Origin: Legionella genomosp. 1 | GTDB lineage: Bacteria; Pseudomonadota; Gammaproteobacteria; Legionellales; Legionellaceae | NCBI GenBank assembly: GCA_945889365.1 | Contig: CAMDBQ010000001.1 | Location: 1 to 29,606 of the forward strand | Reading direction: 5' to 3' | Length of the DNA: 29,606 bases | In this document: positions 1-29,606 of the stretch, in pieces | Layout of the letters: each line of letters begins with the position of its first letter | How positions within the stretch are numbered: position 1 is the stretch's first letter | Translations under genes and position numbers: made by a program | The notes under the pieces: model-generated | Told to the model about the DNA's origin: nothing | Databases searched by the model: none | Seen by the model: only the letters and a program-made list of their open reading frames with translations

Positions 1-283
1 GAATGAGGGCAGTAATGGACGTTTTGCCTTCGCTGACTTGTTGTTTGTTAAAATATTCAGGCGCAATTTCTTTTAGCGGTAGAAATCCCTGGCGTTTGGA
101 GCCGTATTCGACAAAAACAGCATCCAAGCTAGGTTCTCGTCGAGTCACAACTGCTTTGTATATATTGCCTTTTTTCTTAACTTCTGACGGACATTCAATG
201 TCCAGGTCATACAAATGATTATCTTTAACTAAGGCAACGCGCACTTCTTCAGTTTGCGTTGCGTTGATTAGCATTTTTTCCAT
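1..283 (-). CDS. rne: Ribonuclease E, N-terminal part (runs off the left edge; absent from the ORF track)
   Basis: Reverse strand from ATG at 283 reads MEKMLINATQTEEVRVALVKDNHLYDLDIECPSEVKKKGNIYKAVVTRREPSLDAVFVEYGSKRQGFLPLKEIAPEYF, the RNase E/G N-terminus. It is divergent from rluC, as in many gammaproteobacteria. Confidence 0.95.
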   Translation of the reverse strand, partial: MEKMLINATQTEEVRVALVKDNHLYDLDIECPSEVKKKGNIYKAVVTRREPSLDAVFVEYGSKRQGFLPLKEIAPEYFNKQQVSEGKTSITALI

Positions 284-684
284 CTTTTACCCCTATAAAG
301 GGCGCTGCAGTCTTGAGTGCGATAAATATAGGTTTGTCCGGGCTCGGACGCTTCTATGTTTACCCAATCTTGAGCCAGGTTAAAGACAGACCGTGCGCAA
401 GCTACCTTCTAATCGAGAGGTGCATACCTATGGAACAGGTATGTCTGGCTTGCGTGGGTATCTGAATGAGTTAGGTTCAAGCTTGGGTTGCTTCTTTAAC
501 TATCATAAACTCAAGGGAAGCGCGTCTTGTTATTGTCTATATCCCACATGGCATCGTTAATTTTTTTACCAGCCGGTAAACTTTTTACTCGCAATATGCG
601 TTATAATTCTGTCGCGGACGAATTTTTTATCCGATCTCGCACGATGATATCAAAGAAATCACACGTAGGAAACAGGTTTAACAT

Positions 685-1647
685 ATGAATGATGTATATT
701 ACGCAGAAATCACGACAGAAGAAGATGGGCAACGCCTGGATAACTATTTATTGCGCATACTCAAGGGCGTACCTAAGAGCCACGTGTATCGGATCATTCG
801 TGGAGGCGAGGTTCGGGTAAATAAAAAACGTGCCAAACCGAGTTCGCGTTTGTGTCGCGGTGATATGATTCGCATCCCGCCAGTGCGGACTTCGCAGGAA
901 AAAGAGGTGCATGTTGGAGATCGTCTAACACAGCGATTGCATGAATGTGTTATTTATGAAGATGATCAGTTGTTAGTGGTTAACAAACCTGCCGGTATTG
1001 CGGTTCATGGTGGTAGTGGGTTGAGTTTGGGTATGATTGAAGCCTTACGCAAAACGCGTACAGATTTACCGTATCTTGAGCTGGTTCATCGGCTTGATAA
1101 AGACACATCCGGTTGTTTGGTTTTGGCGAAAAAACGCAGTGTACTTCGCTCCATTCAGGCTTTGCTTGAAGCGCGAACGGTTACCAAAACTTATTGGGCG
1201 CTGCTGTTACATCCTTGGGAGGGAAAGAAATCAGTTATTGTCGATGCTCCTCTGGAAAAAAACACACTTAAATCAGGTGAACGCTTCGTTGTAGTTAATC
1301 CTGAGGGAAAACCATCGCAGACCAGTTTTAAGTTGCTGGAAAATTATAAACAAGCGTGCTGGGTCGAAGCGCGTCCTAAAACCGGCCGTACACATCAAAT
1401 ACGTGTGCATAGCGTGTGCTTGGGTCATCCCATTATAGGTGATCCGAAATATGGCAAGGATGTGCCAATCGATGGGCTTAATTCATCGAATCAACGTCTT
1501 TATTTGCATGCCAGAGCAATTCAATTTAATCTGAATGGTAAGGAACATGTGTTTCAGGCAGATTTGGATGATAAGTTTGCAAATACATTGAAGGGATTAA
1601 GGAGTAAAACGCACCATGAAGAAACCCTACCGCCTGGTGGTATTTGA
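685..1647 (+). CDS. rluC: 23S rRNA pseudouridine synthase RluC
   Basis: S4 domain (GQRLDNYL...YRIIRGGEVRVN), catalytic HRLDKDTSG, GRTHQIRVH motif; divergent from rne. Confidence 0.95.
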   Translation: MNDVYYAEITTEEDGQRLDNYLLRILKGVPKSHVYRIIRGGEVRVNKKRAKPSSRLCRGDMIRIPPVRTSQEKEVHVGDRLTQRLHECVIYEDDQLLVVNKPAGIAVHGGSGLSLGMIEALRKTRTDLPYLELVHRLDKDTSGCLVLAKKRSVLRSIQALLEARTVTKTYWALLLHPWEGKKSVIVDAPLEKNTLKSGERFVVVNPEGKPSQTSFKLLENYKQACWVEARPKTGRTHQIRVHSVCLGHPIIGDPKYGKDVPIDGLNSSNQRLYLHARAIQFNLNGKEHVFQADLDDKFANTLKGLRSKTHHEETLPPGGI

Positions 1648-2275
1648 TTGGGAAGGTACATTAGGTGATACGTTAGGCCATGTTTTAAATACGCTGGGTA
1701 CACAGGCGCGGCGCTTGCAGTTTGGTGAACTTGACGATCAGACTGCCAGACAGCATGTGGCTCTGGGTTTGACGAGAGCTGCAAAAAAGCTGTTCCCTCA
1801 TTTGTCCTTGCATCAGCATGAGCAACTGTTGTTAGCCGTGCAACAGGAGTTATCTACATCGTCTCCTGGCGACCTTATTTTTTCCGGTTCTAAACATATC
1901 ATCCAACAAATGCAGCGTGCAGGCATGGACTTGGCGATTGCCACGAACAGAGGGCAGCAGTCATTGCACCGAGCCTTGCAAGAGTCAGGATTGGATGAGT
2001 TTTTCAAGGTGACGCGAGCAGCAGGGCAGTCTCCACCAAAACCGTGTCCGCAAATGCTGGAAGAGATCATGGACGTGTTTGACGTGCCGCCTACTGAAAC
2101 GCTCATGATTGGTGATTCATTGTCTGATATTGAGATGGCCCAATTGGCAGGCGTTGACGCCATTGGGGTGGACTTTTATCATCAGCAAGGGCCGGAATTA
2201 ATCGCTGCCGGAGCGTTGGCTGTATTTGATGATTATGCGCGTTTGGCGGATTATTTGGATTTGTCGGATGTTTAA
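1616..2275 (+). CDS. HAD-IA family hydrolase (phosphoglycolate phosphatase-like)
   Basis: FDWEGTL motif I variant, ATN motif II, KPCP and IGDSLSD motifs; overlaps the rluC 3' end by 32 bp. Confidence 0.85.
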   Translation: MKKPYRLVVFDWEGTLGDTLGHVLNTLGTQARRLQFGELDDQTARQHVALGLTRAAKKLFPHLSLHQHEQLLLAVQQELSTSSPGDLIFSGSKHIIQQMQRAGMDLAIATNRGQQSLHRALQESGLDEFFKVTRAAGQSPPKPCPQMLEEIMDVFDVPPTETLMIGDSLSDIEMAQLAGVDAIGVDFYHQQGPELIAAGALAVFDDYARLADYLDLSDV

Positions 2276-2290
2276 CCTTGAGGGATTGTT

Positions 2291-2854
2291 GTGAGTACAT
2301 TAACTAGTTTGCCAAATTTGTTAACCTTGATGCGCATTGTGCTCATTCCAGTATTTATTGGCGTGTATTATTTGCCCTTTGAAGGGGCGCACGTAGCCGC
2401 TGCTATTATTTTCGCATTGGCTAGCGTAACCGATTGGTTGGATGGTTTTCTCGCACGTCGATTAAAGCAGATGTCACCATTTGGTGCGTTTCTTGATCCA
2501 GTAGCGGATAAATTACTGATTGCGTCAACTTTGTTGGTATTGGTGAGCGCAAAAGATATCAACTACATTGTTTTACCTGCCATTGTGATTGTAGGGCGTG
2601 AAATTGTGATTTCTGCATTACGTGAGTGGATGGCCGAAGTCGGAAGTCGCACGAGCGTTGCGGTGAGTTATGTTGGGAAAATCAAAACAGCCATGCAAAT
2701 GATCGCTTTGATTTTGTTAATAGCCTTTCCTCCTGAGACTACTTTTTTGGGAATCATTGGCTTTATCTTGTTGTACGTGGCGGCAATTTTGACGATATGG
2801 TCAATGGTAGTTTATCTCACGATCGCTTGGCCGCAATTAACTGAAAAAACTTGA
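2291..2854 (+). CDS. pgsA: CDP-diacylglycerol--glycerol-3-phosphate 3-phosphatidyltransferase
   Basis: PNLLTLMRI and TDWLDGFLARR...FGAFLDPVADK CDP-alcohol transferase motif; GTG start; lies upstream of the Gly-Cys-Leu tRNAs, the conserved arrangement. Confidence 0.96.
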   Translation: MSTLTSLPNLLTLMRIVLIPVFIGVYYLPFEGAHVAAAIIFALASVTDWLDGFLARRLKQMSPFGAFLDPVADKLLIASTLLVLVSAKDINYIVLPAIVIVGREIVISALREWMAEVGSRTSVAVSYVGKIKTAMQMIALILLIAFPPETTFLGIIGFILLYVAAILTIWSMVVYLTIAWPQLTEKT

Positions 2855-2863
2855 AAAAAGCTG

Positions 2864-2891
2864 TTGACAGCGTCCTTAATTCCGGTAAAAT
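2864..2891 (+). promoter_or_regulatory. Sigma70 promoter of the tRNA operon
   Basis: TTGACA (2864-2869), 16-bp spacer, TAAAAT (2886-2891), then a C-rich discriminator (CCCTCCC) just upstream of tRNA-Gly. Confidence 0.85.
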
Positions 2892-2906
2892 CCCTCCCGA
2901 AGACAT

Positions 2907-2981
2907 GCGGGAATAGCTCAGTGGTAGAGCACAACCTTGCCAAGGTTGGGGTCGCGAGTTCGAGCCTCGTTTCCCGCTCCA
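2907..2981 (+). tRNA. tRNA-Gly (GCC)
   Basis: GCGGGAATAGCTCAG...CTT-GCC-AA...GTTCGAG...TCCCGCTCCA; 75 nt; CCA encoded. Confidence 0.98.
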
Positions 2982-2985
2982 AATT

Positions 2986-3012
2986 AAAGCGACAGCACGT
3001 CGCTTTTTTTTT
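2986..3012 (+). terminator. Intrinsic-terminator-like hairpin between tRNA-Gly and tRNA-Cys
   Basis: AAAGCGAC-agcac-GTCGCTTT followed by a T run to 3012. Confidence 0.65.
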
Positions 3013-3022
3013 AAGTCCCAAA

Positions 3023-3096
3023 GGCTGTGTGGCAGAGTGGTCATGCAGCGGCCTGCAAAGCCGCGTACGCCGGTCCGATTCCGGCCTCAGCCTCCA
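3023..3096 (+). tRNA. tRNA-Cys (GCA)
   Basis: Anticodon arm GCGGC-CTGCAAA-GCCGC, U73 discriminator, CCA end; 74 nt. The T-loop reads TCCGATT and the acceptor stem has a U6-U67 mismatch. Confidence 0.95.
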
Positions 3097-3103
3097 TATT
3101 TAT

Positions 3104-3190
3104 GCCCAGGTGGCGAAACAGGTAGACGCAAGGGATTTAAAATCCCTCGGTGGTAACACCATGCCGGTTCGATTCCGGCCCTGGGCACCA
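3104..3190 (+). tRNA. tRNA-Leu (TAA)
   Basis: AGGGA-TTTAAAA-TCCCT anticodon arm, long variable arm, GGTTCGATTCC T-arm, CCA end; 87 nt. Confidence 0.97.
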
Positions 3191-3200
3191 TGTACAGATT

Positions 3201-3350
3201 TTGTAAGGTTTCGTAAGTGGTCGTAATGATGCGTAACTACTTGATTATTAAATAAATAAATAGCATTGACTTCTTGTTCTCAAATCGTTCTCAACTATTC
3301 GTAATTTTTCGCATGTAACCGCGAGAACTTTGGGTAAGATTTTGGGTAAG
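3201..3350. repeat. Phased short direct repeats, possibly the end of an integrative element
   Basis: GTAA at 3203, 3213, 3223 and 3233 (10-bp period); TTTGGGTAAG at 3329 and 3341; AT-rich spacer between the two clusters. Confidence 0.55.
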
Positions 3351-3412
3351 GTTTTTTTACTTCTCTCCCCAAAGTTGCCTGTGTGTAGCGAATTGTTAAA
3401 AAAATAAAAAAA

Positions 3413-4306
3413 TTACAATTTATTTTTAAGTTTCACTACCTCACCTTGGGATAAGCCAGTAAATTTACTGATTTTATCTAATGGTTCATTATCTATTAGC
3501 ATGTTGATAGCTATTTTCTCAATGCCTTGCTCAATGCCTTGCTCAATGCCTTTTTCAATGCCTTTGATTTCACCTTCAATAAGGCCTTCAGCATACTTAT
3601 CCATAATCAGTGTTTTTTCACGACTGACTTGATCCCAATAGCTTTCATAAAGATGAAGCTCCCCTGGCGTATAAGCCGATTCTTCGGCAAGTTCTACGGC
3701 TTGTGCTATCTCTGGTATTGCAAGCAGATCTTTTGAAACTGCGGTTGTTTTTTCGTCAACCTCACGTAGAAACCGTAGCCATAATAATCGGAGTTTTTTC
3801 TCGTTCGATGATTGAATAGGAAATTTAGGTAGTTCAATAAAAATTAGTTGTAGATGATCAATTGCATCACTATTCTCAGCATCACTCTTTTTGACCAATT
3901 GATAGTGATGATACCATTCAGATGTTGTTTTTTCATAAATTTCAGCGACAATACCTAAACCATAAACCGGTTGAAGAAACTTATATTCCTCACCCTTTTC
4001 TAGTTGTTTTACGAATGCTTGACTGGTTCCAAAGAGTAAGCGTTGTTTAAAATGATCGGTCCAATTCATTTGCATCTCAACGATAAAGACCCGCCCTTGT
4101 GCATCCGTGCATTTTACATCAGCAATGGTGCGTTTGAATTCAGGGATAACCGGAACTTGTTCATTTTGAAGATAGGTCAGGGATACAATAGGGCTATTGG
4201 TTGGTAATGGAAGCAAGGCATTTAAAAAACTGATTAATAGCTTCGGGTGATCGCCAAATATCTTCTTAAATACGACATCCGCTTTTGGATCAAGGTATCG
4301 CGACAT
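3413..4306 (-). CDS. Rpn family recombination-promoting nuclease / PD-(D/E)XK putative transposase
   Basis: Start taken at ATG 4306 (MSRYLDPKADVVFKKIFG). Motifs: IADVKC...FIVEMQ, HLQLIFIELPKF, and C-terminal EG/GIEQG repeats with a short helical tail (KISKFTGLS). Confidence 0.9.
   Translation of the reverse strand: MSRYLDPKADVVFKKIFGDHPKLLISFLNALLPLPTNSPIVSLTYLQNEQVPVIPEFKRTIADVKCTDAQGRVFIVEMQMNWTDHFKQRLLFGTSQAFVKQLEKGEEYKFLQPVYGLGIVAEIYEKTTSEWYHHYQLVKKSDAENSDAIDHLQLIFIELPKFPIQSSNEKKLRLLWLRFLREVDEKTTAVSKDLLAIPEIAQAVELAEESAYTPGELHLYESYWDQVSREKTLIMDKYAEGLIEGEIKGIEKGIEQGIEQGIEKIAINMLIDNEPLDKISKFTGLSQGEVVKLKNKL
3519..3566. repeat. 12-bp coding tandem repeat x4 within the Rpn C-terminus
   Basis: TCAATGCCTTGC, TCAATGCCTTGC, TCAATGCCTTTT, TCAATGCCTTTG; encodes GIEK/GIEQ units on the minus strand. 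Confidence 0.9.
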
Positions 4307-4436
4307 GATGTTTAATCTCTTCTTGTTCGGTAAATTGCGCTGCCTAATCGTACCACCCAATCATATCGGTTATTATACTACAAGTCATCCAACATTCATC
4401 AGAATTTGCAATATTTGTGTTGCAATTAATCATTCG

Positions 4437-4820
4437 CTACACACAGGATAGAATAGGGAAAACAATCCCGATCACAACCGCCCGTTCTTCCCCCAACAAA
4501 ACATTAAACGTCCGGCTGGCTGCACCTATCGACATGCATTCAATGCCGATGCGTTGTTTTGACAGATACTCAATGAGATGCATCGGTACGTTATCGCCCA
4601 GCTGGTTGTGGCCGATGAGGATGACTTCAGGTTGCATTTCAAGAATTGGGTTTAGTCGCTCTTCCGTTAAATCCTGTACTGAATAAATGGGCCAAGGTGA
4701 GAAAATCGCTTGTCTGCCAATGATTAAACTTTGGTTATATTGGATATTGTTAGCCATGATTTGCGAATCGCTATACGATTGTATCGTGTGCTTTTCGCGC
4801 GTTTCCAGATTGATTTGCAT
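4437..4820 (-). CDS. Mth938-like domain (DUF498) protein
   Basis: TIQSYS...PEVILIG...IGIECMSIGAASRTFNVLLGEERAV pattern. Confidence 0.85.
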   Translation of the reverse strand: MQINLETREKHTIQSYSDSQIMANNIQYNQSLIIGRQAIFSPWPIYSVQDLTEERLNPILEMQPEVILIGHNQLGDNVPMHLIEYLSKQRIGIECMSIGAASRTFNVLLGEERAVVIGIVFPILSCV

Positions 4821-4877
4821 AGTGTTTAATGGCTCATTAATTTATACTTCACTTATTATAACACAAGGGTTAACACC

Positions 4878-6071
4878 ATGAGCCAGTTTCCACGTATTGA
4901 TCGACTTCCGCCGTATGTATTTAACACCTTAACCCAGCTTAAATTGAAGGCGCGATCGCGTGGTGAGGACATTATTGATTTTGGTATGGGAAATCCCGAC
5001 CAACCTACACCAAAGCATATTGTTGATAAACTAATTGAAACGGTGCAACGCCCTGATACGCATCGTTATTCAATGTCTAAAGGCATTCCACGTTTGCGAC
5101 GTGCCATGGCTACTTGGTATAAACGTAATTATGACGTGACTCTGGATAGCGAAACACAAGTGTTGACCACGATTGGTTCGAAAGAAGGTTTGGCGCATTT
5201 GGCGTTGGCGATTTCAGGGCCTGGTGATACCATTCTTGTGCCTGATCCGGCTTATCCAATTCATACGTATGGATTTGTGATTGCGGGCGCGAATGTTGAA
5301 CAAATTCCCTTGATTAATGAAGTGCAATTCTTGCAAGCAATAGAAGAATCCATTGGCAAAAATTGGCCTAAGCCAAAAGCGCTGGTGATTAGTTTTCCAG
5401 CCAACCCCAGCACGCATTGTGTCGAGTATGATTTTTTCGTGAAAATTGTAGCACTGGCTAAAGAGCACGGTATTTGGGTGATTCATGACTTGGCTTATGC
5501 AGATATCGTATTTGATGGTTATAAAGCGCCATCAATTTTGCAAGTGCCAGGTGCTATTGATATTGCCGTTGAAACCTATTCACTGTCTAAATCATATAAC
5601 ATGGCAGGATGGCGCGTGGGTTTTGTCTGCGGTAATGCAGAATTAATTGCGGCTTTAACACGAATTAAATCGTATATGGATTACGGAACGTTTACACCTA
5701 TTCAAGTAGCAGCAATTGCAGCGTTGGAAGGTCCGGATGATTGCGTCCATGAGATCCGTGATCTATATGAGACGCGTCGGAATGTGCTGTGTGATGGCTT
5801 AAATGATATGGGTTGGGCCGTTGATCGTCCAAAGGCAACCATGTTTGTCTGGGCGCCGATCCCCTCTTTTTATAGTCAAATGGGATCGATGGAGTTTAGT
5901 AAATATTTATTAAATGAAGCCTGTGTGGCTGTGTCGCCGGGGATTGGATTTGGCCAGCAAGGTGATGGGTTTGTACGTTTTGGTTTGATTGAAAATACAC
6001 AACGTATTCGTCAGGCAGTAAAAAACATGAAGCAGTTGTTCAAGCGTGATGGCTATTTGAAGGCAGTTTGA
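4878..6071 (+). CDS. alaC: PLP-dependent class I/II aminotransferase, AlaC (alanine transaminase) type
   Basis: [13 protein letters not shown]-terminus, [25 protein letters not shown]-lysine motif, [15 protein letters not shown]. Confidence 0.85.
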
Positions 6072-6072
6072 A

Positions 6073-6885
6073 ATGGATGTTATCGTTAATAGTTGCGCCG
6101 GAGGGGCAGTCGGCGCGCGCCCTTCACATGGTAATTTCTACACCAACATTCTAACCTGCCTCGGCTACCTACCCCAAAATCCACCCGTTGCTGATCTGTT
6201 GCGCCGTTACCACAAACTCGAAGGCCAGTGGTTAATTGCCTCCCCTATACATTGGCAAGCTACACATAATGACGCCATGATCATGGCCTGTGATGACGCG
6301 CTGGATTTAACCGATGATGAGTCACGCGGCTGGTTTGCAGTCTTGGTTGAATTTCTCAAGCATGATCCGGTTAAATTACATTACCATGACGCCTACACAT
6401 GGTTGATTCAATTTAGCGAATGTCCACCGATCGGTGCTAAACCGGTACATGGTTTAATACAGCAATCCATGATGCAGCATCTGCAAGCATTGGACCCCAC
6501 TTTGTTTTGGTCGCGGTTTCTTACTGAAAATCAAATGTTTTTCAGTGAGCATCCGTTGAACAAGGAGCGAGAAGGGCGCTATCCTGTTAATGGGGTGTGG
6601 ATTTGGGGTGGTGGTGAGTTGAAAGAGCGGGAATCACGGCCTTTAATTTGTGGTGATGAGGTTACTCGTGAGTTGGCTGGGTTGTTGTCTAGTCATGTTG
6701 ATCGTTATCATTTAGGTCAAAAAACATCCAAAGATGCCATCATGCTGTTTTCTGATTTTGATGAGCTGCTGGCGCGTCAGTTTGAAAAAAAGACGGTGCA
6801 TTGGTATTGGAATGATGTGGCGTATGTTACCAAGGCTAAAGGCTGGCTCGCACGCTTAATGGGTAACCTCTTCCTTCATATATAG
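6073..6885 (+). CDS. Conserved hypothetical protein of the type found upstream of recJ (remote phosphoglycerate-mutase-like)
   Basis: ASPIHWQATHNDAMI and PVNGVWIWGGG motifs; located between alaC and recJ. Confidence 0.6.
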   Translation: MDVIVNSCAGGAVGARPSHGNFYTNILTCLGYLPQNPPVADLLRRYHKLEGQWLIASPIHWQATHNDAMIMACDDALDLTDDESRGWFAVLVEFLKHDPVKLHYHDAYTWLIQFSECPPIGAKPVHGLIQQSMMQHLQALDPTLFWSRFLTENQMFFSEHPLNKEREGRYPVNGVWIWGGGELKERESRPLICGDEVTRELAGLLSSHVDRYHLGQKTSKDAIMLFSDFDELLARQFEKKTVHWYWNDVAYVTKAKGWLARLMGNLFLHI

Positions 6886-6953
6886 GGTGGCACCTCGCTG
6901 CGATACTTTGCCACCCTGCAGAAGCGAACAAGTTACATTGGAGAAAATTTAAA

Positions 6954-8681
6954 GTGAATATAAAACAACGCACATTACCCACAACGCTGCCATCATTGCC
7001 TACATTCCCACCCATTCTACAGAGAATTTACGCGGCAAGAGATGTGGTTGATGAGGCGCAACTGGACAAGCGATTGCAAGCCTTATTGCCGTTTAATACG
7101 CTGACGGATATTGATAAAGCCTGTGCTCGCCTGGAAACAGCACTGCGTCAGCAGCAACGAATTTTAATTGTTGGCGATTTTGATGCGGATGGTGCGACCT
7201 CCAGTGCTTTAGCGATTGCAGCACTTCGTATCATGGGGGCGTTGCATGTTAATTTTCTGGTGCCGAATCGATTTACGTTTGGTTATGGTTTAACTCCTGG
7301 CATCATCGGTGTAGCAAAAGAATGGCAACCGCACTTGATCATTACGGTTGATAACGGCATTGCTAGTATTGAAGGCGTTGATGCGGCTAATGGTGCGGGT
7401 ATTGATGTATTGATTACCGATCACCATTTGCCAGCTGAAAAATTACCCAATGCCTGTGCTATTGTTAATCCAAATCAGGTTGGCGATCAATTCCCAAGTA
7501 AAGCCATCGCAGGCGTCGGTGTTATTTTCTATGTCATGTTAGCGCTGCGTCGTCGTTTGGTTGATTGCGGTTGGTTTAAATCTGCCAACATACCAGAGCC
7601 GAATATGGCACAGTTTCTTGATTTGGTCGCATTAGGAACCGTCGCTGACGTGGTGCCATTAGATAAGAATAATCGCATCTTGATTCATCAGGGAATGGAG
7701 CGCATTCGGCAAGGGCTATGCCGTCCTGGCATTCAAGGATTGATTAAAGTAGCTGGAAAACGTGCTGAAAAATTACGAGAAAGTGATTTGGGTTTTTCTA
7801 TCGCACCTCGATTGAATGCAGCTGGTCGATTGGATGATATGTCATTAGGCATAGAATGCTTATTAAGCGACAACGTAGAGAAAGCCTGCATGCTGGCCAG
7901 TCAGCTCGATGAGTTAAATCTTGAGCGGCGCCGAATTGAAACTGAAATGAAAGATCAGGCTATGCTGGCTTTAAATAAACTGGCATTAAATTCTGAGCAA
8001 GCTCTGCCAGTCGCCTTGTGTTTATTTGACCAGTCTTGGCATCAAGGTGTGATTGGGATTCTCGCGGGTCGTTTGAAAGAGCGTTATCATCGCCCGGTTA
8101 TTGCCTTTGCTGCCGGCAGTGAAACCGAGTTAAAGGGATCAGCGCGTTCAATACCCGGTTTGAATATCCGTGATGTGTTGGCTGATATTGATAAAAATAA
8201 CCCAGGCTTAATTACAAAATTTGGCGGACATGCCATGGCTGCTGGTTTGACATTGCATCAACAAGCGTTCCCGGTGTTCAAGGAAGCATTGATTAATGAA
8301 GTGGGTAAACATATTGATCTATCTGAATGTAAAGGCGAGTTATTAAGCGATGGCCCTCTGCAAGGGGCTGAGTTGAGTTTGGATTTGGCGCATGCTTTGC
8401 AAAGTGCCGGTCCGTGGGGACAACAATTTCCAGAGCCGCTTTTTGATAACGAATTCGAAATATTGGATCAACGCATTGTAGGGCAAAATCATTTGAAATT
8501 AACATTGGTGCGGGAGTTTGGTGGTCAACCGATTGATGCGATTGCATTTAATATTGATTTAAAACAATGGCCAAATCACCGAGCACGTTATTTGTATGCG
8601 GCGTATAGGCTGGACATAAACGAGTATAATGGACGGACTAAATTGCAGTTGATTGTTGCGTCGATGCAGGCGAAGGTGTAA
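6954..8681 (+). CDS. recJ: ssDNA-specific exonuclease RecJ
   Basis: GDFDADGATS, ITVDNGI, TDHH (DHH motif), LGTVADVV, FGGHAMAAG; GTG start. Confidence 0.97.
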   Translation: MNIKQRTLPTTLPSLPTFPPILQRIYAARDVVDEAQLDKRLQALLPFNTLTDIDKACARLETALRQQQRILIVGDFDADGATSSALAIAALRIMGALHVNFLVPNRFTFGYGLTPGIIGVAKEWQPHLIITVDNGIASIEGVDAANGAGIDVLITDHHLPAEKLPNACAIVNPNQVGDQFPSKAIAGVGVIFYVMLALRRRLVDCGWFKSANIPEPNMAQFLDLVALGTVADVVPLDKNNRILIHQGMERIRQGLCRPGIQGLIKVAGKRAEKLRESDLGFSIAPRLNAAGRLDDMSLGIECLLSDNVEKACMLASQLDELNLERRRIETEMKDQAMLALNKLALNSEQALPVALCLFDQSWHQGVIGILAGRLKERYHRPVIAFAAGSETELKGSARSIPGLNIRDVLADIDKNNPGLITKFGGHAMAAGLTLHQQAFPVFKEALINEVGKHIDLSECKGELLSDGPLQGAELSLDLAHALQSAGPWGQQFPEPLFDNEFEILDQRIVGQNHLKLTLVREFGGQPIDAIAFNIDLKQWPNHRARYLYAAYRLDINEYNGRTKLQLIVASMQAKV

Positions 8682-8687
8682 GGGGAT

Positions 8688-8752
8688 CCGAGCTGCCACC
8701 GTTAGGGAGTGTTTCATAATATTGAGAACACTCCCTAACGGTCGCAGCTCGG
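8688..8752. repeat. Long inverted repeat (REP-like doublet) between convergent genes
   Basis: The 26-bp arms 8688-8713 and 8727-8752 are reverse complements at 25/26 positions (GAGCTGCSACCGTTAGGGAGTG core). Confidence 0.8.
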
Positions 8753-8762
8753 TTTAATCTGA

Positions 8763-8999
8763 CTAACCAGCGGGTTCGTGATTACTGTTTTCCATCATTT
8801 GATGTTTGGAGGTTGATTTTACTGCCTGAACATCTTTTGTTGCACCAACAGCTGCGCCGTCAACTGTTTGACCCACGCCTGAAGCAGTCGATTCCAGACC
8901 TTTTGTTGTGCCTTGAAGTGTATTGCATGAGCTTAAGAATGCCGCGATCAATATAACAACACCCAAACCTAATGATGCTTTTTCTTTATAACGAGTCAT
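8763..8999 (-). CDS. Small lipoprotein, entericidin-like
   Basis: ATG at 8999 preceded by AGGAGG; basic N-region, hydrophobic core, lipobox LSSC, then NTLQG...VGATKDVQ. Confidence 0.7.
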   Translation of the reverse strand: MTRYKEKASLGLGVVILIAAFLSSCNTLQGTTKGLESTASGVGQTVDGAAVGATKDVQAVKSTSKHQMMENSNHEPAG

Positions 9000-9104
9000 A
9001 AATCCTCCTGGAAAATTAAATATGTACTTCATTCACTGAATACAGTTTAAGTAATAGAACATAACTTTCGATAAATCAAATTATTTCAACAAAATTTGCA
9101 CGCG

Positions 9105-9458
9105 TCATCTCAATGTTTCAATCTGTCTTTTACGCTGAGTTAACCTCATCACTAAAAATACAATCAATCCTAAGAAAAACAAGGACATCATTGCTCCACC
9201 AAAACCATGCCCTATGAATAGGCTGGCTAACAACCCACCCATCAACATGCCGGTAAACATGCCACGAAATTTGGACGGGCCGGTGCGTTGTGCGGCAGCA
9301 GCATAGGCGGGTCTATTTGTATTGTAAGCACGCGAAAACATGGGTTTAGAACGCATTGAACTAAATCCTCTGCCACCAAAACGACCCGCTGAAGCATCAT
9401 TTATGGTAAGGCCGAGTGTGAAGAGTACGATAAGTGAACATAAAAAAATATTGCGCAT
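9105..9458 (-). CDS. Hypothetical membrane protein resembling the N-terminal part of bacterial Tim44-domain proteins
   Basis: Signal peptide (…ASA), GRFGGRGF, Gly-rich GMLMGGLLASLF hydrophobic segment and a C-terminal TM helix; no Tim44 domain follows. Confidence 0.55.
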   Translation of the reverse strand: MRNIFLCSLIVLFTLGLTINDASAGRFGGRGFSSMRSKPMFSRAYNTNRPAYAAAAQRTGPSKFRGMFTGMLMGGLLASLFIGHGFGGAMMSLFFLGLIVFLVMRLTQRKRQIETLR

Positions 9459-9533
9459 TGTTTAATCCTTAGCTCAGTGTAAAATAAACAGCAGTATACA
9501 ATATATACTCTGCTGGTCACAAACCCCTAATCC

Positions 9534-9563
9534 GTTCGGGCTGCACTCCTCCTCAGCCCGAAC
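9534..9563. repeat. 10-bp perfect hairpin in the divergent intergenic region
   Basis: GTTCGGGCTG-cactcctcct-CAGCCCGAAC. Confidence 0.6.
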
Positions 9564-9586
9564 ACAATTAAATGAGGGACACTAAC

Positions 9587-9967
9587 ATGTTTAGGTACTT
9601 ATTCACCATTGCTATTTTCCTGCTAACAGCAAACAGTTGGTCTGCCAGCCATCACCCACAAGTTTTTTTAACAGAAATTACCGGTTCAAAAACAGAAGGC
9701 GAGCAAATTGTGCAACATTATTGTGCCATGTGCCACGCTAAAAAACCCATGATTCAACTCGGTGCCCCAATTATCGGACAAGCTAAAGCATGGGAACCAC
9801 GGATTAAGCAGGGTATCGATGCATTATTAAAAAATTGCGATGAAGGCTTGAGCGGAATGCCGCCTCGAGGTGGGTGTTTTGAATGCAGTGACAAGCAATT
9901 ATGGCTGGCTATTATGGCGATGATACCTGAAGATTTACACGCAAAAATCACCGTAAAAGGCTCATAA
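9587..9967 (+). CDS. Cytochrome c5 family protein
   Basis: Signal peptide, CAMCH heme motif, GAP, MPPRGGCFECSD (c5-type CxxC). ATG 9587 has GAGG upstream; ATG 9572 is an alternative start. Confidence 0.9.
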   Translation: MFRYLFTIAIFLLTANSWSASHHPQVFLTEITGSKTEGEQIVQHYCAMCHAKKPMIQLGAPIIGQAKAWEPRIKQGIDALLKNCDEGLSGMPPRGGCFECSDKQLWLAIMAMIPEDLHAKITVKGS

Positions 9968-10055
9968 AAAGACCATAAAGTAAGTTATTTGAAATAAAAG
10001 CTAATCTTTTTCGCATTCCTCCCGATACAGAAGAAAACAACGGAGGATTTACATC

Positions 10056-10631
10056 ATGAAAAAGCACTATGTCACTGTACCATTAGTCATTGTCCCACTG
10101 TGTGTTTTAGCGGTGGGTTGTGCATCAAACGGCGGATCGGTTCCCATTGTAGATGATGGTGGCAATACGCATTACACCATGAACATGGCATCCGATCAAA
10201 AGGGAAGCAGTTATTTCCCTGAAACACGTGAGGCAACGGGCAGAAAGGTGTTTGTATTTGATCCAAAGGCCACGGCTTGGGCAGCCTACGATGCGCAAGG
10301 TCATCGTGTTGAAACCGGTAGCGCGTCTGGCGGAAAGGATTTCTGTGACGATATTGGTAAACCTTGCCGAACGGTAACCGGAACATTCCATGTTTATTCG
10401 AAAAAAGGCGAAGATTGCACGTCGAGCATCTATCCCGTCGAAACTCACGGGGGTGCCAGAATGCCTTATTGCATGCACTTCAACGGAGGCTATTCCATAC
10501 ATGCCGCGTATGAAGTCCCCAATTACAATGCTAGCCACGGCTGTATTAGAGTATTGCCACAAGCAGCTCAATGGCTAAATCAAAACTTCATCGATGTAGG
10601 AACCACGGTTATTGTGCAACCCTATAGTTGA
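10056..10631 (+). CDS. L,D-transpeptidase (YkuD) lipoprotein, Legionella EnhA-like
   Basis: Lipobox LAVGC; MPYCMHF..GYSIH...SHGCIRV catalytic motif. Confidence 0.85.
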   Translation: MKKHYVTVPLVIVPLCVLAVGCASNGGSVPIVDDGGNTHYTMNMASDQKGSSYFPETREATGRKVFVFDPKATAWAAYDAQGHRVETGSASGGKDFCDDIGKPCRTVTGTFHVYSKKGEDCTSSIYPVETHGGARMPYCMHFNGGYSIHAAYEVPNYNASHGCIRVLPQAAQWLNQNFIDVGTTVIVQPYS

Positions 10632-10643
10632 TGAATGTGATAT

Positions 10644-10677
10644 AACAAAAAAGCCAGCATCAGCTGGCTTTTTTGTT
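10644..10677. terminator. Bidirectional-type intrinsic terminator
   Basis: AACAAAAAAGCCAGC-atca-GCTGGCTTTTTTGTT, a perfect 15-bp stem including the A and T tracts. Confidence 0.9.
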
Positions 10678-10745
10678 TGATAATCAATTGCAGCCTTTCT
10701 GTTTTGCAGTAGAATGAGATCAATATTGTTATATGAGAATAAATA

Positions 10746-11618
10746 ATGAGAAAAAAACAACAAGCGCCTACGCTTATCAACACACGCATATATGGCTATT
10801 GGCAAGCGTTATATATGTCACTGTATTCACGACGGTTATACGTGGATGTGGCCAAACGTTGGCGTGGATTTGGTTTTTTATATATGCTGCTGCTTGTGGC
10901 GATTGCATCAATCCCTTTTTCAGTGCGTATTATTATGGATTTTAATCACTATTTTAATGAGCAAATCATTTCTCCCATTGAACAAATTCCGCCTTTGACT
11001 ATTCAGAACGGCACGTTAATCTTCGATAAAGAGATGCCTTATTTGATTAAAAATAAAGCGGGTTCGGTTGTTGTTGCGATCGATACTAGCGGTGTTGTAA
11101 AGGGCCTGGATGGTGCCTATCCTGAGTTAATGATGTTGATCACTCAGCATAAATTGAGTTTTCGACTGCCATACATCAAGCTTTTTTTAGGCTCATTAAA
11201 CAGGGCTACTGAGAAACCTGTCATTGAAACGCTGTATAAACAGGCTTCTGACATTTTTGTAGCAAAAGAATGGATTAAAGCTAGTGGTATTTTAAAGTTG
11301 AAATGGTTTGTCTTAGCCATGGTTTATCCGATGGTGTTCCCCTTTGTTTTTGGATTGTTTTATGCGTTTTTTCTGATCCTGGCGATGCTTGCTCAAGTGT
11401 TTTCGTGGTTGATTTTTAAATACAAGCTTACCTATAAAGAGGCCGCACGATTGCTGACTGTGGCATCTACAGCACAAGTAGTTATATTTTTTATTTTGTT
11501 ATCGGCTAACTTTTTGTTCCATGGTGTAGGGCTTCTGGCTGTGATCCTTGATGCATTATATTTTAGCTATGCTGTGTTGTCGGTAAAGCGTGAAAGTAAA
11601 ATGATGGTGCATTCGTGA
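10746..11618 (+). CDS. DUF1189-like membrane protein
   Basis: YWQALYMSLYS..LYVDVAKRWRGFG..Y N-terminus, one N-terminal TM, a periplasmic domain and a C-terminal TM cluster. Confidence 0.7.
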   Translation: MRKKQQAPTLINTRIYGYWQALYMSLYSRRLYVDVAKRWRGFGFLYMLLLVAIASIPFSVRIIMDFNHYFNEQIISPIEQIPPLTIQNGTLIFDKEMPYLIKNKAGSVVVAIDTSGVVKGLDGAYPELMMLITQHKLSFRLPYIKLFLGSLNRATEKPVIETLYKQASDIFVAKEWIKASGILKLKWFVLAMVYPMVFPFVFGLFYAFFLILAMLAQVFSWLIFKYKLTYKEAARLLTVASTAQVVIFFILLSANFLFHGVGLLAVILDALYFSYAVLSVKRESKMMVHS

Positions 11619-11653
11619 GCGAGCGGGTGCATTTCGCACATGCACCTCGTTGC
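11619..11653. repeat. Imperfect hairpin (terminator or degenerate REP)
   Basis: GGTGCAT-ttcgcac-ATGCACC core with flanking GCGAG/CTCGT pairing, directly after the stop codon. Confidence 0.45.
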
Positions 11654-11732
11654 TAGTTTCGTGATTTGACGGTCGCCTACGATATCAAACGCCAACCTAC
11701 TGCCTTGTCTTGTTAATTCGCTCCCTTAAACT

Positions 11733-11756
11733 GTCGTCCCCGCGAAGGCAGGGATC
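11733..11756 (+). repeat. Truncated GTCATCCCCGCGAAGGCGGGGATC-type palindromic repeat
   Basis: GTCGTCCCCGCGAAGGCAGGGATC stem-loop with a GAAG loop; ends exactly where the intron-like sequence begins. Confidence 0.6.
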
Positions 11757-11819
11757 GTACGCCCGTGATGGCGCGTAACATCAGAGTGGTGAAAGTCCAC
11801 TCCAGAGTAAGCCATAAAC
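11757..11819 (+). mobile_element. 5' fragment of a group II intron (class IIC-like), truncated
   Basis: GTACGCCCGTGATGGCGCG...GAGTGGTGAAAGTCCACTC resembles the GUGYGCCCG..AUGG...GGUGARAGUCC start of bacterial IIC introns as I recall it. It lies directly 3' of a stem-loop. Confidence 0.6.
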
Positions 11820-13157
11820 TCAGCTCTCGGTTATATCAATCATCTTTTGAAGAGCCTTTTTAGCATTATCGATAACCCAGGTTTGATCCATAGTCTGCAA
11901 ACGATTACGTGTTCCGGTGAATTCGTTTACCACATCACCAGCAAGGACTTCGTTGTAATCCATGGTTTTGCCTTGGCGCAGCAAGTCGAGCAGGCCCACT
12001 AGATGAGGTGCATCGTTGCGGGACATGGTGGCGCAGCCGCAGCCAATGCCTTTTTCGTTTGGATTTCTTGGGGCTTCGCCTAGATTAACCACGTCAATGT
12101 TTAATGCTTTGCAGTGTTGCTTCAGGTTGTCAACCATGTGGTTTTCAGTGCCGATAGCATAACGACGGGTTCCTGAGCGATCATTGACAACTTGATCCCA
12201 AATGAAAGCGGTGGATCCTGCGTGTTGGGCAACACGAATGACTTCATTGCGGCATTCAGGATGCACGATGGTTGTGTAGCCTTTGCTATGCCAATATTCA
12301 CACATTTCAGGTTGGTAATGCGAATGGACAGCGCACTCGCTGGCAAACAGGATTAATTCAGCCCGATCAAACTTGTTTAACGTGGCTTTGTCTTGAGCTT
12401 CAAGCGAATATTGCGCACCTGCTGTGCCTCCGGGCCAGTAGGCCATGTTTTTTATACCTAGCCAATAGGCCACGTTTTCACCCATGTGTCTGTCAGGAAT
12501 AAACAGAATTTTTTTGTTTTGCTTTTGTGCCCATTGAAAAATTTTCTTAACATTCGAGCTGGTACAAACGGCGCCACCTTGCGCGCCAGTCATGGCTTTT
12601 ACACGACCGGATGTATTCATGTAGCAAACGGGAATAATATTGTCAGCACCATATCGGGCATTTAAATCTGTAAACGCAGGTTCAACCATAAAATCTTTGG
12701 CCAGCATTTCCATGGTGCAGCCGGATTTAGGATTCGTAATGTAAACATGCTGATCTTTATTGGCCAAAATGCTTATGGATTCAGCCATAAAATGCACGGC
12801 GGATTCGATAATGACCGATTTTTCAGGGTGATTGGCAGCCATCAACGCCAGTTGATATGAATCGCCAATTTTACCGCCAAATTGCTCAATCAGACGTACA
12901 ATATCGCCACCCATATAATAGTGTGCAAGCAGCAATAGTTTATCACCAAAATGATCCTGCGCTTTGCGCATGTATGGGGCCATCCAAGCCAAGACTGTGG
13001 TCAGTTTACGGTCGGGCAGGGCTTGGTATGCTTCAGCGTAGGGAATGAAATCTTTTTGATACCAGTCAAGCGGATAGTCACTCTGGCAAATGCTCATGTC
13101 ATTGGTTATCTGCATGAGTGTTTTTTCAGGTTGATAGGTTTCGTGTGGTTTAAACAT
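11820..13157 (-). CDS. nadA: Quinolinate synthase A (long form)
   Basis: LLLAHYY..GDSYQLA..VHFMAES, GCTMEM, YMNTS...VCTSSN, FIPDRHMGEN, CAVH, VHPEC, GTE, CATM; adjacent to nadB. Confidence 0.93.
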   Translation of the reverse strand: MFKPHETYQPEKTLMQITNDMSICQSDYPLDWYQKDFIPYAEAYQALPDRKLTTVLAWMAPYMRKAQDHFGDKLLLLAHYYMGGDIVRLIEQFGGKIGDSYQLALMAANHPEKSVIIESAVHFMAESISILANKDQHVYITNPKSGCTMEMLAKDFMVEPAFTDLNARYGADNIIPVCYMNTSGRVKAMTGAQGGAVCTSSNVKKIFQWAQKQNKKILFIPDRHMGENVAYWLGIKNMAYWPGGTAGAQYSLEAQDKATLNKFDRAELILFASECAVHSHYQPEMCEYWHSKGYTTIVHPECRNEVIRVAQHAGSTAFIWDQVVNDRSGTRRYAIGTENHMVDNLKQHCKALNIDVVNLGEAPRNPNEKGIGCGCATMSRNDAPHLVGLLDLLRQGKTMDYNEVLAGDVVNEFTGTRNRLQTMDQTWVIDNAKKALQKMIDITES

Positions 13158-13165
13158 GTCCGTTC

Positions 13166-14821
13166 CTAAATAAATGGAAAAGGGGTTTGCGGTAAATTTA
13201 GGCGAGCAATGCTTTCCTGTGCTCGTGTATTCTTTTGTGGAAAGTCCTCGCGATAATGACCTCCTCTTGATTCCCTTCGAGATAATGCTGCGCGTACAAT
13301 CAATTCTGCGTTAAGAACCATATTACGCAATTCAATGAAATCACGCGAGATGCTATGTTTCCAATAATATTCTTCAATAATTTTACGCCGTCTTATGATC
13401 AAGTGTAGCAGATCTTGCAAACCAGCTTCTGTGCGAACAATGCCTGCATAGGAGGTCATTTCACCACGTAAACTGCGCCAGTGGGCATTAATTTGACTGG
13501 CACGCCGGGCATTCACTTCACCAGGAGAGCTCCATGTCGGAATGTTATCTGTTAATTTACACGGTTTTGCTGTGTCCATTAAGGTGCAGCGTGCGGCGTT
13601 AGCGGCCATGACCACGGTTTCGAGTAACGAATTACTCGCTAAACGATTGGCCCCATGCAATCCGGTAAACGCCACTTCGCCGATGGCATACAAGCGTTTA
13701 AGATCAGTCCGACCATCGACATCAGTTAACACACCACCACATTGATAATGAGCTGCTGGCACGACTGGGATCATATCTTGACTCATGTCGATGCCAATCG
13801 ATAACAATGTTTCATAAATTTGGGGAAAACGTTTTTTCAAAAATGCTTTTGACTGATGAGTGATATCAAGGTGGACGAAACCATGATGGTTTTGTTCTAT
13901 TTCATTGAATATTGCGCGTGCCACAACATCGCGTGTCGCTAATTCCATTTGTTCCGGCGCATATTGGATCATGAATCGTTTGCCGGTATCCGCATTTTTT
14001 AGTAACGCGCCTTCACCGCGCACGGCTTCTGAGATTAAAAAATTATTTAGCGAATGATGATGTAATAAAGTTGGATGAAATTGATAAAATTCCATGTTCC
14101 CAACTCGAGCGCCAGCGCGAAATGCCATCGCCACGCCATCGCCTGTGGCTACCATGGGATTGGTTGTGTAGCGATAGGTTTTGCCAGCCCCGCCGGTTGC
14201 CAGAACTACGCAATGGGCCGCAAAGGTGTGAATGCGATTCTCATGGCAATCCAGGATATAAGCGCCTAACACTTCACCTTGATTGTCAGTGCGGTGTGGG
14301 TGGTAGTGAGTGATTAAGTTAACTGCGACATGGTTTTCAAACATATGGATTTGCGGTTTTTGACGTGCGGCGTGAATAAGGGCTTCAATTACCGTTAGAC
14401 CCGTTTGATCGCCACAGTTATATATCCGTCGATGTGAGTGACCGCCTTCCTGTGCCAACGCATAGTCACCATTGTTTTTTTTTGTGAAATGGATGGAGTA
14501 TTGCTGCAATTGTTCAATGGCGTGAGGTGCTTGGCGGATAATGCATTCCACAGTCGGTGTGTAACATAGGCCGTCACCTGCATGCAGGGTATCGGCAATG
14601 TGTGATTCCAGTGAATCTTCGGCTATGGATACAGCCGCTATGCCACCTTGAGCATAGCGGCTATTGCATTCGTAGGCTTCGGCTTTACAGATGAGCGCAA
14701 TGTTTAGATGTGGCTGTAACTCGGTTAGTTGCATGCAGTAATGCAAGCCTGCTAGCCCGCCACCAATAACGAGCACATCAAATGCATACATTTTTCCCTG
14801 TTGCGAGAACGATGTATTCAT
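13166..14821 (-). CDS. nadB: L-aspartate oxidase
   Basis: GGGLAG FAD motif, SRYAQGGIAA, EGGHSHRRI, FYQFHPT, SEAVRGEG, GLHGANRLASNSLLE, ESRGGHYREDFP. Confidence 0.96.
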   Translation of the reverse strand: MNTSFSQQGKMYAFDVLVIGGGLAGLHYCMQLTELQPHLNIALICKAEAYECNSRYAQGGIAAVSIAEDSLESHIADTLHAGDGLCYTPTVECIIRQAPHAIEQLQQYSIHFTKKNNGDYALAQEGGHSHRRIYNCGDQTGLTVIEALIHAARQKPQIHMFENHVAVNLITHYHPHRTDNQGEVLGAYILDCHENRIHTFAAHCVVLATGGAGKTYRYTTNPMVATGDGVAMAFRAGARVGNMEFYQFHPTLLHHHSLNNFLISEAVRGEGALLKNADTGKRFMIQYAPEQMELATRDVVARAIFNEIEQNHHGFVHLDITHQSKAFLKKRFPQIYETLLSIGIDMSQDMIPVVPAAHYQCGGVLTDVDGRTDLKRLYAIGEVAFTGLHGANRLASNSLLETVVMAANAARCTLMDTAKPCKLTDNIPTWSSPGEVNARRASQINAHWRSLRGEMTSYAGIVRTEAGLQDLLHLIIRRRKIIEEYYWKHSISRDFIELRNMVLNAELIVRAALSRRESRGGHYREDFPQKNTRAQESIARLNLPQTPFPFI

Positions 14822-16188
14822 GAAAAGGCTTTAACCAGTTGCGGTGCAAGACCTGTGTATTTTTCAGGGGTCAGTGCAAGCAGTTGTTTTTTGGCTTCAC
14901 TAGGGATTTCCAATGATTGGATAAATTGTTTGAGACCTTCGCCATCAATGGTTGACCCACGGGTTAAATCACGCATTTGTTCGTAAGCATTGGGCACTTG
15001 ATAACGCCGCATAACGGTTTGAATGGCTTCACTGAGAATTTCCCAGTTGGCATCCAAATCTTCTTTAAGGGCATTTTTGTTGATCTGTAGCTTGTCATTG
15101 CCCTTAGCGATGGATTGATACGCTATCAATGCATAAGCAAAAGCCACTCCTAAGTTACGCAAAACGGTTGAATCAGATAAGTCCCGTTGCATGCGAGACT
15201 GAGTTAATTTGTTAGCGAAATGATCGAACAGCGTATTGGCTAGACCTAAATTGCCCTCAGCATTTTCAAAATCAATCGGATTAACTTTATGAGGCATGGT
15301 CGATGAGCCAACTTCGGCCGCAACTGTTTTTTGTTTAAAATAGCCCAGTGAAATATAGTTCCAGACATCACGGGTAAAATCCAGCAAAATGTTATTGATG
15401 CGGATCATTGCATGAGATATTTCAGCAATCCCGTCATGTGGTTCGATTTGCGTGGTATAGGCATTGAACGACAAGCCTAATGATGTGACAAAATTGGCAC
15501 AGTGCTTGCGCCAGTCTACTTCAGGGTAGGCAATAATATGTGCATTGTAATTGCCAACGGCGCCGTTGCATTTGGCCGATATTAACACTTCAGCTAATTG
15601 TTGCATTGGACGTTTAAGGCGCGCAGCAAAGTTAATCAATTCTTTGCCCAGTGTGGTTGGCGTTGCAGGCTGGCCATGTGTACGAGACAGCATGGACGCA
15701 TTGCCGTGTTTTTTTCCTAGCAAGGTAATCCCGCCAATGATTTCAGCCAATGTGGGTTGAATAATTTGTGCGATGGCTTCTTTCATCATCAGGGCATAAG
15801 CCAGATTATTGATGTCTTCTGATGTGCAGGCAAAATGAATAAAACTGGTTATGCCCTTTAATGTTGGAGATTCTTCCAGTCTATCTCGTAGATAATATTC
15901 AACAGCTTTAACGTCATGATTGGTTTTCTTTTCATACGCTTTAACTTTCATCGCCTCAGTTTCATCAAATTGGCTGAGCACTTTAGCAAGAAAGGCTTGA
16001 GATTCTTTACTCATGGGAGGGACTTCGCGAATCATATCATTCGCTGCCAATGCCTCCAACCAACGGATTTCAACCATTAACCGGTAATATATCAGGGCGA
16101 ATTCGCTAAAGTAGGGGCTTAGCAAGCATGTTTTTTTTAGGTATCGTCCGTCAACCGGCGAGATGGCATTTAGGGAGGTTAAGGTCAT
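14818..16188 (-). CDS. purB: Adenylosuccinate lyase
   Basis: LNAISPVDGRY, TNHDVKAVEY, RTHGQPATPTT, GSSTMPHKVNPIDFENAEGN; ATGA overlap with nadB. Confidence 0.98.
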   Translation of the reverse strand: MTLTSLNAISPVDGRYLKKTCLLSPYFSEFALIYYRLMVEIRWLEALAANDMIREVPPMSKESQAFLAKVLSQFDETEAMKVKAYEKKTNHDVKAVEYYLRDRLEESPTLKGITSFIHFACTSEDINNLAYALMMKEAIAQIIQPTLAEIIGGITLLGKKHGNASMLSRTHGQPATPTTLGKELINFAARLKRPMQQLAEVLISAKCNGAVGNYNAHIIAYPEVDWRKHCANFVTSLGLSFNAYTTQIEPHDGIAEISHAMIRINNILLDFTRDVWNYISLGYFKQKTVAAEVGSSTMPHKVNPIDFENAEGNLGLANTLFDHFANKLTQSRMQRDLSDSTVLRNLGVAFAYALIAYQSIAKGNDKLQINKNALKEDLDANWEILSEAIQTVMRRYQVPNAYEQMRDLTRGSTIDGEGLKQFIQSLEIPSEAKKQLLALTPEKYTGLAPQLVKAFS

Positions 16189-16294
16189 GGGCGCTTCGTC
16201 GTAAAATTAAAGTATGTATAATAGCATAAAGTTAAATGATATAAAGGAACAGGTCAAACAGAAGAGATTCTTGGCGAACCCATTTATGCTGGTG

Positions 16295-17851
16295 TTAAAA
16301 CCTCATTTGATCATCGATCCCGCAATTCTTGCGGGGTGACAATCCAAACATAGCCATAAGCACGATCAGCAAGCTAATCAATAGCATTGGCATATCACCA
16401 AGATAAACCCAAGGTGATGAGCCTGTGGCAGGGTAGATTGATGCATTTAATATGCCGGAACTAAATGCCGGCAGTGAATCAACGATCTCACCTTGAGTAT
16501 TAATAACAGACGACAAGCCATCATTATTGGCAACAATTTGATAGCGGCCGGTTTGCATGGATATGGCTTGCGACATTTGTAAATGTTGATATACGGCAAG
16601 TGAATGACCGAACCAACCGTCATCACTGATGGATACAATCCATTCTGCCAACGGCAATTGATTGCGTAGTAAATGAGGGTAGGCTGATTCAAAGCAGATT
16701 AAGGTAGCGATAGGATGGCCTTCTACAGTAACTGGGGATTGTGCACGTTTGCCCGATTTTAGATTGGCCATGGGTACATTTAACCACTGACTGAGCGTCA
16801 GCAAGGGTTTGGGGATAAACTCACCAAAAGGCACCAGGTGTTGTTTTAAGTAAGAGCCTTGTGCCGTACCGAGAGCGGTTAACGTATTATAATACGCAGT
16901 GTCATCTTTGGTCGTTGTTTCGGGGATCCCTAATAGAATCGCGCTGCCGGCTTTTTTCGCGCGCATATCAAGACTACCAAGAAAATCGCTGACGTAATTC
17001 ATGGGCACAGGAATGGCTGATTCCGGCATGACGATCAATTGTTTTTTACCCATTAGTTTTGCAATTTCATCTTCATAACGCTGTAATATTTGCCAAAACA
17101 AATACTCATCCCATTTGTCTCTCATGGAGATATTGGCTTGAATGACGCCCACTGAAATTTCGGATGAGCCGGTTTTCGTCCACGCATGGTTTTTTAATAG
17201 CAATGGCGCAAGCAGGATGGCAACGAATGCGATGATCCATGATGAACGTTTTGCGCGGCTTGTTTGAACGCTTGCTGCAAGACAGGTTGCAGCGAGACAG
17301 GTTATAAAGCCAACACCGTATACACCGATAATGGGTAATAAAAATTTTAATGGCGTATCAAATTGCCCAACGCCCAATAGTAGCCAGGGAAACCCACTCA
17401 AGAAGCGTGCACGCAAGAACTCAAAAAGACACCATAAGGCACTAAATAAAAAGCATTTGAATAATAGCGATTGTTTTGCTGCCAGACGTTGATACAGCAT
17501 CGCCACACCGGCTGGGAACAGAGCCAGATAGGCTACAAATATCAAGGTTACAAAGGCGGATACTGGAGGATTTAAGTGGCCATAACTATAAATACTGACA
17601 TAAACCCAAGAAATACCAAGCCCAAAAAAGCCCAAACCAAACACAAAGCCCGTCCTAAACGACTGTTTTACAGTTTGTTGACTGAGTTGTGCAAATAACA
17701 GGGCGATACCGAGAATAGCCAGACCAGGCATATGAATTGGCGCGAACCCGAAGGGAACGAGTAAGCCTGCAAAAAAGCTGCGTAAAGTGACTGCATGGCG
17801 AATCGATGCAGTGGCAAACGATCTTAACGTTGTTGAGGGTGTTTGATTCAT
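16295..17851 (-). CDS. lnt: Apolipoprotein N-acyltransferase
   Basis: FGLGISWVYVSIY, FLSGFPW, nitrilase-fold triad MPESA / YLKQHLVPFGE / LICFE, ISDDGWFG. Start taken at ATG 17851 and uncertain. Confidence 0.93.
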   Translation of the reverse strand: MNQTPSTTLRSFATASIRHAVTLRSFFAGLLVPFGFAPIHMPGLAILGIALLFAQLSQQTVKQSFRTGFVFGLGFFGLGISWVYVSIYSYGHLNPPVSAFVTLIFVAYLALFPAGVAMLYQRLAAKQSLLFKCFLFSALWCLFEFLRARFLSGFPWLLLGVGQFDTPLKFLLPIIGVYGVGFITCLAATCLAASVQTSRAKRSSWIIAFVAILLAPLLLKNHAWTKTGSSEISVGVIQANISMRDKWDEYLFWQILQRYEDEIAKLMGKKQLIVMPESAIPVPMNYVSDFLGSLDMRAKKAGSAILLGIPETTTKDDTAYYNTLTALGTAQGSYLKQHLVPFGEFIPKPLLTLSQWLNVPMANLKSGKRAQSPVTVEGHPIATLICFESAYPHLLRNQLPLAEWIVSISDDGWFGHSLAVYQHLQMSQAISMQTGRYQIVANNDGLSSVINTQGEIVDSLPAFSSGILNASIYPATGSSPWVYLGDMPMLLISLLIVLMAMFGLSPRKNCGIDDQMRF

Positions 17852-17928
17852 GGCTGATATGGTAATGTAAATGGGTTTGACGATAGAGTAGTTGGTTGAA
17901 AAGGTCAAGTTTTTTACAAATTAACCGT

Positions 17929-17959
17929 ACGTCATCCCTCGCTGCGTTCGGGATGACGT
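17929..17959. repeat. Palindromic repeat remnant (GTCATCCCG..CGCAGCGAGGGAT type)
   Basis: ACGTCATCCC-tcgctgcgttc-GGGATGACGT, 10-bp perfect stem at the left edge of the debris island. Confidence 0.65.
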
Positions 17960-18153
17960 GAAGTATTTCGGGGATGGTTCAAAAGCAGTGAACACTCATC
18001 CAATTTTTAATAGTAATTTTTGAGAGCAGTCATCGATCCGCCTAAATTTTGTGACAGAAGACGCTGCGGGGGGTTAAGAAACAACACCCCTTTTACTCAA
18101 AAAGGCAAAAGGCAAGCCCTGGTGCGCCACGAAAGCTTGTCTGGAAGTCAGAT

Positions 18154-18399
18154 GTGTCGGGCGTTCCTTGTACAAGCGACAAAGCATTGCAGCGAAGCGT
18201 GTCAGAAGTTTTATCGGCCATATATGAGCAAGACTTTCTGGCATGTTCGTTTGGGGGTAGGCCAAAACTCAGTGCGCATCATGCACTTTCAACCCTGAAT
18301 GAAATCATCTCGGGCAAGAAGGTAGGATGGGTATATGAGGCCGACCTGAAGAATTTCTTTGGTAGTTTAGATCACGGATGGTTACTACAATGCAAGTAA
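18154..18399 (+). pseudogene. Group II intron reverse transcriptase fragment (RT2-RT3 region)
   Basis: GVPCTSDKALQRSVSEVLSAIYEQDFLACSFGGRP..SAHHAL...WVYEADLKNFFGSLDHGWL; no YADD region and no true N-terminus. Confidence 0.88.
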
Positions 18400-18712
18400 T
18401 GACATACCCGGGAACCTGATAACAAAATACGCTTTTAGATGGGAAATAGAAACGCTGTTTTCCTGCTTGAAAGGCCGCGGTTTTAATTTTGAGGACACTC
18501 ATATTATTGATCGCGATCGTATTAAAAAGCTGGTCGTTTTACTGGCGGTGGCTTTCTGTTGGGCGCATAAAACAGGGGAAGGGCGGCATGAGCAACGCGC
18601 TATTAAGATAAAGAAACTTGGACGACCAGAGGTCAGTTTGTTTCAATATGGACTGGATTATCTTGTTGATGCCCTTGCAAATCTGTCATATAAATACGAA
18701 TCTTTACCATGA
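18392..18712 (+). mobile_element. IS4-family transposase C-terminal fragment
   Basis: Extending the 18467 ORF upstream in frame gives KYAFRWEIETLFSCLKGRGFNFEDTH...AFCWAHKTGE...SLFQYGLDYL (YxxRWxIE signature). Confidence 0.8.
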
Positions 18713-18721
18713 ATAAAAACT

Positions 18722-19849
18722 TCACATGCAGTGTTCAACGGAAACATCCTCCTCATATTTTCTGCAAATCAATATCTTCTCCCCTGATTCAGTCATTTGA
18801 AGAATACTGAAATTTATCTGTTTAAGGAACTTTATATTACTGTCACTTAAAATAAATCCTAACGATACTAGCGGAAATTTAATAGGAGTTATATATAAAT
18901 CAGTCTTGGGCAACGTTTTCAGATACTCCATTGCTAAAGGGTTAAACGCGTACACCCCAACCACATCTCCTTTTTCCAATAAAGCGATATTTTTTTGCAG
19001 GGTCGGTAGATTGGCAATTGATCGAAGTCCCATCATAGCTGCTGTATCTCGAGTGTTTGACCAACCATAAACGGCAATCGGTCTATTATTCACGTCAGAT
19101 AATTGCTTGATGGTTTTTTCTGCATTAGCAATGCTAGACACCAACGAAGCAGTCAATCCAGCAAAAATAGAAAAAAAGCAAATAGTACAAATCACAGACC
19201 AAATAATCGTAATCACGCGCATGAATCTTGTTTCAGGAAAATATGGCGCGGATTGAATCTTCCAACCCACAAGACTTTTCCAGAATAAATTCTCAATCCC
19301 TCTTTTATAATCCAACTCACAGAGATCCTTCTGGCGCATGCGTTCAACATACCAAAACAAGTGAATATATAACACATAAAAAATCAAGAAAATCAGAAAA
19401 GCAAGAGCGGAGGAGGGCCCTCTGAATATCACATTAAAACGTGACCATGCAGCCAATATGTTCAATTTATGTTCTTTGGCAATTAAAACATAATGATCTT
19501 GATAATAGGGCACGGTGAAATACACGTTCTTTGCCCGCGAGGCAAGAATCCCCACTGGCCCAATCACAGCATCCAGCTCCCCACTGGAGACTTTTGTTAT
19601 AGCAGCATCAACATTTGATCCGAGATCAACATATGTTGTCGAAAAATTATTCTCTTTTGAAATACTATTCCATATATCAACCGCAATGCCAGAAGGATGC
19701 CCGGATATATATTGTGAAAATGGCGGTATGTCAACAATACCAACTTTGAAAGGAATGCTTGCCAATACGGCAGGTGTTGGAAAACTTGTTGCTGAATGAA
19801 TCCATAAAATAAAAAACATTAGCGGAGCCAATAAAAATTTAAATTTCAT
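18722..19849 (-). CDS. Substrate-binding protein fused to a 2-TM pore module (GluR0-like ligand-gated channel)
   Basis: Signal peptide; S1 (VGIVDIPPF...GIAVDIW...LDAVIGPV...FTVPYY); TM1 ending FWYVER; re-entrant segment GIENLFWKSLV; TM2 ending FAGLTASL; S2 (IKQLSDVNNRPIAV). Confidence 0.8.
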   Translation of the reverse strand: MKFKFLLAPLMFFILWIHSATSFPTPAVLASIPFKVGIVDIPPFSQYISGHPSGIAVDIWNSISKENNFSTTYVDLGSNVDAAITKVSSGELDAVIGPVGILASRAKNVYFTVPYYQDHYVLIAKEHKLNILAAWSRFNVIFRGPSSALAFLIFLIFYVLYIHLFWYVERMRQKDLCELDYKRGIENLFWKSLVGWKIQSAPYFPETRFMRVITIIWSVICTICFFSIFAGLTASLVSSIANAEKTIKQLSDVNNRPIAVYGWSNTRDTAAMMGLRSIANLPTLQKNIALLEKGDVVGVYAFNPLAMEYLKTLPKTDLYITPIKFPLVSLGFILSDSNIKFLKQINFSILQMTESGEKILICRKYEEDVSVEHCM

Positions 19850-20033
19850 GGAAGATAACCTTCTCTACGATATCAAGTGGAAGCGTAATAAACAGAGTGA
19901 CGCGTGGTGGTTTCTGTAATATTCTATAATTCAAATTAATAATACTGCGGTCAAATAAAATGAGCAAATGCTATCGTGTAATTTTTCAAAGAAAGTGTAA
20001 TTTTTGTAGTTGTTAATAATTAAATGGAAGCAA

Positions 20034-20126
20034 TCACCGTTCTCCAATTTTGGCCCAATCATTGCTGGCAATAGCTGCCCTAATTTGCAAGATAGGATCT
20101 AATCCTTCTCTTGACCAACGCATGTG
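20034..20126 (-). mobile_element. ISKra4-like transposase C-terminal remnant (not in the ORF track)
   Basis: Minus strand reads HMRWSREGLDPILQIRAAIASNDWAKI. It abuts the ISL3 terminal repeat exactly at 20126/20127. Confidence 0.6.
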
Positions 20127-20442
20127 GGCTCTGTCGGGTTTCTAGTGGATCAGTTTATGCATAAATTCCGAACCCTTGTAAATCCAGGTATAATATCTGA
20201 AAAAGCGTCTCAGTTTTCAAAATACCATAGCAACGCCTCTTCGCTACCTTGATCAAATTATTCAATCCTTCGACAAATCCACTTTTCCTTCGTTTTTTGC
20301 AATAATTAGAAATATAGAGTTTGTATTTCTCAATCGTCACGAGGAAAGAATTGAAACAAGTGACATCACTTTTTTTGACGCGCTTAATCCAACGATTGAT
20401 TTTAGCCGTCCCCGATTTTTTGCTGCAATGCGTGTTTAATAT
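20127..20442 (-). mobile_element. ISL3-family right end with transposase C-terminal fragment
   Basis: Terminal GGCTCTGTCGGGTTTCTAGTGGA at 20127; SGFVEGLNNLIKVAKRRCYG motif; stop at 20155. Confidence 0.85.
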
Positions 20443-20691
20443 CTGCTCCTGCAGGCGAGCATTGCACAGGTTATATCGCATTATGGAGTGACTGCAGGTG
20501 TTCTTGTGCTTGATGATTCAGACAAAGTACGTTCACGAAACACATCAAAAATCGCAGGCGTCCATAAGGTTAAAGACAAGAAAACAAGCGGCTGGTTTAA
20601 TGGCCAGGAATTCATTTTTCTTATTCTTGTCACAGGGTTAGTAACCATACCTGTTGGTTTTCGATTTTATACTCCCGATCCAGCACTGAAG
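20440..20691 (+). mobile_element. DDE transposase internal fragment (IS701/IS4-like)
   Basis: LLQASIAQVISHYGVTAGVLVLDDSDKVRSRNTSKI..HKVKDKKT.G..GQ..TIPVGFRFYTPDP; cut on the right by the IS6 end. Confidence 0.7.
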
Positions 20692-21163
20692 GGCACCGTC
20701 AACTTGTGTAATCTTTGCTAAACTTTACTAATGAACAATATCAATATATGTGGAGTATATCATGGCTAATCGCAACGAGAACAAAGCGGTCGGTTATCAC
20801 GGATAAGCTCGCAAGCTACGGAGCTGCTAAAAGAGAAATCTTACCTGGGGTTGAACGTCGTCAACATAAAGGATTAAATAATCGTGCTGAGAATTCACAT
20901 CAACCTACTCGGCAACAGGAAAAGCAAATGCGGAAGTTTAAATCGCCGAAACAAGCGCAGCGATTTTTACCCGTTCATGGGAAAATTAGGAATTTGTTTG
21001 GCGCTCATCGATATAAAATAGTGGCCAATGATCAACGTTCTCATTTGATTGCTTCGTGGAGTCAGTGGCAGGAAATCGTAATGCAGGAAAGGTGTGCCTG
21101 AAATTTGGGATATCGCTCTTTTAGACCTAAGCTCGAGGTTTTTTTACACAACTTGACGGTGTC
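20692..21163 (+). mobile_element. Internally deleted IS6-family element retaining both terminal inverted repeats
   Basis: IRs GGCACCGTCAACTTGTGTAA (20692-20711) and the reverse complement of 21144-21163 are 18/20 identical. Only the transposase C-terminal half remains (ITDKLASY...NNRAENSHQPTR...KFKSPKQAQRFL); 472 bp. Confidence 0.85.
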
Positions 21164-21280
21164 CTCCGGAATTGTCTTCAAAAAGGCCACGACGTCATCT
21201 TTTAAACGACCCTGCAGAACGGCGATCACTTTAACTTGAGCATCTGATTCTGCCTTTGTACTAATAACTGTGACATAATC
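21164..21280 (-). mobile_element. ISL3-like transposase internal fragment (not in the ORF track)
   Basis: Minus strand reads DYVTVISTKAESDAQVKVIAVLQGRLKDDVVAFLKTIPE, resembling the segment after the GIDE motif of ISL3 transposases; same strand as the 20127 piece. Confidence 0.6.
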
Positions 21281-21306
21281 GTATTTTGTGCAAGGAGATG
21301 GACTTT

Positions 21307-22410
21307 ATGCAGAGCATAATGATTACCGGAGCGGGTAAAATTGGCAGCTTAATTGCTTGCTTGTTGGCTGAGACGCATGATTATCAGGTTCATCTGGCTG
21401 ACTTGAATTTTAGCGGCACAGACGTTTCGAGGTTATTGGCTGTCATGCCGGAAATTAAAACGGTGATCATGGATGTGACTGATCAAGTGTCTCTGCAAAC
21501 GTATTTTAAAAAGCATAAAATAATTGCTGTTATTTCTAGTTTACCTTATTTTCTAAATACCCACGTGGCGTGCGTTGCACATAATATGAAGGCGCATTAC
21601 TTTGATTTGACTGAAGACACTACGGTGGCCAAATCTGTCAAAGCCATTGCATTAGGAGCTGAAACAGCGTTTGTTCCTCAATGTGGTCTTGCGCCTGGTT
21701 TTATCAGCATTGTAGCCAATAGCTTGTTACAGACATTTGAAGAATGCCATCATGCCAAGCTGCGTGTTGGTGCACTCCCGCAACACACCACCAATGCACT
21801 GCATTATTCATTGACCTGGTCTACCGATGGTCTTATTAATGAATACGGTAATCTTTGCTACGGCATTGAAGCAGGGGAGCCATGCGTATCTAAACCTTTA
21901 GAAGGACTTGAGTCGATTGAACTGGATGGGTGTGATTATGAAGCGTTTAATACATCCGGCGGATTGGGAAGTTTGGGCGAACTGTATGCGGGCAAAATTC
22001 AGAGTCTAAATTACAAGACCATACGCTATCCAGGCCATTGTGACAGAATGAAATTTTTGATGAATGATCTTAAATTAAATGACGATCGTGACACATTAAA
22101 ACGTATTCTTGAGCATGCTATACCCAAGACTTATCAAGATGTGGTGTTGATTTATGTCTTGGTTGAGGGCATAAAAAACGGTGAGTTGATTGAAGAAAGC
22201 TATTTTAAGAAAATTTATCCAAAGCTGATTCGTGGACTGGAATGGTCTGCCATTCAGGTTGCCACCGCATCAGGCGTTTGTGCGGTTGTTGAACTGGTTT
22301 TAAACCAGAAAAATGGGTTTCATGGTCTGGTGTTGCAAGAGAGTTTTAAATTGGCCGATGTGTTGGATAATCGGTTTGGACAGCATTTCGATACTTACAC
22401 GGGAAATTAA
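21307..22410 (+). CDS. Saccharopine dehydrogenase family protein, probable L-lysine 6-dehydrogenase
   Basis: GAGKIG Rossmann motif, [59 protein letters not shown]; AAGGAG at 21292 supports ATG 21307. Confidence 0.85.
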
Positions 22411-22411
22411 A

Positions 22412-23929
22412 ATGGATTTATTAACGCATCTGAATATTCAATCAAAAAACCCCGGAGCCTATAGCGGGCATACTTGGAAAGGTGAATTAAACGGCCCTAA
22501 TCTTCAATCCATAAACCCTGCTACTAACGAGCAAATTGCTGACGTTGCAACCTGTAGCATCCAGGATTATCACGAAGTGATGGAACGCGCTCAACAGGCT
22601 TTTCTTGCCTGGCGTATTGTACCTGCTCCTCAGCGCGGGGACATTATTCGGCAAATTGGCCAAGCCTTACGAGAATACAAAGATCATCTAGGCAGTCTGG
22701 TTTCGCTGGAAATGGGGAAGTCTAAACAAGAGGGCGATGGCGAAGTGCAGGAAATGATTGATATTGCTGATTTTGCAGTGGGTCAAGCACGTATGTTATA
22801 TGGGAATACCATGCACTCTGAACGTCCTGAGCATCGCATGTATGAGCAATGGCATCCTTATGGCGTTGTTGGTGTGATTTCGGCATTTAATTTTCCTGTC
22901 GCGGTTTGGGCGTGGAATGCATTTATCGCCGCTATATGCGGTAATGTAACTATTTGGAAGCCTTCTTCAAAAGTTCCTTTATGTGCGATTGCCGTGCAAA
23001 ACATATGCAATCAAGTGCTGAAAAAAAATAATTGCCCGGCCATTTTTTCATTGATTATCCCTTCATCGCATGACATCGGAACCACCATGGTCAATGATTC
23101 ACGTATGCCGTTGATTTCTTTCACCGGATCGACTGCTGTAGGCAAGGATATTGCAGTTAAGGTGGCAGGTCGTTTTGGTCGTAGTATTCTTGAATTAGGC
23201 GGGAATAATGCGATTATAGTTGATGAATCAGCGGATCTGGCTTTGGCAATCCCGGCGATTGTATTTGGAGCAGTGGGAACAGCCGGGCAGCGTTGTACAT
23301 CCACAAGGCGCTTGTTTGTACACGCTTCAATTTATCAAGATGTGCTTCAACACTTGCAACGCGCTTATGCACAAATTACGATTGGTCATCCATTGGATAA
23401 TAAAAATCTTATGGGACCCTTGATTGATAAGCAAGCGGTTGAGCTGTTTAAAAAAGCCTTGATTCGGATCAATGATGCCGGTGGTGAGGTTCTTTTTGGC
23501 GGTGAAGTGATTAAACGCGCAGGCAATTTTGTACAGCCCACGTTGGTGTCTGGTTTAGAGAATAACAATCCTATTGTGCAGGAAGAAACATTTGCGCCGA
23601 TTCTTTATTTGATGCCCTACTCCAATCTGGAAGACGCCATTGCTTTGCAAAATGCGGTACCTCAGGGACTCTCATCTGCATTATTTACTCAGCATTTAAA
23701 GCATGCAGAATACTATTTAAGCGTACAAGGCAGTGATTGCGGCATTGCGAATATTAATATTGGTACGTCAGGCGCTGAAATTGGTGGCGCTTTTGGTGGT
23801 GAAAAAGAAACCGGTGGCGGGCGTGAATCGGGATCGGATGCGTGGAAGGCATATATGCGCCGTCAGACCAATACGATTAATTGGGGAAGTACTTTGCCGT
23901 TGGCACAGGGGATACGGTTTCCGATTTAA
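22412..23929 (+). CDS. Aldehyde dehydrogenase family 7 (piperideine-6-carboxylate / aminoadipate-semialdehyde dehydrogenase)
   Basis: [79 protein letters not shown]; start 1 bp after the upstream stop. Confidence 0.92.
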
Positions 23930-23949
23930 TGTATAAGGAGTTAAATACA

Positions 23950-26316
23950 ATGCAAGAACCATTCATCATTAAAAAAATAGCAGTACTCGGCGCGGGTGTT
24001 ATGGGCGCACAAATTGCCGCTCATTGTGTTAATGCAGGCATTGAAACATTACTATTTGATCTCGCACCCAAAGAAGGCAAGCATAGTGCCATCGTAGATA
24101 ATGCGATTACCAATCTGACAAAAATAAAGCCAACGCCGTTGGCTACTCCGCAAACAGCTGGATTATTAAAATCTTGCAACTACACAGATAATTTACCTGA
24201 ACTAGGCGACTGTGATTTGATTGTCGAGGCGATCGCTGAACGCCTGGATTGGAAAGAAGACTTATATCGTCGTGTCGCACCCCATTTAAATGATCATGCC
24301 ATTTTAGTAACAAACACCTCCGGATTAAGCATCAATGCTCTGGCTTCTGTGTTACCTGACAGCCTGCGCCACCGTTTTTGCGGCGTGCATTTTTTCAATC
24401 CTCCACGTTATATGCATTTGGCCGAATTGACACCAACCTCGACTACATCACCTGAGTTACTAAATAATCTTGAAAGCTGGTTAACCAGTCGCTTAGGCAA
24501 AGGGGTAGTACGTGCCAAAGATACACCCGATTTTATTGCCAATCGCATCGGCGTTTTCTCGCTGTTGGCAACGTTACATCATGCGAAAGCATTCGAACTG
24601 GGTCTGGATGAAGTGGATGCGTTGACTGGGGCGCTACTGGGAAGGCCGAAATCAGCCACGTTCCGTACCATGGATGTCGTAGGACTCGATACGATGCAAC
24701 ATGTAGTACACACCATGCAAGCGCATTTGACGGACGATCCTTGGCATGCTGCATTCAAGCTGCCTGATTGGTTAGTGGGGATGATTCAAACAGGCCATCT
24801 CGGTCAAAAAAGCGGGCAAGGCATTTATCGAAAACAAGGCAAGGCAATTGAAGTGTATGATGTTGCTTTAGCTGATTATCGTATAGCGCAAGGTGAGGTC
24901 TGTTCAGAAGTCAAAGCCATTATGAAGTTGAGCCATGCTCGTAAACGTATGCAGCAGTTAATAGCATGCGATCACCCTCAAGCCCGATTTTTGGCCGCCT
25001 GTTTTCGAGATTTATTTCATTATTGTGCATTTCATCTGGAAGGCATTGCCGAAAACGTACGCGATGTGGATTTAGCCATTCGATGGGGATTTGGTTGGGC
25101 TCAAGGACCATTTGAAACATGGCAAGCGGCAGGCGTTGCTGATATGCGTAAATTTGTGGAGCGCTCAATGGCTGAAGGGGAATCCATGAGTTCGGCACAA
25201 TTACCAGCCTGGTGTGAAACGATTGCTGATTTTTATACTAAAAACGGTGCGTTTTCCCCCGCGACCGCTAAATTTATAGGTCGTAGTCAATTGCCGGTTT
25301 ATAAACGTCAGTTTTTCCCTGACCCCGTGATGTTAGAAGAGCCGCTGTCATCAACCACTTTATTTGAAAACGAAGGGGTGCGTTTATGGCATCTAAAAGA
25401 CGATGTTGCGGTGATTAATTTCAAGAGCAAAGCGAGTGCCATAGGTCAATCGGTTATTGATGGATTCAATCAAGCTTTGGATATCGCAGAACGCCAATGT
25501 CAGGGTGTGATTATTTACCAGCACGATGAAAATAATTTTAGTGCGGGCGCTAACTTGCGTGAAGTGGCTACCCTGATCCAGGCTGGTCAATTGAATGTTG
25601 TGGATGACATGATTGGCAATTTTCAAAAAATGGTCATGCGCATGAAGTACAGCGCTATTCCAACGATAGCTGCATTAAGAGGGCGCGCACTGGGCGGTGG
25701 TTGTGAATTGATGATGCATTGCAGCAGCGTGATGGCAGCGTTTGAATCTTATCCTGGATTAGTTGAGATAGGCGTAGGACTTATTCCAGCCGGGGGTGGT
25801 TGTAAAGAAATGGCACTTCGTGCTGCCGCTAAGGCACAAGGCACCGATTTGATGGCGCACATCCGTCCTTATTTCGAACAAATCGCAACAGCAACCGTTG
25901 CCAGCAGCGCGCCTGATGCGTTGCAACGGGGGTATTTGCAAGCAAAAGACAACTGGGTCATGCATAAAAACGAAGTGCTTTATGCTGCTCTTGGCAAAGT
26001 AAAATCCATGCAAGCCGCGAATTATATGGCTCCATTATCAACCCGATTTGCTGTTGCAGGCCGTGAAGGCCATGCGTTGTTACGGGTGGGTTTGGTGAAT
26101 TGGCTTGAAGGTGGGCTTATTTCCCAGTACGACTATTTCCTGGCAAATCAATTGGCACAGGTATTATGTGGTGGCGAGGTGAATCAAGGCGAGCTGGTCG
26201 ATGAAGCCTGGATGCTAAAGCTGGAAAAAAACGCGTTTATGACGCTAGCGGCGGATCCGTTGACGCACGCGAGGATTGGGTATTTGTTGGAAACGGGCAA
26301 GCCGTTACGAAATTAA
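23950..26316 (+). CDS. 3-hydroxyacyl-CoA dehydrogenase / enoyl-CoA hydratase (FadN-type, HAD domain first)
   Basis: AVLGAGVMG, EAIAE, TNTSGL, HFFNPPRY, C-terminal crotonase ALGGGCE...GLVEIGVGLIPAGGG; AGGAG RBS before ATG 23950. Confidence 0.92.
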   Translation: MQEPFIIKKIAVLGAGVMGAQIAAHCVNAGIETLLFDLAPKEGKHSAIVDNAITNLTKIKPTPLATPQTAGLLKSCNYTDNLPELGDCDLIVEAIAERLDWKEDLYRRVAPHLNDHAILVTNTSGLSINALASVLPDSLRHRFCGVHFFNPPRYMHLAELTPTSTTSPELLNNLESWLTSRLGKGVVRAKDTPDFIANRIGVFSLLATLHHAKAFELGLDEVDALTGALLGRPKSATFRTMDVVGLDTMQHVVHTMQAHLTDDPWHAAFKLPDWLVGMIQTGHLGQKSGQGIYRKQGKAIEVYDVALADYRIAQGEVCSEVKAIMKLSHARKRMQQLIACDHPQARFLAACFRDLFHYCAFHLEGIAENVRDVDLAIRWGFGWAQGPFETWQAAGVADMRKFVERSMAEGESMSSAQLPAWCETIADFYTKNGAFSPATAKFIGRSQLPVYKRQFFPDPVMLEEPLSSTTLFENEGVRLWHLKDDVAVINFKSKASAIGQSVIDGFNQALDIAERQCQGVIIYQHDENNFSAGANLREVATLIQAGQLNVVDDMIGNFQKMVMRMKYSAIPTIAALRGRALGGGCELMMHCSSVMAAFESYPGLVEIGVGLIPAGGGCKEMALRAAAKAQGTDLMAHIRPYFEQIATATVASSAPDALQRGYLQAKDNWVMHKNEVLYAALGKVKSMQAANYMAPLSTRFAVAGREGHALLRVGLVNWLEGGLISQYDYFLANQLAQVLCGGEVNQGELVDEAWMLKLEKNAFMTLAADPLTHARIGYLLETGKPLRN

Positions 26317-26333
26317 ATACATTGTAAATTAAA

Positions 26334-26362
26334 TGTAGGGGCTCGCGGCGCGCGCGCCTACA
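26334..26362. repeat. GTAG-type REP-like palindrome inside the fad operon
   Basis: TGTAGGGGCTCGCGGCGCGCGCGCCTACA: GC-rich imperfect palindrome with GTAG/CTAC ends. Confidence 0.6.
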
Positions 26363-26393
26363 GAATAATATCCTTGAACATGGAGCATCAAAC

Positions 26394-27578
26394 ATGACAA
26401 ACATATACATAGTAGACGTCCTACGCACACCCGTAGGCAAAGCCCCGCGCGGCGTATTCAAACATACGTTACCTGACGATCTGCTGGCACACACAATCAA
26501 AGCCCTGACAGCCCGTCAAGCCACCGTAGATTGGGAAGCCATCGGTGATGTCGTCATCGGCTGCGCCATGCCAGAAGCAGAGCAGGGAATGAATGTCGCA
26601 CGCATCGCGTCACTATTAGCCGATCTACCGCAATCCGTACCCGCCATGACGATCAATCGCTTTTGTTCTTCTGGCGTGCAAAGCATTGCCACAGCGGCAG
26701 CAAGCATCAGGCAAGGTGACATGTCACTGGCATTGGCCGGTGGGGTGGAAAGCATGTCGATGGTGCCGTTAGGTGGCAATAAATACACTGTAAACCCGGC
26801 TATTTTTAACAACGAACACATTGCAATCGCATATGGCATGGGCATCACTGCTGAAAAAGTAGCCCAGCGCTGGCAGGTTACTCGTGAACAACAAGACGAA
26901 TTCGCCGCAGAAAGCCACCGACGCGCCGTGGCTGCACAACAACGTGGTGATTTTCAAGCTGAAATCACACCTGTCACCATTATGGATCGACATGCGAATT
27001 TAGCTACATCAGAAGTCACCAGCAAACCGCGAATAATCATGAATGACGAAGGCCCTCGAGCCGAGACATCGTATGAAGCCATCGCACGGTTAAAGCCAGT
27101 ATTTGCAGCGAAAGGCACCGTAACAGCAGGCAATAGTTCACAAACCAGCGATGGGGCAGGGATTGCATTACTAGCCAGTGAAGCCGCATTAAAGGAATAT
27201 AACTTACAACCCATGGGTCGATTGCTCAGTTTCGCTGTTGCAGGCGCTCCCCCTGAAATCATGGGAATAGGCCCCATTCATGCTATTCCTCTGGCACTGA
27301 AACGCGCAGGCATAACCCTTGATCAACTGGATTGGATTGAGCTCAACGAAGCATTTGCCGCACAAGCGCTAGCGGTGATTAAAGAGCTTGATTTACCACG
27401 AGACAAAGTGAATCCATTAGGGGGTGCCATAGCATTAGGCCATCCGTTAGGCGCTACAGGAACAGTAAGAACCGCTACGTTATTGCATGGCTTGCGTCGA
27501 ACCAACGGTCGTTATGGCATGGTGACCATGTGTATTGGAACGGGAATGGGCGCAGCAGCTATTTTTGAAGCGCTATAG
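26394..27578 (+). CDS. fadA: Acetyl-CoA C-acyltransferase (3-ketoacyl-CoA thiolase)
   Basis: INRFCSSG catalytic Cys, AGNSSQTSDGA, ELNEAFA, GGAIALGHPLGATG, MCIGTGMG. Confidence 0.95.
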   Translation: MTNIYIVDVLRTPVGKAPRGVFKHTLPDDLLAHTIKALTARQATVDWEAIGDVVIGCAMPEAEQGMNVARIASLLADLPQSVPAMTINRFCSSGVQSIATAAASIRQGDMSLALAGGVESMSMVPLGGNKYTVNPAIFNNEHIAIAYGMGITAEKVAQRWQVTREQQDEFAAESHRRAVAAQQRGDFQAEITPVTIMDRHANLATSEVTSKPRIIMNDEGPRAETSYEAIARLKPVFAAKGTVTAGNSSQTSDGAGIALLASEAALKEYNLQPMGRLLSFAVAGAPPEIMGIGPIHAIPLALKRAGITLDQLDWIELNEAFAAQALAVIKELDLPRDKVNPLGGAIALGHPLGATGTVRTATLLHGLRRTNGRYGMVTMCIGTGMGAAAIFEAL

Positions 27579-27582
27579 AAAA

Positions 27583-27633
27583 AATCAACTGGTATGTATC
27601 CCGGTAAACCGGTAACTCCGTATAAAGCACCAT
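27583..27633 (-). pseudogene. 5' stub of an Avd-like / four-helix-bundle gene (DGR accessory protein)
   Basis: AGGA 7 nt upstream of ATG 27633; reads MVLYTELPVYRDTYQLI, then runs antisense into the fadA 3' end and stops at 27559. Matches the LY.ELPVY/F.D.Y.L N-terminus of Avd-like proteins as I recall them. Confidence 0.7.
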
Positions 27634-27657
27634 CTGAACATCCTAAAAAAAACTGCG

Positions 27658-27672
27658 GCCCGCTGCGCGGGC
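27658..27672 (-). other. GCA-triloop hairpin downstream of the putative variable region (DGR cis-element candidate; may also act as a terminator)
   Basis: Minus strand GCCCGC-GCA-GCGGGC, 44 nt after the target stop codon, followed after 5 nt by T8. Confidence 0.6.
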
Positions 27673-27716
27673 GCTATTTGTGTCAACAACAAGGTCAACT
27701 GAAAAGGGGTGAAGGG

Positions 27717-27872
27717 CTAAAGGGTTAAAGCCCGGGAACAACGGACACCAAGCGTGAGGAACTTACCGAGGCTGCTCTGACCGCTGCCGCCGCCTGACGC
27801 GAAGACCTGGAGCCACGCGGTGCCAGTCGGATCACCTGAGTTCTCGGTAGAGCTCCAGTAGCCGCCAGCCAA
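27717..27872 (-). other. Putative DGR variable region (VR)
   Basis: 23 of the last 50 codons end in C and only 3 end in A. NNC/NNT codons sit where the canonical template has AAC/AAT (GGC ACC, CTC, GTC, AGC AGC CTC GGT, TTC CTC). Confidence 0.75.
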
Positions 27873-29147
27873 GCATGAAGTGCCTGTGCAAGAGGTTAAC
27901 AACAGCGAAGGCAGGTTGGTCACCATGTTAGGCGTACCCGATACGCAACCAGAACCATTGGCTGCCGGTCCCATCTCACATATGGCTGGTAAATACCAGT
28001 CTGTAAAACCCCCGATGCTGGCCTTGCAGAGGCCTGATGCGTATTGTGTTAATGGGGTTGGTGCGGCTCCTCCCGATGCTCTATTCGCGTTGTAATACGT
28101 GACGATGTTGGTGGTGTCACATGAGCCATCAGTTCTACCATTGCAGGCAGATTGGCCTGTTATCTGCCCTGAACTGGGGATAGGACTTGCGCTCGTGGAT
28201 GTTTCAGAAATCCCGAAAATGGCTATATAACTGACGGTGGTACCCGAACCGTCAGAACTCCATATAATCCCATTCGGGTATGCGGCTGCCTGGTCTGTCA
28301 CTGCGGCCACTTTTCCGCCGATACTGCCCGTTATGGGCGTCGTATCATCAATCGAGTATATAAATCCTGATTGATACACGCTGGCCAATGCCACTATGTT
28401 TAGCGTGGGCGTTAGGGCGTTGGTATTTGCCCCCTGAACACTGAGGGTAATCGGCGTTGGGTTGGTGTTATAGGCTGCGGCACTCGCGGTAGCACCAGGT
28501 GTGATGGTTAATACGCACGTGCCTGCAGGTGCTATGTTTCCACAGCTGGCTGGCGCTATGGTCGTGCCCGCTGGCAATGCGGGGGATGGGCTGTACGTCA
28601 CGCTGCTTGCAGTTGATGTACCTGTGTTGGTGAAGGTGATTGTTCTTGGTACGCCGCTTGTTTTAAGTGCCAGTGTAGTGACGCTTGCGCTAATCGTTGT
28701 AGACAGGCTGACGGGAGGGGTCACCATAATACTTAAGCTATTGCTTTGACTGGGCTGATAACACTGTAACGGACTCGGATTGCCATCGGGCCCTTGCTGA
28801 CAAACTTTCGGGCCGGCATTAATATCTGCGTTTAATGCACTGCCTGTAATCAACAATGTTAGAGTGCAAGACGGATTACCGCCTGACAAGGTAAACGGAT
28901 TAGGGCAGTTCCCTGCCGTAGTGGTTTGTGTGATGCCGGTTATGGGCACCATCATCAGCGTATGGGGTGCTGGCGACTGATTGGTGACTCGATATTGCAC
29001 GGTGGCTGTCGAATTGGAGGGTACGGATAGCGTGGTGGGTGTTAGAGGTGTAAATGTCCATACCGGACTGCCTGCTTGAGAGGTTGTAGCCATGGTCAGG
29101 GCGGCTGCACCCAGTAACAAAGGCATCATGCGTTTATTGTTCATCAT
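27717..29147 (-). CDS. Secreted protein with Ig-like stalk and C-terminal DUF1566/Lcl (C-type lectin fold) domain; probable DGR target
   Basis: Sec-type signal peptide ending SQA; Thr/Pro/Cys-rich beta domains; GFIYSIDD..GGKVAA, DWYLPAICEM, YWSSTE...AW...F...GVRCSRAL C-terminal motif. Confidence 0.85.
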   Translation of the reverse strand: MMNNKRMMPLLLGAAALTMATTSQAGSPVWTFTPLTPTTLSVPSNSTATVQYRVTNQSPAPHTLMMVPITGITQTTTAGNCPNPFTLSGGNPSCTLTLLITGSALNADINAGPKVCQQGPDGNPSPLQCYQPSQSNSLSIMVTPPVSLSTTISASVTTLALKTSGVPRTITFTNTGTSTASSVTYSPSPALPAGTTIAPASCGNIAPAGTCVLTITPGATASAAAYNTNPTPITLSVQGANTNALTPTLNIVALASVYQSGFIYSIDDTTPITGSIGGKVAAVTDQAAAYPNGIIWSSDGSGTTVSYIAIFGISETSTSASPIPSSGQITGQSACNGRTDGSCDTTNIVTYYNANRASGGAAPTPLTQYASGLCKASIGGFTDWYLPAICEMGPAANGSGCVSGTPNMVTNLPSLLLTSCTGTSCLAGGYWSSTENSGDPTGTAWLQVFASGGGSGQSSLGKFLTLGVRCSRALTL

Positions 29148-29157
29148 TAGAGAGTCC

Positions 29158-29606
29158 TTACGAGAGATAACTTAAGCTAAATTGAAGTCCATTGGTGTAC
29201 AGGTGACTCAACGACAACCCTTGCCCCATGGTTTGACCTGATGCGCGCGCCAGCTGGCTTTGACCCCAGTCCGCAAACTCATACCCCATACCGGCCTGCC
29301 AATGCTGGTTTATCGCGCGCTGCACGCCAATACCTACGGTATACGTAAAGGCCGTTGTGGTGTTGGATTGGAAATTAGGCGTGGGTGTTGCTTGAAAAAG
29401 CGTTGGTGTTGACGTGAAATGACGGGCTTGGTTAAAACCCACGCCTAAACTCCCGCTGACATAAGGTTTAAATGCATGACCTAAGTCTTTAATGAGTTTT
29501 CCTTTCACTGCAATGTGGGTGTGCTGGACGTTGTAGGCGTAATTGAAGTTATTAAACTGCGGCAATGCATCATCCCAGATACTGCCTGACAGATTGGCAT
29601 TGCTGG
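29158..29606 (-). CDS. Outer-membrane beta-barrel protein, C-terminal part (gene starts beyond the right edge)
   Basis: Frame is open to the window end (…SNANLSGSIWDDALPQFNNF…). Alternating beta-strands PYVSGSLGVGFN, FTYTVGIGVQ, WQAGMGYEFADWG, GLQFSLSY. Stop is 10 bp before the next ATG, with the AAGGA RBS overlapping the stop. Confidence 0.8.
   Translation of the reverse strand, partial: SNANLSGSIWDDALPQFNNFNYAYNVQHTHIAVKGKLIKDLGHAFKPYVSGSLGVGFNQARHFTSTPTLFQATPTPNFQSNTTTAFTYTVGIGVQRAINQHWQAGMGYEFADWGQSQLARASGQTMGQGLSLSHLYTNGLQFSLSYLS

Follow-up and report, generated by a model that had tools for sequence, protein, structure and literature searches.

A truncated avd gene abutting fadA in Legionella genomosp. 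1: a probable fossil of a DGR

Introduction

The DGR of Legionella pneumophila is laid out as ldtA target, avd, TR and RT (architecture B) with a CLec2/DUF1566-class VR, and the Legionella element requires a hairpin for efficient retrohoming (PMC5758913). In cyanobacteria, DGR cassettes in a degraded state have been described, as have paralogues of variable proteins with no RT close by, and the authors suggested that the diversification components are removed after a variant has been selected (PMC7517822). Near the end of a contig of Legionella genomosp. 1 (CAMDBQ010000001.1, assembly GCA_945889365.1) a short minus-strand frame with an Avd-like beginning runs into the 3' end of fadA, and an earlier note, made from the letters alone, had read it as an avd stub at a deletion breakpoint. 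The question raised by this locus is whether the frame descends from avd and, if so, what became of the rest of the cassette. The window is the whole stretch of DNA that was analysed (29,606 nt, positions 1 to 29,606 of the contig). Its own assembly is a MAG of 1.49 Mb in 207 contigs, 85% complete.

Organization of the locus

The last 3.2 kb of the window hold a thiolase gene on the plus strand and, on the minus strand, a barrel gene, a DUF1566/Lcl_C gene and a GC hairpin. The features are the following:

26394..27578, plus strand: fadA-like acetyl-CoA acyltransferase (thiolase), intact, 394 aa (Thiolase_N 2.4e-69, Thiolase_C 2.5e-45)
27559..27633, minus strand: present 24-codon ORF, whose residues 18-24 (FSIALQK) are junction plus antisense fadA, not avd
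27579..27580, no strand: junction, two A's separating the fadA side from the DGR-derived one, placed by alignment and contigs
27581..27633, minus strand: avd remnant, ATG plus codons 2-17 plus two bases of codon 18 (MVLYTELPVYRDTYQLI), 17/17 aa identical to locus L012
27644-27641, minus strand: AGGA, the RBS of what was once avd, lying 7 nt ahead of the ATG and kept in most of nine aligned relatives
27645..27675, minus strand: GC-rich hairpin plus T8 (core GCCCGC-GCA-GCGGGC at 27672-27658, T8 at 27652-27645)
27717..29147, minus strand: intact secreted DUF1566/Lcl_C-type protein, 476 aa, former DGR target (Lcl_C 24.1 bits, cut-off 34.9)
29158..29606, minus strand: outer-membrane beta-barrel gene, truncated at its 5' side where the contig stops (OMP_b-brl 25.6 bits, under the cut-off)

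The minus-strand ORF opens with the ATG at 27633-27631, is translated as MVLYTELPVYRDTYQLIFSIALQK* and stops at codon 25. Its FSIALQK tail has two sources: the junction supplies codon 18 together with base 1 of codon 19, and codons 19-24 are antisense to the 3' end of fadA. The earlier note had announced an AGGA RBS with an ATG at 27633, a total length of 24 aa and antisense fadA from about 27582; all of this was borne out, the avd homology ending at 27581. Short ORFs are common in this DNA (the last 7.6 kb of the window contain 111 with 20 aa or more).

The hairpin is terminator-like on both strands (DNA fold -9.3 kcal/mol, z -1.98) and, together with the T8, has the form of an intrinsic terminator of the target gene. 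It is the hairpin that DGRs carry downstream of the VR: a GC-rich inverted repeat lies downstream of the VR/IMH, with its position and sequence kept before avd in intact cassettes. Cassettes from several phyla carry the motif CCCGCG-N-AGCGGG 14-27 nt ahead of the start codon of avd (L066, L079, L083, L089 and L101).

The target protein, with its VR at roughly 27720-27881, showed 84.5% amino acid identity to the target of L012 (contig 100 of genome G014, G014:C100). Its Lcl_C score lies under the cut-off, and targets of verified cassettes are equally weak. The barrel gene was 59-72% identical in amino acids to the gene preceding the target in L025/L048, L105, L026 and L050.

Homology of the stub to avd

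When the DNA from 27300 to 27760 was searched against 40 relatives, the query split in two. Up to 27578, the fadA portion had a single matching locus in each genome. From 27581 to 27756 the matches lay at other loci, frequently more than one to a genome, and of the longest ones the majority started at 27581. The best match was G014:C100 (L012), located downstream of an orthologous target, with 94% DNA identity over 176 nt (27581-27756). At that locus the same ATG opens MVLYTELPVYRDTYQLILSIFEVIKEFTKEYKYSLGQDMKRDALRLMRSIYRAN..., in a frame running into an adjoining transposase gene, and the first 17 residues of the stub, MVLYTELPVYRDTYQLI, were identical (17/17) to the N-terminus of this Avd-like ORF. 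The sequence was also compared with intact 113-aa proteins at L023, L024 and L025 (G014:C7, G014:C116 and G015:C16), which start MALYTELPVYRDTYQLILKVFEYTKDFPKEYKYTLGQDMKRDAL... and share 12-15 of the 17 residues with the stub. Two of these three proteins were scanned, L023 and L025, and they reached 75.6 and 75.1 bits on the Pfam profile PF22296 (bAvd; cut-off 40) and about 66 bits on NCBIfam NF033474, "DGR protein Avd", below its cut-off of 80. The Avd-like identity claimed by the earlier note was thus upheld, and Avd proteins that begin with the stub peptide do exist.

The 24-aa peptide alone gave no profile match in an NCBIfam scan, being too short, and the homology was therefore shown via genomic neighbours instead. 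A tblastn search with an intact Avd against the whole own genome returned the stub site as its sole match (E 2.1e-4). At every locus inspected, the gene behind which the stub sequence sits ended in ...VRCSRA, as DUF1566-type targets do.

By sequence homology the stub belongs with the Avd family; as a protein it falls short of a complete four-helix bundle of ~110-130 aa, with only 17 homologous codons left. It is a gene remnant rather than a member protein of the family, and neither RT binding nor nucleic-acid binding is to be expected of a 17-residue stub. In comparison with the bAvd of Bordetella phage BPP-1 (PF22296; NF033474), the full-length homologues of the stub match (75.6 and 66.2 bits, the latter below the cut-off of 80), whereas the copy in the window comprises no more than 17 N-terminal residues, a portion of helix one, from which a four-helix bundle is impossible.

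Intact cassettes in relatives

At the three intact loci the gene order was an Lcl_C-type target, the hairpin, avd, a spacer holding the TR and an RVT_1 protein of 401-406 aa. VR/TR mismatches at these loci fell on TR adenines in 15/17, 12/13 and 19/20 cases. These loci are canonical DGRs of the Legionella architecture (PMC5758913), and the position of the stub corresponds, as the earlier note had proposed, to the avd slot of such target-avd-TR-RT cassettes.

The locus can be set against the L. pneumophila DGR point by point. Alike are the gene order of the intact relatives, the C-terminal VR of DUF1566/Lcl_C type (a weak match here), the GC hairpin behind the VR and the Avd subfamily, the locus of subsp. 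fraseri ATCC 33156 being 79% identical to the query Avd. In contrast, the window retains just the target, the hairpin and 17 codons of avd, and neither a TR nor an RT was found; its target has a Sec-type signal peptide, as read from the sequence, and not a lipoprotein signal, and is preceded by an OMP-barrel gene.

Another arrangement was seen at L138 (G164:C1:33000-43500), where an insert of ~3.8 kb splits avd into residues 1-70 and 66-113. The VR (3105-3261) and TR (7639-7795) lie 4.4 kb apart at this locus, and adenines account for 20/22 mismatches.

The breakpoint and its bridging contigs

In a DNA alignment of ten sequences (the window and nine relatives) homology extended from the 3' end of the target through the hairpin, the T-run, the RBS, the ATG and 17 codons. 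On the avd side it ended at 27581; base 27580 was mismatched in 9/9 relatives, and beyond it lies antisense fadA. The stop codon of fadA is the TAG at 27576-27578, so that the junction follows at 1-2 nt, in agreement with the "few bases" of the earlier note. On the other side, fadA showed 77-82% DNA identity to same-genus orthologues as far as the stop codon and none past it.

Contigs from metagenomes bridged this junction. One contig of X1, a run that is possibly the source, spanned 27065-28400 with 0 differences; another of X10 (drinking water, another study) spanned 27442-27617, crossing the junction by 37 nt with 0 differences; and a third of X3 (freshwater, another study) spanned 27000-27610 with 1 difference, crossing by a borderline 30 nt. 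In 4/4 runs, contigs of other organisms or loci left the window exactly at 27581, and in the reverse complement of their loose ends avd continued (...FEYTKDFP, ...SIFEV). The junction of fadA with the stub is real; the contigs of X1, X10 and X3 that bridge it (the last one borderline) led to the rejection of an assembly chimera. Another X10 contig from drinking water (record 11) matched 27588-27747 with 2 differences and 27825-28065 with 25 differences, separated by a stretch of the same length across the VR (27747-27825) too diverged to align; it represents a related locus whose VR is different.

Past the fadA stop, the sequences of eight relatives were unrelated to the window and to each other. 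The genomes are compact, and fadA was separated from its neighbours by spacers of 6-108 nt or overlapped by 20 nt. This, along with the constant position of the stub sequence behind a target-like gene at the loci inspected, excluded that the stub is ordinary non-coding DNA found beside fadA. The 3' boundary of fadA was a synteny break in every species compared, and a joint near its stop codon is therefore less remarkable than it first looks. Neither microhomology nor a shared ancestral neighbour was found on the fadA side among the eight relatives, and a DGR adjoining fadA was absent in all the relatives searched, which leaves the pre-deletion state unobserved. As all eight differ right after the stop, the state before the event is beyond reconstruction. 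Accordingly, of the deletion or rearrangement breakpoint put forward by the earlier note, a rearrangement joint at 27579-27580 stood, and deletion specifically is not proven.

The ...LQK* tail was considered as a trace of a former hemY-like gene and rejected: it is dictated, in antisense, by the conserved C-terminus of fadA. In two relatives (L017 1760-2122, genome G008; L020 1725-2912, G006) a convergent gene, presumably hemY-like, overlaps the fadA 3' end by ~20 nt. It encodes 395 aa and ends in ...LQK* in the same antisense frame as the tail of the stub, an ending shared because the fadA C-terminus is conserved.

Missing components and state of the variable region

No second copy of the VR region (27579-27900) was found in the own assembly, and hence no TR there. 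A second avd was likewise missing from it, the stub being the only match, and the search for a DGR-type RT in this 85%-complete assembly gave only partial matches of 31% identity to the cassette RT. Among 149 genomes of the family, the search for a cognate TR yielded nothing above 84%, the best match being another VR, and scoring for A-bias found none among all fetched loci, where the nearest TRs were only ~74% identical. Exact-pattern scans of metagenome contigs (avd 5' 53-mer; degenerate VR pattern) returned no match.

The only PF05635 match of the own genome, on contig 13, was rejected as unrelated to the stub; it is a pseudogene of 23S_rRNA_IVP type with no N-terminal part and no DGR context. 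This four-helix-bundle pseudogene (G000:C13:9287-9511; L002 1160-1812) contains one TAA, is flanked by inverted repeats of ~65 nt (by eye) and sits outside an rRNA context, between a membrane-protein gene and other genes. The own 1.5-Mb genome also held eight unclassified RVT_1 matches (C6, C86, C52, C182, C112, C7 and the window at 18163-18420), mostly short or with stop codons, the one in the window being weak and with two stops. They look like decayed retroelement copies.

The last 61 codons of the target differed from L012 by 13, 14 and 5 mismatches at codon positions 1, 2 and 3, respectively, typical codon pairs in this comparison being GGC/AAC, GTC/AAC and CTC/GAC. When the VR was compared with related TRs, 52-66% of the mismatches lay on TR adenines, as against 21-43% in VR-VR comparisons. 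The VR appears still to carry the mark of DGR writing, although adenine mutagenesis of this particular VR shows only indirectly.

Recurrence of avd stubs in Legionellaceae

A tally made by hand from the search table of 150 Legionellaceae genomes comprised 28 intact avd, 27 N-terminal-only fragments, 4 C-terminal-only fragments and 2 full-length copies with a stop codon, a few of the fragments lying at contig ends, where they may be assembly cuts. About half of the avd loci in the genomes searched were N-terminal stubs. These covered from residues 1-17 to 7-86, with breakpoints from just behind the hairpin up to codon 86. Breaks directly behind the hairpin, without avd codons, occurred at L035, L037 and L041; breaks inside avd left 17 aa in the window, 25, 36 and 42 aa elsewhere and 63 aa beside an IS transposase. 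One copy was broken by a nonsense codon and accompanied by a truncated RT, and at G005:C5 and G011:C16, from two different genera, the stub abuts a gene of 414/415 aa with the same protein ends. The excess of N-terminal over C-terminal fragments is explained by linkage to the selected target gene, whose terminator the hairpin and T-run resemble in shape.

Six cassettes with VR and TR in cis showed A-specific pairing, four with an intact and two with a broken avd; for stub-flanked orphan VRs, no A-specific TR partner was found among the loci fetched per genome. Decayed DGRs with retained targets are widespread in Legionellaceae. That avd stubs are abundant across the family is a useful by-product of the analysis.

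Origin of the stub

The stub is very probably the fossil of a DGR, of which the first 17 avd codons are left while TR and RT were lost. The ancestor would have carried an OMP barrel, a DUF1566/CLec-type target with the VR at its 3' end, a GC hairpin, avd, TR and RT. One rearrangement, most simply a deletion, would have taken avd from codon 18 on, the TR, the RT and anything else up to fadA, and brought what was left to within 1-2 nt of the fadA stop. The survivors would be what selection can hold, namely the target with its terminator-like hairpin on one side and the intact thiolase on the other, with 61 nt of neutral leftover between them (RBS, ATG and 17 avd codons). The event is read most simply as a deletion, which is not demonstrated; an inversion, a transposition or a recombination joint could equally have produced the same structure. 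It is reasonable to suppose, as the earlier note did, that the event stopped at a gene under selection and that its end point reflects selection on fadA.

The stub and the 3' end of the target were 84-94% identical to the locus of another genus (G014:C100), as compared with ~75% for fadA between the same genomes; these identities point to a recent horizontal arrival of the cassette, and hence to a recent truncation. A function of the 24-aa frame is very unlikely, given that 17 of 113 Avd residues remain and that no TR or RT was found; the frame should not be called a gene. Since the stub identifies the DUF1566 protein as one that was formerly a DGR target, what the locus seems to record is a variable surface protein kept and its mutating machinery lost in a Legionellaceae bacterium from a lake, with a VR that is probably frozen and would no longer vary.

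Taken as a whole, the feature is a decayed DGR of an ordinary sort, a pseudogene left over from a known system, with no new mechanism. It resembles the cyanobacterial degraded DGRs (PMC7517822) in that variable-protein genes with remnant features lack a nearby RT. The remnants there consist of residual TR-VR homology or a lone RT, whereas the locus described here is marked by the 5' stub of avd, whose breakpoint beside a housekeeping gene is placed to the base. As markers of decayed DGRs, N-terminal avd stubs are cheap and specific. They could help in counting and dating the loss of DGRs and in tracing orphaned variable proteins missed by RT-centred DGR finders.

Two bolder readings of this decay, which taken together we consider improbable, are that the loss of avd, TR and RT, with target and hairpin kept, is a recurrent, selected "freeze" of a successful surface-protein variant among freshwater Legionellaceae, or that stub-flanked targets still act as acceptors for TR cDNA from mobile DGRs. 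If the former were true, avd stubs would be datable markers of freezing events; if the latter, they would mark dormant acceptor sites.

It is improbable that the target is served in trans, as a duplicated or relocated module (target, IMH, hairpin and a bit of avd) depending on an intact DGR elsewhere in the cell, either among the 15% missing from the assembly or on a mobile element. A DGR may indeed reside on an unassembled mobile element in the same cell: the assembly is incomplete (85%), the sequence of the IMH region and the hairpin are fully kept, DGRs with several targets are known (PMC5758913), and X1, possibly the source metagenome, has a 3340-nt contig on which avd continues past 27581. 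This contig, however, differs at 6/71 bases of the stub region and therefore belongs to another locus or organism, and no TR-like copy, DGR-type RT or other avd occurs in the assembly. Moreover, four genomes have both intact cassettes and stubs, and no A-specific pair of a stub VR with a TR was seen in the fetched loci; the length of the stub, different at each locus, is more in keeping with independent decay than with a fixed edge of a module.

That the retained 5' segment of avd is a functional cis element, or encodes a small leader peptide for target expression or retrohoming, is very improbable. The intact RBS and ATG of the window and the family-wide ratio of 27 N-terminal stubs to 4 C-terminal fragments would agree with such a role, but linkage to the selected target gene accounts simply for that asymmetry, no known cis element of DGRs lies 3' of the hairpin (PMC5758913), and the orphan targets at L035, L037 and L041, with zero avd codons after the hairpin, show that no minimum stub length is conserved.

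A chance ORF in a spacer, or a junction made by the metagenome assembler, is scarcely credible: short ORFs are abundant and depth rises over 27564-27751, the stub region being repeated among organisms in the samples, but an avd locus agrees with this DNA at 17/17 residues and at 94% of 176 nt, the intact Avd finds only the stub site genome-wide, runs from three studies cross the junction with no or hardly any errors (one by the borderline 30 nt), and what is shared at the junction is a short A run at most, not enough for a de Bruijn chimera.

Further features of the cassette family

The Avd subfamily was also found, at 69-79% identity, in MAGs of Bacteroidota, Methylococcaceae, Nitrospirota and Chlamydiae (L066-L103). 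This unusually high conservation across phyla suggests a wide horizontal spread.

An OMP beta-barrel gene lies directly before the DUF1566 target in many Legionellaceae DGR cassettes (L025 393-1172, L026 6595-6999, L048, L050 and L105). The conserved unit thus seems to be barrel-target-avd-TR-RT, an order that hints at the barrel as a possible dedicated display or export partner of the target.

Follow-up and report, generated by a model that had tools for sequence, protein, structure and literature searches.

Diversity-generating retroelements (DGRs) are known mutagenic reverse-transcription systems. The DGR of Legionella pneumophila and its target LdtA (Arambula et al, 2013, as described in Wu et al, 2018; PMC5758913) belong to the CLec2 type, category 'd' (DUF1566/DUF823/Fib_succ_major), with LdtA being a lipoprotein and the cassette following architecture B, in which the elements are ordered target-avd-TR-RT, where TR is the template repeat and RT the reverse transcriptase (PMC5758913). 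Targets with DUF1566 domains are reported to be frequent in freshwater MAGs (PMC11661182). The Treponema denticola DGR has seven remote targets (Wu et al, 2018; PMC5758913). In Bordetella phage BPP-1, efficient retrohoming depends on a GC-rich inverted repeat located 3' of the variable repeat (VR) (Guo et al, 2011; PMC3240598), with BPP-1-type phage elements having a stem of 7-10 bp and a 4-nt GRNA loop at a distance of 4-34 bp from the VR (PMC3240598). An inverted repeat 3' of the VR is needed for efficient homing in both the Bordetella and the Legionella DGRs (PMC5758913; PMC3240598).

We analysed a stretch of 29,606 nucleotides from Legionella genomosp. 1 (assembly GCA_945889365.1, contig CAMDBQ010000001.1, positions 1 to 29,606), referred to here as the window, and a follow-up of its first-pass annotation led us to the tail of a gene on the minus strand (Table 1). 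The annotation had proposed from base composition that this segment has already been through retrohoming, a proposal now supported by VR-type polymorphism, a match to TRs from sister cassettes, an avd stub, a hairpin, and a lectin-like fold. We consider it very likely that the tail is a genuine VR of a Legionella-type DGR that was later decapitated and is most probably frozen. That DGR mutagenic retrohoming made the VR in the first place is close to certain.

Table 1. Features of the target locus and of related elements, in window coordinates unless a contig is named.
Feature	Position	Strand	Basis or remark
Convergent thiolase (fadA-like) gene	26394..27578	plus	ORF; Pfam Thiolase_N/C on the L015 ortholog
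avd stub, with the ATG at 27633 opening 17 codons (MVLYTELPVYRDTYQLI)	27583..27633	minus	Avd search
GC-rich inverted repeat, GCCCGC-GCA-GCGGGC	27658..27672	minus	44 nt past the target stop codon
VR-specific end, ALTL and stop codon, past the TR homology	27717..27730	minus	VR/TR alignment
DGR target gene, 476 aa: Sec-type signal peptide, Ig-like beta-sandwich domains, C-terminal Lcl_C/DUF1566 C-type-lectin-like domain	27717..29147	minus	ORF call
VR	27731-27872	minus	Within the last 52 codons of the 476-aa target gene
IMH-like GC-rich invariant 3' end of the VR (CTTGGTGTCCGTTGTTCCCGGG)	27731..27752	minus	Last stretch common with related TRs
Codons 429-465, the variable part of the VR, with 17 hypervariable codons of the NNC/NNT type apart from ACG, and invariant scaffold between (YWSSTE, SG, P, AW, Q, FASGGGS, Q, K)	27753..27863	minus	Homolog comparison; Logan contig breaks
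Outer-membrane beta-barrel-like gene, 5' end off the contig	29158..29606	minus	ORF; directly upstream of the target
Fragment of an RT gene on C7	G000:C7:14677-14943 = L013 1279-1710	minus	37% identical to DGR RT over 90 residues; N-terminal half missing
Avd-like / 23S_rRNA_IVP ORF on C13	G000:C13:9287-9511 = L018 about 1500-1750	plus	66 bits; one in-frame TAA
DUF772 transposase genes	L049 10376-11590; L050 1821-3281; L328 4231-5703; L333 4227-5630		

The peptide quoted in the annotation corresponds exactly to the last 49 residues of the target. The excess of C-ending codons described for it is borne out, with 23 of 49 codons in the tail ending in C compared with 131 of 427 in the rest of the gene (Fisher p = 0.024), and this bias does not run along the whole gene: among the other non-overlapping 49-codon windows the maximum is 21 and none reaches 23. 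The tail is also poor in adenine, with a fraction of 0.14 compared with 0.27 in the body of the gene (p = 7e-4) and a count of 21 that is the lowest of any 49-codon stretch in the gene, the minimum elsewhere being 28. This depletion is greatest at codon position 3 (0.06, compared with 0.26 in the body), where the NNY design of the template accounts for it no less than mutagenesis does. Taken alone, the composition signal is moderate, and it is the comparison of homologs that makes the case decisive.

A protein search returned 797 homologs of the target, mostly DUF1566 proteins of Legionella and Legionellaceae MAGs, and residue entropy was calculated from an alignment of the window protein with 12 homologs that are each 86-92% identical to it overall. 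In this alignment, the last 50 residues form an invariant scaffold (YWSSTE-SG-P-AW-Q-FASGGGS-Q-K-LGVRCSRALTL) that is broken by hypervariable sites. Entropy at the 17 sites predicted from their NNY codons is 2.44 bits, compared with 0.23 in the body of the protein and 0.10 in the VR scaffold, and of the 25 positions with the highest entropy in the entire protein, 15 are among these sites. The suspect residues are not conserved among the homologs, with 2-10 different residues found per site in the 13 aligned sequences. The repertoire at these sites is also narrow in kind: 219 of the 221 residues fall within the 15 amino acids that can be reached from AAY by adenine change, and the alignment contains no K, Q, M, W, or stop at any of the 17 sites.

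Alignment of the C-termini at the DNA level gives the same picture. Between the window and L015, a contig of P0005, the differences at codon positions 1, 2, and 3 number 13/11/1 in the VR (codons 428-466) and 34/17/63 in the body of the gene, so that differences in the VR fall at positions 1-2 of NNY codons, as the first-pass annotation had anticipated. The corresponding counts against L085 are 16/8/5 in the VR and 16/10/45 in the body. Further, the columns that vary among six VRs of this clade match the adenine positions in three related TRs, with Fisher p values between 1e-6 and 1e-8. Substitutions among the window VR and its homologs are therefore of the kind found in VRs, being confined to adenine-templated positions with the third position and the scaffold preserved. 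The annotation had also stated that scaffold codons contain few or no changeable positions, which is only partly right: TAC, ACC, GAG, CAG, AAG, and AGC do hold adenines, and 17-20 of the TR adenines fall at invariant VR columns. These adenine-bearing codons are presumably held invariant among homologs by selection and not by a lack of mutable positions.

Real TRs adjoin DGR reverse transcriptases in one genome of the same genus and one of the same family. The cassette of the same-genus genome (G001:C51) is complete, with an outer-membrane beta-barrel-like gene followed by a DUF1566 target of 723 aa, an avd gene of 121 aa, the TR, an RT of 390 aa with the motifs GLPIGNLTSQ and YVDD, and then a DUF772 transposase. 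In this cassette, the cis VR differs from its own TR at 20 adenines and at zero other bases up to CCCGGG (IMH). Cis VR/TR pairs in three further cassettes (G014:C7, G015:C16, and G031:C99) have 15-24 adenine mismatches, along with 1-2 non-adenine mismatches in G014 and G015 and 7 in G031, five of which lie in the upstream flank. From the window sequence, the first-pass annotation had back-predicted the translated template YWSSTENS.NP.NNAWNQNF…NQNNNNKNN..VR. Every residue that it specified agrees with the TR of G019, which translates to GNYWSSTENSGNPQNNAWNQYFASGGVSNQNNNDKNNQLGVRCSRGFK, or with that of G001, which translates to GNYWSSTEYSGNPTNNAWNENFASGSGSNQNNNNKNNHFSVRCARGFK, and a sister TR such as NYWSSTENSGNPQNNAWNQYFASGGVSNQNNNDKNNQLGVRCSR reads almost as predicted; the run of dots after F is shorter than the real scaffold at that place. 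The back-predicted template thus matches TRs in sister genomes, and the searches described below found no cognate TR of the window VR. That cognate template is predicted to consist of the VR scaffold shared by the window and L015, with AAC or AAT at the 17 variable codons and GGGGTTTTAA after CCCGGG.

Two observations on these cassettes extend beyond the VR. A DUF772 (IS5-like) transposase gene lies directly 3' of the RT in every RT-bearing cassette of the lineage that was seen (Table 1), and this transposase may mobilise the cassette or cause adjacent deletions. The TR word CAGAAYAAYAAYRAYAAGAAYAAY (Q-N-N-N-N/D-K-N-N) occurs in at least 120 metagenome contigs and at least 120 genome contigs. 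These are drawn from many phyla, with Pseudomonas, Bacteroidales, Actinomycetota, Methylococcaceae, and others among the sources, and some of the matches are plainly simple AAC-rich repeats and not TRs. If the remaining matches are TRs, this template segment is widely common to lectin-type DGRs.

The VR closes with a GC-rich stretch, CTTGGTGTCCGTTGTTCCCGGG, that is identical in five of the six clade VRs, the one in L335 having three differing positions. Compared with the 3' end of the G019 TR, it has one third-position difference, in the first codon (CTT vs CTG). Right after CCCGGG the two kinds of repeat part, with CTTTAACC in the VR and GTTTTAAA in the TR, and the tail is ...SRALTL* in targets and ...SRGFK* in TR reading frames. 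At the sequence level, the window VR therefore has both a putative GC-rich IMH at its 3' end and an inverted repeat downstream, and the split past the conserved stretch would be the usual IMH/IMH* divergence. The inverted repeat is followed, 5 nt past the stem, by a T8 run (27645-27652, coding strand). It folds with -10.6 kcal/mol (z = -2.2) and appears as a terminator-like site on both strands. The hairpin structure is kept in L015, L085, L334, L335, L336, and L086 despite sequence changes, and the intact G001 cassette has a comparable GC hairpin 3' of its VR. We consider the structure a candidate DGR target hairpin or cruciform, although it also fits an intrinsic terminator of the target gene and may be only a terminator.

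Downstream of the hairpin lies the remnant of an avd gene. With the Avd of the G001 cassette as query, the stub is matched with E = 8.7e-6 and 69% identity over 26 residues, including LYTELPVYRDTYQLI at 15 of 15 positions. Past the stub, the reading frame is the antisense of the end of the thiolase gene, with a stop at 27559, and the deletion junction is within a few bases of the thiolase stop codon. The 17-codon stub shows that an avd gene was once present downstream of the target; of an avd between VR and TR, this stub is all that the window contains. On the other side of the target, the beta-barrel gene ends 10 nt before the target start codon. Whether intact or decapitated, all cassettes seen have this gene together with the target, and the same order of beta-barrel and target genes is found in G001:C51, L328, L333, and L336. 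Its orthologs in L016, L334, and L335 give matches to PF13505 (OMP_b-brl) that are weak or faint. The beta-barrel may serve specifically to display or anchor the target, which lacks a lipobox.

The N-terminus of the target, MMNNKRMMPLLLGAAALTMATTSQAGSP, read directly from sequence, contains no Cys and no twin arginine, and the protein therefore does not have the lipobox cysteine and TAT-type signal of an LdtA-like lipoprotein. A full-length AF2 model (pLDDT 90.6) consists of Ig-like beta sandwiches followed by an alpha/beta C-terminal domain. When this domain was modelled alone (pLDDT 77.8), it matched the C-terminal domain of Legionella Lcl (8q4e) with Z = 11.0 and an rmsd of 2.1 Å over 113 residues, and the Bacteroides fimbrial protein 4eps with Z = 10.8. 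Further matches include many C-type-lectin-like domains, among them those of the DGR targets TvpA (Z = 6.2) and Mtd (Z = 5.7). Foldseek with the full-length model is dominated by the N-terminal Ig-like domains and is uninformative on the VR domain. The Pfam Lcl_C profile scores 24.1 bits on the target, under the cut-off of 34.9, and PF07603 is precomputed on most homologs. Based on the model and the homologs, the VR is carried by a C-type-lectin-like domain of the kind found in CLec2/DUF1566 (Lcl_C) targets of the Legionella type.

The source MAG is 85% complete and is assembled in 207 contigs, none under 3 kb. DGR cassettes flanked by IS are easily lost from bins. With this incompleteness and the missing short contigs, the absence of an RT and TR from the assembly is weak evidence. 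A repeat search found no TR in the window, and in the source MAG blastn and a custom adenine-tolerant scan recovered only the VR itself. A narrower pattern, applied to 206 family genomes, matched only the two known TRs. With the CAGAAYAAYAAYRAYAAGAAYAAY pattern, which is too unspecific, in metagenome and genome contigs, none among the matches listed fits the window VR better than the G019 TR, which as the best template fit among those matches has 12-15 non-adenine mismatches to it. The TRs on contigs of the RT homologs P0126 and P0128 were likewise rejected, being not cognate to the VRs of the window, L015, L017, L085, L086, or L087.

No DGR-type RT, intact avd, DUF772 transposase, or target paralog was found in this 85%-complete MAG. 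In place of an RT with the motif [ILV]GxxxSQ, the assembly holds RTs and fragments of the group II intron type, which were rejected as DGR partners, and one truncated RT fragment. The latter, on C7, reads IGNATTS…LMDD, with TS where the motif needs SQ; it was rejected as the partner, being truncated, scoring 25 bits to the DGR RT, and having no TR nearby. The Avd-like ORF on C13, of the four-helix-bundle type, is broken, stands alone without a neighbouring RT, and was rejected as an accessory gene. The group II RTs of the MAG comprise one full-length gene (C6) and several fragments (C86, C52, C182, and C112). The window itself contains a pseudogene fragment of a group-II-intron-type RT at 18055-18396 on the plus strand, situated between ORFs that end at 17908 and start at 18722, with an open frame of 114 codons, an RVT_1 score of 24.5 bits, and stops inside the match.

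Related loci show several other forms of decay. In L085, where the target protein is 92% identical, an 81-codon avd pseudogene with two stops is followed by a DDE transposase (IS). L336 has an intact avd, beyond which a 10-nt microhomology, AAAACACCAG, marks the jump to the 3' portion of the DUF772 transposase gene; the deletion starts just before the TR, and the TR, the RT, and the 5' part of the transposase gene are gone. In L335, a group II intron lies inside avd. The contig of P0008 has a target that is 86% identical and ends in a TR-type tail (…VRCSRGFK), with the DGR RT 58 nt downstream, and looks like the product of homologous recombination between VR and TR that would have eliminated avd and left the target joined to the end of the template. 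Short avd stubs are present in L086 and G005:C97. Stubs of 25-81 codons adjoin VR-like DNA in eight other genomes of the family, stubs also recur in several metagenome contigs, and over half of the independent stub breakpoints lie around avd codons 26-37, a cluster that may reflect a hot spot or selection. Orphan VRs in G001, G014, G015, and G031 were considered as trans targets of the resident DGR and rejected, with 15-37 non-A mismatches to the resident TRs. Such loci are kept in G012 (100% complete) and G011 (99%), in which no homolog of the cassette RT was found. Of 36 sampled Legionellaceae genomes, 14 contain VR-like DNA, often in several copies per genome. The cassette RT was found in 22 of 149 genomes across the family and, within the genus of the window, in one genome out of nine. 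Decapitated cassettes therefore appear to be common in freshwater Legionellaceae.

The window and L015 share the same junction between avd and thiolase and are 99.86% identical over the 3.7 kb from 23907 to 27606, with the thiolase gene 99.7% identical. From 27607 to the end of the contig at 29606, a block that covers the beta-barrel gene, the target, the VR, and the hairpin, they are ~8.5% divergent, and the boundary between the two levels of identity is at the avd stub. This pattern suggests that the module is a different allele in a nearly clonal background, probably exchanged through recombination that used the stub as its anchor. Between the two VR scaffolds there is one third-codon difference in 50 codons, where the rate in the body of the gene predicts ~7 (Poisson estimate, P about 0.005). 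Because the scaffolds are nearly identical, both VRs would have received their sequence from almost the same TR, at a time after the divergence of the two alleles. The sequences fit rewriting of this locus in trans as well as rewriting in intact donor cassettes ahead of import.

Since the assembled genome has no TR or DGR RT, the VR is most probably a frozen snapshot of its last retrohoming, and we consider it probable that the VR is not further diversified in this genome. Alternatively, the VR could still be active, with a complete avd-TR-RT on an unassembled or unbinned contig diversifying the orphan VR in trans via its IMH-like end and hairpin. The MAG would allow for such a contig, being 85% complete and composed of 207 contigs that are all at least 3 kb long. 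Chromosomal DGRs with remote targets have been described, with avd, TR, and RT working in trans (Wu et al, 2018; PMC5758913). At this locus both the IMH-like end and the hairpin are intact, and the window resembles L015 much more closely in the VR scaffold than in the flanking sequence. Population data can be read in the same direction: in the Logan contigs of lake runs X3 and X4, contigs break at 27756, the VR boundary, and X4 has 3-4 alternative contigs. These breaks and multiple VR versions could come from diversification within a population or from co-occurring strains. In contrast, Logan contigs for the lake-water source run X1 and for a second run, X2, consist in each case of a single contig that spans the stretch with 0 differences from the window and no alternative over the VR, although at a depth of only ~7x, and in contigs, which hide rare variants. 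Continued activity in trans is also at odds with an assembly that lacks TR, DGR RT, intact avd, and linked DUF772 transposase, with the four relatives that have both an orphan VR and a DGR but whose resident TR does not fit the orphan, and with the two essentially complete genomes that keep orphan loci without a homolog of the cassette RT. On balance we regard an active VR as unlikely, although it is the alternative to a frozen VR that we take most seriously.

A more speculative idea, which we hold to be doubtful, is that decapitated modules consisting of the beta-barrel gene, target, VR, hairpin, and avd stub are a maintained class of satellite targets. It is prompted by the divergent block between the window and L015 ending at the avd stub and by over half of the stubs ending at avd codons 26-37. 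If so, the stub and hairpin could be kept as cis signals needed by a DGR located elsewhere, whether in the same cell or in the community, to retrohome in trans, or as a homology anchor for swapping fresh VR alleles between strains.

Hypervariable regions are prone to chimeric assembly, and the related runs do have fragmented contigs over the VR, but it is very improbable that the window VR is an assembly consensus or chimera of co-existing variants carried by no single cell, given the single, difference-free Logan contig with no overlapping alternatives in X1 and X2 and the intact reading frame and scaffold. Finally, hypervariability produced without a DGR, by diversifying selection and recombination on a surface protein with the C-ending codons being a local codon-usage quirk, could draw on the allele exchange that does occur here (a module ~8.5% divergent from L015 within 99.86% identical flanks), but is barely credible when VR differences are confined to codon positions 1-2 of NNY codons with synonymous change nearly absent, the variable columns coincide with adenines of real TRs, the residues are those accessible from AAY, an avd stub is found directly downstream, intact DGR cassettes occupy the sister loci, and cis VR/TR pairs do show adenine specificity.

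Based on the established DGR mechanism and the pattern described above, the origin of the frozen VR can be pictured as follows. An RT with the motif IGNLTSQ would have copied an AAC/AAT-rich TR into cDNA, misincorporating opposite template adenines, and this cDNA would then have been substituted for the 3' end of the target gene, as far as the GC-rich IMH-like stretch. In this process, about 17 codons would be randomised on the ligand-binding face of the C-type-lectin-like (Lcl_C/DUF1566) domain of a secreted protein, with AAY template codons being unable to mutate to stop codons. A later deletion would have taken most of avd together with the TR and RT, ending at the stop codon of the convergent thiolase gene. 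The VR would now evolve, and pass between strains, as an ordinary allele of a surface protein.

The analysis indicates that the target alone is enough to recognise a VR and to predict its template, through NNY enrichment, adenine depletion, and a fixed scaffold. Recognition of this kind works even when the TR and RT are gone, and such VRs would be missed by DGR finders that are anchored on the RT or TR. Surveys restricted to intact DGRs would consequently underestimate the number of surface lectins shaped by retrohoming, as illustrated by VR-like DNA in 14 of 36 genomes compared with the RT in 22 of 149.

As a type, the locus is a Legionella-type CLec2 target, a kind that is already known and ordinary for the field. 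Like Bordetella phage BPP-1, it has a GC-rich inverted repeat downstream of the VR, but the stem in the window is 6-8 bp with a 3-nt loop (GCA) and a T8 run after it, and the hairpin is 44 nt past the stop codon and about 70 nt past the end of TR homology. Like the remote targets of T. denticola, the VR gene has no adjacent TR or RT and keeps an IMH-like end. However, remote targets have only A-to-N differences from a TR in the same genome, and no such TR was found for the window VR. The avd stub further identifies the window locus as a truncated cassette and not a free-standing extra target. With the L. pneumophila DGR, the locus shares the family, the position of the VR at the C terminus of a DUF1566/Lcl_C C-type-lectin-like domain, the AAY-rich template design, the GC-rich IMH-like end, the downstream inverted repeat, and sister loci with the order target-avd-TR-RT and an RT with IGNLTSQ and YVDD. 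In contrast to that system, avd in the window is cut after 17 codons and the TR and RT are missing, a beta-barrel gene is always coupled upstream, and the neighbourhood is one of housekeeping genes and not an ICE. The target also departs from the lipoprotein LdtA in having a Sec/SPI-type signal (…TTSQA|GSP) with neither twin arginine nor lipobox cysteine.
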